The position numbers and the translations under genes are program-made. The notes below the pieces were generated by a model, which saw only the letters and a list, made by a program, of their open reading frames with translations, made no database searches and had not been told where the DNA came from. From an uncultured Actinomycetota bacterium (GTDB taxonomy: Bacteria > Actinomycetota > Actinomycetes > Mycobacteriales > Mycobacteriaceae), in contig CAWCMF010000026.1 in the NCBI GenBank assembly GCA_963796545.1, positions 135,209-199,208 on the forward strand: a stretch of 64,000 nt of DNA. The letters are read 5' to 3'. Below are positions 1 through 64,000 of this stretch, piece after piece (the stretch's first letter is position 1; the number at the start of each line of letters is the position of its first letter).

Positions 1-974
<974 letters not shown>

Positions 975-1046
975 CGAGAAATCGAGACGCCCGGCGGCGC
1001 ACCGGCACTACAGAGGTGCAAAGGCGTCAGGCAACCGAACATGGAG

Positions 1047-1074
1047 GAACGCGCGCCCCACGGGGCGCGCGTTC
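1047..1074. terminator. GC-rich hairpin between convergent genes
   Basis: GAACGCGCGCCCC-AC-GGGGCGCGCGTTC, a perfect 13-bp inverted repeat. Confidence 0.7.
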
Positions 1075-1076
1075 TT

Positions 1077-1208
1077 TCACACTGCGGTAGGCAGAATCTG
1101 TTCGTCGTCGAGCTGCTCCGAGGTCAGACCCTCGACGAGAAAATCGCCGTGGTAGAGAGCCTCGAAGTCAACCTTGATGACATCAGCACTGGTGTCGTCG
1201 ATCCACAT
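1077..1208 (-). CDS. 43-aa acidic small protein (not in ORF track)
   Basis: Hand translation MWIDDTSADVIKVDFEALYHGDFLVEGLTSEQLDDEQILPTAV*. GC3-rich codons, and it ends directly at the hairpin. Confidence 0.6.
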   Translation of the reverse strand: MWIDDTSADVIKVDFEALYHGDFLVEGLTSEQLDDEQILPTAV

Positions 1209-1316
1209 GTACTGGACAGTAACCACCGCCACTTAAGGATTCTTTGAGTCTCCTCTCGGAGAACTGTGGCAATTCTTACCGCCGGGTAGGTTCACTGCCC
1301 TACCGACGAGTAGCAC

Positions 1317-1932
1317 TCACGGCGTGGCGGGTGCCTGTGGAGCGGTGAAGTGGATCGGGTTGACGCCGTAGAGCGCCACCCAGGTCACGATTGCAGCAAC
1401 GAAGGCCAGCGCGAGCAGGGCCACCTTCACCCGCGGTGACCAGGTCAGACGTGAGAGTAACTCGGCTGTCGACGGAGTAGGCGCCCGCCCCGGCAAACAA
1501 CAGGGCCGCGCCGCCGAGTCCGATGAAGAACGGCACGTTGAACGGCTCGGACCAGAACGCGGCGCCGGAGACGTTCACAGCCCATGCGCAGAGCATCGCG
1601 CCGAGGGTCGCGCACCCTGCGAGCGGGGTGAGGACGCCGAGGAGCAGGGCGACGCCGCTGACAGTTTCGGTCGCGGTGACCATGAACGCGGCGAACGCCG
1701 GCACGCGCCACCCCGCTTCGCTCATGAATTGCACGGTCATCGCGAAATCGGATGCTTTGATCAGGCCCGCCTGCAGGATGGCCGCGCCGATGCCGAGGCG
1801 AAGGATCAATAGGCCTATGTCGAGCATGCTGTCGATCGCGCCGGGCCGCGACGCGACCACATTGGCGTGGGTATCCGTCATGTCGGCCAATGTTATGGAG
1901 CTCGAAGTGTTCTGTCCGGATGTGTCGGTCAT
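1317..1932 (-). CDS. DoxX family membrane protein (frameshift near 1455)
   Basis: GLLILRLGIG...GAGAYSVD DoxX pattern. The last TM helix (VALLALAFVAAIVTWVALYG...P*) continues in another frame. Start could also be 1881. Confidence 0.75.
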
Positions 1933-1994
1933 GTTCAGATCGACCGCGCGGCACGCCCGGAAATTCATCGCGGAGTGACCGTTGACCCGGTCAG

Positions 1995-2009
1995 GTTATC
2001 GCTGATAAC
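1995..2009. promoter_or_regulatory. Probable TetR operator upstream of mmpL13
   Basis: GTTATC-GCT-GATAAC palindrome just downstream of TTGACC (1982). A TetR gene lies in the same operon. Confidence 0.5.
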
Positions 2010-2038
2010 TTAGCGGCGATATTCTCAGGAGGTGCCCG

Positions 2039-4317
2039 GTGTTGCACCGCATCGCACTGCTCGCCGTCGCGGCGCCGCGCCGCGTTCTCGTCACCGCGCT
2101 GCTGATCATGATCGCCTGCGGTGTGTTCGGCGTCCCGGTGACCAAGCATCTGTCGGCAGGCGGCTTCCAGGACCCGACGTCGGAGTCCGCACGTGCCACC
2201 CAGTTGCTCGTCGACAAGTTCGGCCAGGGTGACATGGAGCTGGTCATCAGCGTCACCTCCGACGACGGGTTCGACGCAGCCTTCCGCGCGGACGGTCGGC
2301 ACCGAGCTAGCGGATCGGTTGGCCGAGTCGCCTCATGTGGGCACTGTGGCCGCGGCGTGGACGGCGCCCCCGTCGGCCGCGCCGACCCTCGTCAGCGAGG
2401 ACGGCAAGACCGGCCTCATCGTCGCGGGAATCACCGGTGGGGAGAGCGGGGCGCAGAAGCACGCCAAGGCGATCACCGAAGAGCTGGTGCGCGACCGCGA
2501 CGGCGTCACCGTGCGGGCGGGCGGGGTCGCGATGACCTACGTGCAGATCAACGCCCAGAGCGAAGAAGACCTGCTGATGATGGAATCCATCGCGATTCCA
2601 CTGAGTTTCCTGGTGCTGGTGTGGGTGTTCGGAGGTCTGCTCGCCGCGGCGCTGCCACTGGCCGTCGGAGCATTCGCGATCCTCGGCTCGATGGCCGTGC
2701 TGCGCGCCGTCACGCTCGTCACCGACGTCTCGATCTTCGCGCTCAACCTGTCCATCGCGATGGGCCTCGCGCTGGCCATCGACTACACGCTGCTCATCAT
2801 CAGCCGCTACCGCGATGAACTCGCCGACGGACATGACCGGAACAACGCGCTGGTGCGCACGATGATGACCGCGGGCCGCACCGTCCTGTTCTCGGCGTTG
2901 ACGGTGGCGCTGTCGATGGTCGCGATGGTGCTGTTCCCGATGTACTTCCTGAAATCGTTCGCCTATGCCGGCATCGCCGTCGTCGGGTTCGCCGCGCTGG
3001 CGGCGATCGTCGTGGCGCCCGCCGCGATCGTGCTGGCGGGGGACAGGCTCGACTCGCTGGACGTTCGCAGGCTGGTTCGCCGGGTACTCGGCAGGCCGGA
3101 GCCGGTGACCAAGCCGATCGAGCAGATGTTCTGGTACCGGTCGACGCATTTCGTGATGAGACGCTCGATTCCGATCGCCGCCGTCGTCGTCACGCTGCTC
3201 GTCCTCCTCGGTGCACCCTTCCTCGGTGCCGATTGGGGCTTCCCCGACGACCGGGTGCTTCCGGACACCGCGTCCGCCCGCCAGCTCGGTGACGACCTGC
3301 GTGAGGATTTCGCCGTCGACTCGTCCAACAATGTCGTCGTCGTGTTCCCGAACGCCGAGGGGGTGATCCCCGACGAGCTCGACCGCTACGCAACCGAGCT
3401 GTCCCGCGTCGAGGACGTCACCTCGGTGTCCGCGCCCGGCGGCACCTTCGTCGACGGGGAGAAGGCCGGACCCCCTTCGGCGGCAACAGGAATGGCGGAA
3501 GGAAGCGCGTTCCTGACCATCGGCAGTACCGCGCCGCTGTTCACCGACGCGTCGGAGGCCCAGCTCGACCGCTTGCATGCCGTCGCGCCGCCCGACGGCC
3601 GGGACGTGCAGCTGACGGGACTCGCCCAGGTCAACCGTGACAGCTCCGAGGCCATCACCTCGCGGTTGCCGACGGTGCTCGCCGTGATCGCGGCCATCAC
3701 CTTCGTGTTGCTGTTCCTGCTCACCGGCAGCGTGGTGCTGCCGCTGAAAGCGTTGGTGCTCAACGTCTTGTCGCTGACCGCCGCATTCGGCGCGCTGGTG
3801 TGGATCTTCCAGGACGGCCACCTCGGGGCGCTGGGTACCACACCCACGGGCACGCTTGTGGCCAACATGCCGGTGCTGCTGTTCTGCATCGCCTTCGGCT
3901 TGTCCATGGATTACGAGGTGTTCCTGGTCTCCAGGATCCGCGAGTTCTGGCTGGTAAGTCCGGCGAAGACCGTCCCACGTCCGCAACGACGAAAGTGTGG
4001 CGCTCGGCCTGGCGCGCACTGGCCGCGTGGTCACCGCGGCGGCATTGCTGATGTCGATCTCGTTCGCGGCGCTCATCGCGGCGAAGGTGGCGTTCATGCG
4101 CATGTTCGGAGTCGGCCTGACGTTGGCCATCCTGGCCGACGCGACGCTGGTCCGGATGCTCTTGGTGCCCGCCTTCATGCATGTGCTCGGCCGTTGGAAC
4201 TGGTGGGCGCCGGGCCCGCTGGCCAGACTCCATGAGCGGATCGGGTTCAGCGAGACCCTGGACGAGAAAGACTTCCCCACGCCGCGCAAACGTCCGGTCA
4301 CGTCGGGACAAGCATGA
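2039..4317 (+). CDS. mmpL13: MmpL family transporter (Rv1145/Rv1146-like), two frameshifts
   Basis: Pieces in ORFs 2039, 2193 and 3997. Motifs GLALAIDY, GRTVLFS, FGLSMDYEVFL, GRVVTAAA, LGRWNWW. Confidence 0.85.
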
Positions 4318-5003
4318 ACGTGCCACGCAGGCGCCGCGCCGCCCGAGGTTCGGGTGAACAGCTTCGAGATGAAATCCTCGACGCGACAACAGAACTCCTA
4401 CTGGAGACTGGTGATGCCACCGCGGTATCGATCCGATCGGTGGCCAAGCGGGTCGGCGTCACGCCGCCGTCGATCTATCTGCATTTCGCCGACAAGACCG
4501 CGCTTCTGGACGCGGTCTGCTGTCGGTACTTCGAGAAGCTCGATGACGAGATGCAAGCCGTCGCGGGGGCGTACGCCGGGGCGATCGACGTGTTGCGGGC
4601 GCAGGGCTCCGTGTACTTGCGCTTCGCGCTGAAAACCCCAGTGCTGTACCGCATCGCGACAATGGGCTACGGAACCCCTGGCAGTGACGTGGATGTCGCG
4701 CTGAACAGTTCGGCGTTCGGGCATCTGCGTGCGACGGTGCAGGCGCTGATCGCCGAGGGCAGCTATCCGCCCGATGACGCCACCACGTTGGCGCTGGAGC
4801 TGTGGACAGCCGTGCACGGCATTGCGGCGATGCTCATTTCGCGCCCCTACCTGCCGTGGGGTGACACCGAGCAGTTCGCCGATCGGCTGCTGCGGTCGGT
4901 CTGTTGCGGCCATGTCGTGTCTGCCGCGATACGGCCCGACGAGTCGCCACGGGAGATCATGAATTGGTTGAAGGAGGTGACCGATGAGCGACAGCGTCGA
5001 TAA
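4314..5003 (+). CDS. TetR/AcrR family regulator (WHG-type C-terminus)
   Basis: HTH SIRSVAKRVGVTPPSIYLHF and WTAVHG. ATGA overlap with mmpL13. Confidence 0.9.
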   Translation: MNVPRRRRAARGSGEQLRDEILDATTELLLETGDATAVSIRSVAKRVGVTPPSIYLHFADKTALLDAVCCRYFEKLDDEMQAVAGAYAGAIDVLRAQGSVYLRFALKTPVLYRIATMGYGTPGSDVDVALNSSAFGHLRATVQALIAEGSYPPDDATTLALELWTAVHGIAAMLISRPYLPWGDTEQFADRLLRSVCCGHVVSAAIRPDESPREIMNWLKEVTDERQRR

Positions 5004-5616
5004 TCCGTTCTTTGCGCGGCTGTGGACGGCGATGTCGTCGCGGGAACCCGAATCGCTGCGCCGGTTGCGCAAGGAGAATCTGGCCGGGTTGACGGGCCGT
5101 GTTCTTGAGGTCGGTGCGGGCACCGGAACGAACTTCGAGTTCTACCCCGCGACCGTCTCCGAGGTGGTGGCTGTCGAACCCGAGCGCAGGCTCGCGGCAC
5201 TCGCGTCGCAGGCAGCTGCCCGCGTCGGTGTCCCGGTGACCGTCAGCACGGACACCGTGGAGCAGTTCGCCGACGCGGAGCCGTTCGACGCGGTCGTGTG
5301 CTCGTTGGTGCTGTGTTCGGTTGGCGACCCGGAAGAAGTTGTCGGACAGCTCTTTTCGCGACTGAATCCGGGTGGCCAGCTGCGCTACCTTGAGCACGTC
5401 GCCGGGCACGGTGGCCGTGCCCGGCTGCAGAAGTTCGCCGATGCCACCGTCTGGCCGCGGATGCTCGGTAACTGCCACACGCACAGGCACACCGAGGACA
5501 CGATCGTCGGCGCGGGCTTCCGGGTTACCGACGCGCGCCGCGAGTGGACGTTCCCGGCGTGGGTGCCCCTACCGGTGGCCGAGTTCGCGATCGGCGTGGC
5601 CGTCCGTCCTAGCTGA
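4984..5616 (+). CDS. Class I SAM-dependent methyltransferase (Rv1147-like)
   Basis: [22 protein letters not shown] and GNCH motifs. Confidence 0.9.
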
Positions 5617-6326
5617 GCAGGGCAGGCAGGCGCTGCAACAGCCCCGGGAGCGCGCTGGCTGGCCTTCTCTCGAAGAGTGACCGTCGCACTCGACGACAGC
5701 GGGGTGGCTTCGGGGTTGACCTCGATGACCGGAATTCCGTTGGCCACGGCCAACTCGGGTAGGCCTGCGGCCGGGTAGACGACCGACGACGTCCCGACCA
5801 CCACGACCAGGTCGGCGTTGACGACGGCATCGACCGACTGTTGCCACGCGTCGTCGGGCAGGGGCTCGCCGAACCACACGACGTTGGGCCGGATCAACCC
5901 GCCGCACGCGATGCAACTGGGCGGGTCGATCGACTCGACCGGCTCGGGCATATCCGGGACTGCGCCCTGATATGCGGATCGACATCGGTCGCAGTGGAAT
6001 TCGAACAGGCTGCCGTGAACGTGGTGCACCTGATTGCTCCCCGCACGCTCGTGCAGGTTATCGACATTCTGGGTGACCACGTGAACGTCGGCGTAGTCCT
6101 CCCACGCCGCAACGGCACGGTGCGCGTTGTTCGGGTCGACCGCGCTCATCATGTGGTGGCGCCACAGGTACCACGCCCACACCCTGTCCGGGTGGGCGCG
6201 CCAGCCCTGTGCGCTGGAGATCTCATAGGGGTCCACCTTGGCCCACAGGCCCGTCTCGACGTCACGGAACGTCGGCACGCCGCTCTCGGCGGAGATCCCC
6301 GCACCGCTGAATACCGTCACCTGCAC
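5609..6326 (-). CDS. cobB: NAD-dependent protein deacylase, sirtuin (frameshift near 5660)
   Basis: [30 protein letters not shown], two CxxC pairs, [19 protein letters not shown]. The C-terminus [13 protein letters not shown] is in the adjacent frame. Confidence 0.92.
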
Positions 6327-6362
6327 TCCACCAAATTAGCGGCTTTGGGTGATACTGAGCAC

Positions 6363-6728
6363 GTGGCCGAGTTGGGGGATTGGGTACGCGTAGATCCGGA
6401 CGCTGCCAGGCCGCTCTTCGACCAGCTGAGAACGCAGATCATCGCAGGTATCCGGGATGGAGAGCTCGCTCCGGGCACCCGGTTACCCACGGTCCGCGAG
6501 CTGGCCGGTCAGATCAACCTGGCAATCAACACCGTGGCACGGGCGTACCGAGAGCTGGAAGCCGCGGGAATTCTCGAGACGCGAGGGCGGTTCGGCACCT
6601 ACGTGGCCCGGGCGGATCCGGCTGACGCCGCGATGGCGACCGCTGCCCACACCTATGTGTCCACCGCGCGGGCGCTGGGCGTGGACAAAGGCGAGGCGCT
6701 CCGCTACGTGGAGACGGCCTTCGGCTGA
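6363..6728 (+). CDS. GntR (YtrA-like) regulator, Rv1152-like
   Basis: LPTVRELA...[11 protein letters not shown]...GRFGTYV. GTG start at 6363 inside ORF 5841. Confidence 0.9.
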
Positions 6729-6730
6729 GT

Positions 6731-6746
6731 CGGCAGCCGGCTGCCG
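6731..6746. terminator. Short palindrome between convergent GntR and omt
   Basis: CGGCAGCCGGCTGCCG, a perfect palindrome. Confidence 0.4.
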
Positions 6747-6752
6747 GTGAGG

Positions 6753-7589
6753 TCAGCCGAACTCGAGCAGCGTCAAGATCGGCCGGACCGGGTCGAGCAG
6801 CGGTACCCGCTGGGCGGTCCACAGCAGGGCGTTGAGCAGCCACCCGCGGGCCTGCTCCACCGGCATGTCGTGGACCGCGCGCACACCGGGGACGGTGTTG
6901 ACGAGGTCGGCGGCTTCGGCGATCGACAGCGAGAACGGCATCGGCGGCACCCGGTACCGCCGGGAGGCATGCATACCGCGGCGGGCCAGCGCGGCGAAAC
7001 CTGACGGCGGCAGATCGAACATCATCTGTCCGCCAGGGAAGCGCGCCGCGCACTCGGTGATCAGGGCCATCGCCTCCTCGGGTTGCAGGTACATCAACAA
7101 CCCCTCGGCGGTGACGAACACGCCGTCCTGCGTCTCGACCTGGTCCATCCAGCTGAAGTCCAGTGCGGACTGCGCGATCAGCTGCACGCGATCGGAGGAG
7201 GGAAGCAGCTTGCGGCGCAGCTCCACCAACGGTGGGAGATCGACGGTCAGCCAGCGGAACTCGTGGCCGACGCCCGTGCCCGGCGCGTCGAGTCGGTAGA
7301 AGCTGGTCTGCAGTCCCTCGGCGAGCGCCACGACGGTGGCCTTGGGGTGGTCTTGCAGGTAGCGCCGGGTCGCGGCGTCGAACGCTGCCGCGCGCAATCC
7401 CATGTCCTGGCGCCGCACGAAACCGAACTTGGCGAAATCGAAGTCGATCGAGTCCACCAGGTGGATCGCCATCGGATCGTCGATGAGGGCGTCCGGCCGT
7501 CGGGCCTCGGTAGCGCGGACCAACAGGGTCATCAACGCGGTCTCGGACACCCCGGTGAGGTCGGCGGTGTGCTTGCCACTGTCGGTCAT
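6753..7589 (-). CDS. omt: O-methyltransferase (LCM family, Rv1153c-like)
   Basis: LTGVSETAL, DPMA, VVALAEGLQT, TAEGLLMYL motifs, plus synteny. Confidence 0.85.
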   Translation of the reverse strand: MTDSGKHTADLTGVSETALMTLLVRATEARRPDALIDDPMAIHLVDSIDFDFAKFGFVRRQDMGLRAAAFDAATRRYLQDHPKATVVALAEGLQTSFYRLDAPGTGVGHEFRWLTVDLPPLVELRRKLLPSSDRVQLIAQSALDFSWMDQVETQDGVFVTAEGLLMYLQPEEAMALITECAARFPGGQMMFDLPPSGFAALARRGMHASRRYRVPPMPFSLSIAEAADLVNTVPGVRAVHDMPVEQARGWLLNALLWTAQRVPLLDPVRPILTLLEFG

Positions 7590-7781
7590 CGGTTTCCTTC
7601 TGTGGTTGGTGACGTCACCGCCGGAACTCCGCCAACGTGATACGCCCCGATGGCAGGGGGCCTCCGCGGCGCGGTGCGCAACGTCCACAGCGTGGTTGCG
7701 GAGACGCCGTCAAGAACGCCACCGTCGATCGAGGTGAATCGGTGCACCTGGTCGATGATCCCAGACGCCCAGAGGTCGTAG

Positions 7782-8234
<453 letters not shown>

Positions 8235-8279
8235 GCGCTTGCGTTCGATTCAGACGCGTTGAGCGCTACGATTCCCACC

Positions 8280-8462
8280 ATGGCATCCAACGAGGCCGCC
8301 GACTCCGGCGAGGACGACGGCAAGCGCAAGTTCCGCGAGGCGCTGGAACGCAAGAACGCGAAAGCGGTCAACGGTTCTTCGCACAAGGACGGCGGAGCCA
8401 AGAAGCCGCGGGCCCACGGGCCGGTGGAGAACCGCAGAGAGTTCCGCCGCAAGAGCGGGTAA
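8280..8462 (+). CDS. Small basic protein (DUF5302-like)
   Basis: KRKFREALERK...HGP...REFRRKSG, a signature of a conserved actinobacterial small protein. Confidence 0.8.
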   Translation: MASNEAADSGEDDGKRKFREALERKNAKAVNGSSHKDGGAKKPRAHGPVENRREFRRKSG

Positions 8463-8463
8463 T

Positions 8464-8649
8464 TCATTGAGCCCGTGCCTCGTTCGCGAGCGCTCGGGCG
8501 GCAGTCAGCGCCGCCACCACCGTCATCACCAGCATTTGCGACACCGACACTGTGATGAAGTTCGTGGCAATCGCCAACGCGCACATCATGATTGCGTGTC
8601 CCGCCGGCAGCAGCGACGGCGGCGACATGTTCTTGAGCTGTAAAAGCAC
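8464..8649 (-). CDS. Possible small hydrophobic protein or gene remnant
   Basis: Two hydrophobic stretches. No recognised family and the start is unclear. Confidence 0.25.
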   Translation of the reverse strand: MLLQLKNMSPPSLLPAGHAIMMCALAIATNFITVSVSQMLVMTVVAALTAARALANEARAQ

Positions 8650-8661
8650 TCAGCGCAGGCA

Positions 8662-8720
8662 CCGAAACTGTATTCCGCGCGGCAAGGGGACGCCGGTTTG
8701 CGCGCGGAATACAGTTTCGG
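8662..8720. repeat. Long palindromic element / terminator after actP
   Basis: Perfect 20-bp inverted repeat CCGAAACTGTATTCCGCGCG with a 19-nt loop. Confidence 0.75.
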
Positions 8721-8727
8721 CGGGTCT

Positions 8728-10359
8728 TTAGTGGCCGATCGCCTTCTCGGCGCCGATGCCGGTCAACGAGCGGACCTCCATCTCGGCGGCGACCTTGGGG
8801 TCCTCGTTGTCGGGCGAGGTCAGCGTCCCGACGATGCCGAGGATGAACGCCAACGGGATCGACACGATGCCCGGGTTGGCCAGCGGGAACCAGGCGAAGT
8901 CCACGCCGGGGATCATCGAGGTCTTGGCACCCGACACCGCGGGGGAGAAGACGATCAGCACGATGGTCGAGATCAGACCGCCGTACATGCTCCACAGCGC
9001 GCCGCGGGTGTTGAACCGCCGCCAGTACAGCGAGTACAAGATCGTCGGCAGGTTCGCCGCCGCGGCGACCGCGAACGCCAGGGCCACCAGGAATGCCACG
9101 TTCTGCCCGTTGGCCAGGATGCCGAGGCCGATCGCGAATACCCCGAGCACCACCGCGGTGATGCGGGAGACCCGCACCTGCTCGTCCTCGGTCACCTTGT
9201 GCGATTTCAGCACGCTCGCGTAGATGTCGTGCGCGAACGACGCCGAGGCGGTGATCGTCAGACCGGCCACCACCGCGAGGATGGTCGCGAACGCCACCGC
9301 GGAGATGACGCCGAGCAGGATCACCCCGCCGAGCTCGAAGGCCAGCAGCGGTGCCGCCGAGTTGACGCCGCCAGCGGCGCTGAGGATGCGATCGGGGCCG
9401 ACGAGTGCCGCCGCACCGTAGCCGAGAACCAGGGTGAACAGGTAGAAGGAGCCGATGAGCGCGATGGCCCAGACGACGCTTCGCCGTGCTTCTTTGGCCG
9501 TGGGCACGGTGTAGAAGCGCATCAGCACGTGCGGCAGACCCGCGGTGCCGAGGACCAGCGCAAGAGCCAGCGAGATGAAGTTGATCTGCGACGTGAGCGA
9601 CCCGCCGTACTGGGCGCCCGGGGCAAGGACATCGCGGTTGGCCACGCCCTCAGTGGTGGCGCTGCTGATCGCCGTCTGCGCGGACCCGAGGATCTCGGAG
9701 AAGTTCAGGCCGAACTTCGCGAGCACCATGACCGTCATCACTCCCGCACCGAAAATGAGCAGGACGGCCTTGATGATCTGCACCCAGGTGGTGCCCTTCA
9801 TGCCGCCGACGAGGACGTAGACGATCATCAGCACGCCGACCACGGCGATGACGATGGACTGGCCCGTGCGGCCCTTGATGTCGAGCAGCAGCGCGACCAG
9901 GCCACCGGCGCCGGCCATCTGGGCCAGCAGGTAGAACAGCGACACCGTCAACGTGCTGGTGGCCGCGGCCATGCGCACCGGCCGCTGCTTGAGCCGGAAG
10001 CTCAGCACGTCGGCCATCGTGAACTTGCCTGTGTTGCGCATCAATTCGGCAACCAGGAGCAGCGCGACCAGCCATGCGACGAGGAAACCGATCGAGTAGA
10101 GGAAGCCGTCGTAGCCGTAGACCGCGATGGCCCCGGCGATGCCGAGGAAGCTTGCGGCCGACAGATAGTCACCCGCGATGGCGATGCCGTTCTGCGGTCC
10201 GGAGAACCCGCGACCGCCGGTGAAGAACTCGTCGGCAGTCGCATTCTTCTTGCTGGCCCGGATCACGACGATCATCGTGACGACGACGAACAGGCTGAAG
10301 ATGCCGATGTTGGCCAGCGGGTTGCCGATGGTCTCGGTCTGAGCCATGAGGGTTGTCAT
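8728..10359 (-). CDS. actP: Cation/acetate (monocarboxylate) symporter, SSS family
   Basis: NGIAIAGDYLSAASFLG, GGMKGTTWVQIIKA, LGTAGLPHVLMRFYT, AAANLP. Confidence 0.92.
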   Translation of the reverse strand: MTTLMAQTETIGNPLANIGIFSLFVVVTMIVVIRASKKNATADEFFTGGRGFSGPQNGIAIAGDYLSAASFLGIAGAIAVYGYDGFLYSIGFLVAWLVALLLVAELMRNTGKFTMADVLSFRLKQRPVRMAAATSTLTVSLFYLLAQMAGAGGLVALLLDIKGRTGQSIVIAVVGVLMIVYVLVGGMKGTTWVQIIKAVLLIFGAGVMTVMVLAKFGLNFSEILGSAQTAISSATTEGVANRDVLAPGAQYGGSLTSQINFISLALALVLGTAGLPHVLMRFYTVPTAKEARRSVVWAIALIGSFYLFTLVLGYGAAALVGPDRILSAAGGVNSAAPLLAFELGGVILLGVISAVAFATILAVVAGLTITASASFAHDIYASVLKSHKVTEDEQVRVSRITAVVLGVFAIGLGILANGQNVAFLVALAFAVAAAANLPTILYSLYWRRFNTRGALWSMYGGLISTIVLIVFSPAVSGAKTSMIPGVDFAWFPLANPGIVSIPLAFILGIVGTLTSPDNEDPKVAAEMEVRSLTGIGAEKAIGH

Positions 10360-10706
10360 TTGAGCTCACTCTCAAGTTGGGCGCGGATGGCGCCGGCACG
10401 CCCGTCCAGTTCGCGGTTGGCGAACCGCACGTACAGCGCCGTGATCACGAACGTCGAGAGAAACTGGCCGAGCCCGATGATCAGGCCGACATTGATGGCG
10501 CCCCAGACCCTGATCGCCATGAAGTCGTTGGCGAACGCGCCGAGGATGACGTACGTCGTGTACCAGATGAGAAAGATTGCTGTCATGGGGAAGACGAAGC
10601 GACGCAGCCTGCTTCGCAGTTCCTGGAATTCGGGGCTGGCTTGGACTTCCAGATAACGTTCGCCGCTGATCGCTTCCGGGCGAATCGGTAGGTCTGTCTC
10701 GGACAC
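10356..10706 (-). CDS. DUF485 (YjcH-like) membrane protein
   Basis: SPEFQELRSRLRRFVFP...INVGLIIGLGQF. ATGA overlap with actP. Confidence 0.88.
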   Translation of the reverse strand: MSETDLPIRPEAISGERYLEVQASPEFQELRSRLRRFVFPMTAIFLIWYTTYVILGAFANDFMAIRVWGAINVGLIIGLGQFLSTFVITALYVRFANRELDGRAGAIRAQLESELK

Positions 10707-10757
10707 CTTGATCTCACGCTCCTGACTGCTGTGAACCGGCTCTCCGGAAAAAGTAGT

Positions 10758-10773
10758 TGAGATATGGGTCACA
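10758..10773. promoter_or_regulatory. CRP/GlxR-like site
   Basis: TGAGA-TATGGG-TCACA, one mismatch to TGTGA-N6-TCACA. Confidence 0.6.
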
Positions 10774-10817
10774 TACCCAGCGTTGACGCAGGTGACACGG
10801 TGAGATCCGGACCCTGT

Positions 10818-10850
10818 GCGGCGAACGGTCGATCGGCGGCGACGAGCGGT
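10818..10850 (-). promoter_or_regulatory. LytTR (AlgR-like) direct-repeat binding site
   Basis: Minus strand ACCGCTCGTCGC and ACCGTTCGCCGC at 21-bp period, upstream of the yjcH-actP operon. Confidence 0.6.
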
Positions 10851-10866
10851 GGGGCGTCAGCGGGCG

Positions 10867-12609
10867 TCAGCCCCTCGGCACCCTGTCAATCACCATGCCG
10901 AGGTTCTCCGGGACATGCATCCTGGCGAATGTCTGCGCGACGTCGGCAGGCACGGCCGCGCGGGTCAACCGGCTGACGACGATCATCGTCGCGAACGCCA
11001 GTGGGACGCTGACCGCGGCCGGATATCCGATCAGCACGGCAGGCCAGCCGCCGAGCACGTCCTCGTCGATACCGCCGGCCACGGCGACGGTGACTGCCAC
11101 CCCGGACAGCAAGCCACCCACCGCGAGCCCACACGTGGCCCCTATCGCCGTCAGACCCCGCCACCAGATGCCGAGCACCAGCAGCGGGCACAGCGTCGAC
11201 GCCGCGACCGCGAACGCGAGACCCACGCTGCGGGACAGCTCCAATCCGCCGGACGCCGCCAGCGCCAGCGGGATCGGGATCAGCCCGCCGATGACGGCGG
11301 CCAGCCGGAAGTCGCGGACCCGACCCGGGAGCACGTCGGTCGCCAGAGCTCCTGCGAAACTGACCAACAGGCCCGAGGACGTCGCCAGGAACGCGGCAAT
11401 GGCGCCGGCGGCCACCAACGCGGCCAGCAGTTGGCCTGCGGGCCCCGCGATCGCCGAACCAGGCGCCAACAGCACTGCCGCGTCAGCGGTTCCGGTGATC
11501 AACAGTTGCGGCACGTAGAGCCGGGAGAACACGCCGAGCAACGTCGGGAACAGATAGAACAACGACAACAGCGCGATCACCGCGAGCGCGGTACGCCGAG
11601 CCGCACGCCCATCGGGGTTGGTGTAGAAGCGGACCAGCACATGTGGCAGGCCCATCGTGCCCAGGAACGTCGCCACCATGATCGACACCACCTGATACAG
11701 CGGGTGGTCCCCGCCCAGCCCGCCGCCCGAGGCGATCCAGTCCGAGCCCGCGCTCGGCGTTCCCGCGACGACGGGGGTGGCCGCTCCGGCGGCGAGATTC
11801 AGGGTGCTGCCCGCTCCGAGGGCGTGCTCGCCGGCCGGACCGATCGTCGCGTCGTCGACCTGCCGGTCATCGAGCGTGCCGCTCACCGTGATCCCGGCCG
11901 GTGCGGCAACCTGGACGACGACGTCGGTCTCGATCTCGACGGTGGTGTTCTGCTGGACGGTCGGCGGCAGTGGTCCGCCGAGTTCGCCACCCCGGTCGGT
12001 GAGGAAAAGTCCGGTCAACGCGAGGGCGGGGATCGCGACCGCGGTGAGTTTGAGCCAGTACTGGAACGCCTGCACGAACGTGATGGAGCGCATCCCGCCG
12101 GCCACCACGTTGGTGATGACGATCGCGCCGACGGCCAGCGGGCCGAGCCAGACCGGAATGCCCAGAAGGGTTTTCAGTGTAAGACCGGCCCCCTGGTACT
12201 GAGGTACCAGATAGAAGATGCAGATCACGACGACGACGAGCATCGCGACCTTGCGCAACCGTGCCGAGCCGAGCCGGAACTCGGCGAAATCGGGGACGGT
12301 GTATGCCCCGGAGCGACGCAGCGGCGCCGCGACGAACAGGAGCAGGCCGAGATAGCCCGCGGTGAACCCGACCGGATACCACAGCGCGTCGGCGCCGTAC
12401 TTGGCGATCAGCCCCGCTACACCGAGAAATGATGCAGCCGAGAGATATTCGCCTGAGATCGCGGCCGCGTTCCACCGCGAGCCGACAGTTCGCGAGGCGA
12501 CGAGGAAATCGGATGTGGTCCGGGAGAATCGCACGCCGTAGGCGCCGATCGCGACCGTGGCGACTGCCGCGGCAAGCAGCGCGGCGGCCGTCAGCGCGGT
12601 GCCGGTCAT
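10867..12609 (-). CDS. Second SSS-family (ActP-like) symporter with enlarged loop
   Basis: NAAAISGEYLSAASFLG, GGMRSITFVQAFQY, LGTMGLPHVLVRFYT. Confidence 0.88.
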   Translation of the reverse strand: MTGTALTAAALLAAAVATVAIGAYGVRFSRTTSDFLVASRTVGSRWNAAAISGEYLSAASFLGVAGLIAKYGADALWYPVGFTAGYLGLLLFVAAPLRRSGAYTVPDFAEFRLGSARLRKVAMLVVVVICIFYLVPQYQGAGLTLKTLLGIPVWLGPLAVGAIVITNVVAGGMRSITFVQAFQYWLKLTAVAIPALALTGLFLTDRGGELGGPLPPTVQQNTTVEIETDVVVQVAAPAGITVSGTLDDRQVDDATIGPAGEHALGAGSTLNLAAGAATPVVAGTPSAGSDWIASGGGLGGDHPLYQVVSIMVATFLGTMGLPHVLVRFYTNPDGRAARRTALAVIALLSLFYLFPTLLGVFSRLYVPQLLITGTADAAVLLAPGSAIAGPAGQLLAALVAAGAIAAFLATSSGLLVSFAGALATDVLPGRVRDFRLAAVIGGLIPIPLALAASGGLELSRSVGLAFAVAASTLCPLLVLGIWWRGLTAIGATCGLAVGGLLSGVAVTVAVAGGIDEDVLGGWPAVLIGYPAAVSVPLAFATMIVVSRLTRAAVPADVAQTFARMHVPENLGMVIDRVPRG

Positions 12610-12980
12610 GGCTCGGCGTCGACGACGCCGACGAAATCGCGCTCGCCCTGCTCGGCCAACCGGCAGTAGAACCAGCCGATTCCGTACAGCAGCGGATACA
12701 CCATCCCGGCCAGGACCACCCAGTTCAATCGGAGGCCGAACACCGTGATGGCCCCAAGACCTGGAAAGACCGCGTTCAGCAGGGGGATTGCGCCGATGAG
12801 ACCCACCACGACCGCGGCCAGTCGCAGCGCCAGACCCAGCTGAGCCCGGACCAGTCCGCGTACCAGGGCGTCACCGACCTGGGTCTGCTCCTGGACTTCG
12901 ACGCGCGTACGCACCATGCGCGCGCCACGCCGGTGCGCCAAGACGACCCGCTGGCGCTGGGGTCGCTCGCTGCTAGTCAT
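12606..12980 (-). CDS. Small 2-TM membrane protein, SSS partner
   Basis: EQTQVGDALVRGLVRAQL followed by two TM segments. Overlaps both neighbours. Confidence 0.78.
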   Translation of the reverse strand: MTSSERPQRQRVVLAHRRGARMVRTRVEVQEQTQVGDALVRGLVRAQLGLALRLAAVVVGLIGAIPLLNAVFPGLGAITVFGLRLNWVVLAGMVYPLLYGIGWFYCRLAEQGERDFVGVVDAEP

Positions 12981-13773
12981 CGCCACTGCCTGCAGGCCGC
13001 AGACTGCGCATCGGGTTGCGCACCAAGCGATCACGCAATTCGCGGGCCTGGCGCCGACTCACCGGCAGCTCGACGGCCGGTGATGAACCGTTGGCCCGCA
13101 ACCGGACGAGGACCGCGCCGTCGGTGGTGCGCAGCCCCGTGACCAGGCGCAGGGCCACCAGGTAGGAGCGGTGCACCCGTTGGAAACCGTGTTCGCGCCA
13201 ACGGTTTTCGAGGGTGCTCAACGGAATGCGGACCAGGTGGGAGCCCGACGCCGAGTGCAGCCGGGCGTAGTCGCCTTCGGCCTCGACCCAGCCGATGCTG
13301 CCGCGTTGGACGAGGTGGGTGACGCCGCCGAGCTCGGCCGGGATGACGTCGGAATCCGGTTCCTCGGTGCCGATCCCGCCGCGCTCGTCGGGCGGGGCGG
13401 GGGCCTGTGCCGCGGCGACGCGCCGGATCGCTTCGTCGAGGCGGTCCGCACGGATCGGCTTCAGCAGATAGTCGACGGCCCCGACGTCGAAGGCGGCGAC
13501 GGCCTTGTCATCGTGCGCGGTGACGAACACGATCGCCGGTCGATGGCTGTAGTTCGCGAGCACGCCCGCGAGCTCGATCCCCGAGAGGCCGGGCATGTTG
13601 ATGTCGAGGAACACCGCGTCGATGGAGTGCAGATTGAGTTCGCGCAGAGCCGATGTCGCGTCGCCGGCGCGGAAGACCTCTGCGGTGCAGGGGTGTTTGC
13701 CGAGCAGATACGCAAGCTCGTCGAGGGCGGGAGCCTCGTCGTCGACGGCGAGCACCGTGAGCAGTGCGGTCAC
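12973..13773 (-). CDS. LytR/AlgR family response regulator
   Basis: REC domain (VDDE, FLDINMP, VTAH, DYLLKP) and LytTR domain (FQRVHRSYLV, LPVSRR). Confidence 0.93.
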   Translation of the reverse strand: MTALLTVLAVDDEAPALDELAYLLGKHPCTAEVFRAGDATSALRELNLHSIDAVFLDINMPGLSGIELAGVLANYSHRPAIVFVTAHDDKAVAAFDVGAVDYLLKPIRADRLDEAIRRVAAAQAPAPPDERGGIGTEEPDSDVIPAELGGVTHLVQRGSIGWVEAEGDYARLHSASGSHLVRIPLSTLENRWREHGFQRVHRSYLVALRLVTGLRTTDGAVLVRLRANGSSPAVELPVSRRQARELRDRLVRNPMRSLRPAGSGDD

Positions 13774-14996
13774 GATTTGTCCACCCCGAACCCACCTCCG
13801 CTGGCCCGCACTCCCGACCGGAACTTGGGCACCCTCATGACGACCTTGGTGCCTGCGCCGATCGCGGTTTCGACCACCAGACCGTAATCGTTGCCGAAGG
13901 CGGCGCGCAGGCGATGGTCGACATTGGTGAGTCCGACATGCGCGCCCGCGCCCTCGGGCGTCTGGGTGCCGTCGGACAGCGCGTCGCTCGGACCCACCCG
14001 CAATGCGTCGGGATCCATGCCCACTCCGTCGTCCTCGACGGTGATGACGCAGTCGGAACCCTCGTCGCGGGCGATGAGTTCGATCGATCCGCTACCGCGC
14101 CCGGCGAAGCCGTGCCGCACCGCGTTCTCCACCAGTGGCTGCAGCGCCAGGAACGGAACGACGACGGTGAGCACCTCCGGCGCGACGCGCAGGGTCACCT
14201 TGAGCGCCGTGCCGAAGCGGGCCCGCTCCAGCGTGAGGTAGCGGTCGATGTTGCGTAGTTCCTCAGCCAGCGTGGTGAATTGGCCTGCGGCACGGAACGA
14301 GTAGCGGGTGAAGTCGGCGAATTCCAGGATGAGCTCGCGAGCCCGGTCGGGGTCGGTGCGCACGAACGACGCGATCGTGTTGAGCGCGTTGTAGATGAAG
14401 TGCGGGCTGATCTGTGCGCGTAACGCCAGGACTTCGGCACGGTCGAGTCGTGCCCGGGAGGCGTCGAGCTCGGCGAGCTCGGTTTGGCTGGCGGCGTAGC
14501 GCGCCACTTCGCCGACGGCGCCGAGCATTCCGGGTCCCGGCGATCGGGTCGTGACGACGACGAGGACGCCGAGCAGGTCGCCGGCCTCGGCGAGCAGTGG
14601 CTGCGCGACCACCGCGGACGTCTTGGCGTGTGTCATCACGCGGCGCTCACCGGAGATCGACTGCCTCGCGGCGCGGTCGCAGGCGTCGAGCAGGTCGTCG
14701 ACCCAGACCGCGTCTTCGTCGGGGTCGCGCGCGAGCAGCTGGCCGTCGCCGTCGAACAACGCCAGGCCGTCGGCGCCGGTGAGATCCCGCAGGAATGGCG
14801 CGGCAGTCTTCGCCGAATCGGTATCGAGGCCGCGGCGAAGCGCTCTGGCGGCGCGCGACGCGGTGTGCAGCGCGGCGTGCACCGCGCGCTCGGTAGGGGT
14901 GGCCACGACGCGCCTGGTCCGCACGGCCACCACGACGGCAGCCACCGCAAGGAGGATCAGTGCCGCCGTCAGTGCGATCGCGAGCTGGCCGGACAT
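13770..14996 (-). CDS. LytS/YehU-type sensor histidine kinase
   Basis: ALRAQISPHFIYNALN, LQPLVENAVRHG, DDGVGM, GLTNV. Single N-terminal TM. Confidence 0.92.
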   Translation of the reverse strand: MSGQLAIALTAALILLAVAAVVVAVRTRRVVATPTERAVHAALHTASRAARALRRGLDTDSAKTAAPFLRDLTGADGLALFDGDGQLLARDPDEDAVWVDDLLDACDRAARQSISGERRVMTHAKTSAVVAQPLLAEAGDLLGVLVVVTTRSPGPGMLGAVGEVARYAASQTELAELDASRARLDRAEVLALRAQISPHFIYNALNTIASFVRTDPDRARELILEFADFTRYSFRAAGQFTTLAEELRNIDRYLTLERARFGTALKVTLRVAPEVLTVVVPFLALQPLVENAVRHGFAGRGSGSIELIARDEGSDCVITVEDDGVGMDPDALRVGPSDALSDGTQTPEGAGAHVGLTNVDHRLRAAFGNDYGLVVETAIGAGTKVVMRVPKFRSGVRASGGGFGVDKS

Positions 14997-15084
14997 CTGT
15001 TTTTCGCTCCTCGCGTGAGGTTGGCACCACCTTAGACTGGCCCGTGCGGCGAAACTGTAGTGACTCTAGGAACCCGAGACTGGT

Positions 15085-15525
15085 TCAGGTCGTTCGCTGC
15101 TGCGCGGCGCGGCGCTGAATCTCCTTGATCGCTGTCCAATTCACCGCTGGTCGCATGAGTCCACGTTTGTCGAGGTATTTCTGTCCTGAGGTCTGGGTGC
15201 CCCTCAGGAATTTCACCATCTGCAATCTCGACTGCGGGGTGAACGCCTCGCTCACGAAGACCCAACGTTCGCCCCGCCTTTGGAGGCGGCCTTTGACCTG
15301 TGTGGCGTCGAGGCGCCACAACTTGGCGTCGTGGTAGTGGCACAGGAGGTTGGCCGGCCCTCCCACCACCCCCAACTCCGCGGGCAGCACCGCGGGCAGC
15401 TCGCCGGTCGCGGCGTCATAGTCACCGGTGTCGACGCGAACGCTGACCGGGTAGCCGTTCGCGTCGAGCGCGGTCAGTACCGCTTGCGGAAACCTGCTCA
15501 GCCGCTTGGCCGCATCACCCCACAC
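15085..15525 (-). CDS. Hypothetical protein, split-barrel (PPOX-like)
   Basis: AVLTALDANGYPVSVR resembles a PPOX first strand. Overlaps the upstream PPOX gene. Confidence 0.65.
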   Translation of the reverse strand: MWGDAAKRLSRFPQAVLTALDANGYPVSVRVDTGDYDAATGELPAVLPAELGVVGGPANLLCHYHDAKLWRLDATQVKGRLQRRGERWVFVSEAFTPQSRLQMVKFLRGTQTSGQKYLDKRGLMRPAVNWTAIKEIQRRAAQQRTT

Positions 15526-16021
15526 GACGCACCTCGTTGAGATCGAGTTCCTCGGGCCGGGCGGTGAAATCGCGCGTCGGCCAGTACAGCGCGCGACGGG
15601 GTGTCACGTAGATCAGGATGCGCATGTAATACGACCACCACAGCTGCCGACCCAGCCGGGTGCTCCAGAACGCGCCTGCCGGCTGCCGGGTGCACAGGGT
15701 CTCCAACAGCGACGCGAGCTCCGGATCGGATGCCACGTCGGTCACGATGCGGTCCTCGGCGGTGGCGTCGCCCTGGATCAGGACGGCTCCCGGCTCGGCG
15801 ACACCGCTGCCGGTCGGCTCGGAGAACAGCATGCTGACCCGCGGATTGCGGCGAATGTTGTAGGCCTTCTGCGGCAGCCCGATGCTGGTACCCAGGAGGA
15901 AACGGCCGTCCCCGAGCAGCCGCGGACTCACCGGCCAGGTCTGCGGCGAACCATCGCGCGCGATGGTGGTGAACTCGCACGTGAAGTACTTCTCGATGAT
16001 TGCGATGGCGGCCGATGCCAC
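15515..16021 (-). CDS. Pyridoxamine 5'-phosphate oxidase family protein
   Basis: EFTTIARDGSPQTWPV, KAYNIRRNPRVSMLF. Start uncertain. Confidence 0.8.
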   Translation of the reverse strand: MASAAIAIIEKYFTCEFTTIARDGSPQTWPVSPRLLGDGRFLLGTSIGLPQKAYNIRRNPRVSMLFSEPTGSGVAEPGAVLIQGDATAEDRIVTDVASDPELASLLETLCTRQPAGAFWSTRLGRQLWWSYYMRILIYVTPRRALYWPTRDFTARPEELDLNEVRRVG

Positions 16022-16118
16022 AGAAACGAGAGTACTTCAGCCCCGATCGCTGGTCACGAGGTTCGCCCGATGGTCTTCGGAGGTCATCGAGTGCGGTCCT
16101 AGCGACCCGATCCGAACG

Positions 16119-19100
16119 TCACGCCATGGCGTCGGCTTGCGCCAGATATCCCTCGAACTCGGCTGCGAGCGCCTTCTTCCGAAAGCCTGCCAGGAACTGC
16201 TCGTAGGCCCGCTCGTCTCCGCTGCTTCTGGCAAGGAGTGCCCGTAACCGCAGAAGCGGCAGTTCGTGCAGTACGAAGCCGGGCTCGGTCGCCACGGCGC
16301 AGAGCCGGTCTATAGCTCCGTGAGCTTCGTCGATGTCGTGTTTCGTGCCGCGACGAAGTAGCGCCTCACCCAGAACTGCGGTGGCAGGGCCGCGAAAGAT
16401 CATCTCGCCGTTGGCGAACTGCTCCTCGAGTACCTGGCGCGCCAACGCGACGGCATCGTCAAGCTCGCCTGAGCTGAGGCTTGCCCGGGCGAACTCGAGA
16501 TCGGTAAGTCTTCGCAATGTCACGGTCAGCTTCTCGCGAACGATCATCTCGCGCGCTGCGGTCAATGCTTCGATGCCTGCCTCCTGGTCACCCTGGGGGC
16601 TGTGCAGCAATGCCATCGCCCGAATCATGTGTGAGTAGGTGACGGCGGTGTTGTCCCCCGACTGTCGCGCGATCGCCAGCGACTCCGATGTCAACGAGAT
16701 GTCTTCGGCATCAGGCAGGATGGCGTCGTTTCCCGCCGCACCGGCGAATTTGTACACTTGTGCCAGAATTCGGGTTGTGGCGTCGAACGCCCGCGCCATC
16801 TCGATGCCCCGTTCGATGTCGGCTCGCCACCCTGGGCGGCCCAGGAACATCGCTGATGCGCCCCTCAAGGTGATGGCCCAGGCGAGTGGAGACCCGATAA
16901 CGAAGTTCCCCATGACGGGGTCACCGTCCGCGAGGTCGATGATGCGCTGCGCCAACCGCAGGCTTTCGACCGCCTCGCCAGCCTCCCAATTGGCCTGAGC
17001 CGCCCCGTAGAGAAGGCCCACGGCTATCTCCGGCTCTCCAATCGACTCGACCAATGCCGCGAAGTCAGACGCCGTATCTACTGCTTCCCGGTGGCGCGAA
17101 TTGAACGTCAGCGTGTTGAGGTGGCCGGCCATACCCACCGCCAGCGACTTCTTGTCGCCGGCTGCGGTCGCGATTGAACGCAGCTCTTCGAAGCCTGTGC
17201 TCTCTGGAACTCCACCCACTTGAAAAGCACTGCCGCACAGAAGAGCCCGCGGTGAGATCCGCATCGCCAGATAGTTGGGATGGTCCTCTGACATCTGGTC
17301 GGCAACATTCGCGGCCTGTTCCCAGCTTCCGCGTGCGGCCCGGATGTCGCGCGGCCCGTACCCGGTCGCGGCTCGCATGAACCATTGATGTGCGTCCGGC
17401 AGCTCACCCGCGGCCGCGTATTGAGTTGCAATCATGGCTGCGCCCTCACTGGTGGCGGCGGCATTCGTCTGCCGCATCATCGCCGCTACACGCCGGTGCA
17501 AGTCCGCGCGCGCGGACTTGAGCTGCGATTCGTACGCCACTTTCTGAGTGAGCGGATGGTGGAAGGCATACTCGGCATCGTCTTCGTCACTGACCTGGTC
17601 GACGAGTTCTGCCGTGATGAGTGGCGTGAGGTCCGCTCGATCCAGCAATCGCTCCAACAACGCGGCATGAAATCGAGCTCCGATGACCGATGCGGCGTTC
17701 AGCGTCTGTTTCGCCGAGTGGCCGAGCCGGTCGATACGGTCACCGATCGCAGCCTGGAGAGTGGGTGGTACATGGACATCGCCTACTTGTCGAAGACATA
17801 CGTAGGCGCCGGGATTGCCTTCGATCTCTCCACGCTCAGCCAAATCGCGCACGATCTCCTCGGCGCAAAAGGGTATGCCCGCCGCGCGGTCGGCGACCAG
17901 CGTGGACAGGTTGCCCACCGACGAATCCGATCCGAGTAGTTCGTCCAGCAACTCGCCGATGCACGAATCACTCAGCGGTGCCAGCGCGATAGGTTTGGCC
18001 TCGACCAACGCTGACAAGGTTCCCTGGTACTCGGGGCGATACGTGATCAACATAATTGCCCGCATTTGACCGATGGCTGCGGCGAATTCGGTGAGCATCG
18101 ATTCGCTTACGCCATCTATCCAATGGGCGTCCTCGATGACAAAGACAGCAGGTTTCGGCCGCGCCAGCGAGACTGTGTTGATGAGTTCGATGAGCCGCCG
18201 CCGCCGCGCGTCCGGGCTGATGTCTGGCAGCGACACTTCGGTATCCCGGATGCCGAGCAGCTCATCGAGCAAGAGCAGGTCCTCGGCATCGGTGAGAGGC
18301 ATGGCGGCGCGCAGCCGTGCCCGGGCATCCGCTGCTGTGAGACCGCCGATTGCGAAGAGCGCGCGCGAGAGTCGTGAGATGACGTGGAATGAGATCTCCC
18401 GGGTGTGCGATTCGCAGTAGGTGTAGTACACCTCAAAACCACGATCTGTCGCCGCCGCAATTGATTCGCGTACCAACCGCGTCTTTCCAACGCCCGGCGG
18501 CCCTGACACGGTGACTACAGATCCGACGCCTGCAAGCGCATCGTCCAGGATCGTCGAGATTGCTGTCGTCTCCGCCTCGCGGCCTACCAGGCGGGAGGGC
18601 CCACGAGACACCCGACGGTCAGCTGACGCGGATAGTAGACGACGCGCCCGCACTGCTTTCGGTGATCCCTTGATGCGCACGAATTCTCTTGTGCCCAAGG
18701 CGAAATTGCACTCAACGAGGCTGGCGGTCGACTCGCTCAGCATTACCCCGCCCGGTGGCGCCACGGACTCCATGCGTTGAGCCATCCCGACTTGCTCGCC
18801 AACAGCGGTGTAACCAAAGGACCCCGATCCGATCTTGCCGACAATCACCTCACCGGAGTTCAACCCGACTCGAAGTTTGAGGTCGATACCGTCCCGTTCA
18901 TGAGCTGCGAGCGCAAGTGGCCGCGCGCCCCCTTGAATTGCCAGGGCGGCGAGACAAGCACGAACAGCGTGGTCCTCCAAGCCCGCGGGTGCGCCGAACA
19001 CCGCCATGATCCCATCGCCGGTAAAACTGCCGACTGTGCCCCCGAAACGCTGTACAACCCCCGCGCAGACGTCCGCCAGTTCGGCCATGATCTCGCGTAG

Positions 19101-19286
19101 CCGCTCGGCGCCCACCACTGCTGCGATGTCCATCGAGTGCACCACGTCGGCGAATAAGATCGTGACTTGCTTGTACTCGGCCGACTGGGGGGCCTGCGTG
19201 AGTCGGGTGCCGCACTCGCTACAGAAGTTGCCCGTCGGGCTGGAGTGCGCCCCACAGGAACCACAGATTATTCGGGGTGCGGTCAA
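16119..19286 (-). CDS. Zinc-ribbon / class III nucleotide cyclase / AAA (STAND) / TPR-like protein
   Basis: CGSCG..FCSECG, ILFADVVHS, FTGDG, RVGLNSGEV, GPPGVGKT, VIEDAHW, AAGIPFCAEE. TTG start inferred. Confidence 0.9.
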   Translation of the reverse strand: MTAPRIICGSCGAHSSPTGNFCSECGTRLTQAPQSAEYKQVTILFADVVHSMDIAAVVGAERLREIMAELADVCAGVVQRFGGTVGSFTGDGIMAVFGAPAGLEDHAVRACLAALAIQGGARPLALAAHERDGIDLKLRVGLNSGEVIVGKIGSGSFGYTAVGEQVGMAQRMESVAPPGGVMLSESTASLVECNFALGTREFVRIKGSPKAVRARRLLSASADRRVSRGPSRLVGREAETTAISTILDDALAGVGSVVTVSGPPGVGKTRLVRESIAAATDRGFEVYYTYCESHTREISFHVISRLSRALFAIGGLTAADARARLRAAMPLTDAEDLLLLDELLGIRDTEVSLPDISPDARRRRLIELINTVSLARPKPAVFVIEDAHWIDGVSESMLTEFAAAIGQMRAIMLITYRPEYQGTLSALVEAKPIALAPLSDSCIGELLDELLGSDSSVGNLSTLVADRAAGIPFCAEEIVRDLAERGEIEGNPGAYVCLRQVGDVHVPPTLQAAIGDRIDRLGHSAKQTLNAASVIGARFHAALLERLLDRADLTPLITAELVDQVSDEDDAEYAFHHPLTQKVAYESQLKSARADLHRRVAAMMRQTNAAATSEGAAMIATQYAAAGELPDAHQWFMRAATGYGPRDIRAARGSWEQAANVADQMSEDHPNYLAMRISPRALLCGSAFQVGGVPESTGFEELRSIATAAGDKKSLAVGMAGHLNTLTFNSRHREAVDTASDFAALVESIGEPEIAVGLLYGAAQANWEAGEAVESLRLAQRIIDLADGDPVMGNFVIGSPLAWAITLRGASAMFLGRPGWRADIERGIEMARAFDATTRILAQVYKFAGAAGNDAILPDAEDISLTSESLAIARQSGDNTAVTYSHMIRAMALLHSPQGDQEAGIEALTAAREMIVREKLTVTLRRLTDLEFARASLSSGELDDAVALARQVLEEQFANGEMIFRGPATAVLGEALLRRGTKHDIDEAHGAIDRLCAVATEPGFVLHELPLLRLRALLARSSGDERAYEQFLAGFRKKALAAEFEGYLAQADAMA

Positions 19287-19403
19287 TGCGCCGCCCCTCT
19301 GGCGTCCACATCGATATCGTTCCACCGCTGGTTGACGCTGTCCGCCATATGGTCCGACCCATCTTCGACGCGAAGCGCCGAGGCCCAGTCCTAAACTGGC
19401 GGC

Positions 19404-19523
19404 GTGGCGAAACTGCAGTTAGTTCAGGAACCCGCGGCCGACGCGCTGCTGGAAACCAACCCGTTTGCGCTGCTGGTCGGCATGCTTCTCGATCAACAGG
19501 TGCAGATACGATTGCAACTATGA
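19404..19523 (+). pseudogene. Host 5' stub of the HhH-GPD (Rv1156-like) gene, at attL
   Basis: Hand translation VAKLQLVQEPAADALLETNPFALLVGMLLDQQ/VQIRLQL*, paralogous to the N-terminus at 23865. TAAACT -10 box 6 nt before the GTG. Confidence 0.85.
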
Positions 19524-19701
19524 GAACGCAAGCTCTTCGCGCTCTCGTTGGCGCTCGGGTTTCGGTAGTCCAAGGGCCACAGAAGGTCTCGCATCTTGCC
19601 AGTTAGAGACCACTACAAAGTGGGCAGAGGCCAAGGGATACAAGATCGTTGGGTCATTTGAGGATGTCGGCGTGTCTGCCGAGAAGCGGCCAGAGGACTG
19701 A
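19520..19701 (+). pseudogene. Truncated large serine integrase N-terminus
   Basis: MRTQALRALVGARVSVVQGPQKVSHLA/QLETTTKWAEAKGYKIVGSFEDVGVSAEKRPED*. Catalytic ARVS and ED.GVS motifs. Frameshift near 19598. Confidence 0.85.
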
Positions 19702-19950
19702 CCCGACAGCCGGCACACTGGGCCGGCCCCGACCCGTCGGAAAGAAATCGGCGAACATCGCATCCGGGAACAGCTCGCGCCGATGCGCCGCCAAGAACGC
19801 AAACACGCTGCCCGCCTTCAGAAGATGCTCCGCTACCGACTCCGCATCCAGCAGCTCACGCTGACTAACCGATCGACCCTGCACACCGAAATCATTGCCA
19901 AGAATCACCACCAACACGCTGACCGCCACGCGGATTATTCAGGGCACTCT
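19702..19950 (-). mobile_element. IS remnant (IS1182-like): left end plus transposase N-terminus
   Basis: VQGRSVSQRELLDAESVAEHLLKAGSVFAFLAAHRRELFPDAMFADFFPTGRGRPSVP from GTG 19884. It breaks off at the integrase junction. Confidence 0.7.
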
Positions 19951-19977
19951 AAGGGTCGTAGTCGTCGCACACACCGG

Positions 19978-20709
19978 TCAAGATTCGGGGTGGGTGAGGG
20001 TTGCGGTCAGGCCGGGGAGCAGCAGATCGAGGAAGCGGTCGAGTTCGGCGGCGCCGTCGTAGGAGGCTAGGACCGGTGCCAGCGCGCGCAGCACAGGGAA
20101 TTCGGTGATCGCGAGTCGGTGCAGACCGAGCCGCAGTACATCCTCGGTTTCCTCGGGTCGCTCGATGACCTCCTGCAACTCGTTGAGGACATGGCCGTAC
20201 AAATAGCCGAACAGCACCCGGTAGATGTGTAGGGCGTCATCGCCGGTGAACCCGACGGATGTGAGCAGCGCGAGGACGTGTTCTAGTGGCCGCAGCATTC
20301 CCGGTGGCCGTTGCCCGAGCGGGGTGGCCAACGGCCGAGTGACCAGCAGCGGTACCACGTTCGGGTGCGCCAGGGCCAATTGGCGGAAGTCGCGCGCGAC
20401 GGTGCGCAGTTGGCCGGCCCAGTCCGGGTCTTCGGTGTCCACGTGTAGTTTCCCGAGCACAATCTCGGCGACGCCGTCGAGCACCGCGGCCTTGCTCGCG
20501 ACGTGCCGGTAGAGCATCACCGGATCCCGGCCCAGTGCGACGCTGAGGCGGCGCATGGACAATCCGTCCACCCCGGCGCTGTCGACGATGTTCAGCGCAG
20601 CCTGCAGGATCATCGACCGGGTGAGCTGACCGTTGTTTCGGCGGGCGGCCGCGACAGACGGATCACCGTCGTCAGCGCCCGCGTCGGGCCCGGTCGGATG
20701 TCTCGTCAT
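19978..20709 (-). CDS. TetR family regulator with TetR_C domain
   Basis: GLSMRRLSVALGRDPVMLYRHV HTH, DWAGQLR, HPNVVPLL. Confidence 0.9.
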   Translation of the reverse strand: MTRHPTGPDAGADDGDPSVAAARRNNGQLTRSMILQAALNIVDSAGVDGLSMRRLSVALGRDPVMLYRHVASKAAVLDGVAEIVLGKLHVDTEDPDWAGQLRTVARDFRQLALAHPNVVPLLVTRPLATPLGQRPPGMLRPLEHVLALLTSVGFTGDDALHIYRVLFGYLYGHVLNELQEVIERPEETEDVLRLGLHRLAITEFPVLRALAPVLASYDGAAELDRFLDLLLPGLTATLTHPES

Positions 20710-20787
20710 TGCACGCAGCACTTCCCCTCAGCCTCGTCATCGAAGCACTCACCATTCGAAGGTCAACACCAGGCTTCAACGATGTAA

Positions 20788-20813
20788 GTCAACACTGTAT
20801 TAACAGTGTTGAC
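20788..20813. promoter_or_regulatory. TetR operator in the divergent intergenic region
   Basis: Perfect 11-bp inverted repeat GTCAACACTGT-ATTA-ACAGTGTTGAC, with an extra half-site GTCAACAC at 20762. Confidence 0.75.
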
Positions 20814-20867
20814 ACTAGCCTTTTTGGGGCGTGTAATAAAGATCTAGCACCAGATCAGAGGCTCGAC

Positions 20868-21320
20868 ATGATTGTCACCGTTGGATTAGTCGTTCTCCTC
20901 GTCGCCGTGATCGTCGGGTTCACCGGGATACTGACCAATGCGGGGGCCGCTCACCCGTTGACCGAGAACTTCGCCGTATTCGGCTATCACGTCACCGGGT
21001 CGACCGGCACTTTGTTCCTCGTCGGGATCGTGGTCGGCGCGGTGGCGATGCTGGGTCTGAGCCTGTTGCTGGCCGGTGCTCGGCGCACCGCGGGCCGTGG
21101 GCGCGACGCCCGACACGAACTCAAGAGGTCCCAACGCGAAACGGCGTTTCTGAACCAGGAGCGCGACTATCGGCTCGAACACCAGCAGGCCGGCGCAGCC
21201 ACTGGCTCACCGGTGACTTCGCAGGGGGCTACCACCCGCGGCAAGGGGTTTTCCCGGTTCGGTCGCTGGTCGCGCGGTCGACAACCGACGGGCACCGCGC
21301 GCGTGGACGGACCCCGGTAG
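20868..21320 (+). CDS. Hypothetical 2-TM membrane protein
   Basis: MIVTVGLVVLLVAVIVG...TLFLVGIVVGAVAMLGLSLLL, followed by a basic tail. Confidence 0.75.
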   Translation: MIVTVGLVVLLVAVIVGFTGILTNAGAAHPLTENFAVFGYHVTGSTGTLFLVGIVVGAVAMLGLSLLLAGARRTAGRGRDARHELKRSQRETAFLNQERDYRLEHQQAGAATGSPVTSQGATTRGKGFSRFGRWSRGRQPTGTARVDGPR

Positions 21321-21394
21321 GCACCGACCCCGGTCGAATTCTGTCAGCCCGCAGTCGCGGCCTCTGACCACCGAAAACGAAGGAGAATCCCGCA

Positions 21395-21568
21395 ATGAGT
21401 ATCGGTAAGAAGATCGCCCACAAGGCCGAGGCCGCCAAGGGCGCCACCAAGAAGTACTTCGGCCGCGCCACCGGCAACACCCGGCTGCGCACCGAGGGAC
21501 GCGTCGATCAGTTCAGGGGCAACACCAAACAGGCAGGAGACAAGGTCAAAGACGCCTTCAAACACTGA
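21395..21568 (+). CDS. csbD: CsbD family stress protein (not in ORF track)
   Basis: MSIGKKIAHKAEAAKGATKKYFGRATGNTRLRTEGRVDQFRGNTKQAGDKVKDAFKH*. AAGGAG RBS. Confidence 0.9.
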   Translation: MSIGKKIAHKAEAAKGATKKYFGRATGNTRLRTEGRVDQFRGNTKQAGDKVKDAFKH

Positions 21569-21664
21569 CCCGGCAACCCGGCCGACAACGCTGACATCGG
21601 CCGCGACCAAGTCTGATCCCGCTTATCTGTTCCCCTACATCTGCCTCGAAACGAGCTAAACGCC

Positions 21665-21820
21665 ATGATCATCCTTGGAATCATCCTCATCATCGCCGGA
21701 TTCCTGCTCAAGATCTCCATTCTCTGGACCATCGGGCTCATCCTGCTCGTCGTCGGCTTGGTACTGATGGTCATGGGAAGGACGGGACGCGCTGTCGCCG
21801 GCCGCCGCCACTACTACTAA
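21665..21820 (+). CDS. 51-aa membrane protein (DUF6131-like; not in ORF track)
   Basis: MIILGIILIIAGFLLKISILWTIGLILLVVGLVLMVMGRTGRAVAGRRHYY*. Confidence 0.82.
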   Translation: MIILGIILIIAGFLLKISILWTIGLILLVVGLVLMVMGRTGRAVAGRRHYY

Positions 21821-21921
21821 CCAGCACACGCAACTAGCCGGCAATACGACGACATGATTCGCCGCCCCCGCGAATTACCCCTTGGCCGCCCGTGGCCGCC
21901 GAGTATCCAAGGAGACACATC

Positions 21922-22122
21922 ATGCGTTTCGTAGGGCTACTGGTGATCGTATGGCTGATCGTGGGCGCATTCGCGGCCTACCAGCGCGGGTATTTCACAA
22001 ACGCCGCACAAAACTGTGCCAGCGCGGGGACGGTCGCGGTGACCGTTATCGCGGGACCACTTAATTACGTGGGTGTCAATCCCAAAGTGACGGATTGTCA
22101 AGTGCCGCAACCCAGTCCATAA
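21922..22122 (+). CDS. 66-aa membrane/secreted protein with two cysteines
   Basis: MRFVGLLVIVWLIVGAFAAYQRGYF...GPLNYVGVNPKV. AAGGAG RBS. Confidence 0.8.
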   Translation: MRFVGLLVIVWLIVGAFAAYQRGYFTNAAQNCASAGTVAVTVIAGPLNYVGVNPKVTDCQVPQPSP

Positions 22123-22185
22123 AGCCCACAGTTCAATTCCAACCGATTTGAACCTCGACCTGCTCAACCAATCCAAGGAGCCGAC

Positions 22186-22587
22186 ATGACTACCAGCAGT
22201 ATCGTTTTGATCGTCGTCGTTGCGATCGCCGCAATTCTACTTATCGCCGCAATCACGTGGGCGGCGCGCAAGAAACGCAACCAACACCGCCACGTCGAAG
22301 CTGACAAGATCCGCGAGTCCGCCAAGGAGGAAACACTGCAGGTTAAGCAGCGCGAAGCACTGGCCGACGAGACCGCGGCCAAGGGCCGCGCCGCCCAGGC
22401 CGAAGCCGACGTCAAGGCGGCCCAAGCCTCAGGTCTGCAACAGCAAGCCGCCGCGCACCGCAGCGAAGCAGTGACCTCCCGTGATCAGCTCAACGAGCAG
22501 CTGGACCGCGCGGACACGATGGATCCGGCCTCGCAGACACCCGAAACGCCTCGGACCGCCAACCGCAAGGAACACCAGGAGCATTGA
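22186..22587 (+). CDS. Membrane-anchored coiled-coil protein
   Basis: N-terminal TM followed by an Ala/Glu/Gln-rich helix. AAGGAG RBS. Confidence 0.8.
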   Translation: MTTSSIVLIVVVAIAAILLIAAITWAARKKRNQHRHVEADKIRESAKEETLQVKQREALADETAAKGRAAQAEADVKAAQASGLQQQAAAHRSEAVTSRDQLNEQLDRADTMDPASQTPETPRTANRKEHQEH

Positions 22588-22778
22588 CGGCCTGCGGGCA
22601 ATGCCCGCCCCCGCTACCTCGACTGCGTCTTACCGCGGCAGCACCGGGCTACTCACTGCTTCGGTAGGTAACGCCTGAGAGTGCGTGCCGCGTTGGCCGC
22701 GTTCGCCGCCGCCGAGAAGGCGAATATCTCGCACAGGATCGGGCCATGATGCATCCGGCCGGTTAGGAGAGGCCCGCA

Positions 22779-23594
22779 ATGTCTGACCACGCGTCGGCGT
22801 CCACCGCGACACAGATCGCCCAAAACAGCGTGTTCGAACGATTCGCCCGCGCCGGGTACGTCGTGAGCGGCCTACTGCACCTGACGATCGGCTACCTCGC
22901 CATCCGGATCGCCCTCGGCGTCGGCGGCGGCACCGCTGACCAATCCGGGGCACTAGCGGCGTTGGCAGCCAAACCGTACGGCATCGCCGCGCTCTGGGCC
23001 GCCGTGGTCGCGCTTGTGGTGATGGGGCTATGGCGACTCGTCGAAACAGCCCTCGGTCGATCGACCGACCCGAAATCCCAAGGCGCATCATCGGAAGTCT
23101 TAGATCGGGCGAAGGCCTTCGCGCTGGCGGTGGTCTATTTCGCGTTCGCATACTCCGCGTTCGGATTCGCCCGAGGTGCCGGAAAGTCCACTGGGGAGCA
23201 GAATTCGGATATCAGCGCACGCCTGATGCAGACCGACGCTGGCACGATCGCACTCATCGCCGCCGGCATGATCATCATCGCGGTCGGTGGATATCACATC
23301 TACAAGGGAGCCAGCCGCAACTTTCTCGACGACCTCAAAGGCCGCTCCAGCGACCTGGTGCGACGACTGGGCATGGTGGGCTACATCGCCAAGGGCCTGG
23401 TCATCGCCGGTGCCGGGGTGCTGGTCATCGTCGCGGTGAGTCGTTCGGAGCCCAATACGGCCACCGGCCTCGACGGGGCCCTGAAAACCCTCGGCGCCCA
23501 GCCCTACGGAGCAGGGCTCCTGATCGCCGCCGGGATAGGAATCATCACCTACGGCCTCTACAGCTTCGCCATGGCGAGATACACCAAAATGTAA
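22779..23594 (+). CDS. DUF1206 multi-pass membrane protein
   Basis: ARAGYVVSGLLHL, ADQSGAL, GYIAKG, GLDGALKTLGAQPYG repeats. Confidence 0.88.
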   Translation: MSDHASASTATQIAQNSVFERFARAGYVVSGLLHLTIGYLAIRIALGVGGGTADQSGALAALAAKPYGIAALWAAVVALVVMGLWRLVETALGRSTDPKSQGASSEVLDRAKAFALAVVYFAFAYSAFGFARGAGKSTGEQNSDISARLMQTDAGTIALIAAGMIIIAVGGYHIYKGASRNFLDDLKGRSSDLVRRLGMVGYIAKGLVIAGAGVLVIVAVSRSEPNTATGLDGALKTLGAQPYGAGLLIAAGIGIITYGLYSFAMARYTKM

Positions 23595-23864
23595 GTGTGT
23601 CTGGCGATTCAGCCACGGGCGGGCACCCCCGAGGACTCTCAAGAGGATGCTAAGAGCTGTTGATTTCACCGACGAGTGCGGCACGCTCAACTCCTCGCCG
23701 ATGTGATCCGTCAGATCGGCCACGACGAGCGGGCCGGGTAGGGACTTGCGCTGGCTACGGTTCCAGGTTGGTCAACGGGCCCGCAGGGGTCCGCGGATAG
23801 ATCCCTTCCGGTCGCGCGGATGCAGGCGGAGTCGCCTCGTTGGGGTAGCACGTAGGCTCCATTT

Positions 23865-24449
23865 ATGACTGCGAAGCTGTGCCTGGCCCAAGATCCCGAG
23901 GCTGACGCGCTATTGGAGTGCAGCCCGTTTGCGCTGCTCACGGGCATGTTGCTTGATCAGCAGATCCCGATGGAGGTGGCGTTCGGCGGCCCGAAGAAGA
24001 TCGCCGACCGGATCGGCAGCTTCGATGCGCGCGTGATCGCGGACTACGACCCGGAGGCGTTCGCTGCGCTGTGTGCGCAAACGCCTGCGGTGCACCGCTT
24101 TCCGGGCTCGATGGCCAAGCGCGTGCAAGCCCTCGCACAGGTCGTCGTCGATGAGTACGGCGGCGATGCGACGGCGCTGTGGTCCGACGGCGCGGACGGG
24201 CGGGAGGTGCTGCGTCGGCTCAAGGCGTTGCCGGGCTTCGGAGAGCAGAAGGCCAAGATTTTCTTGGCGCTGCTCGGCAAGCAGTACGGCGTCACCCCGA
24301 CAGGTTGGCGCGCGGCCGCCGGTGACTACGGCAAGGCGGGCGCGCACATGTCAGTCGCAGATGTGAAAGATCCGGGTTCGTTGCAGAAGGTGCGGACGTA
24401 CAAGAAGGAAGCGAAAGCTGCCGCGAAGGCCGCCAGGCCGGAGCCGTAG
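23865..24449 (+). CDS. HhH-GPD-type base-excision DNA repair protein (Rv1156-like), chimeric N-terminus
   Basis: GMLLDQQIPME, HRFPGSMAKR, LPGFGEQKAKIF. TAGGCT -10 box 6 nt before the ATG (leaderless). Confidence 0.92.
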   Translation: MTAKLCLAQDPEADALLECSPFALLTGMLLDQQIPMEVAFGGPKKIADRIGSFDARVIADYDPEAFAALCAQTPAVHRFPGSMAKRVQALAQVVVDEYGGDATALWSDGADGREVLRRLKALPGFGEQKAKIFLALLGKQYGVTPTGWRAAAGDYGKAGAHMSVADVKDPGSLQKVRTYKKEAKAAAKAARPEP

Positions 24450-24504
24450 ATGAAGAAGGCCGCCAGGCCGGAGCCGTAGATGAAGAAGGCCGCCAGGCCG
24501 GAGC
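24425..24504 (+). repeat. 30-bp tandem repeat, about 2.7 copies, spanning the stop codon
   Basis: GAAGGCCGCCAGGCCGGAGCCGTAGATGAA at 24425 and 24455, partial copy at 24485. Confidence 0.9.
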
Positions 24505-24546
24505 TCTCAGCGCCGAGACTGCTGTGAGATCACCGAACTCGGCGGA

Positions 24547-24939
24547 TCACGGTCTGGGCGCAGGCTCGCTGCGCGCCACATCGAGGCTCGCCAGGTCGGT
24601 GAGCACCTTGGCGACGACGCGTCCGGTGGAGGTGGCGGTGTCGAGGCCGTTCTGCAGGCAGCGAAGGGTGATGCCGCGGGTCGTGAGGTCGGCGACGGTC
24701 TGTGTCACTTCCGACACCGAGCGGCCCAATCGTTCGAGTGCCACCACGACGACGACGTCCCCGGAGCGGGCGTAGCTGAGCAGTGCGAGCAGTCCGGCGC
24801 GCATCTTGTCCGCAGAGCCCGTGGTCTTGTCGGTGAAGATCCGCCTCGAGTCCACCCCTGCGGCGGCGAGCGCGACGAGCTGCTCGTCGAGGTCGCCGCG
24901 GCCGCCGACGGCCGTCGCATAACCCAACGTCACCGTCAC
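24547..24939 (-). CDS. Resolvase-family protein, catalytic domain only
   Basis: LGYA..., RIFTDK, GDVVVVVALERLGRS, LDTATSTGR. No HTH, and YAT in place of YARVS. Confidence 0.8.
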   Translation of the reverse strand: MTVTLGYATAVGGRGDLDEQLVALAAAGVDSRRIFTDKTTGSADKMRAGLLALLSYARSGDVVVVVALERLGRSVSEVTQTVADLTTRGITLRCLQNGLDTATSTGRVVAKVLTDLASLDVARSEPAPRP

Positions 24940-24970
24940 CTATTCAAGGTCTCACGACGGGGGCGCGGCG

Positions 24971-25630
24971 TCATAGAGACTCGCCGTCGAATCTTTCCCG
25001 CGTGGCGAACTCCGACACCGGTCTGCGGGTCAGTTTGTTGACCTGTTGCTGCGGCTTTCCCAGCGGCAGCACTGCCGCGACGGCGTGGTCGTCAGGGATG
25101 CCGAGCAGCGCCTTCACGCGTGGCTCCTCGGCGACGGCCATCGTTGTCAGGACGCCGCCGAAGCCTTCGTTGCGCGCGGCGAGCAACACGTTCCAGACGA
25201 ACGGATACACCGACGCGCCCGCGATCACGCCGATCCGGTCGAGGTCCTGATCGAACGCCGCGACCACGGCCAGGTCGACGCACACCACGAGGACGACGGC
25301 GGACGTCAGCAGCGGCGTCGACAGTTCCGCGGGTACGTCGGTGGCCGCGAGCTGCTCTGCGGATACCTGCATGGGCTGCAACGGGTTCCACGGCCCTTCG
25401 CCGTTGCGCTTCTGCGCGATGTAGCGGCGCGCGCCCGTCTCGCACAGCGCGCCGAGGGCTTCGCGGGTGCCGCGGTCGCGCAGCGCGATCACGTGCACGC
25501 CCTGTCGGTTGCCGCCACTGGGCGCGAATCGTGCGTTGTCGAGGATCCGCTCCAGGACATCGTCGGACAGGGGGTCGTCGGTGAAGCGTCGCACCGCGCC
25601 GGTCGTGCGCATCACGTCGTACAGGTCCAT
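24971..25630 (-). CDS. Nitroreductase family protein
   Basis: RTTGAVRRF, ARFAPSGGNRQ, LLAARNEGFGG. Confidence 0.9.
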   Translation of the reverse strand: MDLYDVMRTTGAVRRFTDDPLSDDVLERILDNARFAPSGGNRQGVHVIALRDRGTREALGALCETGARRYIAQKRNGEGPWNPLQPMQVSAEQLAATDVPAELSTPLLTSAVVLVVCVDLAVVAAFDQDLDRIGVIAGASVYPFVWNVLLAARNEGFGGVLTTMAVAEEPRVKALLGIPDDHAVAAVLPLGKPQQQVNKLTRRPVSEFATRERFDGESL

Positions 25631-25681
25631 GTTGACGATCTTGTCTTATGGCACAGCGGACGCTGTGCCATTGTTGAACCC

Positions 25682-25828
25682 ATGAAGACTCACCTCAACT
25701 GCCCCTGCGGCGAAGCGATCACCGGCAAGGACGAGGAGGACCTCGTGGAGAAGGCGCAGGCTCACCTGTCCGAAGTGCATCCCGGCCGCGACTACGACCG
25801 CGACGCCATCCTGTTCATGGCCTACTGA
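25682..25828 (+). CDS. DUF1059-like small metal-binding protein
   Basis: MKTHLNCPCGEAITGKDEEDLVEKAQAHLSEVHPGRDYDRDAILFMAY*. Confidence 0.85.
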   Translation: MKTHLNCPCGEAITGKDEEDLVEKAQAHLSEVHPGRDYDRDAILFMAY

Positions 25829-25881
25829 CACCTGACGACGATTCGGCGTGTGGGTTCGACTCGGAATGCACCGCGTGCCGA

Positions 25882-26895
25882 TCAGGGGACGACGGTCGAC
25901 CCGATCGTCGGCATGAACTGGCACTGCTTCTCGGTCGTGGTGACCTGACCGAAAACCGTCGACATGATGCTGCCCGACCCCGTGTCGGCGATCGCCGTCA
26001 ACGTGGTCGGCCCGTTGGGGTTCAGGTCCGGGCGCGGCTTGAGCGTGACGCTGCCCGACTTGCCGGTGGTCAGGTTCACCCAGGTGGCGTTGAGCGGCAG
26101 CTTCTGTTCGGCGGCCGGGCCGGGCGTGCCGATCGCGGTGAACACGTACGCCGTCTGACCCGGGCCTGGCCCGGGCAGCGGGATCGTCGCCGGACCCGCC
26201 ACCGAGATCGCGGTCGCGAGCACGTTGCCACCGTCGGACAGGCAGCCGTTGCTGATCGACGGGTACAGGAAGTCCTGCGTCACCGGAGCGTTCGGGCCGA
26301 AACCCGGTGCGGCGCCCGGTGCAGCGGCGACCGGTGTCGCAACCTCCGCCGCTGGTGCAGGCGCAGGACCGGGTAGCGGGCCTGGAGCCGGGGCGGGGAC
26401 CGCCGCCGGTACGACGCCAGGTGCGGCAGCGGCCGCCGGAGCGTGCGCGACTTCGGGAAGTGCCAGCGGAACAGCCTCCGGCGCGGGTCCCAGCGCGTGG
26501 GCGGGGTTGACGCCGGCCGGCAGGTGCGCCTCGGCACCGGGCACTGCGCCGGTGGCAGGCACATGGGCGACGGGCTGAGCGACGAACTGGTTGACCGCCG
26601 ACGCGACGTCGCGCGACGGCTTCGGCGCCGCCATGTCTCCGGCGAACACCGCGGCGGCGGCCATCAGCATCGACGCGGCGTTGGTGGGGTCAGACGCCGC
26701 CTGCTGGATCACGGGCCCCAGGCTTTGCACCGCGGGCAGGCCGGGCGCCTGCAGTCCGTCGATCGGCAACGGCGCGACCGGCAGTGGCGCCGCCACCGGG
26801 TCGGCGTGAGCAACTCCGGTCACGCCGACCGTCAGCAAAACCGCGGATGAGCACACTGCCAGGGTGGTGGTGAGCGTCGTCCTGGTTGTTGACAT
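25882..26895 (-). CDS. Secreted Ala/Pro-rich protein (Rv1157c-like)
   Basis: Signal peptide ending AHA-D, QDFLYPSISNGC, WVNLTTGKSG, CQFMPT. Confidence 0.85.
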   Translation of the reverse strand: MSTTRTTLTTTLAVCSSAVLLTVGVTGVAHADPVAAPLPVAPLPIDGLQAPGLPAVQSLGPVIQQAASDPTNAASMLMAAAAVFAGDMAAPKPSRDVASAVNQFVAQPVAHVPATGAVPGAEAHLPAGVNPAHALGPAPEAVPLALPEVAHAPAAAAAPGVVPAAVPAPAPGPLPGPAPAPAAEVATPVAAAPGAAPGFGPNAPVTQDFLYPSISNGCLSDGGNVLATAISVAGPATIPLPGPGPGQTAYVFTAIGTPGPAAEQKLPLNATWVNLTTGKSGSVTLKPRPDLNPNGPTTLTAIADTGSGSIMSTVFGQVTTTEKQCQFMPTIGSTVVP

Positions 26896-26958
26896 GATTC
26901 CCCATTACTCCGGTGATCTAGGTGGGTTGTGGTCCGGCTTGCGGTCCCGCTCAGGGCG

Positions 26959-27564
26959 TCACGGCAGTGCTGAGAGCGGGGTGAACACCGTCTGACCCAC
27001 CGGAGCGGGCGCAGGCGCTGCCGCGGGTGCCGGTGCCGCAGCGTTGCCGGTAGGCAGCAGGCTGGCCAGCGGGTTCCCTGCGGGCATCAGCGAGGCGAGT
27101 CCGCCAGGAAGTCCGAAGGTGTCGGTCAGGCCCGACAGCGGTGACGGCGCAGGCGTGGTCGCGGCCGTCGCCGGCACCGTCGTGGTGTTTCCGATGGGCA
27201 CCAGACCTGGCAGCGCGGGTACCGCGGCCGGCACCGCTGGGACAGTGCCCTCCATGGTGTTGATCGTCTGCGGCAGGTTGATCGACGCGGTTGCGCCGGG
27301 ACCCGAGACCGGGGTCGCTGGGGTGGTGGTCGCGGTGGCCGCAGGCGCGCCACCGAACATTCCGGCAAAGGTCTGCATGAGTTGCGCGGCAGCCGCCGGG
27401 TTCGCCGCCAGTTGCTGCAGCATCGGCAGCCCGGGGATCTGTGGTGCGGGGGCCGGTGCCGGCGCGGGTTGTGCGACCGCTGCGGCACTGAACGCCACGG
27501 AAGCCGAAACCGCCCCAGCCGCGGCGATCATGGTTGTTGCGAACAGTTTTCGAGTGCGGTGCAT
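26959..27564 (-). CDS. Secreted Ala/Pro-rich protein (Rv1158c-like)
   Basis: Signal peptide, Pro/Ala-rich body, C-terminal LSALP, synteny. Confidence 0.8.
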   Translation of the reverse strand: MHRTRKLFATTMIAAAGAVSASVAFSAAAVAQPAPAPAPAPQIPGLPMLQQLAANPAAAAQLMQTFAGMFGGAPAATATTTPATPVSGPGATASINLPQTINTMEGTVPAVPAAVPALPGLVPIGNTTTVPATAATTPAPSPLSGLTDTFGLPGGLASLMPAGNPLASLLPTGNAAAPAPAAAPAPAPVGQTVFTPLSALP

Positions 27565-27641
27565 GAAAGATCTCCCATTTCCGTCGGTGGCGCAGATTGC
27601 CGTAGATGACATTGATGGCACGCCTGTACCCGAAGCTAGCC

Positions 27642-27674
27642 TGTTACTGGAGTTACTCAAGTGACACGTGTGGC
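27642..27674 (-). promoter_or_regulatory. Four phased 9-bp boxes (MtrA-like)
   Basis: Minus strand GCCACA-cgt-GTCACT-tga-GTAACT-cca-GTAACA. Confidence 0.5.
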
Positions 27675-27776
27675 ATTTATCCAACCGTTACGGATGTGAA
27701 GGCCGATGGTGACCACTCGCTAGAGTCAGGCGGATAGACACCATCGACTCCGCCACAGCGAGCCCCGGCGCCGCGG

Positions 27777-28976
27777 GTGGCCGCGCGCCTGTCGACAGCG
27801 GCGCCGATGTTGTTGGTGCTCAGCATCGCCGCGCGCCTCGCGTGGACCTACCTCGTGCCCAACGGCGCCAACTTCGTCGACCTGCACGTCTATGTCGGCG
27901 GCGCGGCGGCTCTGGACAACCCCGGAACCCTCTACGACTACGTCTATGCCGACCAAACGCCCGACTTCCCGCTGCCGTTCACCTACCCGCCCTTCGCGGC
28001 GGTGCTGTTCTACCCGCTGCATCTGCTGCCGTTCGGATTGGTCGCCTTCGTGTGGCAGGTCGGCATCATCGCCGCGCTCTACGGCGTGGTGCGCCTGAGC
28101 CAGCGGTTGCTGCCGCCGTCATCCGTCGCCGGTGATCGGCGCGTCGCGATGCTGTGGACGGCCGTCGGGATCTGGACCGAGCCGCTGCGGAGCACATTCG
28201 ACTACGGCCAGGTCAACGTGCTGCTGGTCCTGGCGGTGCTCTGTGCGGTCTACACCTCGAAATGGTGGTTGTCGGGCCTGTTGATCGGTCTGGCCGCCGG
28301 GGTGAAGCTCACGCCCGCGGTCGCCGGCCTGTATTTCGTCGGGGCCCGGCGGTGGGCGGCGGTGCTGTGCTCGGCGGTGGTCTTCGGGCTGACCGTCGGC
28401 GTGTCGGCTCTCGTCGTCGGCGACCAGGCCCGCTTCTACTTCACCGAACTCCTCGGCGATGCCGACCGCGTCGGCCCGATAGGGACGTCGTTCAACCAGT
28501 CCTGGCGGGGCGGGATCTCACGGATCCTGGGTCACGACGCGGGCTACGGCCCCGCCGTTCTGATCGGCGTGGCGGTGACGGCCGTGCTTGCACTGCTCGC
28601 GTGGCGCGCGATCGGCGGGGCCGAGGACCGCCTCGGCGCCATCGTGATCGTCCAGATGTTCGGTCTGCTGCTCTCGCCGATCTCGTGGACGCACCACTGG
28701 GTCTGGCTGATACCGCTGATGATCTGGCTGTTGCACGGCCCGTTGCGTGCCCAACTCGGTGCGCGCGTGCTCGGCTGGGGCTGGCTGGCGCTGATCCTGA
28801 TCGGCGTGCCCTGGTTACTGAGCTTCGCCCAGCCGACGATCTGGGTGATCCCGCGGCCCTGGTATCTCGCGTGGGCCGGCCTGGTCTACATCGCCGCCAC
28901 GGTGGCGACGCTGGCGTGGATCGCTACCCGAGGATCCCGTCGATATCGCGAGCCATCTGCACATCCTTGTCCGTGA
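27777..28976 (+). CDS. pimE: Alpha-1,2-mannosyltransferase (GT87)
   Basis: [43 protein letters not shown]. Confidence 0.92.
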
Positions 28977-29205
28977 TACCTCCCTCGGAGTGCGTTACCA
29001 GCGCGAAAGTCACTGTCCGCCAACGGATATCGATGTCGGGATGGTGGTCCTTGGCCTCGGCGTGTTCTGCGACGCGCTTGACGGCGTCGATGCCGTCCAG
29101 GAATGCCGGGAACTTGACCGACCGGCGCAGCGCACCGTCGGCCCGCTCCCAGCCGTCGAGTCCGGGTAATGCGGCGTCCACTTGTTCATCTGTCAACACA
29201 GCCAT
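28924..29205 (-). CDS. phhB: Pterin-4a-carbinolamine dehydratase
   Basis: [21 protein letters not shown]. Confidence 0.93.
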
Positions 29206-29232
29206 GGTTTCGAAGGTATACCGTCTGGCGCA

Positions 29233-29631
29233 GTGTCAAACCTGATCGTGGTCGCCGGTGCGCTGATCGAGCGCGGGTCACTTCTGGTCGCCCAGCGTTC
29301 CAGGCCGCCCGAGTTGGCCGGCATGTGGGAACTGCCTGGCGGAAAGGTGATACCGGGGGAGAGCGACGCGGCCGCGCTGGAGCGCGAACTACGCGAGGAA
29401 CTGGGCATCGACGTGACGGTGGGCGCCCGCCTGGGTGACGACGTCGCGCTGAGCGCGTCGATGACGCTGCGCGCCTACCTCGTCACGCAGACCGGAGGTG
29501 AACTGCAACCCATCGACCATCGCGCGCTGCGCTGGGTGAGCGCGGATGAAGTCGGCGCCCTTGCGTGGGTGCCCGCCGATCGGGCATGGCTACCGGAGTT
29601 GACGCGGGCGCTCCAGAGTTCTTCACGCTGA
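29233..29631 (+). CDS. mutT2: (d)NTP pyrophosphohydrolase, Nudix
   Basis: [22 protein letters not shown]. Synteny with Rv1160. Confidence 0.88.
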
Positions 29632-29748
29632 AAAAGCACACCGATCGCCTGCGCGCACCACAGCTTCGTGCGCGGCATACAGCGCGAGATTCGTTGCGCT
29701 CAAATCGATTCCGCGGCTACTCAGTGTCGTTGTCTTTTTGTTTCGACG

Positions 29749-30726
29749 TCATCTGGCCGGTGCCGGTGTCGGTGTCGGTGTCGGTGTCGGATCGGTGTCC
29801 AGCTGCTCGGGTGTCGTTTCGTTGGTTTCGGTGTCCGGCTGCTCGGGTGTCGTTTTGTCGGTGTCGGGATCGGTGTCGAGCTGCGGTGTCGTTTTGTCGG
29901 TGTCGGTGTCGGTGTCGGTGTCGGGATCGGGATCGGTGTGCAGCTCGGCTGTCGTTTTGTCGGTGTCGGTGTCCGGCTGCTTGAGCGTCGTGTTGTCGGT
30001 GTCGATGTCCAGCTCGTCCAGCGGGCCTGCCTGGTCGATATCGGCCTCCCTTTGTTCCACCATCGCCTCGACCGCTTCCTTATTCTCGGCGGCCGCCGGC
30101 AGCGGGTCCTCTTCCAGAGGATCGGGGATGGCTTCGACCGCCTCGGGGAACTTCGGGGGGAAGATCAAAAGCAAGAAGGCAAACACCGGAACCACGACAA
30201 AGAAGAGGAAGGCGCCGGCGAAGGGCTCTGGTATCAAGGGCAGCACCGACATAAATGCCGATGTGACCCACTCCGCCAACTCGTTCTCGAAGCTCAGCTC
30301 TTCACTCTCTATCGCGGCGGCAAGCTGTGATTGACCGACTGCATCGGCCGCTAGCGTTGGGGAGCCGGTCGGTGGTGCTGCCGGAGGCGATTCGCGCAGA
30401 GTGATCACGGCGCCATTAGGGATGCCTGCGCCGCCGTGGACGACAGGCGGGAGAAGCGGTACGACGGGCGTGGCTTGACCGCTGATGAATTCGTCCAGCA
30501 GCGGGGGCAGACTTGTCGTCGGATGTAGCGCGAATGCCGCGAGCTGAACCTCACGAGGTTTGGTTTTCGCAACTTGAACGTCCGGTGGTGCGATCACGAG
30601 GCCCAACACCAGGACGGCAGCACCGCACACGGAGGCGCCTGCGGTGAGGTGGGGGCGAAACGCTTGGTCAGTGACGAAACCTGAAGCACGACAACTCGAT
30701 ACGACCGATGCGCGTGCGTTGCTCAT
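29749..30726 (-). CDS. Hypothetical exported/membrane protein with acidic low-complexity tail
   Basis: Signal-like FRPHLTAGASVCGAAVLVLGLV...EVQLAA, an internal TM, and DTDKTTP repeats. Confidence 0.65.
   Translation of the reverse strand: MSNARASVVSSCRASGFVTDQAFRPHLTAGASVCGAAVLVLGLVIAPPDVQVAKTKPREVQLAAFALHPTTSLPPLLDEFISGQATPVVPLLPPVVHGGAGIPNGAVITLRESPPAAPPTGSPTLAADAVGQSQLAAAIESEELSFENELAEWVTSAFMSVLPLIPEPFAGAFLFFVVVPVFAFLLLIFPPKFPEAVEAIPDPLEEDPLPAAAENKEAVEAMVEQREADIDQAGPLDELDIDTDNTTLKQPDTDTDKTTAELHTDPDPDTDTDTDTDKTTPQLDTDPDTDKTTPEQPDTETNETTPEQLDTDPTPTPTPTPAPAR
29763..30005 (-). repeat. Coding micro/minisatellite (GACACC)n with DTDxTTPEQ units
   Basis: Repeated GTCGGT hexamers and recurring GTCGTTTTGTCGGTGTC on the + strand. 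Confidence 0.8.
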
Positions 30727-30935
30727 TGCGATTCCTTCCGCGAGGGCCACGCGAAACCATCGCCGTAAGATCCGGCTGCATGCTCCGCAACGCGAATTGT
30801 TACTCTCTCGCGCCGTGGTGAGACCAGTAATGCTGTACTGGCGATTCGACAAGTGTCGAGCCGGTACTACTGAGATGCACTCGCGCAGCCTCTTCGCGGC
30901 GACCGCCGCAGCCGTCGGGTCGTGCTGATGGTCAC

Positions 30936-31670
30936 CTAGCTACTTCGACCTGAAAAAGTCGGGGCGTGTCGAGTCTTTTGAGGGTGCCTGAGCTGGGATG
31001 ATGGCCTCGAACCCTTGGCGAGAAGGATTCGAGGCCATCATGTTTCGTACTGTAAATGATCAGCCGACGATGTGGGACGCGATCCTGCCGCCGGAGTTGT
31101 TGGTGTTACCGGTGGAGTTGGGTCGAGTCGACGGGCTGTTGGATGATCCGGTGTTCTTCGCACCCCTTCGCGCCGTTCTTCGACCCCCGCGTCGGGCGGC
31201 CTTCACTCCGATGGACACGTATCTGCGGTTGATGTTCCTGAAGTTCCGCTACCGACTGGCTACGAGTCGTTGTGTCGGGAAGTGGCCGATTCGATCTCCT
31301 GGCAGCGGTTCTGCCGGATCCCGTTCGGTACCCGGGTGCCGCACCCGACGACGTTGATGAAGATCACGACCCGGTGCCGCCCGCCAGCAGGTCGAGAAAC
31401 GTCCAGCATTTCGTCGGACCATCAAGTGGCGAACCGGATGCGCAGGCCGGATCAGCACCCTCAAACGCGGATACGGCTGGGATCGCAGCCGCCTGGACAG
31501 CCTCGAGGGAGCGAAAACCTGGACCTGACAGGGGATCTTCACCCACAACCTGATCAAGATCGCAGCCCTGACCCCCTGAATCGGACAACGACGCGATCGA
31601 CGACCATCCGCGTTCAACGCTTCGGCCACCATTTCAGCCACCGCAGGCCGATCAGGTTTTTCAGGTCGAA
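30936..31670 (+). mobile_element. Internally deleted IS (ISNCY/IS5-like)
   Basis: 14-bp inverted ends TTCGACCTGAAAAA (30944 and 31657-31670). Transposase N-terminus MFRTVNDQPTMWDAILP... is joined to C-terminus ...IKWRTGCAGRISTLKRGYGWDR. Confidence 0.85.
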
Positions 31671-31729
31671 TCGGTTGGGCGTGCCGAGTAGCCGTGCAGA
31701 AAACCGCCACGCGGGGGTACACCATCGAT

Positions 31730-32315
31730 GTGACCGAGACCGGCGAATCCGATTGGGACCAGTACGCACCCGAAGTACTCGTCGACCAGATCGCTGCGTA
31801 TGACCGCATGCGCCGTCAATGCCCCGTTGCGCACGACGTATCAGGAAACTGGGCGGTGGTCAAACACGCAGGCGTCGTGCGGGTGCTCGACGAGCACCAA
31901 ACGTTCTCCAACGTCTTCTCCAGTCACGTGGCCGTCCCGAACGGCATGGATCCCCCCACAGCACACCGCTTTCCGGGCGATTGTGGACCGCTATTTCGCG
32001 GCGGACAGGATGATCGCGTTCGAACAGGTGGTATGCGCGATCGCCGCCGAAATGATGGGGTCAACTCCCGCGTGGCGAGGAAGTCTTCGGCGATCCAGAC
32101 CTTTCGATTTGAACCGCGACACTCGCCTCAACCTGCTCTACGACAGGGGGTCCCCGTCTGCCCCGGCGAGCCGCTGGCCCGCCTCGAGCTTCGGGTGTTC
32201 GTGGAGCAGCTGTTCGCCGATACCGCGGACCATCGGGCCGGCAGCCGACGCGTGCGCGACGAATGCGGTCTATCCCGCATCGGGTTTCGCGACGCTCCCC
32301 CTGCGGTTCGCATAG
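31730..32315 (+). pseudogene. Cytochrome P450 remnant with central deletion
   Basis: YDRMRRQCPVAH...MDPPQHTAFR is followed almost directly by the heme segment CPGEPLARLELR. Multiple frameshifts. Confidence 0.8.
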
Positions 32316-32400
32316 CGCCGCCACGCGAGGCAGACCGCATAGAGTTCGAGGGAGCGCTTCAGGGCGGGAGAACTCTCGCCCGAGCAGAGAGGTGATTGCG

Positions 32401-32838
32401 ATGTCCAAAGGCCAACAACTTGATGTCCTGAATCGAAGGCAGTGTCTGGATCTGCTCCAAGACGTGCGTGTGGGCCGTCTGGTCTTCACCGAGGACGCCC
32501 TGCCCGCCGTGCAGCCGGTCAACTTTCGGTTGTGGCGTGACGACATAGTCGTCCGAGTTGCCGGCGGGGCGAAGCTGACCGCCGCGACCGAAAAGTCAGT
32601 CGTCGCCTTCCAGGCCGATGAGCTCGATCCCGACCTGCGCACGGGGTGGAGTGTGACCGTCGTCGGACACGCGTCCCCCATCACCGATATCGACGAATTG
32701 GTCGAAGTGTCGGGAACGTTTGTGCAGCCGTGGGTCGACGGTCGGCGCGATCATTTCATCCGGATCGAATCGGAGAAGATGACCGGACGCCGCTTCAGAG
32801 AACCCGGGTCGCCCCAATACGGGAACGCGGTCACATGA
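32401..32838 (+). CDS. Pyridoxamine 5'-phosphate oxidase-like flavin-binding protein
   Basis: CLDLL...VGRLVF...PVNF, VAFQADE, GWSVTVVG, TGRR. GAGGTG RBS. Confidence 0.88.
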   Translation: MSKGQQLDVLNRRQCLDLLQDVRVGRLVFTEDALPAVQPVNFRLWRDDIVVRVAGGAKLTAATEKSVVAFQADELDPDLRTGWSVTVVGHASPITDIDELVEVSGTFVQPWVDGRRDHFIRIESEKMTGRRFREPGSPQYGNAVT

Positions 32839-32863
32839 GTGCGTGAGGTCGGTGGTGGTGAGG

Positions 32864-33136
32864 TCAGTACCGCAACCTTTCCCCGGCGACCCGCACGTCC
32901 GCACGTGTTGCCCGATGGGCGATCGCGTGGATCGGATGCGTCAGCACCGGGTGGCGGCACTGCGGACACGACGCCTGGCCCTTGTTCGCTGAGCTGAACG
33001 TCAGATGACGACATTCGCTACATCGCACGACATAGAAGGCGCCGACCCAGTTGGCCAGCCCCAGGAAGATCGCGAGCGTGGTGAGCGTGGCCAGCACGGT
33101 GATGAGAACGATGGTTAATACCGAGTAAACCGTCAT
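32864..33136 (-). CDS. Small membrane-anchored zinc-ribbon protein
   Basis: TM helix followed by CSEC...CPQC. GGAGG RBS. Confidence 0.7.
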   Translation of the reverse strand: MTVYSVLTIVLITVLATLTTLAIFLGLANWVGAFYVVRCSECRHLTFSSANKGQASCPQCRHPVLTHPIHAIAHRATRADVRVAGERLRY

Positions 33137-33242
33137 GATGGGCAACCTCCGAGGAAACGCCTCATTGATGGCATCAACGGTACGCCCGGGTCCTGCAGAT
33201 CGGGCGCGGAACTGTGCGTTGACTGCCGCGCCGAGTCCGCGA

Positions 33243-33410
33243 TCAGGCCTTTCGCGCGCGCTTGAAGACGACCGTCAATTCCTTGCCCCGGATTCCGTTC
33301 AGTTCGGCCTTGCGGACCTTGTGCAGCACCAGGGGGCAGCGCTTGCACCGAGGCTTGCTACGGCAGCACTTCTTCTTGGGTCTGATGTCGGCAAACTTGC
33401 TCGGCTTCAA
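33243..33410 (-). CDS. 55-aa basic Cys-rich protein divergent from typA
   Basis: KKKCCRSKPRCKRCP...RARKA. TTG start inferred. Confidence 0.65.
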   Translation of the reverse strand: MKPSKFADIRPKKKCCRSKPRCKRCPLVLHKVRKAELNGIRGKELTVVFKRARKA

Positions 33411-33465
33411 GTGAGCTGTCTCTCTCGTTTTCGTGATCGGTGCACTGCACTGCGACAATCACGAG

Positions 33466-35367
33466 GTGGATTCACGCCCTGATTTTCGCAACGTCGCCAT
33501 CGTGGCTCACGTCGACCACGGTAAGACGACCCTGGTCGACGCGATGCTGCGCCAATCGGGGGCTCTGAGTCACCGCGGTGACGACGCGATCGAACGCCTG
33601 ATGGATTCCGGTGACCTGGAGAAGGAAAAGGGCATCACCATCCTGGCCAAGAATACGGCCGTGCACCGGCACCACCCCGATGGCGGCATGACGGTCATCA
33701 ACGTGATCGACACCCCGGGCCACGCCGACTTCGGTGGCGAGGTCGAACGTGGCCTGTCCATGGTCGACGGCGTGCTGCTGCTGGTCGACGCGTCGGAGGG
33801 CCCGCTGCCGCAGACCCGGTTCGTGCTGCGCAAGGCGCTGTCCGCGCACCTTCCGGTGATCGTGGTCGTCAACAAGACCGATCGACCGGACGCCCGGATC
33901 GGCGAGGTCGTCTCCGAGAGCCACGATCTGCTGCTCGACGTCGCGTCGGACCTGGACGAGGAAGCGCAGAATGCGGCAGAGTTCGCGCTCGGACTGCCGA
34001 CGCTGTACGCGTCGGGCCGCGCGGGCATCGCCAGCACCACCGAACCCGCCAACGGCGAGAACCCCGATGGGGAGAACCTCGACCCGCTCTTCGACGTGCT
34101 GCTCGAGCACATCCCGCCGCCGCAGGGCGATCCGGAGGCGCCGCTGCAGGCGCTCGTCACCAACCTCGACGCGTCCGCGTTCCTCGGCCGGCTCGCCTTG
34201 ATCCGCATCTACAAAGGCCGCATCCGCAAGGGCCAGCAGGTGGCCTGGATGCGTGAGGTCGACGGCCATCCGGTCATCACGAACGCCAAGATCACCGAAC
34301 TCCTTGCCACCGAGGGCGTCGAGCGGACCAGCACGAATGAGGCCGTCGCCGGGGACATTGTCGCCGTCGCAGGCATGCCGGAGATCATGATCGGCGACAC
34401 CCTGGCCGACGTCGATCACGCGCACGCGCTGCCGCGCATCACCGTCGACGAGCCCGCCATTTCGGTCACCATAGGCACCAACACCTCGCCGTTGGCGGGC
34501 AAGGTTCCCGGGCATAAGCTGACCGCGCGAATGGTCAAGGCCCGCTTGGATTCCGAACTCGTCGGCAACGTGTCGATCAAGGTCGTCGATATCGACCGTC
34601 CGGACGCCTGGGAGGTACAGGGCCGTGGCGAGTTGGCGCTGGCGATTCTAGTCGAGCAGATGCGTCGCGAAGGTTTCGAGCTGACCGTCGGTAAGCCGCA
34701 AGTGGTCACCCGGACGGTCGACGGCAAGCTGCACGAGCCGTTCGAAGCGATGACCATCGACTGCCCCGAAGAGTTCGTCGGCGCTGTCACGCAGTTGATG
34801 GCCGCCCGCAAGGGCCGCATGGAGGAAATGGCCAACCACGCCGCCGGCTGGGTGCGGATGGACTTCATCGTGCCGAGCCGCGGGTTGATCGGCTTCCGGA
34901 CCGATTTCCTCACGCTGACTCGCGGCACCGGCATCGCCAACGCCGTGTTCGAGGGCTATCGCCCCTGGGCGGGGGAGATCCGGGCCCGCCATACCGGCTC
35001 GCTGGTCTCGGACCGTACCGGCAAGATCACGCCGTTCGCGATGACCCAGCTGTCCGACCGTGGCCAGTTCTTCGTCGAGCCGGGTGACGACACTTATGAG
35101 GGTCAGGTCGTCGGCATCAATCCGCGCGCCGAGGATCTCGACGTCAATGCGACCCGCGAGAAGAAGCTCACCAATATGCGTTCGGCGACCGCCGACGTCT
35201 TCGAGACGTTGGCTCGCCCTCTCGACATGGGCCTCGAACTGGCCATGGAGTTCTGCGCCGAGGACGAGTGCGTCGAGGTGACGCCGGAGGTCGTGCGCGT
35301 GCGCAAGGTCGAGCTGAACTCGTCGCTGCGGGCGCGAGCGAAATCACGCGCGAAGGCTCGCGGGTGA
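33466..35367 (+). CDS. typA: Translational GTPase TypA/BipA
   Basis: AHVDHGKTT, GITI, DTPGHADF, NKTD, GRGEL, EKKLTNMR. Confidence 0.97.
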   Translation: MDSRPDFRNVAIVAHVDHGKTTLVDAMLRQSGALSHRGDDAIERLMDSGDLEKEKGITILAKNTAVHRHHPDGGMTVINVIDTPGHADFGGEVERGLSMVDGVLLLVDASEGPLPQTRFVLRKALSAHLPVIVVVNKTDRPDARIGEVVSESHDLLLDVASDLDEEAQNAAEFALGLPTLYASGRAGIASTTEPANGENPDGENLDPLFDVLLEHIPPPQGDPEAPLQALVTNLDASAFLGRLALIRIYKGRIRKGQQVAWMREVDGHPVITNAKITELLATEGVERTSTNEAVAGDIVAVAGMPEIMIGDTLADVDHAHALPRITVDEPAISVTIGTNTSPLAGKVPGHKLTARMVKARLDSELVGNVSIKVVDIDRPDAWEVQGRGELALAILVEQMRREGFELTVGKPQVVTRTVDGKLHEPFEAMTIDCPEEFVGAVTQLMAARKGRMEEMANHAAGWVRMDFIVPSRGLIGFRTDFLTLTRGTGIANAVFEGYRPWAGEIRARHTGSLVSDRTGKITPFAMTQLSDRGQFFVEPGDDTYEGQVVGINPRAEDLDVNATREKKLTNMRSATADVFETLARPLDMGLELAMEFCAEDECVEVTPEVVRVRKVELNSSLRARAKSRAKARG

Positions 35368-35390
35368 ACCTGCTCGTTACCCTGTAGAGC

Positions 35391-37258
35391 GTGCCGACCA
35401 CTCCGCGACGCATCAGCGCTTGCGCCGGCGCAATAGCGATGACGTTGGCACTGGTCACCGGCTGCACAGTCAGCCCACCGCCCGCGCCCCAGAGCACCGA
35501 CACCACCGAGTCGACGCCGCCGCCACCTATGAAGGCGGCGCAGATCATCATGGCGATCGACTCGATCGGACCGGGGTTCAACTCGCATTTGCTGTCCGAC
35601 CAGTCGCCGGTGAACGCGGCTATCAGTTCACTGGTGCTGCCGAGTTCGTTCCGGCCGATCCCCGATTCGCGGACGCCGACCGGTTCGCGCTGGGAGATGG
35701 ATCCCTCGCTGCTGGAGTCGGCGGAGGTCACCAGTGAGAACCCGTTCACCGTCACCTACAAGATCCGTCCGGAAGCGCAGTGGACCGATAACGCGCCGAT
35801 CGGTGCCGACGACTACTGGTACCTGTGGCGGCAGATGGTCGGCCAGCCCGGCGCAGTGGACCCCGCCGGCTACGACCTGATCACCGGCGTGCAGTCCGTG
35901 GAAGGTGGCAAGACGGCCGTCGTGACGTTCGCCCAGGCCTATCCCGCCTGGCGGGAGCTGTTCAACGACATCCTGCCCGCTCACATCGTCAAGGACGTCC
36001 CCGGTGGATTCGCCGCCGGTCTCGCCCAGGCGTTGCCGGTGACAGGCGGGCAGTTCCGGGTGGACACCATCGACCCGCAGCGCGACGAGATCCTGCTGGC
36101 CCGCAATGATCGCTATTGGGGTGAGCCCGCCACCCCCGATCTGATTCTGTTCCGCCGCGGCGGCACCCCGGCTGCGCTGGCTGATTCGATCCGCAATGGC
36201 GACACTCAGGTCGCTCAGGTGCACGGAGGGTCGGCGGTGTTCGCGCAGCTCTCGGCGATTCCGGATGTCAGGACCGCGCGCATCGTGACCCCGCGCGTCA
36301 TGCAGATGACGCTGCGTGCACAGCAACCGACACTGGCCGACATCCAGGTCCGCAAGGCCATCCTCGGTTTTCTCGATGTAGACCTGCTGGCCGCGGTCGG
36401 CGCGGGTGACGACAACACCGTCACGCTGGCTCAGGCGCAGGTGCGCTCGCCGTCCGATCCCGGCTATGTGCCGACCTCCCCTCCGGCGATGTCCCGCGAA
36501 GAAGCGATGTCGTTGCTTGCCGGCGCCGGCTATCAGATCGAGCCGATAGAGACGCCGACCCCGCCCTCGCCGTCGCCCAGCCCGCCGGAGAACAACCGCG
36601 GCCGGCTCATCAAGGACGGGCAGCCGTTGACGCTCGTTCTCGGTGTCGCCGCCAACGACCCGACCGCGGTCGCGGTCGCGAACACCGCCGCCGACCAACT
36701 GCGCAACGTCGGGATCGCGGCGTCGGTGGCGGCGCTGGATCCGGTGACGCTGTACGGCGACGCACTCGTCAACAACAAGGTCGACGCGGTGATCGGCTGG
36801 CATCCGGCGGGCGGCGACCTCGCGACGTCACTGGCGTCGCGGTACGGCTGCCCCGCGCTGGAAGCCACCGCGGTCGAGACCACGCCCGGCTCGCCGCCGC
36901 CGACCTCGACAGAGGACCCGCCCCCGTCCCCGTCCCCCCGCGGACCACGGCGACGCAGACCACACCCGCCCCGGCCCCGGAGTCCGGTCAGCTTGTACAG
37001 GCGCCGAGCAACATCACCGGCATCTGCGACCGCAGTATCCAGCCGAGAATCGACGCCGCACTTAGCGGCACCGCCGATATCGCCGAGGTGATCGACGCGG
37101 TCGAGCCGCGACTGTGGGAGATGTCGACGGTGCTGCCGATCCTGCAGGACACCACGATCGTCGCGGCAGGCCCCAGAGTTCAGAACGTCAGCCTCACCGG
37201 CGCGGTACCCGTCGGCATCGTCGGAGATGCCGGCACCTGGGTCAAGCCTCCGCAGTAG
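35391..37258 (+). CDS. lpqW: Lipoprotein LpqW, SBP family 5 (frameshift near 36935)
   Basis: Lipobox [23 protein letters not shown]. The C-terminus [10 protein letters not shown]...PILQD is in another frame. Confidence 0.88.
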
Positions 37259-37395
37259 TGTCCTGGCGTTGTCGGCGCAACACCAGGCCGATGACCACGA
37301 CCGCGCACCCGAACTGCACGTTGCGGCGGGTCACGAGGGGACTGTATGTCAGGTCGGGCGTCCGCGGCGGCAGAAGAACGGGCAAGCTGTCTCCA

Positions 37396-38250
37396 ATGGA
37401 GACCGCGCGACTGCTTTTCGTCCACGCCCACCCCGACGACGAGACCATCACCACGGGCGCGACGATCGCGCACTACGCCGCCCGCGGCGCAGAGGTGCGC
37501 GTCATCACGTGCACGCTCGGCGAAGAGGGCGAGGTCATCGGCGACCAGTGGGCGCAGTTGACCGTCGACCACGCCGACCAGCTGGGCGGGTACCGGATCA
37601 GCGAACTGACCGCGGCGCTGGCCGCGTTGGGCGTGGACCGTCCGCGTTATCTCGGCGGGGCGGGGCGCTGGCGGGACTCCGGGATGGAAGGCACCCCGGC
37701 CAGGCATCAGAAACGCTTCGTCGACGGTCACTTCGCCGAGCAGACCCGTCTGCTGGCCGAGGCAATCGACGACCTGCGTCCGCACGTCGTCGTCACATAC
37801 GACGAGGACGGCGGGTACGGACACCCCGACCACATCCACGCCCACCGGGTCACGACGGCGGCGGTCGCCGCGTCGAGCTGGGAGGTGCCCAAGTTCTATT
37901 GGACGGTGACGTCGGCGACGGCCCTGGCCAACGGACTCGACGCGATGGGCGACGTGCCGGACGGGTGGATCAAGGTGTCGGCGGATGATCTGTCTCAATT
38001 CGGTTTCGCCGACGACGCGATCGACGCGGCGCTCGACCTCGCCCCGCACGGGGCTGCCCGGGTTTCGGCGCTGCGCGCTCATGCCACGCAGGTGAGCGTC
38101 GCCCCCGATGGACGGACCTTCGCGCTGTCGAACAACCTTGCGCTGCCGGTCGATTCGACCGAGTATTACGTGCTGGCCGAGGGCACCGCAGGCCCGCGCG
38201 ACCACCGCGGCTGGGAAACGGATCTGTTGGCCGGACTGACCCTCGGTTGA
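37396..38250 (+). CDS. mshB: GlcNAc-Ins deacetylase (mycothiol biosynthesis)
   Basis: [35 protein letters not shown]. Confidence 0.95.
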
Positions 38251-38304
38251 CGGCGGCGCGACCGGGTAAGCTGCCCGCAACTGACCGCGCACGGAGGGGA
38301 ACAC

Positions 38305-38412
38305 ATGGACCCGGACCTGGATCCCAACCTGCAGCACTGGCAGGACCGCCTCGACAGCTACCAGTGGGTCATCGGCTCGCTCGTCTCGGTGCTCGACAGC
38401 ATCCCGACCTGA
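38305..38412 (+). CDS. 35-aa small protein (not in ORF track)
   Basis: MDPDLDPNLQHWQDRLDSYQWVIGSLVSVLDSIPT*. Strong GGAGG RBS, high GC3. Confidence 0.7.
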   Translation: MDPDLDPNLQHWQDRLDSYQWVIGSLVSVLDSIPT

Positions 38413-38837
38413 CGACGTCAGCTCCGCCGGCGTCAGACCGGCTTCGGTTCGTGGTCCTGGCCGTACTCGGCCTCAACGGTGTGCTCTCCGCCCTGATGGC
38501 TGTCTTCTTCCTCCCGCTGCGGATCGGCCCTCTTCCCTTCCCGATCAGTGCGCTGATCAGTGGTGTTCTCAATGCTGCGATGGTGTGGGTTGGGCTGCAG
38601 TGGACGACGGCGCCACGCCTGGCCGCCCTGCCGCTGTGGACGTGGCTGGCGACCGTTCTGCTTTTCACCGTGGTCGGACCGGGCGAGGACATCGTGTTCG
38701 GTGGCACAGGGATCATGGAGTTCGGGCCGGTGCTGCTGGTCGCGCTGGGTGCGCTGCCTGCCGCGTGGGTGCTGATGCGTCATCCCGGGTCGGGGGACCT
38801 AATCCCCGGGGCGGGCTCCGGCCGCCGCGCAGGGTGA
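38409..38837 (+). CDS. Membrane protein (Rv1171-like); start uncertain
   Basis: Four hydrophobic segments, FLPLRIG.LPFPISA, GPGEDIV. Confidence 0.7.
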   Translation: MTTSAPPASDRLRFVVLAVLGLNGVLSALMAVFFLPLRIGPLPFPISALISGVLNAAMVWVGLQWTTAPRLAALPLWTWLATVLLFTVVGPGEDIVFGGTGIMEFGPVLLVALGALPAAWVLMRHPGSGDLIPGAGSGRRAG

Positions 38838-38933
38838 CTACTGTGATCCCCATGTCCCGCGGATGGCAGGCGCACTCGGTTTCAAATAGTGAGACGCGCG
38901 GATGATCCGCGACGACGCCGGGGTTACAGGGAA

Positions 38934-41511
38934 GTGGCTCTGAACACCCAGCGCGGCGCTGCTCTGCCTACCCCGGCGCTTCCCCCAAGCCCGGTGCGCC
39001 AAGCCCTGCCGCCCTGCGGCGAGTGTTGCGACGGGCGCGTGACGGGGTGGCCTTGAATGTGGACGAGGCCGCGATCGCGCTGACGGCGCGCGATGACGAC
39101 CTGGCCGATCTGTGCGCGTCAGCGGCCCGGGTTCGCGACGCCGGCCTGGAAGCCGCCGGTCGGCGCGGCGCGGCAGGCCGGTTGCCGGTGAGCTATTCAC
39201 GCAAGGTCTTCATCCCCGTGACACATCTGTGCCGGGACACCTGCCACTACTGCACGTTCGTCACGGTGCCCGGCCGGTTGCGCGCCGAGGGCAAGGGCAT
39301 GTTCATGGAGCCCGACGAGATCCTCGACGTCGCCCGCCGCGGCGCTGAAATGGGTTGCAAAGAAGCGTTGTTCACGCTCGGTGACCGACCCGAAGCGCGT
39401 TGGGACGAGGCGCGCCAGTGGCTCGACGAGCGGGGCTACGACTCGACTCTGGACTACGTGCGTGCCATGGCGATCAGGGTGCTGGAGGAGACCGGGCTGT
39501 TGCCGCACCTCAATCCGGGCGTGATGAGCTGGTCGGAGCTGTCGCGGTTGAAACCGGTGGCGCCGTCGATGGGCATGATGCTCGAGACCACGTCGCGGCG
39601 TCTGTTCGAGACCAAGGGGCTGGCCCACTACGGCAGCCCTGACAAGGATCCTGCGGTGCGTCTGCGCACGTTGGACGACGCGGGCCGGTTGGCGATCCCG
39701 TTCACGACGGGGTTGCTGGTGGGGATCGGCGAGACCCTGACCGAGCGGGCGGAGACGGTGCACGCGATCCGCCGTTCGCACAAGGAGTTCGGGCACGTTC
39801 AGGAAGTGATCGTGCAGAACTTCCGCGCCAAGGACCACACCGCGATGGCGGCGACGCCCGACGCCGGACTGGACGAATTCCTGGCCACGATCGCGGTGAC
39901 GCGGTTGGTGATGGGTCCCAAGGTGCGCATCCAGGCGCCGCCCAATCTGGTGTCCCGCGAGGAGTGTCTGGCGCTGATCGGTGCCGGTGTGGACGACTGG
40001 GGTGGCGTCTCTCCGCTGACCCCCGATCACGTCAACCCGGAGCGGCCATGGCCTGCGCTGGACGAATTGGCCGATGTGACCGCCGAAGCCGGCTATGACC
40101 TGGTGCAGCGACTGACCGCGCAGCCCCAGTATGTGCAGGCCGGCGGCGGGTGGATCGACCCCCGGGTGTTCGGGCATGTCGCCGCGCTGGCCGATCCTGA
40201 GACGGGTCTGGCTTTGGATGTCAATCCGGTCGGCCGGCCGTGGCAGGAGCCCGACGAGGCCACAGAGTCGTTGGGGCGCACCGATCTACATTCGGCGATC
40301 GACACCGAGGGGCGTCTGACGGCCACCCGCAGCGATTGGACGATGCGTTCGGGGATTGGGAGTCGATCCGGGCCAAGGTCGAGGAACTAGCGGCCCGCGC
40401 GCCGGAACGCATTGACACCGACGTGCTTGCTGCACTGCGCTCGGCTGAGCGGGATCCGGCCGGCTGCTCCGACGACGAGTACCTGGCGCTGGCCACCGCC
40501 GACGGACCGGCGCTGGAAGCCGTTACCGCACTGGCGGATTCGCTACGCCGCGATGTCGTCGGCGACGACGTGACGTTCGTGGTGAACCGCAATATCAACT
40601 TCACCAACATCTGCTACACCGGCTGCCGGTTCTGCGCGTTCGCGCAACGCAAGGGTGATGCCGACGCGTACTCGCTGTCGACCGACGAGGTCGCCGAGCG
40701 CGCGTGGGAGGCGCACGTCGCCGGGGCGACCGAGGTGTGCATGCAGGGCGGTATCGACCCCGAGCTGCCCGTCACCGGCTACGCCGACCTGGTTCGTGCG
40801 GTCAAGGCGCGGGTGCCGTCGATGCACGTGCATGCGTTCTCGCCGATGGAGATCGCCAACGGTGTCACCAAGAGCGGGATGTCGATCCGGGAATGGCTGA
40901 CGTCGCTGCGGGAGGCCGGGCTGGACACCATCCCCGGCACGGCCGCCGAGATCCTCGACGACGAGGTGCGCTGGGTCCTGACCAAGGGCAAGCTGCCCAC
41001 GTCGATGTGGATCGAGGTCGTCAGCACCGCCCACGAGGTGGGGCTGCGGTCGAGCTCGACGATGATGTACGGCCACGTCGACACCCCGAAGCACTGGGTG
41101 GGACACCTCAACGTGCTGCGCGGCATCCAGGACCGCACAGGTGGGTTCACCGAGTTCGTGCCGTTGCCGTTCGTGCACCAGTCGTCGCCGCTGTATCTGG
41201 CGGGCGGTGCCCGGCCGGGGCCGACGCACCGCGACAACCGCGCCGTCCACGCACTGGCGCGGATCATGTTGTACGGCAGGATTCCCAGCATCCAGACCAG
41301 CTGGGTCAAGCTCGGCGTCGAGCGGACACAGGTGATGCTCAACGGTGGCGCCAACGATCTCGGCGGCACGCTGATGGAGGAGACCATCTCGCGGATGGCG
41401 GGCTCGGAGAACGGGTCGGCCAAGACGGCGGCCGAACTCACGGCCATCGCCGAAGGCATCGGCCGCCCCGCGCGGCAGCGCAGCACCGACTACACCCCCC
41501 TGGCCGCCTAG
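38934..41511 (+). CDS. fbiC: Bifunctional FO synthase CofGH (frameshifts near 38995 and 40337)
   Basis: Two radical-SAM motifs, CRDTCHYC and CYTGCRFC, split over ORFs 39023 and 40240. Confidence 0.93.
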
Positions 41512-41539
41512 GACTTCCGCTCGTGGAGCCACCTGGCCC

Positions 41540-41596
41540 AGCGTGCGTGTCTGCGGGCGACGCGCCGTCATTCGTGCGTAGGTTGCGCACGCTCGC
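41540..41596. repeat. 60-bp REP-like palindrome, copy 1
   Basis: AGCGTGCG-TGTCTGCGGGCGACGCGCCG...CGCACGCTCGC. Confidence 0.75.
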
Positions 41597-41643
41597 GGTC
41601 GGCGAGTGCGCGCTTCGCGCCGCCGGACTGGTAGGACGGAAGC

Positions 41644-42552
41644 ATGAAGCTGCGCCGTGCGATCGCCGACGGGCGACTGGAACTGCAATCCCTTGGCGCG
41701 GACGGGTCGTGGGCGCCCGCTCCGGAGTCCGCTGCGCTCGGCGGGACGGTGTTCAACGCGGAGTGGGAGCTGGCCAACGCCCAACGCCACGAAGAGCTGT
41801 CGGGAAACGTCCTCCCTTTCCAGCCCGCGTCGTTCCGCGATTTCATGCTCTACGAAAAGCATGCCATCGACGCTGCGCGCGGGATGGTCGGCCGGTTCAT
41901 GCCGACCGCCGCACCCGTCGCCTCAACCTTCGAGAAGCTGTCGAAGAAGACGTTTCCGCCGTTCAAGCCCAAGCCGCTGTTCTACCGGCAGCCGATCTAC
42001 TACATGTCGAACCATCTGAGCTTCGTGCCCAGCGGTTCCCCTGTGGCGTTCCCGTCGTACTCGGCGGCGCTGGACTACGAGCTGGAGATCGGCTTTGTGC
42101 TCAAGACCTCGCTGTTCAATGCCACCCCGCAGGAAGCGCTCGACGCGATCGGGGCCTTCGTCGTCGTCAACGACCTGAGCGCCCGTGACGTGCAGCGCGC
42201 TGAGATGGTGACCGGGCTGGGGCCGCAGAAGTCCAAGCACTTCGCGTCGTCGATGTCAGCCGTCGCGGTCACCGCCGACGAAATTCTGCCGCACATCGAC
42301 GAACTAACCGGATCGGTCGCCATCAACGGCGAAACCGTAAGTGTCGTATCCAGCCGGGGCATGCACTGGTCGATCAGTGAGGTACTGGCGCACGCCTCAC
42401 GCGCCGAAAGATTATATCCTGGTGAGCTTTTCGCTACCGGAACGCTTCCGGGCGGCAGCGGGATGGAGACCGGTAACTGGCTGAGCCCCGGCGACGAACT
42501 CACGCTCACCGTCGACAGGATCGGCGAGATCAGCCACCGCGTCACGCCATGA
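41644..42552 (+). CDS. Fumarylacetoacetate hydrolase family protein
   Basis: SFRDF, LDYELEIG, NDLSARD, KSKHF, PGELFATGT. Confidence 0.88.
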   Translation: MKLRRAIADGRLELQSLGADGSWAPAPESAALGGTVFNAEWELANAQRHEELSGNVLPFQPASFRDFMLYEKHAIDAARGMVGRFMPTAAPVASTFEKLSKKTFPPFKPKPLFYRQPIYYMSNHLSFVPSGSPVAFPSYSAALDYELEIGFVLKTSLFNATPQEALDAIGAFVVVNDLSARDVQRAEMVTGLGPQKSKHFASSMSAVAVTADEILPHIDELTGSVAINGETVSVVSSRGMHWSISEVLAHASRAERLYPGELFATGTLPGGSGMETGNWLSPGDELTLTVDRIGEISHRVTP

Positions 42553-42585
42553 AGCCGCTGCGGTGGGTGCCGCAGCGGCTTCATG
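42548..42585. terminator. Bidirectional hairpin terminator
   Basis: Perfect 16-bp stem CATGAAGCCGCTGCGG with a 6-nt loop, between convergent genes. Confidence 0.8.
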
Positions 42586-42594
42586 AGTCGGACG

Positions 42595-43152
42595 TCAGGC
42601 CTGCCTGAGGGCCTCGATCTCGAGCGTGATCGTCACCTTGTCGCCGACGACGGCGCCACCGGTCTCCAGCGGCATGTCGATGTCGATACCGAAGTCCTTG
42701 CGGTTCAACACAACCGACGCCTCGAACCCGGCGACCTCACCATGGCCCATGCCGGGGTTCACCCCGTTGAACTCCAGGTTCAACGAGACGCGGCGGGTGA
42801 TGCCCTTGAGCGTGAAATCACCGTCGACGACGTAGTTGTCGCCATCGTTGCGCACGCCGGTCGACACGAACGTCGCGACCGGGAACTTCTCGGCGTCGAA
42901 GAAGTCGGTGGACTTGAGGTGCGCGTCGCGCTGCTCGTTACGGGTGTTGACCGAGTCGATCGCGATCTCGGCGCTCACGGACGGAGAACCGTCCTCGGCG
43001 ACGGTGACCTCGCCGCTGAACGTGTCGAATACGCCTCGGACCTTGCTGACCATGAGGTGGCGTACCGAGAAGCCGACCGTCGAGTGGACGGAATCGATCG
43101 CCCAGGTGCCGGTGGGCAGTAGTGCATTGGCAACGGAAACGGAGGTGGTCAT
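42595..43152 (-). CDS. YceI family lipid/polyisoprenoid-binding protein
   Basis: WAIDSVHSTVGF.VRH, RDAHLKSTDFFD, GDFTLKG, NRKDFG. Confidence 0.93.
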   Translation of the reverse strand: MTTSVSVANALLPTGTWAIDSVHSTVGFSVRHLMVSKVRGVFDTFSGEVTVAEDGSPSVSAEIAIDSVNTRNEQRDAHLKSTDFFDAEKFPVATFVSTGVRNDGDNYVVDGDFTLKGITRRVSLNLEFNGVNPGMGHGEVAGFEASVVLNRKDFGIDIDMPLETGGAVVGDKVTITLEIEALRQA

Positions 43153-43253
43153 GTGATGCTCTTCTCTCTGGAGGGTGGTGTGGCGCGGATACATCTGGTC
43201 TAAACGGACCAGAGTCCGAATTCATTCCCGGCTAGCCTGAGGTGGTGGCCGCC

Positions 43254-43997
43254 ATGGACTTCGAGGAGCGATTCACCGCGCTCGACCACGGCATCTGGAC
43301 GGCGTCCTACCTGCCTGCGTGGAGTTCGCGGTCTGCTTCGGCGGCGACGTTCGACACCGGACCTGACGGGCTGGACCTGTCCATCCCGCCCTCCCAGCCG
43401 CTGTGGTGTCCCGACCTGCACGACGGGCCGCTGCGGGTTTCGGGCATCCAGAGCGCCAACCGGTCCGGCCCGGTCGGGTCGACCGATGCGCCGCAACCCT
43501 TTCGCGACGGGCTCGTCGTCCGGGAGCAGCAGCCCACGGTCTTGGGCTTCGTTCCGCACTTCGGCGTCATCTCCGTCACGTGCACGGCCGACTTGAGCCC
43601 GCGTTCGATGTTTTCGGCGTGGATGGTCGGACTGGAGGACGAGCCCGATCGATGCGGGGAGATCTGCGTGATGGAGGTGTTCGGTGACACCGTGGTCGAC
43701 GGACGGGCCGCGGTGGGTCAGGGGATACACAAGTTCCGGGATCCTGCCCTGCGGGAGGACTTCTCCGCCGAACTGCGAGACATCGACCTCGAGCGGCCGC
43801 ACACATATGCCGTTGATTGGCGGCCGGGCTCAATCGAGTTCTCGATCGACGGGGTGACGACGCGGATCGCGGACCAGGCGCCCGACTATCCGATGTTCCT
43901 GTTTCTAGGTGTCTTCGACTTCCCGGATCGGCCCGGACCCGCCGACCATGTGCCGCACTTCCGTGTCAGCCGCGTCGCGTACCAGTCCCCGGGGTAG
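43254..43997 (+). CDS. GH16 / ConA-like glycoside hydrolase family protein
   Basis: GEICVME (ExDxxE-like), HTYAVDW, FSIDG. Confidence 0.72.
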   Translation: MDFEERFTALDHGIWTASYLPAWSSRSASAATFDTGPDGLDLSIPPSQPLWCPDLHDGPLRVSGIQSANRSGPVGSTDAPQPFRDGLVVREQQPTVLGFVPHFGVISVTCTADLSPRSMFSAWMVGLEDEPDRCGEICVMEVFGDTVVDGRAAVGQGIHKFRDPALREDFSAELRDIDLERPHTYAVDWRPGSIEFSIDGVTTRIADQAPDYPMFLFLGVFDFPDRPGPADHVPHFRVSRVAYQSPG

Positions 43998-44056
43998 CGA
44001 GCGTGCGTGAACTTCGCGAATTCGACGGCGTGTTGCCCGCAGACACGCACGTTCGC
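43997..44056. repeat. 60-bp REP-like palindrome, copy 2
   Basis: GCGAGCGTGCG...CGGCGTGTTGCCCGCAGACA-CGCACGTTCGC. Confidence 0.8.
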
Positions 44057-44355
44057 GGGAGAAGGCAGACACGCACGGAGTGGAGCGTAGAAACGCCGCG
44101 GTCTCCATATGCAACAAGTTGCACTGCACATGCATGTATAGCGGTGGGCCAACTAGGCGAGGGATTAACGGGCCGTTTAGTATCTGTAACTACGCGCAAC
44201 CCCTAAACCGTGGTCGCGCGCAAGTTAGGGCACACTGAGACACGCGTCCAACTAACGGCAGGGATACTTGCTCAGACCGGTCGCGGTCAACAGTTGTGCC
44301 GGCCTAGACAGCACCCCACTGGACAGGTAGTTCGAGAGGACTTGAGGAGACCTTC

Positions 44356-44679
44356 GTGACGTACACGATCGCCGAACCCTGCGTCGATGTTAAGGACAAG
44401 GCGTGCATCGAGGAATGCCCTGTCGACTGCATCTATGAGGGTGCCCGGATGCTGTACATCCATCCGGACGAGTGCGTCGACTGCGGCGCCTGCGAGCCGG
44501 TCTGCCCCGTCGAGGCCATCTACTACGAAGATGACGTGCCCGACCAGTGGAGCGGCTACACGCAGCACAACGCGGACTTCTTTGCTGAGCTGGGGTCACC
44601 GGGCGGCGCATCGAAGGTCGGTCAGACCGACAACGACCCGCAGGCCGTCAAGGATCTGGCGCCCCAGGGTGAGGACTGA
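44356..44679 (+). CDS. fdxC: 7Fe ferredoxin
   Basis: [38 protein letters not shown]. Confidence 0.96.
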
Positions 44680-44691
44680 GAGCCCGCCCAG

Positions 44692-45837
44692 TTGGCTGAG
44701 CTCACGCGCCGTCCGCTGAAGTCGGCGTCTCTGCCGGTGTTCCCATGGGACACCCTGGCCGACGTGACCGCGGCGGCCCGTGCCCACCCCGACGGCATCG
44801 TCGACCTATCCGTCGGAACGCCTGTCGACGCGGTGGCGCCGGTCATCCGTGACGCCCTCGCCGCGGCCAGTTCCGCCCCCGGCTACCCGACCACGCACGG
44901 CACCCCCGCGCTGCGGGACGCCGCCGTGGCCGCGCTGCACCGCAGGTACGGAATCACCGGTGTGGCGCCGAAGGCGGTGCTGCCGGTGATCGGCACCAAG
45001 GAGCTGATCGCGTGGCTGCCGACGCTGCTGGGCCTCGGCGCCGCCGACATCGTCGTGGTGCCCGAGCTGGCGTACCCCACCTACGAGGTCGGTGCCCTGC
45101 TGGCCGGAACCGCCGTTGTGCGCGCCGATTCGCTGACGCAGCTGGGTCCCTCGGTGTTGTCCACTCTTCGCGCAAGCGGTTCATCGGCCCCTGCCCTGCT
45201 CTACCTGAACTCGCCGAGCAACCCGACCGGCAAGGTCCTCGGCGTCGACCACCTGCGCAAGGTCGTCGAATGGGCCCGTGAGCGCGGCGTGCTGGTCGCC
45301 TCCGACGAGTGCTACCTCGGCCTCGGCTGGGATGCCGCACCGGTCTCGGTCCTGCACCCGGACGTCTGCGACGGCGACCACGCCGGGCTGCTGGCCATCC
45401 ACTCGCTGTCGAAGACGTCGTCGCTGGCCGGTTACCGGGCCGGCTTCGTCGCGGGCGACCCCGAGGTGGTGGCCGAACTCCTCGCGGTGCGCAAGCACGC
45501 GGGCATGATGGTGCCGACTCCGGTCCAGGGCGCGATGGTCGCCGCCCTCGATGACGATGCCCACGAACACGAGCAACGCGGGCGCTACGCCCGCCGCCGT
45601 GACGCGCTGCTGCCCGCCCTGCGCTCGGCCGGGTTCACCGTCGATCACTCCGAAGCCGGGCTGTATCTGTGGGCCACCCGCGGTGAGCCGTGCCGAGACA
45701 CGGCGGCCTGGCTGGCCGAGCGCGGCATCCTGGTCGCGCCGGGTGAGTTCTACGGTCCCCGCGGGTCCCAGCATGTGCGGGTTGCGCTGACCGCGACGGA
45801 CGAGCGTATCGCCGCTGCGGTGCAGCGATTGGGCTGA
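44692..45837 (+). CDS. dapC: N-succinyldiaminopimelate aminotransferase
   Basis: DLSVGTP, NSPSNPTG, SDECY, SLSKTSSLAGYRAG. Synteny with fdxC. Confidence 0.93.
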   Translation: MAELTRRPLKSASLPVFPWDTLADVTAAARAHPDGIVDLSVGTPVDAVAPVIRDALAAASSAPGYPTTHGTPALRDAAVAALHRRYGITGVAPKAVLPVIGTKELIAWLPTLLGLGAADIVVVPELAYPTYEVGALLAGTAVVRADSLTQLGPSVLSTLRASGSSAPALLYLNSPSNPTGKVLGVDHLRKVVEWARERGVLVASDECYLGLGWDAAPVSVLHPDVCDGDHAGLLAIHSLSKTSSLAGYRAGFVAGDPEVVAELLAVRKHAGMMVPTPVQGAMVAALDDDAHEHEQRGRYARRRDALLPALRSAGFTVDHSEAGLYLWATRGEPCRDTAAWLAERGILVAPGEFYGPRGSQHVRVALTATDERIAAAVQRLG

Positions 45838-45845
45838 GTTTCACG

Positions 45846-45905
45846 GCGAGCAGACACAAACTCGCATGATTTCAGCCGAATCCGTGCGATTTTGTGTCTG
45901 CTCGC
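45846..45905. repeat. 60-bp palindromic element between convergent genes
   Basis: Perfect 15-bp outer inverted repeat GCGAGCAGACACAAA. Confidence 0.8.
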
Positions 45906-45915
45906 GCAAGGACAG

Positions 45916-46842
45916 TCAGGGCACCGCAAGGTCTTTCGGCGCGACGGCGGCGAGCGCTTCACGGCACGCTCGGATCGCCGGTGTCTGGCGCAGCGCAACC
46001 CGAGTCGCGGTGAAGACCGAGCGGCGTCGCGCGTCGACGTCGATGACGCGCAGGTCCGGACGACGGCGTACCCGCATCAGGTCCGGCAGGATCGCGACGG
46101 CGTTGCCGCTCTCGATCAGCGCGATCTGCGCCTCCAGGTCGTCGGTCTCGAACCGGACATCGGGTTCGAATCCGGCTCTCCGACAGAGCTGTTCGGCCCA
46201 GTGGCGGGATGCCGTTCCGGCCGGCTCCATCGTCCAGGGCAGCTGCGCGGCGTCCCTGACCGAGGTGACCTGATCCCACGGCTCACCAGCGGGCGGAACA
46301 GCTAAACGAAGCAGATCAGAGGTCAACGGCTCGTGGTCCAGATCGGGATACGCCCGGGCGGCGCGCCCCGGATACTCCTCGGCGATCACCAGATCGAACT
46401 CGCGCATCCACGTCTCGTAGAGCGCCTGCTCCGGCTCCCGCTGCGACATCGTGATCCGCAGCCGCGGGTGGCGGACCGCCAACTCGGTCAACATCTGTGG
46501 CATGAACGCTGAGGCAGCCGACTGGAAAACGGCCAGGCGGACGGTGCCGGACGCCTCCTCGCGTTGCGCGGCGACCTCCGAGGCGGCCAGTTCGAGCCGC
46601 GCCAGGATGACGGCCGTGTGCTCGACCAGAACCTCGGCGGCCGGGGTGAGCCGCACCCGGCGGCCGACCTTCTCCAGGAGTGGAACGCCCACCTCGTGTT
46701 CCAGCTGGGTCAATGCCTGCGACACCGAGGACGGGCTCTGGTGCAACGCCTCGGCGACCTCGGCCAGCGTGCCCCGGAGGCTCAATTCATGCAGCAAACG
46801 GAGCCGCCGGGTGTCGAGGAGATCCGGCCGCTTATTCATCAT
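45916..46842 (-). CDS. LysR family regulator divergent from putA
   Basis: HTH LHQSPSSVSQALTQLE...GRRVRLT and a substrate-binding domain. Confidence 0.92.
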   Translation of the reverse strand: MMNKRPDLLDTRRLRLLHELSLRGTLAEVAEALHQSPSSVSQALTQLEHEVGVPLLEKVGRRVRLTPAAEVLVEHTAVILARLELAASEVAAQREEASGTVRLAVFQSAASAFMPQMLTELAVRHPRLRITMSQREPEQALYETWMREFDLVIAEEYPGRAARAYPDLDHEPLTSDLLRLAVPPAGEPWDQVTSVRDAAQLPWTMEPAGTASRHWAEQLCRRAGFEPDVRFETDDLEAQIALIESGNAVAILPDLMRVRRRPDLRVIDVDARRRSVFTATRVALRQTPAIRACREALAAVAPKDLAVP

Positions 46843-46911
46843 TATTACTTATGCTTTATCGTCAGAATTCATCGCTTTATTCTAAGGTTCGTTCGGGCTG
46901 ATCATGAGTAA

Positions 46912-49900
46912 ATGATGCTTATGGGCACCGATGAGGGCGTGCTGACGGATGTCGAAACGCTGGTCCGGCAGTGGCTCGATGACGCGGCCGGACAACCTGT
47001 CGCGCCCGCGGCGCGCCGCCTGGCCGACGTGCTGAGAGATCCTGCGGGGCTGGACTTCACCGTCGGGTTCGTCGACCGGGTGATCCGGCCGGAGGACGAC
47101 CGCGTCGCGGCGGCCAACCTGCGAGACCTCGCGCGCACCGCGCCGGGCTTTTTGCCGTGGCACCTTCGGCTGATGATCCGGCTCGGTGGGGTGATGTCGC
47201 TTGTCGCGCCCGGCCTCGTCATCCCGATCGCTCGCAGGGCGCTGCGCGAAATGGTCGGCCACCTTCTGGTGGACGCCACCGACGCCCGTCTCGGCCGCTC
47301 CATCGCGCGGATCCGCGAACGCGGCGTCGGGCTCAACATCAATCTGCTGGGCGAAGCGGTGCTGGGTCGGCGCGAAGCGGCGCGCCGACTGGACGGCACC
47401 GAGCGGTTACTCGCGCGTCCCGATGTCGACTACGTGTCCATCAAGGTCTCGGCAACCGTACCGCCGCATTCGCCGTGGGCGTTCGACGAAGCGGTTGACC
47501 ACGTCGTGCACAGCCTGCTGCCGCTGTTCACCCTGGCGGCGACCTCAGCCGACGAAGAAGTTCATCAATCTCGACATGGAGGAGTATCGCGATCTGGAGA
47601 TGACGATCGCGGTGTTCACCCGGCTGCTCGATCGACGCGAACTGCTCGACCTTGAAGCCGGAATCGTGCTGCAGGCCTACCTGCCAGACGCGCTGAGCGC
47701 GATGATCCGGCTGCAGGACTGGGCCCGCACCCGTAGGGAACGCGGCGGCGCCGGCATCAAAGTCCGTCTGGTCAAGGGCGCCAACCTGCCTATGGAGCAC
47801 GTCGAGACGTCCCTGCACGGCTGGCCGCTGGCGACGTGGTCGACCAAGCAGGACACCGACACCAACTACAAGCGGGTGCTGAACTACGCGCTGCAGCCCG
47901 ACCACACCGAGAACGTGCGGATCGGCGTCGCCGGTCACAACCTGTTCGACATCGCCTACGCGTGGACGCTGGCGGGACGCCGTGGCGTCCGTGACCGGGT
48001 CGACTTCGAGATGCTGCTGGGCATGGCCGAGGCACAGGCCGAGGCCGTGCGCCGGACAGTGGGCGGACTGCTCCTGTACGTGCCCGTGGTGCATCCGAAA
48101 GACTTCGACGTCGCGATCGCCTATCTGGTGCGCAGGCTCGAGGAGGGGGCGAGCCAGGACAACTTCATGTCCGCCGTGTTCGAATTGCACAGCGATCACA
48201 CGCTGTATCACCGGGAGAAGGATCGGTTCGTCGCATCGCTGGCCGACGTCGACGACGTCGTACCGCCGCCCAACCGTCGGCAGGACCGGCGCACCGATGA
48301 CCCGAAAGGCTCGGTGAGGCAGGTCTTCTCGAATGTCGCCGACACCGACCCGTCGCTGCCGGGCAACCGGGCGTGGGGCGCGGACGATCACCGACCGCGT
48401 CCCGGGGTCGACAGCCGGTCTTGCTCTGGTGGAAGACCACACCGTATCGAGTGCTGACGAGCTCGATTCGGTGATCGCCCAAGGTGTTTCCGCGGGTGCG
48501 AGCTGGTCGGCGCTCGCCCGGGGCCGAACGCGCCGCCATCCTGCGTCGCGCGGCAGGAACCCTGGAGGCCGCACGCCCGGCGCTGCTCGAGGTGATGGCC
48601 GCGGAGACCGGTAAGACCCTCGACCAGGGCGATCCCGAAGTCTCCGAGGCGATCGACTTCGCGAATTACTATGCGGCCCTTGCCGAGGAGCTCGACGACA
48701 TCGACGGCGCCGCCGCGGTTCCGGTCGGGCTCACCGTCGTCACACCACCGTGGAACTTCCCGGTCGCAATCCCCGCCGGCTCGACACTGGCCGCGCTGGC
48801 TGCGGGCAGCGCTGTCATCATCAAGCCCGCGACGCAGGCCCGGCGGTGCGGATCCGTGATGGTGCAGGCGCTGTGGGATGCCGGAGTGCCGCGCGATGCA
48901 CTGCAACTCGTCCACGTCGACGAGAGTGACCTCGGCACACAGCTGGTCTCCGATAGGCGGGTCGGCCGTCTGATCCTCACCGGAGCGTTCGACACCGCCG
49001 CGCTGTTCCGGAGTTTCCGGCCCGACCTTCCCCTGCTCGCCGAGACCAGCGGCAAGAACGCCATCCTGATCACGCCGCACGCGGATATCGATCTGGCGGC
49101 GAAAGACCTGGTGTATTCGGCCTTCGGGCACGCCGGGCAGAAATGCTCGGCAGCCTCGCTGGGGATTCTGATCGGATCTGTTGCCACGGTCGGCGCGGTT
49201 CCGGGACCAGCTCGTCGACGCGGTCACGTCACTGAAAGTCGGCTATCCGTCCGACCCGACCGTCCAGATGGGGCCGGTCATCGAACCGGCCCAGGGCAAG
49301 CTGTTGCGCGCGCTGACCACACTGGCGCCGGGGGAGCAGTGGCTTGTCGAACCCCGCCAGCTGGACGACACCGGCCGGCTCTGGTCGCCCGGCGTGAAAA
49401 CCGGTGTCCGACGCGGCTCGGAGTTCCACCTCACCGAGTACTTCGGACCAGTCCTCGGCCTCATCGAAGCCGAGGATCTCGACGAGGGGATCGCGATCCA
49501 GAACCAGGTCGACTACGGGCTCACGGCGGGACTGCATAGCCTCGACCGCGACGAGATCGAACGCTGGATCGAGCAGGTCGAGGCCGGCAACGCGTACGTG
49601 AACCGGTCGACCGTCGGCGCGATCGTGCGGCGTCAGCCCTTCGGGGGCTGGAAGAAGTCCGCGGTTGGTGCGGGCACCAAGGCCGGCGGTCCCAACTACC
49701 TGATCGGACTCAGCGACTGGCGCACCGCACCCGCGACGAAGGCAGGCGTGCTCACCGCGGACCTTCGTGGACTTCTGGACATCGCAACGGATTTCGGCCT
49801 CGAGCCGGCGGGTCTTGAGTTCCTGGAGCGGTCTTTGACATCCGACGCCCATGCCTGGGAACAGGAATTCGGCGTCGCTCGCGACGTCACGGGACTGGAG

Positions 49901-50338
49901 GCGGAGAAGAACGTGCTGCGCTACCGGCCGGTCCCGGTGACGGTGCGCGCCGAGGACGGCCACACCGCGTCGTTGCTCCGGGTGGTCGGTGCGGGCGTGC
50001 TTGCCGGCGCCGACGTGTCCGTCTCGACCCCGGCACCGCTCGACGCCGCGATCGTCGATCAGCTGCGGTCGTACGGGATCACGTGCCGAGTCGAGGATGC
50101 CGACGCGTGGCGGAAAGTCTTGCGCGGCAAAGCTCCTGCCCGAGTCCGGCTGCTCGGCGGCAGTCGCGAGGCGTTCGCCGAAGCCAGCGAGGGCCGAGCC
50201 GATATCGCGCTGTACGCACAGCCGGTCGTCGAGGCTGGGCGAGTCGAGCTGCTCACCTTCCTGCGGGAGCAAGCAGTCTCGGTCACCGCCCACCGGTTCG
50301 GTTCTCCGACTGCCCTCGTCGAAGGACTGTTCGGCTGA
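46912..50338 (+). CDS. putA: Bifunctional proline dehydrogenase / P5C dehydrogenase (about four frameshifts)
   Basis: NLLGE, YVSIK, LDMEEY, RLVKGA, FEMLLGM, YLVRRLEE, PPWNFP, ETSGKN, AGQKCSA, EYFGP, QPFGG across ORFs 46912, 47201, 48484 and 49181. Confidence 0.9.
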
Positions 50339-50350
50339 CGGCGGGCCTCT

Positions 50351-50401
50351 AGTGTGCGGCCAGATCGCGTTTCGCCGCCGAATCACGATCTGCACGCACA
50401 C
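50351..50401. repeat. Imperfect palindromic element between convergent genes
   Basis: GTGTGCG..CAGATCG...CGATCTG..CGCACAC. Confidence 0.6.
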
Positions 50402-50406
50402 CCGAG

Positions 50407-52068
50407 CTATTCCCGGCTGCGCTTGGAGAACCGCCCCTCGGTCACCTCGTCCCACTTCTGGTAAACCTGATCGACCTGCGGGTTGCCCTGCCCCTTGATC
50501 CACTCGCAGGTCGACACATACGTCGACGGGTTGGTCACGATGATCGTGTGCAGCTCCGGCCGCTTCTGCGCCAGCTCCTCCAGAACTTCGGGCGGCGTCG
50601 ACGGGTCCGCGGCGCGCAGCGCGTCCAGCGGGTCGGGTAGCGCGCCGCGCGGTGCATCGTGTGCGGCGAGGTCGCCCTCCTCATTGTCGCGAGTTCCGGT
50701 GTTCAGCAACAGGTTCAGCAGGATCGCGGTGATGGCGCCCGCCGAGATCCCGGAGTGGAAGATGGTCTGGAACCAGTCGGGGAACTGGTGGTACAGATCC
50801 AGCGAGACGTTGACGGGCGAATCGGCGAGCGAGCGGTCGGTGTAATACAGCTTGGCTTCGGTGAGCATCGCGATGCCGATCGAAATCGCCACCACCAGGA
50901 TGTTGGTGTTGGTGAACTTCACCTTCGCCAGCGTCCGGACACCGCTGGCCGCGACCATCCCGAAGAGTGCCACACCGGCGCCGCCGAGCACGGCCAGCGG
51001 TATGCCCTCGACGACGGCGGCCATCTTCGGCAGCAGGCCCAGCAACACCAGGATGACGCCCGCGACGGTGGCGACGTGCCTGGTGCGTACGCCGGTGATC
51101 GCGACGAGGCCGACATTCTGCGCGAACGCCGTGTACGGGAACGTGTTGAAGATGCCGCCGATGACGGTGCCCAGGCCGTCGGCGCGCAACCCGTCGGCCA
51201 GTTTCTGCGGAGTGATCTTCTCGTCGACGATCTCGCCGACCGCGACGATGTCACCCGTCGTCTCCGTCATGATCACGATCGCGACGATGAGCAGCGCGAC
51301 GATCGAGCTGATCTCGAACGCCGGCATACCGAATTGGAACGGGGTCACGACGCCGACCCAGCTGTAGTCGCCCATGTGGTCCCAGTTCGTCATGCCGAAC
51401 GGAACGGCCACGATCGTGCCGATCAGCAGACCGAGCAGAATCGACACTCGTCGCAGACTTTCGGGGGCGAACCGTTCGATCGCGATGATGACGGCCAGCG
51501 TGAAGAATCCCATGCCGATCACCGCAGGCGAGCCGAAGTCCGCGCCGGTGGCGGTACCGCCACCGAACCAGCCCGCGGCGACCCGCATCAGGGACACCCC
51601 GATGATCAGGATGATGGTGCCCGTGACCAGCGGAGGGAAGAAGCGAATCAGCTTGCCGAACACGGGGGCCAGCAGCATCATGAACAGCCCGCACGCGATC
51701 ACCGAGCCGTAGATGGTGGTGATGCCGTGGTTGATGCCGATGGTGATCATCGGGCCGACAGCCGCGAACGTCACACCTTGCATCAGCGGCAGTCGGACGC
51801 CGAACCGCCAGAAGCCGACGGCCTGGATGATCGTCGCGATCCCGGCCACGAACAGGTCGGCCATGATCAGGTGGACGATGTCGGACTGCTCAAGCTGCCC
51901 TGCGCCCACCATTGCGCCGCCGACGATCAGCGGCACCGCGACCGCGCCGGCATACATGGCGAGTACATGCTGGATACCCAGGGGCAACAGCCGTTTCAGT
52001 GGTGGGACCTCGTCGACGGGTCGCGTGCTGGATCGCCCCTGAGTCAGGATCCGTGTGATTGTGGCCAT
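50407..52068 (-). CDS. NCS2 xanthine/uric acid permease with C-terminal extension
   Basis: GIQHVLAM, ETTGD, TAFAQNVG...TG signature. Confidence 0.92.
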   Translation of the reverse strand: MATITRILTQGRSSTRPVDEVPPLKRLLPLGIQHVLAMYAGAVAVPLIVGGAMVGAGQLEQSDIVHLIMADLFVAGIATIIQAVGFWRFGVRLPLMQGVTFAAVGPMITIGINHGITTIYGSVIACGLFMMLLAPVFGKLIRFFPPLVTGTIILIIGVSLMRVAAGWFGGGTATGADFGSPAVIGMGFFTLAVIIAIERFAPESLRRVSILLGLLIGTIVAVPFGMTNWDHMGDYSWVGVVTPFQFGMPAFEISSIVALLIVAIVIMTETTGDIVAVGEIVDEKITPQKLADGLRADGLGTVIGGIFNTFPYTAFAQNVGLVAITGVRTRHVATVAGVILVLLGLLPKMAAVVEGIPLAVLGGAGVALFGMVAASGVRTLAKVKFTNTNILVVAISIGIAMLTEAKLYYTDRSLADSPVNVSLDLYHQFPDWFQTIFHSGISAGAITAILLNLLLNTGTRDNEEGDLAAHDAPRGALPDPLDALRAADPSTPPEVLEELAQKRPELHTIIVTNPSTYVSTCEWIKGQGNPQVDQVYQKWDEVTEGRFSKRSRE

Positions 52069-52148
52069 CGAGATATCCAGCTCCCGCCCGTTCCGGTGCC
52101 CGCGCCGAGGAGCGACGCGGGTCGGTGGACCAATCTTTGAGGCCGACA

Positions 52149-52186
52149 GTTTCGGGAGTTTTCCGGCGGTGTGTCTGTGGGGTTAC
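52149..52186 (-). promoter_or_regulatory. GlnR-like box upstream of the NCS2 permease
   Basis: Minus strand GTAAC-n6-GACAC-n6-GGAAA-n6-GAAAC. Confidence 0.6.
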
Positions 52187-52686
52187 ACGGGGTACGCCGC
52201 GACGGGCATGACCACGGTGCCCTTGCAGATGCCTTCCAGGATCTCGGTGCGCCACGTCCCGTACAACGAGCCGTCGAGGGTGGGCGCATAGAACACCAAC
52301 GACCGGGCAGAGGCGTATTCACGGGGGACGTCGTCGCCCCGGAAGCACTCCCACTGCCAGTTGTAGTTGAAGATCCACTGCCTGCCGTCCCACGCGTAGC
52401 GCGTCGGCTGCGGGATGGTGGGGTTGGTCGGCGTCGGCCCGTCGGAGGCCGTGGCCACACACGCGCCGGCGCCGCACGACGTGCTGAACGTGTACTGGGC
52501 GCTGAAGTCCGCCTCCGACTGCTGGGTGGCGATGCTGGTGCCGATCTTCTGCGATGCGAAAGTCACGACGGTGTAGCGGCCGGTCCAATCCGGCTGCGCC
52601 GCCGACACGGTGGCTGCGCTGCCGACGCACGCGGCCGCAACAACAATCGCGGCTGCTAGCGCGTGGCGCGCCCGTCGGGCAGACAT
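52183..52686 (-). CDS. Secreted Rv2253-like / PknI-sensor-like protein
   Basis: Signal peptide, KIGTSIATQQSE, CVAT, YAWDG.QW, G.CKG.V. Confidence 0.75.
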   Translation of the reverse strand: MSARRARHALAAAIVVAAACVGSAATVSAAQPDWTGRYTVVTFASQKIGTSIATQQSEADFSAQYTFSTSCGAGACVATASDGPTPTNPTIPQPTRYAWDGRQWIFNYNWQWECFRGDDVPREYASARSLVFYAPTLDGSLYGTWRTEILEGICKGTVVMPVAAYPV

Positions 52687-52849
52687 GGTTCCTCGCAGAG
52701 TTGTCCAGTGTGGCAGTAGAAACGTAATTGCCCTACCGGTCAACGTGCCTGACCGACACGGCGAGTCGGGGGCACGGTTGCGTCACGGGTTGGTATCGGA
52801 GTCGGCTTCGCGAATGACCTTCGTGCGGAACGGACCTCGGGACCTCGCG

Positions 52850-53386
52850 TCAATGGCCGGCGAGCATCATCAGAGTCCACGCTGCGAGAGTCTGCGCGTC
52901 GGTGATGACGCCGTCGCGCATCATCTGCTCGATCTCGGCCCGGGTGAACCACGCACTGCGCATGTCCTGCTCCTCGTGCTCCCGATCGTGCGGACCCTCG
53001 GTCACCCCGGTCGCGAGGAACACGTGTCCGCGTTGGCTGCTCAGCCCAGGGGCGACGTGGAGGAGACCGATCTCGGTCATCGTCTCGGCCACGAGCCCTG
53101 TTTCCTCCCGCAGCTCGCGGGCGGCGAGTTCGGAAACGTCGAGTTCAGCCCGGCCCGGCGCGGTGCCCTGGGGGAACTCCCAGCGTCGTAGACCGATGGG
53201 GTAGCGGAATTGCTCGACGAGATGGAACCGTCCGTCGTCGCGGGCGATCACCAGCGCAAACGTCGGCCTGTCCACCACGCCGTAGATACCCGTGGTGCCG
53301 TCCGCCCTGCGGATATCGTCCTCGCGAATCGTCATCCAGGGATTCCGGTATACCTCGCGGGTCCCCACAGTCCGGATCGAATCCAT
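52850..53386 (-). CDS. NUDIX hydrolase (ADP-ribose pyrophosphatase-like)
   Basis: QFRYP, WEFPQG, AARELREETG. Confidence 0.9.
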   Translation of the reverse strand: MDSIRTVGTREVYRNPWMTIREDDIRRADGTTGIYGVVDRPTFALVIARDDGRFHLVEQFRYPIGLRRWEFPQGTAPGRAELDVSELAARELREETGLVAETMTEIGLLHVAPGLSSQRGHVFLATGVTEGPHDREHEEQDMRSAWFTRAEIEQMMRDGVITDAQTLAAWTLMMLAGH

Positions 53387-53427
53387 CGCACCAGTATGGC
53401 CAGGGATGGGGGGTAGCCTCACGTTCT

Positions 53428-54846
53428 GTGCTGCTGGCGTCCTTGAACCCCGCGGCCGTGGCGGCGGGGGCAGACCTCGGCGATGCGGTACGCATCGACG
53501 GCGTGTCGTTGAGTCGAAGCGATCTGGTCGGCGCCGCGACGTCGGTCGCCGAGCGGGTGGGCGGCGCATCGCGCGTGGCCGTGCTGGCGCGGCCGACCGC
53601 GGCGACAGTGCTCGCCGTGACGGGCTGCCTGATCGCCGGGGTGCCGTTCGTGCCCGTGCCCGCTGACGTCGGAGTCGCGGAGCGGCAGCACATCCTGACC
53701 GACTCCGGTGCCCAGGCCTGGTTGGGGGAGGTGCCCGACGACGCCGACGGGCTGGCGCACATCCCGGTACGGCTGCACGCACGGTCATGGCATCGCTACC
53801 CCGAACCGCCGCCGAGCGCGGCCGCGATGATCATCTACACCTCGGGCACCACGGGGCTGCCCAAAGGTGTGGTGGTGAGCCGCCGCGCGATCGCCGCCGA
53901 CATCGACATGCTCGCCGACGCCTGGCAGTGGACACCCGACGACACCCTGGTTCACGGGTTGCCGATGTATCACGTCCACGGTCTGGTCCTCGGGTTGCTG
54001 GGCTCGCTGCGGATCGGAAACCGCTTCGTGCACACCGGGAAACCGAAGCCGGCGTTGTATGCGCAGGCAGTGAGCGAGTTCGGTGGCTCGCTGTTGTTCG
54101 CGGTGCCGACGGTGTGGTCGCGGATCGTCGAGGACGGCGACGCGGCGCGGGCGCTGGCACCGGCGCGGCTGCTGGTGTCGGGCAGCGCAGGGCTGCCGGT
54201 GCCGGTGTTCGACGGGCTTGCCGCGCTGAGCGGTCATCAGCCCGTCGAGCGGTACGGCAGCACGGAAACGCTGATCACTTTGAGCACGCTGGCTGCGGGG
54301 GAGCGTAGGCCGGGCTGGGTCGGATTGCCGCTCAACGGTGTTCAGACGCGCCTGGTCGCAGAGGACGGCGCGGAGGTTGCCCACGACGGGGAGACCATCG
54401 GGCAGTTGCATGTGCAGAGCCCGACGCTGTTCGACGGTTACCTCAACCGTGCCGATGCCACCGCCGAGGTGCTCGGCGACGACGGCTGGTACCGCACCGG
54501 CGATGTCGCGGTCATCGATGCGGGCGGCATGCACCGGATCGTCGGCCGAGAGTCCGTCGACCTGATCAAGAGCGGCGGGTTCCGGATCGGCGCAGGCGAG
54601 ATCGAGACGGTGCTGCTCGGCCACCCCGGTGTGCGGGAGGTCGCGGTGATCGGGGCGCCGGACCAGGACCTCGGGCAGCGGATCGTCGCGTTCGTTGTCG
54701 GCGATGCTCAATCTGATGAGTTGATCGACTATGTGGCACAGCAACTTTCGGCTCACAAACGGCCGCGGGAGGTTCGCATCGTGGACAGTCTGCCCCGCAA
54801 CGCCATGGGCAAGGTACTGAAGAAGGAACTGGCGCAATGGGTTTGA
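53428..54846 (+). CDS. fadD36: Acyl-CoA synthetase (Rv1193-like)
   Basis: YTSGTTGLPKG, YGSTET, YRTGD, PRNAMGK. Confidence 0.88.
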   Translation: MLLASLNPAAVAAGADLGDAVRIDGVSLSRSDLVGAATSVAERVGGASRVAVLARPTAATVLAVTGCLIAGVPFVPVPADVGVAERQHILTDSGAQAWLGEVPDDADGLAHIPVRLHARSWHRYPEPPPSAAAMIIYTSGTTGLPKGVVVSRRAIAADIDMLADAWQWTPDDTLVHGLPMYHVHGLVLGLLGSLRIGNRFVHTGKPKPALYAQAVSEFGGSLLFAVPTVWSRIVEDGDAARALAPARLLVSGSAGLPVPVFDGLAALSGHQPVERYGSTETLITLSTLAAGERRPGWVGLPLNGVQTRLVAEDGAEVAHDGETIGQLHVQSPTLFDGYLNRADATAEVLGDDGWYRTGDVAVIDAGGMHRIVGRESVDLIKSGGFRIGAGEIETVLLGHPGVREVAVIGAPDQDLGQRIVAFVVGDAQSDELIDYVAQQLSAHKRPREVRIVDSLPRNAMGKVLKKELAQWV

Positions 54847-55187
54847 GGTTCAGCGAGGTGTGCATCGATGCCGCCGACACGCACGCGCTGGCTTCCTGGT
54901 GGTCGCAGGTGCTGGGTTGGCCCGCCGAGGACACCGAGGACGGCGACGTCGCGCTGCGGGCGCCCGGCGGTTTGTGTCCAGACTGGCTGTTTCTTGCGGT
55001 CCCGGAAGGTAAAGCGGTCAAGAACCGGATCCATTTCGATTTCACCCCGGGCGATCAGGAAGCCGAAGTCGAACGGGTCATCGGTTTGGGCGCGCGGCGT
55101 GTCGACATCGGCCAGGGTGAGCAGAGCTGGGTCGTACTGGCCGACCCCGAAGGGAACGAGTTCTGCATCCTGGCGGCCGAGACGTGA
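54837..55187 (+). CDS. VOC/glyoxalase family protein
   Basis: KNRIHFD, WVVLADPEGNEFC. Confidence 0.9.
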   Translation: MGLRFSEVCIDAADTHALASWWSQVLGWPAEDTEDGDVALRAPGGLCPDWLFLAVPEGKAVKNRIHFDFTPGDQEAEVERVIGLGARRVDIGQGEQSWVVLADPEGNEFCILAAET

Positions 55188-55849
55188 CGGGCCTTCCCCC
55201 GCGAACGTGCGAGTCTGCGGGCAACACGCCGCGCATTTCGGGGATTCCGCGCACGCTCGCCGCGATCGGTGGCGCGCTGAGTGTCGCGCTGCTGCCGGCG
55301 TGCGGTCACCCGCCCGAGGTGATGCTCGTCCAGACCAGCATCACCGTGCCGCCGCCTCCCGTGCCCCCGGCCCCGCCGGCGGACACCCTGACGATCGGGG
55401 CGTCGGCCGTCGACACGACCGGCGGCTGGCTTCCCGACGGCACCATGCTTTCGCCGTTCGACACCGCCAATCCCATTCTGTCGCAGGTTGATCCGGTATT
55501 GCTGGGCGCAGTGCAGAATGCGACCCGCGCCGCTGAGGCCACAGGCGTCCCACTGATGGTGACGTCGGGATGGCGGTCGAAAGGTTTCCAGCAGAGGCTG
55601 TTCGACAACGGCATCCAAACCTACGGAAGCGTGGAGAAGGCCGCCGAGTTCGTCGCCACGCCCGAGGTGTCCAAACATGTCATGGGGCAGGCGATCGACA
55701 TCGGTCCGGCCGAGGCGGACCACTGGCTGATCGCCAACGGCAGGCAGTTCGGACTGTGCCAGATCTATGCGAACGAGATCTGGCACTTCGAGCTCGCTGT
55801 GGACCCGCAGGGCAACTGCCCGCCGCTGAAACCCAACGCGGCGGGATAG
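55184..55849 (+). CDS. M15 family D,D-carboxypeptidase (VanY-like) lipoprotein
   Basis: Lipobox LPAC, SGWRS, SKHVMGQAID, EIWH. Confidence 0.88.
   Translation: MTGLPPRTCESAGNTPRISGIPRTLAAIGGALSVALLPACGHPPEVMLVQTSITVPPPPVPPAPPADTLTIGASAVDTTGGWLPDGTMLSPFDTANPILSQVDPVLLGAVQNATRAAEATGVPLMVTSGWRSKGFQQRLFDNGIQTYGSVEKAAEFVATPEVSKHVMGQAIDIGPAEADHWLIANGRQFGLCQIYANEIWHFELAVDPQGNCPPLKPNAAG
55201..55260. repeat. 60-bp REP-like palindrome, copy 3 (inside the M15 ORF)
   Basis: Its left part is the near-exact reverse complement of the right part of copy 2. Confidence 0.8.
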
Positions 55850-55863
55850 CACGCTGGCGGGCG

Positions 55864-55923
55864 GCGAGCGTGCGCCAAATCGCCAAACTACGCGGCGTGT
55901 CCGCCTCCGACACGCACGCTCGC
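55864..55923. repeat. 60-bp REP-like palindrome, copy 4
   Basis: GCGAGCGTGCG...CGGCGTGT...CGCACGCTCGC. Confidence 0.8.
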
Positions 55924-55942
55924 GGAGAAAAGGGAGGCGACC

Positions 55943-56958
55943 CTAGTTGGCGTGCAGCGCTTCGTTGAGCGTGATGCCCGTGCCGTCGCGCTTGACCACC
56001 TCGACCGCGCCCGTCACCGAATTGCGACGGAACAGCAGGTTGTTGACGCCGGAGAGCTCGCGCGCCTTGACCGTCTGCCCGTCTGCGGTCGTCACCTTGG
56101 TACCCGCCGTGACATACAGCCCCGCCTCGATGACGCAGTCGTCGCCGAGCGAGATACCCAGGCCGGCGTTGGCGCCGAGCAGGCTGCGCTTGCCGACAGA
56201 GATCACCTGTGTGCCGCCGCCCGACAGCGTGCCCATGATCGAGGCACCGCCACCGATGTCTGAGCCGTCGTCGACGACGACGCCCGCAGAGATCCGGCCC
56301 TCGACCATCGAGTTGCCCAGGGTGCCCGCGTTGAAGTTGACGAAGCCCTCGTGCATAACGGTCGTGCCCGGCGCGAGATGCGCACCGAGGCGCACCCGGT
56401 CGGCGTCGGCGACGCGCACCCCGGACGGCACCACATAGTCGACCATTCGCGGGAACTTGTCGACGCCATAGACGGTCACCTGCCCGCGACGGCGCAGCCG
56501 GGCGCGAACGGTTTCGAAGTCTCGATTGCGCACGGACCATGATTGGTCCACACCACATTGGTGAGGACCCCGAAGAGGCCGTCGGCGTTGAGCCCGTGCG
56601 GCGCGACCAGGCGGTGCGACAGCAGGTGCAGACGCAGATACGCGTCGTAGGCGTCGACGGCCTTGTCGTCCAGGTTCCCGATGACCGTACGGACGACGAC
56701 GACCTCGACATCGCGATCCTCGTCGCGACCCGCGAGTGCCGCGAGCTCGGGGGCTACCTCGGCCACCGACAGGCGGACCGTGCCGGTGACAATTCCCCGG
56801 TCGCTTCGCTCCTGCCCGCCGGTGACAATTCCCCGGTCGCTTCGCTCCTGCCCGCCGGTAGGGCCGTCGGCCGTCAGTTCCGGCCCGGGAAACCAGGTGT
56901 CGAGTACCGATCCGTCGGCCGCGATCGTCGCCACGCCGATGCCTGATGCAGAAGTCAC
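55943..56958 (-). CDS. dapD: Tetrahydrodipicolinate N-succinyltransferase (frameshift near 56525)
   Basis: [41 protein letters not shown]. Confidence 0.93.
56782..56859 (-). repeat. 36-bp tandem duplication in frame inside dapD
   Basis: GCCGGTGACAATTCCCCGGTCGCTTCGCTCCTGCCC x2 plus GCCGGT. Encodes [12 protein letters not shown] twice. Confidence 0.92.
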
Positions 56959-56982
56959 GGCGCTAAGACTAACGTCAGACCC

Positions 56983-58038
56983 GTGGGGCTTGATTTGCAC
57001 GGTGACCCGATCGCGCTGACCGCGGCGCTGGTGGACATCCCCAGCGAATCCCGACACGAGACGCGCATCGCTGACGAGATCGAGACCGCGCTGCGCGAGC
57101 AGACCGTCGGTTTCGACATCGTCCGCAACGGCGACGCGGTGCTGGCCCGTACCGACTTCGGCAGGCCGTCACGGGTGCTGCTGGCCGGGCACACCGACAC
57201 CGTGCCTGCGGCCGACAACGTGCCGAGCCGGCTGGTCGACGGGGTGCTGCACGGCTGCGGAACTTCGGACATGAAGTCAGGCGACGCGGTGTTCCTGCAT
57301 CTGGCGGCCACCGTTGTCGACCCCGCGCACGACATCACGCTCGTCATGTACGACTGCGAGGAGATCGAGGCCACCGCCAACGGGCTCGGTCGCATCGAAC
57401 GGGAGCTGCCGGATTGGCTCGCCGCCGACGTCGCGGTCCTCGGCGAACCGTCCGGCGGTTTCATCGAAGCAGGGTGCCAGGGCACCCTTCGGGTGGTCGT
57501 CCGCGCGACGGGAACCCGGGCGCACTCGGCGCGATCGTGGCTGGGGGACAACGCCGTTCATAAGCTGGGTGACGTGCTCGCGCGGCTGACGTCCTATCGG
57601 GCGCGCAGCGTGGACATCGACGGCTGCGTGTACCGCGAGGGCCTCTCGGCGGTGCGTATCGGCGGCGGTATCGCGGGCAACGTCATCCCCGACGCGGCGG
57701 ACGTCACGGTGAATTTCCGCTTCGCGCCGGACCGCAGCGTCGAGCAGGCGTACGCGCACGTGCGCGAGGTGTTCGACGGGCTCGACGTCGACCTCGAGCT
57801 CACCGACTCCGCGGCGGGCGCACTGCCGGGCCTGACCCGCCCCGCGGCCGCCGCGCTGGTCGAGGCCGCGGGCGGGCAGGTACGCGCGAAGTACGGCTGG
57901 ACCGACGTGGCACGTTTCGCCGCGCTGGGCATCCCCGCGGTCAACTACGGGCCGGGCGATCCGAACCTGGCACACCGCGTCGACGAACACGTCGAGGTCG
58001 AGCAGATCACCGCGGTCACCGACATGTTGCGACGCTAA
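56983..58038 (+). CDS. dapE: Succinyl-diaminopimelate desuccinylase
   Basis: GHTDTV, DMKSG, CEE, AHSAR, GWTD, AHRVDE. Stop may be slightly early because of a 1-nt insertion. Confidence 0.95.
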
Positions 58039-58060
58039 TTTAACCGGTTGACGACGTGGG

Positions 58061-58130
58061 TAGCCTGGGAAACATGCTCTCGTCCTGACGACTTCGCCGT
58101 CTCTGTTCGCACGTCACCGAGAGCTCTCCC
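58061..58130 (+). promoter_or_regulatory. Putative translational attenuator with leaderless uORF MLSS
   Basis: TAGCCT -10 box, uORF ATG CTC TCG TCC TGA at 58074-58088. GCTCTCG/CGAGAGC and TGACG/CGTCA pairing covers the GAGAG SD. Confidence 0.55.
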
Positions 58131-59747
58131 ATGCCGTCAGTAACCTGTACCCATCTGGCTTTTTCTTGGGCCGCCGGGCCCACGATCACCCCGCTGTTCA
58201 CCGACCTGTCGTTCTCGGTGGGCGCGGGTCGCACCGGTCTCGTCGCACCCAACGGCGCAGGCAAGAGCGCGTTGCTGCGGCTGATCGCCGGCGAACTGCA
58301 GCCCACAGCCGGCGCGGTCTCGGTCGACGGCGTCGTCGGCTATCTGCCGCAGACACTGCCGCTGCTCGATGACCGCAGTGCCGCTGAGGTACTCGGTGTC
58401 GCGCCCGTCATCGACGCGCTGAACGCTTTGGCGGCAGGCGATTCCAGCGAGAGCGTCTTCACGGCCATCGGCGACGACTGGGACGTCGAAGAGCGCACCC
58501 GCGCCCAGCTCGACCGCCTCGGCCTCGGTCACGTCGCCCTTGACCGGTCGTTGCGATCGCTCTCCGGCGGCGAGGCGGTCACCCTCGGGCTGGCCCGTGA
58601 ACTGCTGCGACGCCCCGACGTGCTGTTGCTCGACGAGCCCACCAACAACCTCGACGCCGACGCCAGACGCCGGCTCTACGACGCGCTCGACGACTTCGGC
58701 GGGTGCCTGCTCCTGGTCAGTCATGACCGCGTGCTCCTTGACCGGATGGACCGCATCGCCGAGCTGTACCGTGGCGAGATCGTCTTCTACGGCGGCAATT
58801 TCACCGCCTACCGGCAGGCCGTGGAGGAGGCGCACCGCGCGGCGGAGGATTCGGTGCGCAACGCCGAGCAACAGCTCAAGCAGGAGAAGCGGCAACGCCA
58901 GCAGGCCCGCGAACGGACCGACCGCAAGGGGAGGACCGCGCAACGGACCGTCAAAGACGCGGGGCTGCCGAAGATCATCATCGGAGCGATGAAACGTCGC
59001 GCCCAGGAGACGGCGGGCCGCACCGACGATGTCCACGCCAAGCGGATGGACGACGCCAAGGCTCGACTCGACGATGCCGAACGTGCCCTGCGTGACGACG
59101 ATGCCCTCGTGCTGGAGTTACCCGAGACGTCCGTCCCGTCGGGCCGAATGATGTTGCAAATCAGCGAGTTACGGTTCGAACGGGCCGGCCGTGACATCCT
59201 CGCCGACGTGAACCTGATGGTGCGCGGACCGGAGCGGATCGCGCTGACGGGCCCCAACGGAGCGGGCAAGACCACGCTGCTGCGCGCGCTTCTCGGGGAA
59301 CTCGAACCCGATGCAGGCACCATACAGGTGGCCGACGGGCGGGTCGCCTATCTGTCCCAGCGGCTGGATCTGCTCGACGACGAGCGCACCGTGGCCGAGA
59401 ATCTCGCGGCCTTCGCGCCCAGTCTGTCGGTGACCCGGTGCAGGCACCTGTTGGCGCAGTTCCTGTTTCGCGGTGACGCCGTCGACCTGCCGGTGCGTTC
59501 GCTGTCGGGGGGTGAGCGGCTGCGCGCGACGCTGGCGTGTGTGCTGTTCGCCGAGCCCGCGCCGCAGCTGCTGCTCCTCGACGAACCGACGAACAACCTC
59601 GACCTCGTCAGCGTCGAGCAGTTGGAGAGTGCACTGGCTGCCTACCGGGGCGCCTTCCTTGTTGTCAGCCACGACGCGGCGTTTCTCGAGGCGATCGGTG
59701 TCGACCGGTATCTGCGGCTGGCGGACGGCAGGCTCGCGGAGAGCTAG
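58131..59747 (+). CDS. ABC-F family ATP-binding protein
   Basis: Two ABC domains (NGAGKS/LSGGE/DEPTN twice), long helical linker, no TM segments. Confidence 0.93.
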   Translation: MPSVTCTHLAFSWAAGPTITPLFTDLSFSVGAGRTGLVAPNGAGKSALLRLIAGELQPTAGAVSVDGVVGYLPQTLPLLDDRSAAEVLGVAPVIDALNALAAGDSSESVFTAIGDDWDVEERTRAQLDRLGLGHVALDRSLRSLSGGEAVTLGLARELLRRPDVLLLDEPTNNLDADARRRLYDALDDFGGCLLLVSHDRVLLDRMDRIAELYRGEIVFYGGNFTAYRQAVEEAHRAAEDSVRNAEQQLKQEKRQRQQARERTDRKGRTAQRTVKDAGLPKIIIGAMKRRAQETAGRTDDVHAKRMDDAKARLDDAERALRDDDALVLELPETSVPSGRMMLQISELRFERAGRDILADVNLMVRGPERIALTGPNGAGKTTLLRALLGELEPDAGTIQVADGRVAYLSQRLDLLDDERTVAENLAAFAPSLSVTRCRHLLAQFLFRGDAVDLPVRSLSGGERLRATLACVLFAEPAPQLLLLDEPTNNLDLVSVEQLESALAAYRGAFLVVSHDAAFLEAIGVDRYLRLADGRLAES

Positions 59748-60472
59748 TCCACCGCGGGCCGGGTGGGCGCGGGCCGCTCGTCCGCCGGAGGCATCGGAGC
59801 GGCGCCGGTGCTGGTGGGTGTCCCCGGTGCCGCGGAATCTTCGACATCGTCCGGCGGCGCCTGCTCCTTCGGGTCCCGCTCCGGCGAGCGCTCATCGGCG
59901 GCGCTGTCCTCGGGTGTGCCCGAATCCGCAACCCCCACCTTGTCCGATCCATTTGCACTGGAAGCAGTTTGGGTCATCTGCTGAATGCCCTGCATGATCT
60001 GCTGAGGAAGCTGCTGCAGTGGTTGGGCGAGCGCGGCCAACGGTGCAGCGAGCTGCTGACCCACCTGTCCGAGCTGACCCAGCTGGCCCACTGCCTGTCC
60101 CGACGCGTCTGCCCCACCGCCCCCGGGTGAGGCACTGCCGACCGAACCCTCGCCTCGCGCGAGCGCATCGGCAGCCGCGCGAATCGCGTCACCGCCTTGT
60201 TGATCACCGCGCTCGTACGCCAGGGCCGACTGGTGCAGCAGTTCAGAAATGGCGCTGCCGGTCGACTGTGCGGTTGCGATGGTTCCCGCCCGGCTGCCGA
60301 GTGCCCCGGTCAGCGCGGTGCCGACAGCAGAGGCGATGGTGCCGTGCGATCCCGCGACATCCGCAGCGCCGGGGGATGACTCGGCCAGCGCACCGAGGCC
60401 TGAGGCGACGTCGGCGTGGATGCCGCCAAGGGATTGCACGTCGGCGGGGTTCACCTGCAACGGCTCGGACAT
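59744..60472 (-). CDS. ESX-associated EspC/EspF-like protein (Rv1203c-like)
   Basis: LQVNPADV...H...SHG...L..SALAYERGD T7S-target pattern, with a low-complexity tail. Confidence 0.7.
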   Translation of the reverse strand: MSEPLQVNPADVQSLGGIHADVASGLGALAESSPGAADVAGSHGTIASAVGTALTGALGSRAGTIATAQSTGSAISELLHQSALAYERGDQQGGDAIRAAADALARGEGSVGSASPGGGGADASGQAVGQLGQLGQVGQQLAAPLAALAQPLQQLPQQIMQGIQQMTQTASSANGSDKVGVADSGTPEDSAADERSPERDPKEQAPPDDVEDSAAPGTPTSTGAAPMPPADERPAPTRPAVD

Positions 60473-60522
60473 GGACACCTCCAGGATCGCTGGATCCGAT
60501 TCTAGGGGCCCGGTTCAGCCCC

Positions 60523-62546
60523 TCAGGGCGGCAATCCGTTCCGGGTCAGGGCGTCCTCACGGGCGTCGGCGAGCGCCGCATGGCCGAACGCGCAGTCGAC
60601 CTCGCGGCACAACCGGGCCAGTGTGTCCACCGCCCGCGGATCGCCAAGGCGGACCCCGTCGACCGAGGCCCTCAGCGCGACAGCCATCTGTCCACCGCGC
60701 TCGGCGGCCTTGACCGCTTCCCGCGAGGCCGCGACGGCGCCGTGCGGGTCGTGGCGGGCCGCCATCGTCCACGCGCGGGCCAGTGCGAACTCCGGCGCGA
60801 ACAGCATCGACTTGAGCCCGTGCCGGGATTCCGCGCGCGACAACGCTTTCCCTGCCTCGACGGTGTGTCCGAGCCGGCCCAGCGCCTGCGCCAGCAGCAT
60901 CGACGCCAGCGGCCCCCAGGAGTATCCCGTCGGCGCGAGCATCGATACGGCCTCGCGCAGCAGCGCCACCGCGCGCGGCAGATCACCGGTTGCGATCAGC
61001 GCGTCAGCGACCAGCACTTCACCGATGGCACGTCCCGGCTGACGGCGCTGCGCGAAATCGGCGAGCCGCTGCGCGGATTCGAGCGCCTTCTCCGGCTCAC
61101 CGGTCATCAACAGTGTCGTCGTCTGGCCGAAGCCGCTGGTGAATCGCAACAGACCCGGTTGGCCTGCGGACAGAGCCCGCTCAGCCAGCGCGTCGACATC
61201 GGAGAACCGGCCCATGCGTGCCGCGCTGAGTGCCGCCGCCGACGCCGCCCAGCCGACGGCGGTGTCGTCGGCATCCGGGGACCCCAGCACCTCGTCGGCG
61301 AGTTCGGTTGCCCGGACCAGATTTCCGGCATTCATCGTGAACGTGGCCGACAGCGCGTCCAACGTGATGCGGGCCGACGGCGAGGACACCTTCCCCCGGG
61401 TGGCGCGCAGGAACGCTGTCGCACGCTCGGGCTCGGAGAGCATCCAGAACTGGTTGGCGGCAGTGGGCAGCGCCCACGCCATCAACTCGTCTTCGGTCAA
61501 CGACGCGGGATCGATTTCCGCGAGCACCGCGTCGGCCTCGCGTCCCCTGCCCTGCCAGGCGAGCGCGTAACCCACGGTCAGACGGGCGCTCATGTCCGGC
61601 CCCTGGTCGCAGGGCGGCGTGGCCCAGGCGCTCGCTGAGTTCCAGGTCGCCCAGCCGCAGCGCGTCGCGGGCGGCAGCACACGTCTGGTCGACCGACTGC
61701 GGACGATCGCTGCCGATGGCCAACGACGCCAGCCGCAGCCTCCCGACGACGCCGAGGCTTTTCTCCGCGGTGCGCTCGACCATCGCGGTGCGCAGCCTGC
61801 GCAGATCCGGCCCACCCAACGCGTCCCGGATCGCGTCGAGGAACAGCGGATGCGCCGGACGCAGTTCGTCGTCCTCCTCGACGACCGCGCCGCCCTGCAG
61901 CGCCTCCTGCACCGCATCGGCACCCGCAAGGGCCTCCGCGTCAGTGCGGGCCAACGGATCGGACACCGACAGGAACTCGAGCACCCGGTGTGCGCGAGGG
62001 GGAGGTCACGACGAACTCGGCGACCTGCGCCCGCAGCCGAGCGTCGTCGTGGCCGGGCGGCTGCAGGTCGATCCGCGTCACCAACTCGTCCTGCCACAGG
62101 GCGGTGATCTCGGCGGGCAACGGAGCGTCGCCGACCGACGCCGTGACCAGGAGCCGCACTGCGCGCTCGATCGCCAGTTGGTAGACGAGCGCCGCCGACA
62201 GAGGGTCCAGCAGGTGTGCATCGTCGACGACCAGCAGACGGCCGTCGCCGATCACCTCCCGGGCCGCCCGCAGAACCGTTGTCGTGCTGCCCGTCTCGGG
62301 GATGTCGAGGAGATGTTCGAACGCGGCGAACGGAACGGCCTGCCGCGACGCCGTGGCGCGCACCCAGCTGACACGCGGGAAAGCGGCGCCGAGGCGTTCG
62401 GCGGCCAGGCGCGCCAACGTCGTCTTCCCGACACCCGCAGGACCGATCAGCACGGCGCCAGCGCACGTGCGTACCCCGTGTTCAAGCTGGTCGAGGGTAG
62501 GTTCTGGCGGTGCAGTCACCCATTCGAGAGACCGAGGCGGAGGCAC
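60523..62546 (-). CDS. AAA ATPase / LAL-like protein without HTH (Rv1204c-like), two frameshifts
   Basis: GPAGVGKTT, VVDDAHLLD, HPLF, followed by a TPR-like helical region. Confidence 0.8.
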
Positions 62547-62577
62547 AAGCCGGAGTCTATGTGGCTAGGTTATCGGT

Positions 62578-63123
62578 GTGTCCCGAGATCCAGATCGAGA
62601 GTGGGCTGTCTGCGTCTACTGCGCGTCGGGCCCGGTACACCCCGAGTTGCTTGAGCTGGCCCGCACAGTGGGCAAGGGCATCGCCGACAAGGGCTGGACC
62701 CTGGTGTCGGGAGGCGGCAACGTCTCGGCGATGGGTGCCGTGGCGGCGGCCGCGCGCTCGCACGGCGGCTACACCGTCGGGGTGATTCCCAAGGCGCTCG
62801 TGCACCGCGAAGTCGCCGACACCGAAGCTGACGAACTCGTCGTCACCGACACGATGCGGGAACGCAAACAGGTGATGGAGGACCGCGCGGACGCGTTCAT
62901 CGCGCTGCCCGGCGGCATCGGGACGCTCGAAGAATTCTTCGAAGCCTGGACAGCCGGTTATTTGGGTATGCACACCAAGCCGATCGTGATGCTCGATCCC
63001 TTCGGGCACTACGACGGCCTGCTGGCCTGGTTGCGCGGGCTGGTCGGAACCGGCTACGTCGCCGAGGACGCGTTGCGAAGGCTTGCCGTCGTCGACGATG
63101 TCGATGCCGCTCTGGCCGCGTGA
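62578..63123 (+). CDS. log: LOG family phosphoribohydrolase (Rv1205-like)
   Basis: VSGGG..MG, MRERK, PGGIGTLEE. Confidence 0.92.
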   Translation: MSRDPDREWAVCVYCASGPVHPELLELARTVGKGIADKGWTLVSGGGNVSAMGAVAAAARSHGGYTVGVIPKALVHREVADTEADELVVTDTMRERKQVMEDRADAFIALPGGIGTLEEFFEAWTAGYLGMHTKPIVMLDPFGHYDGLLAWLRGLVGTGYVAEDALRRLAVVDDVDAALAA

Positions 63124-63137
63124 CCGACCCGGCTAGG

Positions 63138-63179
63138 GTGACCGACAAACCGACAGCGGAGGAAGAGCGGCGCACATGA
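63138..63179 (+). repeat. MIRU-like mini-ORF coupled to fadD6
   Basis: GTG...GAGGAAGAGCGGCGCACATGA, 13 codons. Its TGA overlaps the fadD6 ATG. Confidence 0.6.
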
Positions 63180-64000
63180 GCAACAAGTCGGGGATCCGCG
63201 GAAGCGTTGGGCTGCTTGATATCGCCGGCCAGGTGCCGGGTCTGCTCAGGGACACTCCGACGATCGTGCGCGGCGTCGTGACCGGCTTCGGCGCCCGACC
63301 CACCTCCAAGACGTCGATCGGCAAGGTCTTCCAGGAACGCGCCGCGCGACACGCCGACAGCGTGTTCATCAAATTCGGTGACGAGGCGATCACCTACCGC
63401 GAGGCCAACGAAACCGTCAATCGCTACGCGGCGGTGCTGGCCGCCAAGGGTGTCGGCCACGGCGACGTCGTCGGCATCATGCTGCGCAACTCCGTCGACC
63501 CGGTGCTGCTCATGCTGGCGGTCGTCAAGTGCGGCGCGATCTCGGGAATGCTGAATTACAACCAGCGTGACGAGGTGCTCAAGCACAGCATCGGGCTGCT
63601 GTCCGCGTCGGTCGTCGTCGCCGCGTCGGAATTCGTCGAACCCATCACCGAATCCGGCGCTGATACCGACGGGCTTGTCACGCTCGACGAACTCAAGCAA
63701 CTCGCGGAAACCGCTCCGACGACCAACCCCGCGACCGCCTCGGCCGTGCTGGCCAAGGACAAGGCTTTCTACATATTCACGTCGGGCACCACCGGGATGC
63801 CGAAGGCCAGCGTGATGACGCACTACCGCTGGCTACGCGCGCTGGCCGGCTTCGGCGGCCTCGGGATGCGCTTGAACAACAGCGACACCCTGTATTGCTG
63901 CCTGCCGCTGTACCACAACAACGCGCTGACGGTCGCGCTGTCCTCGGTGCTCAACTCAGGGGCGACGCTGGCGCTGGGCAAGTCTTTCTCGGCGTCGAAG
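63176..64000 (+). CDS. fadD6: Long-chain acyl-CoA synthetase (runs off the window; not in ORF track)
   Basis: Hand translation MSNKSGIRGSVGLLDIA...YIFTSGTTGMPKAS...CLPLYHNNA. Confidence 0.92.
   Translation, partial: MSNKSGIRGSVGLLDIAGQVPGLLRDTPTIVRGVVTGFGARPTSKTSIGKVFQERAARHADSVFIKFGDEAITYREANETVNRYAAVLAAKGVGHGDVVGIMLRNSVDPVLLMLAVVKCGAISGMLNYNQRDEVLKHSIGLLSASVVVAASEFVEPITESGADTDGLVTLDELKQLAETAPTTNPATASAVLAKDKAFYIFTSGTTGMPKASVMTHYRWLRALAGFGGLGMRLNNSDTLYCCLPLYHNNALTVALSSVLNSGATLALGKSFSASK

Follow-up and report, generated by a model that had tools for sequence, protein, structure and literature searches.

The locus examined here lies in a 64,000-nt stretch of the genome of an uncultured mycobacterium (Actinomycetota; the stretch is hereafter the window) and comprises a complete HhH-GPD family gene with a putative role in DNA repair, a truncated second 5′ end of such a gene and, between the two, the remains of an integrated element. 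The features are as follows.

15033–15076, plus strand: older decayed copy, with a −10-like box (TAGACT) and about 11 codons (77% identity over 44 nt, E = 0.002 within the genome)
19392–19397, plus strand: host-type −10-like box TAAACT, 6 nt 5′ of a GTG predicted from sequence to be leaderless
19404–19499, plus strand: host-type 5′ stub of the HhH-GPD gene (VAKLQLVQEP...DQQ), the B arm of attL (91% identical to G031; dyad symmetry)
19496–19519, plus strand: P′ arm of attL, with a motif common to intact elements and phage Herbertwm (motif comparison)
19520–19705, plus strand: large serine integrase remnant of the Herbertwm/Peaches/Bxz2 clade, about 62 codons, frameshifted near 19601 (86–93% amino acid identity to the G169 integrase)
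19707–19942, minus strand: IS1182-family transposase fragment, left edge of a secondary cargo block (contigs end at 19707–19709 in soil runs)
19978–23827, no strand assigned: cargo block (right edge 23827 from contig ends and a loose end)
19978–20721, minus strand: TetR regulator, cargo
Within 19978–23827, no strand assigned: membrane ORF and two small ORFs, cargo
21395–21568, no strand assigned: CsbD, cargo
21665–21820, no strand assigned: DUF6131, cargo
22779–23594, no strand assigned: DUF1206, cargo
23828–23864, plus strand: element-type promoter region including TAGGCT at 23853–23858 (close match to the module promoter in G254, L096)
23865–23963, plus strand: element-type replacement 5′ end (MTAKLCLAQ...DQQ), joined at CAGCAG 23958–23963 to host sequence (sequence comparison)
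23865–24449, plus strand: complete chimeric HhH-GPD family gene, 194 aa, putative DNA glycosylase of the MSMEG_5156/Rv1156 family (Pfam PF00730, E = 1.6e-8; AF2; Foldseek)

The two 5′ ends form a 101-nt direct repeat with 71% identity and a spacing of 4464 nt, the largest repeat within 19000–24600. This agrees with the preliminary description of the window, which had recognized two diverged copies, each preceded by a −10-like box: TAAACT stands 6 nt before GTG at 19404 and TAGGCT 6 nt before ATG at 23865. A sigma-70 scan found no full −35/−10 promoter. A TANNNT box lies 5–8 nt upstream of the start in 17 of 18 host-type alleles, and the native start of MSMEG_5156 in M. smegmatis has been mapped as leaderless. 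The 194-aa product scores above the Pfam cut-off for PF00730, and its AF2 model (pLDDT 76.7) gave EndoIII/MutY-like fold matches, the best in Foldseek being NTHL1, MIG, EndoIII and MutY (probability 1.0, but E only 0.005–0.03); a PDB sequence search yielded no solved relative. The target gene is called a putative DNA glycosylase in one report (PMC9262239).

The left copy is of the host type. Among the 60 relatives compared, the best protein matches, G031 and G001, have an uninterrupted gene with the left-type N-terminus and supply the empty site that had been sought. The left copy is 91% and 86% identical to these two alleles, respectively, the right copy 71% and 67%, and the body of the chimeric gene is nearest to G031. 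The left-copy core is CAACAG at 19494–19499, and its sequence points to CA at 19494–19495 as the likely crossover. From there the frame reads DQQ-VQIRLQL-stop, the stop codon (19521–19523) overlapping the integrase ATG at 19520. This ATGA overlap was seen in the window and in G086; the remaining attL junctions that were inspected lack it, and translational coupling was therefore rejected as a rule for the family.

According to the preliminary description, the left copy breaks off into an integrase like those of mycobacteriophages Bxz2 and Peaches. The join at DQQ and the relationship both hold, but only a frameshifted remnant of about 62 codons is present, cut by the IS1182 fragment. Its two pieces are 88% and 64% identical in amino acid sequence to the serine integrase of Peaches and 92% and 44% to that of Bxz2; the remnant is 80% identical to Herbertwm at the nucleotide level, and its Pfam Resolvase match (E = 0.004) is below the cut-off. 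Its closest counterparts are those of G169, G172 and G254, all carriers of the module described below. A full-length integrase (516–559 aa in intact relatives, with Pfam Resolvase and Recombinase domains in G245) is absent in the window, and tblastn found no other integrase part in the 66%-complete genome G000. Blocks related to the cargo block occur on actinobacterial plasmids.

The gene that begins with the right copy has a foreign promoter-like box and 33 foreign first codons, followed by a host body. The right copy differs by a single residue from P0003, and the sequence 3′ of its core is host-like (LLR −21). The attP arm and the duplicated codons of intact relatives are absent beside it, and a motif check found no P-arm motif at the right junction; the claim that attP still adjoins the right copy is thus not borne out here. 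With attL present, attR gone and the integrase stub frameshifted, the island is a decayed relic. The copy at 15033–15076, the second-best match in the genome, sits where the gene lies in the syntenic region of the island-free genome G024. DNA contigs from soil run X6 connect 19490 with 23955 and 19495 with 23967 in an empty-site-like manner, with 85% likeness, and may come from other organisms. Distant RNA runs yielded contigs for small shares only.

Intact elements with a full integrase, which had also been sought, were found at the same codons in G086, G169, G172, G184 and G245, all with an in-frame linker, and in G254, likewise with the linker but spread over two contigs. Their right ends are ordered as a promoter box, about 49 replacement codons (MTxKLCLAQ-like at the start and reaching 17 codons past the crossover) and a phage-type attP arm of 24–42 nt in frame, the linker measuring 24, 30, 33, 36 or 42 nt. 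TANNNT lies 6–7 nt upstream in 8 of 11 intact modules. The proposal of a replacement promoter and 5′ end beside attP is borne out in these relatives, although it did not include the in-frame attP arm, the duplication of 17 codons or the later loss of both. The linker contains an attP-arm motif that recurs in phages Herbertwm and Backyardigan, which supports its identification as an attP arm. Symmetry about CA was seen in the arms of four elements and three phages, and the shared core is very short (CAGCAG/CAACAG). Contig G086:C77, in which the host DQQ is joined to DNA whose integrase residues 1–70 are 100% identical to those of Herbertwm, fixes the crossover.

After integration the gene is whole, with a 25–33-residue insert, at 11 DNA loci and in at least 50 of the top 120 protein clusters. 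The 17-codon duplication was counted in 50 (strict) or 55 (looser) of these clusters, and 47 of the 55 have LCL/LWL-type starts, compared with one of the host LQL type. A DNA-pattern scan returned 12 matches, 10 with an in-frame module, none out of frame and two without a module; this number is a floor, as the scan missed the known positives G172 and G184, and 5 of the 12 repeat DNA of loci already retrieved. The duplicated codons differ by 0.16, 0.06 and 0.46 per site at codon positions 1, 2 and 3, as for a protein under selection. In the AF2 model of the insert form, residues 32–71 have pLDDT below 50, and the model does not distinguish which repeat fills the fold. By sequence, the target gene is likely restored after integration by the element's predicted promoter and in-frame 5′ end. 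It is unlikely that the module serves mainly the element, by driving the integrase once the circle has been excised or by offering an additional attB at which tandem copies accrete, with restoration of the host gene a by-product. Judged by the layout, circularization would set the module promoter across attP from the integrase and pointing towards it, and tandem arrays are seen in G106, G139, G195, G199 and G254; however, purifying selection acts on the module codons, no linker breaks the frame, and phages with the same integrase manage without the module. A circular form with attP and module was not found: a viral-contig scan gave one unrelated match, and metagenome scans gave none and then 12 matches lacking integrase or module homology.

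The available parts of two reports place the attB of the Bxz2, Peaches and Herbertwm serine integrases in MSMEG_5156 (PMC2884959, PMC9262239). The elements resemble these phages in integrase clade (55–80% amino acid identity), in target gene and in an attP that directly precedes int and is centred on CAGC(A/C)G. The suggestion that the window's site is that of Bxz2 agrees with the attP centres of Bxz2 and Peaches, which fit the DQQ codons, but the published Bxz2 coordinate, 5,259,344–347 in the available part of PMC2884959, corresponds to nt 154–157 from the annotated MSMEG_5156 start, about 60 nt from the expected DQQ; the identity of the two sites is for this reason only probable. No portion of the target gene is present in any of the 134 phage records that contain this integrase, so these phages would disrupt it. 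Neither the whole protein (E ≤ 1) nor a 66-aa module (E ≤ 10) matched a mycobacteriophage in tblastn searches of 50,697 phage records, and plasmid records gave five matches, on records of other actinomycete genera. Unlike the phages, which lack the module, the module-bearing elements are islands of 7–18 kb; a scan of ORFs of at least 150 aa in intact elements showed primase-polymerase, resolvase and restriction/defence cargo. The window element is a 4.5-kb remnant, in contrast to the temperate Cluster A mycobacteriophages with their genomes of about 50 kb and virion genes. It also differs from PICI-like satellites, which combine integrase and capsid (PMC10654092), in that no major capsid gene is present in the window, whereas the G086 element has one.

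We consider it very probable, from the sequence comparisons, that the window holds what is left of a serine-integrase island, now stranded, which had entered the gene at the Gln-Gln codons and likely preserved its function through a predicted promoter and 5′ end of the island's own, and that the right att site was likely deleted, which would have made the swap permanent. On integration, the element would supply a predicted promoter, about 49 replacement codons and the in-frame attP arm, giving a whole gene with a 25–33-residue insert, and the 17 duplicated codons would shift the foreign linker from the DQQ-IPME loop to a position after the following helix. Decayed islands, the window's included, lack 81–99 nt between two CAGCAG copies, and the linker is kept in five of five same-contig islands with a full integrase compared with 1 of 23 without. 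Since the module holds an attB-like copy, we infer, with a slight leaning in its favour, that the integrase uses this copy to cut out the segment. The loss removes attR, strands the island and restores an attB-like site, and tandem stubs show that this site is reused by further elements.

An origin of the same collapse in ordinary homologous deletion or slippage between the repeats of about 57 nt, with no role for the integrase, is doubtful but a real contender. These repeats are 69–82% identical; at least three collapsed genes (L081, L064 and L017) keep element sequence further in, which fits such a deletion, and element codons are kept to +18, +24 or +33 in some collapsed genes, as in P0117. 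In G330, G364 and G389 the N-terminal coding sequence is identical in stub and repaired gene, indicating that homologous exchange happens at the locus. However, host sequence resumes no more than 6 nt from the core in 17 of 19 definite junctions, although perfect identity there spans just 2–8 nt and the longest perfect run lies at +24 to +30, away from the core, in 8 of 11 modules. That the window's subfamily never had a linker, the replacement codons themselves being the attP arm, is extremely improbable. It would account for a junction exactly at the core and for the linker-less right ends of 22 of the 28 same-contig islands, but the sequence before the right core has no attP-arm motif, and no linker-less island has an intact integrase, that of G355 being frameshifted.

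Of 399 same-genus genomes, at least 28 have a stub before an intact gene. The N-terminus matched at two or more places in 39 genomes, with the stub upstream on one contig in 28 and split over contigs in four (G139, G254, G295 and G351), while seven were set aside because they were frameshifted, had extra full copies or gave an unclear picture (G004, G008, G085, G131, G262, G402 and G420); related genomes are non-independent, and many loci were chosen for having islands. The preliminary description had noted that a native MTAKLCLAQ N-terminus in island-free relatives would count against its reading. Such LCL/LWL types do occur, in 8 of 27 single-copy relatives (a score-ranked draw) and in genomes of other families, and the type alone is therefore no proof of element origin. 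In three other single-copy genomes of this type, about 1 kb of upstream DNA matches the interior of islands, and on this basis some single-copy LCL/LWL alleles are likely fossil replacements, whereas others may be native. The single-copy alleles also bear on the reading that the window's island only disrupted the gene and that the right 5′ end came later, by recombination, from another strain's allele. That reading could draw as well on the missing linker and on the mere 37 nt or so of module-like DNA left upstream of the right-copy start, but it is very unlikely: the two best right-copy matches among the fetched genes are linker-bearing intact modules (89% nucleotide identity to L116 and 86% to G172), the promoter matches that of the G254 module, and the integrase stub is closest to those of module carriers. 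A broader proposal is that an attB of the element's own lies within the replacement 5′ end, that the integrase uses this copy to remove the in-frame attP arm, and that repeated rounds rewrote the promoter and the mode of translation start (leaderless or Shine-Dalgarno-led) of this single gene many times across Mycobacterium, including lineages without a visible island; we put it forward tentatively, at somewhat less than even chance.

Both SXT/R391 and the dusA-specific elements use tyrosine integrases. For these elements the replacement of promoter and N-terminus is already known: the available part of one study describes insertion into the 5′ end of a protein gene, prfC for the SXT/R391 ICEs and dusA for elements such as IMEVchUSA3, with a new promoter and a diverged N-terminus, which in dusA elements is 61% identical over 35 residues and of native length (bioRxiv 10.1101/2021.06.18.448947). 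The island described here, on sequence grounds, has an element-borne promoter and in-frame replacement N-terminus in common with them but differs in its serine integrase and in a foreign attP arm that lies in frame behind a 17-codon duplication and is later lost. Given a serine integrase and a shared core of 6 bp, a foreign attP arm would be needed. Large serine integrases also act at protein-coding genes in streptococcal ICEs (rumA, mutT and hsdM) and in M. abscessus Int-S prophages; in the available parts of these reports all 29 ICEs and all three prophage sites are described as disrupting or disrupted, the rumA elements exchange 3′ ends with their target, and no 5′ promoter module is described (PMC4701971, PMC8092301). 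Islands that restore tRNA or protein targets through a fragment kept in attP are mentioned in general terms in the available part of another source (PMC12884075). As far as those general terms go, they share with the present island a restored target and a site reusable in tandem. Such islands, with tRNA or protein targets and a fragment kept in attP, were reportedly described by Mageeney in 2020, and TG1/dapC is said to be a possible serine-integrase precedent. Our literature searches found no paper on the TG1/dapC precedent and no serine-integrase element that combines an in-frame att arm with the duplication and the collapse.

Because attP arms share almost nothing with attB, insertion of serine-integrase elements into protein genes is described as disruptive. 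The present island family would be a way round this constraint, with the attP arm in frame and buffered by a duplicated, selected piece of the target. M. smegmatis already allows work on both the integrase clade and the target gene (Bxz2, Peaches), so that each step is open to experiment, and an attP that does not disrupt its target may be a useful design for integration vectors. The islands would offer mobile elements a direct route to replace the promoter and N-terminus of a core gene, permanently and repeatedly, with traces in at least the 28 same-genus genomes counted above, and such swaps would mislead 5′-end annotation and promoter comparisons.

The HhH-GPD gene, a putative DNA glycosylase gene of the MSMEG_5156/Rv1156 family, has its 5′ end twice in the window, at 19404-19499 and 23865-23963; as the preliminary description had stated, the copies are diverged (71% identity) and a TANNNT box lies 6 nt ahead of each. 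The left copy reads on as DQQ-VQIRLQL-stop into the start of a serine integrase at 19520, a frameshifted remnant of ~62 codons with 80% DNA identity to phage Herbertwm. The nearest relatives of this remnant are the integrases of genomes G169, G172 and G254. A tblastn search of the window's own genome (G000, only 66% complete) revealed no further integrase pieces. The other features of this region are:

19707-23827: IS1182 fragment and TetR/CsbD/DUF6131/DUF1206 block, filling the remainder of the island
15033-15076: decayed third copy (box and ~11 codons), where the island-free genome G024 has the gene

The block has kin on Mycobacterium and Rhodococcus plasmids and is matched partially, with the same edges, by many soil contigs; it therefore likely moves on its own. 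Within 15033-19390, the decayed copy leads into 4.3 kb of lower-GC DNA (a PNPOx-like ORF, a second ORF and an adenylate cyclase-AAA ATPase) that is not in genomes G031, G001 and G024. This may be the trace of a previous round of island insertion and collapse or, unrelated to it, an insertion that brought a short duplication. At the gene's 3′ end (24425-24514), a 30-bp unit covering its last codons and stop is present as two exact repeats and a partial third; downstream, the DNA of a 130-aa resolvase-domain ORF (24547-24939, minus strand) is also found in G031, G001 and G024.

The empty site proposed earlier exists: of 60 relatives (this total and the other-family tallies include the unpublished genomes G043, G521, G576, G588 and G664, on which no claim depends), the two that match best, G031 and G001, carry a single unbroken gene with a left-type start. 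The N-terminus of G031 shares, across 87 nt, 91% identity with the left copy versus 71% with the right copy, and the window gene body is closest to G031. The best matches of the right copy are modules of intact elements, that is, a promoter box and ~49 replacement codons beside attP (locus L116, 89%; G172, 86%). The suggested swap of promoter and N-terminus upon integration thus gains support from these identities and from the in-frame module of intact elements; as to its promoter part, we infer that the module boxes act as promoters. Among host-type alleles, 17 of 18 have TANNNT 5-8 nt ahead of the start, as do 8 of 11 intact modules (chance ~2%), and the available part of PMC6448022 gives a mapped leaderless start for the M. 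smegmatis orthologue and a leader length of 0 for Rv1156. The box is missing in 14 of 27 non-duplicated alleles with LCL/LWL-type (element-like) starts (loci concerned include L017, L023, L028, L030, L031, L046, L049, L056, L059, L064, L068 and L173). Because most of these have a purine-rich Shine-Dalgarno-like stretch in its place, 5′ replacement may alter the mode of translation start.

The window's island is a genuine but decayed representative of an island family that is widespread in mycobacteria, and the account as a whole is very probable. At least two N-terminus matches were found in 39 of the 399 other same-genus genomes scored; a stub (gene 5′ end ending at DQQ) lies upstream of the gene on one contig in 28. 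In 4 others the parts sit on different contigs, and the remaining 7 were set aside as frameshifts, additional full copies or unclear cases. The anticipated intact elements were recovered, with a full integrase directly after the stub in 5 of the 28 (G086, G169, G172, G184 and G245) and on a separate contig in G254. All six have the same right-end layout: a promoter box leads into ~49 replacement codons with the terminus IP(M/L/F)ExAFxGPKKIADR, after which come a short linker (the in-frame attP arm), another QQ and the host gene. At its end the linker has the motif found ahead of the core in attP of phages Herbertwm and Backyardigan, and the att arms are symmetric around the CA of CAGCAG. Linker length is 24-42 nt, a multiple of three every time, and the duplicated codons vary mainly at third positions. 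Scanning 185,579 genomes for a DNA pattern yielded 12 attR-like matches (a lower bound; 5 repeat earlier loci), of which 10 had the module in frame, none out of frame, and 2 were module-less. Of the best 120 protein clusters, 50 by a strict criterion and 55 by a looser one had the duplication, at a spacing of 25-33 residues; this is no frequency because the query itself had the insert. Starts of the 55 were LCL/LWL-like in 47, PNLRL-like in 6 and LQL in 1. AlphaFold2 (AF2) modelling gave the window protein a pLDDT of 76.7 with matches to HhH-GPD-type folds, but residues 32-71 of the insert form are without confident structure; from the helix layout, we infer that the duplication shields the DQQ-IPME loop.

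Intact elements are 7-18 kb in length and carry primase-polymerase, resolvase, restriction and other defence genes, with a capsid gene in one. Four further families of the order have stubs that stop at this LDQ motif too; no intact module was found among their fetched loci. The attR-like junctions at loci L122 (satellite-like, with capsid, head-tail adaptor and primase genes) and L123 are without the replacement module, so the gene there would locally lack its 5′ end. L195 (G111) and L202 (G102:C5) hold integrases with 67-71% identity across ~217 N-terminal aa, but here they follow the 3′ end of another conserved gene, putatively trpD-like. Outside the genus, L156 (G554:C49) has two upstream stubs, one full gene and, after it, the post-DQQ part twice more.

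Elements at dusA and SXT at prfC use tyrosine integrases; the present islands likewise supply a predicted promoter and a new N-terminus, but with a serine integrase. For those elements the new promoter and N-terminus have been shown (bioRxiv 10.1101/2021.06.18.448947, available part). According to the available parts of the respective papers, the gene that Bxz2 integrates into is Msmeg_5156, which encodes a putative DNA glycosylase (PMC2884959, PMC9262239); insertions by serine integrases are said to disrupt their targets both in streptococci, where rumA undergoes a 3′ swap (PMC4701971), and in M. abscessus (PMC8092301); and many islands are stated in general to restore their target (PMC12884075). 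The available parts of PMC10654092, PMC10083194 and PMC3029335 do not mention the module. The module is in none of the 134 phage records carrying the Bxz2/Herbertwm-clade integrase, and no description of it was found in the literature searched; Singh 2014 and Mageeney 2020 may be relevant both to where the site lies and to how new the module is.

By the preliminary description's own terms, a native MTAKLCLAQ N-terminus in island-free relatives would refute the swap. G031 and G001 have the left-type start, but 8 of 27 single-copy relatives carry LCL/LWL-type starts, which counts in part against the reading. On a gene-body tree of 82 rows, a set enriched for islands, the LCL/LWL label must change 22 times, with well-supported branches forcing 11 or more of these changes; this is no fewer than in shuffles (81 of 500 as low). 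Given that ~1 kb of upstream DNA in G063, G082 and G151 is shared with island interiors, some single-copy LCL/LWL alleles are likely fossils; since similar starts occur in other families, the type could also be an ancestral one. No circular attP-plus-module form was found in the viral or metagenome contigs scanned.

A 320-bp contig (L107, G086:C77:1-320) joins the host DQQ straight to DNA identical to Herbertwm across the P′ arm and integrase residues 1-70. This attL junction, preceded by a host-type stub, fixes the crossover independently. The Bxz2 core in the available part of PMC2884959 lies ~60 nt further downstream than where DQQ would be expected from the annotated start, although the attP centres of Bxz2 and Peaches fit DQQ. 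Module-type stubs (G127, G172, G254, G102 and G247) and triple arrays (G106, G139, G195 and G199) show that the site is reused. Within a tandem array in G199 (L084:3760-3960), a linker-bearing module runs directly into the next element's P′ arm, an attP-like junction.

At the window's right junction the attP arm is absent and host-like sequence follows straight after CAGCAG; judged from this sequence, the island is in a collapsed state, with the linker and one duplicate copy lost. The linker is kept in 5/5 same-contig islands with a full integrase versus 1/23 without, although kin are not independent. Tests on 19 collapsed genes with a stub placed the change to host sequence ≤6 nt from the core in 17 (the junction-calling model correctly separated 10/11 modules and 17/18 native alleles in leave-one-out). 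In 8 of 11 modules the longest perfect match between the repeats is found at +24 to +30, so plain homologous deletion of the linker should favour later junctions, and we lean towards integrase action as the cause of collapse. Homologous deletion remains a real rival because some junctions are late (L081, L064 and L017) and no doubled insert was seen among the best 120 protein clusters. In one route for integrase action, a second circle would integrate at the module's attB-like copy and then excise with the outer attR, a route that would need standard reactions alone. At L087, L089 and L093 (G330, G364 and G389), the N-terminal coding of the repaired gene is the same or almost the same as that of the stub, but the promoters differ, which suggests gene conversion from the stub.

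By either path, collapse removes attR and restores an attB-like site. The strategy itself is known; what this family adds is an attP arm kept in frame and probably buffered by a duplication under selection, together with a collapse exactly at the core that would make the change of promoter and N-terminus permanent.
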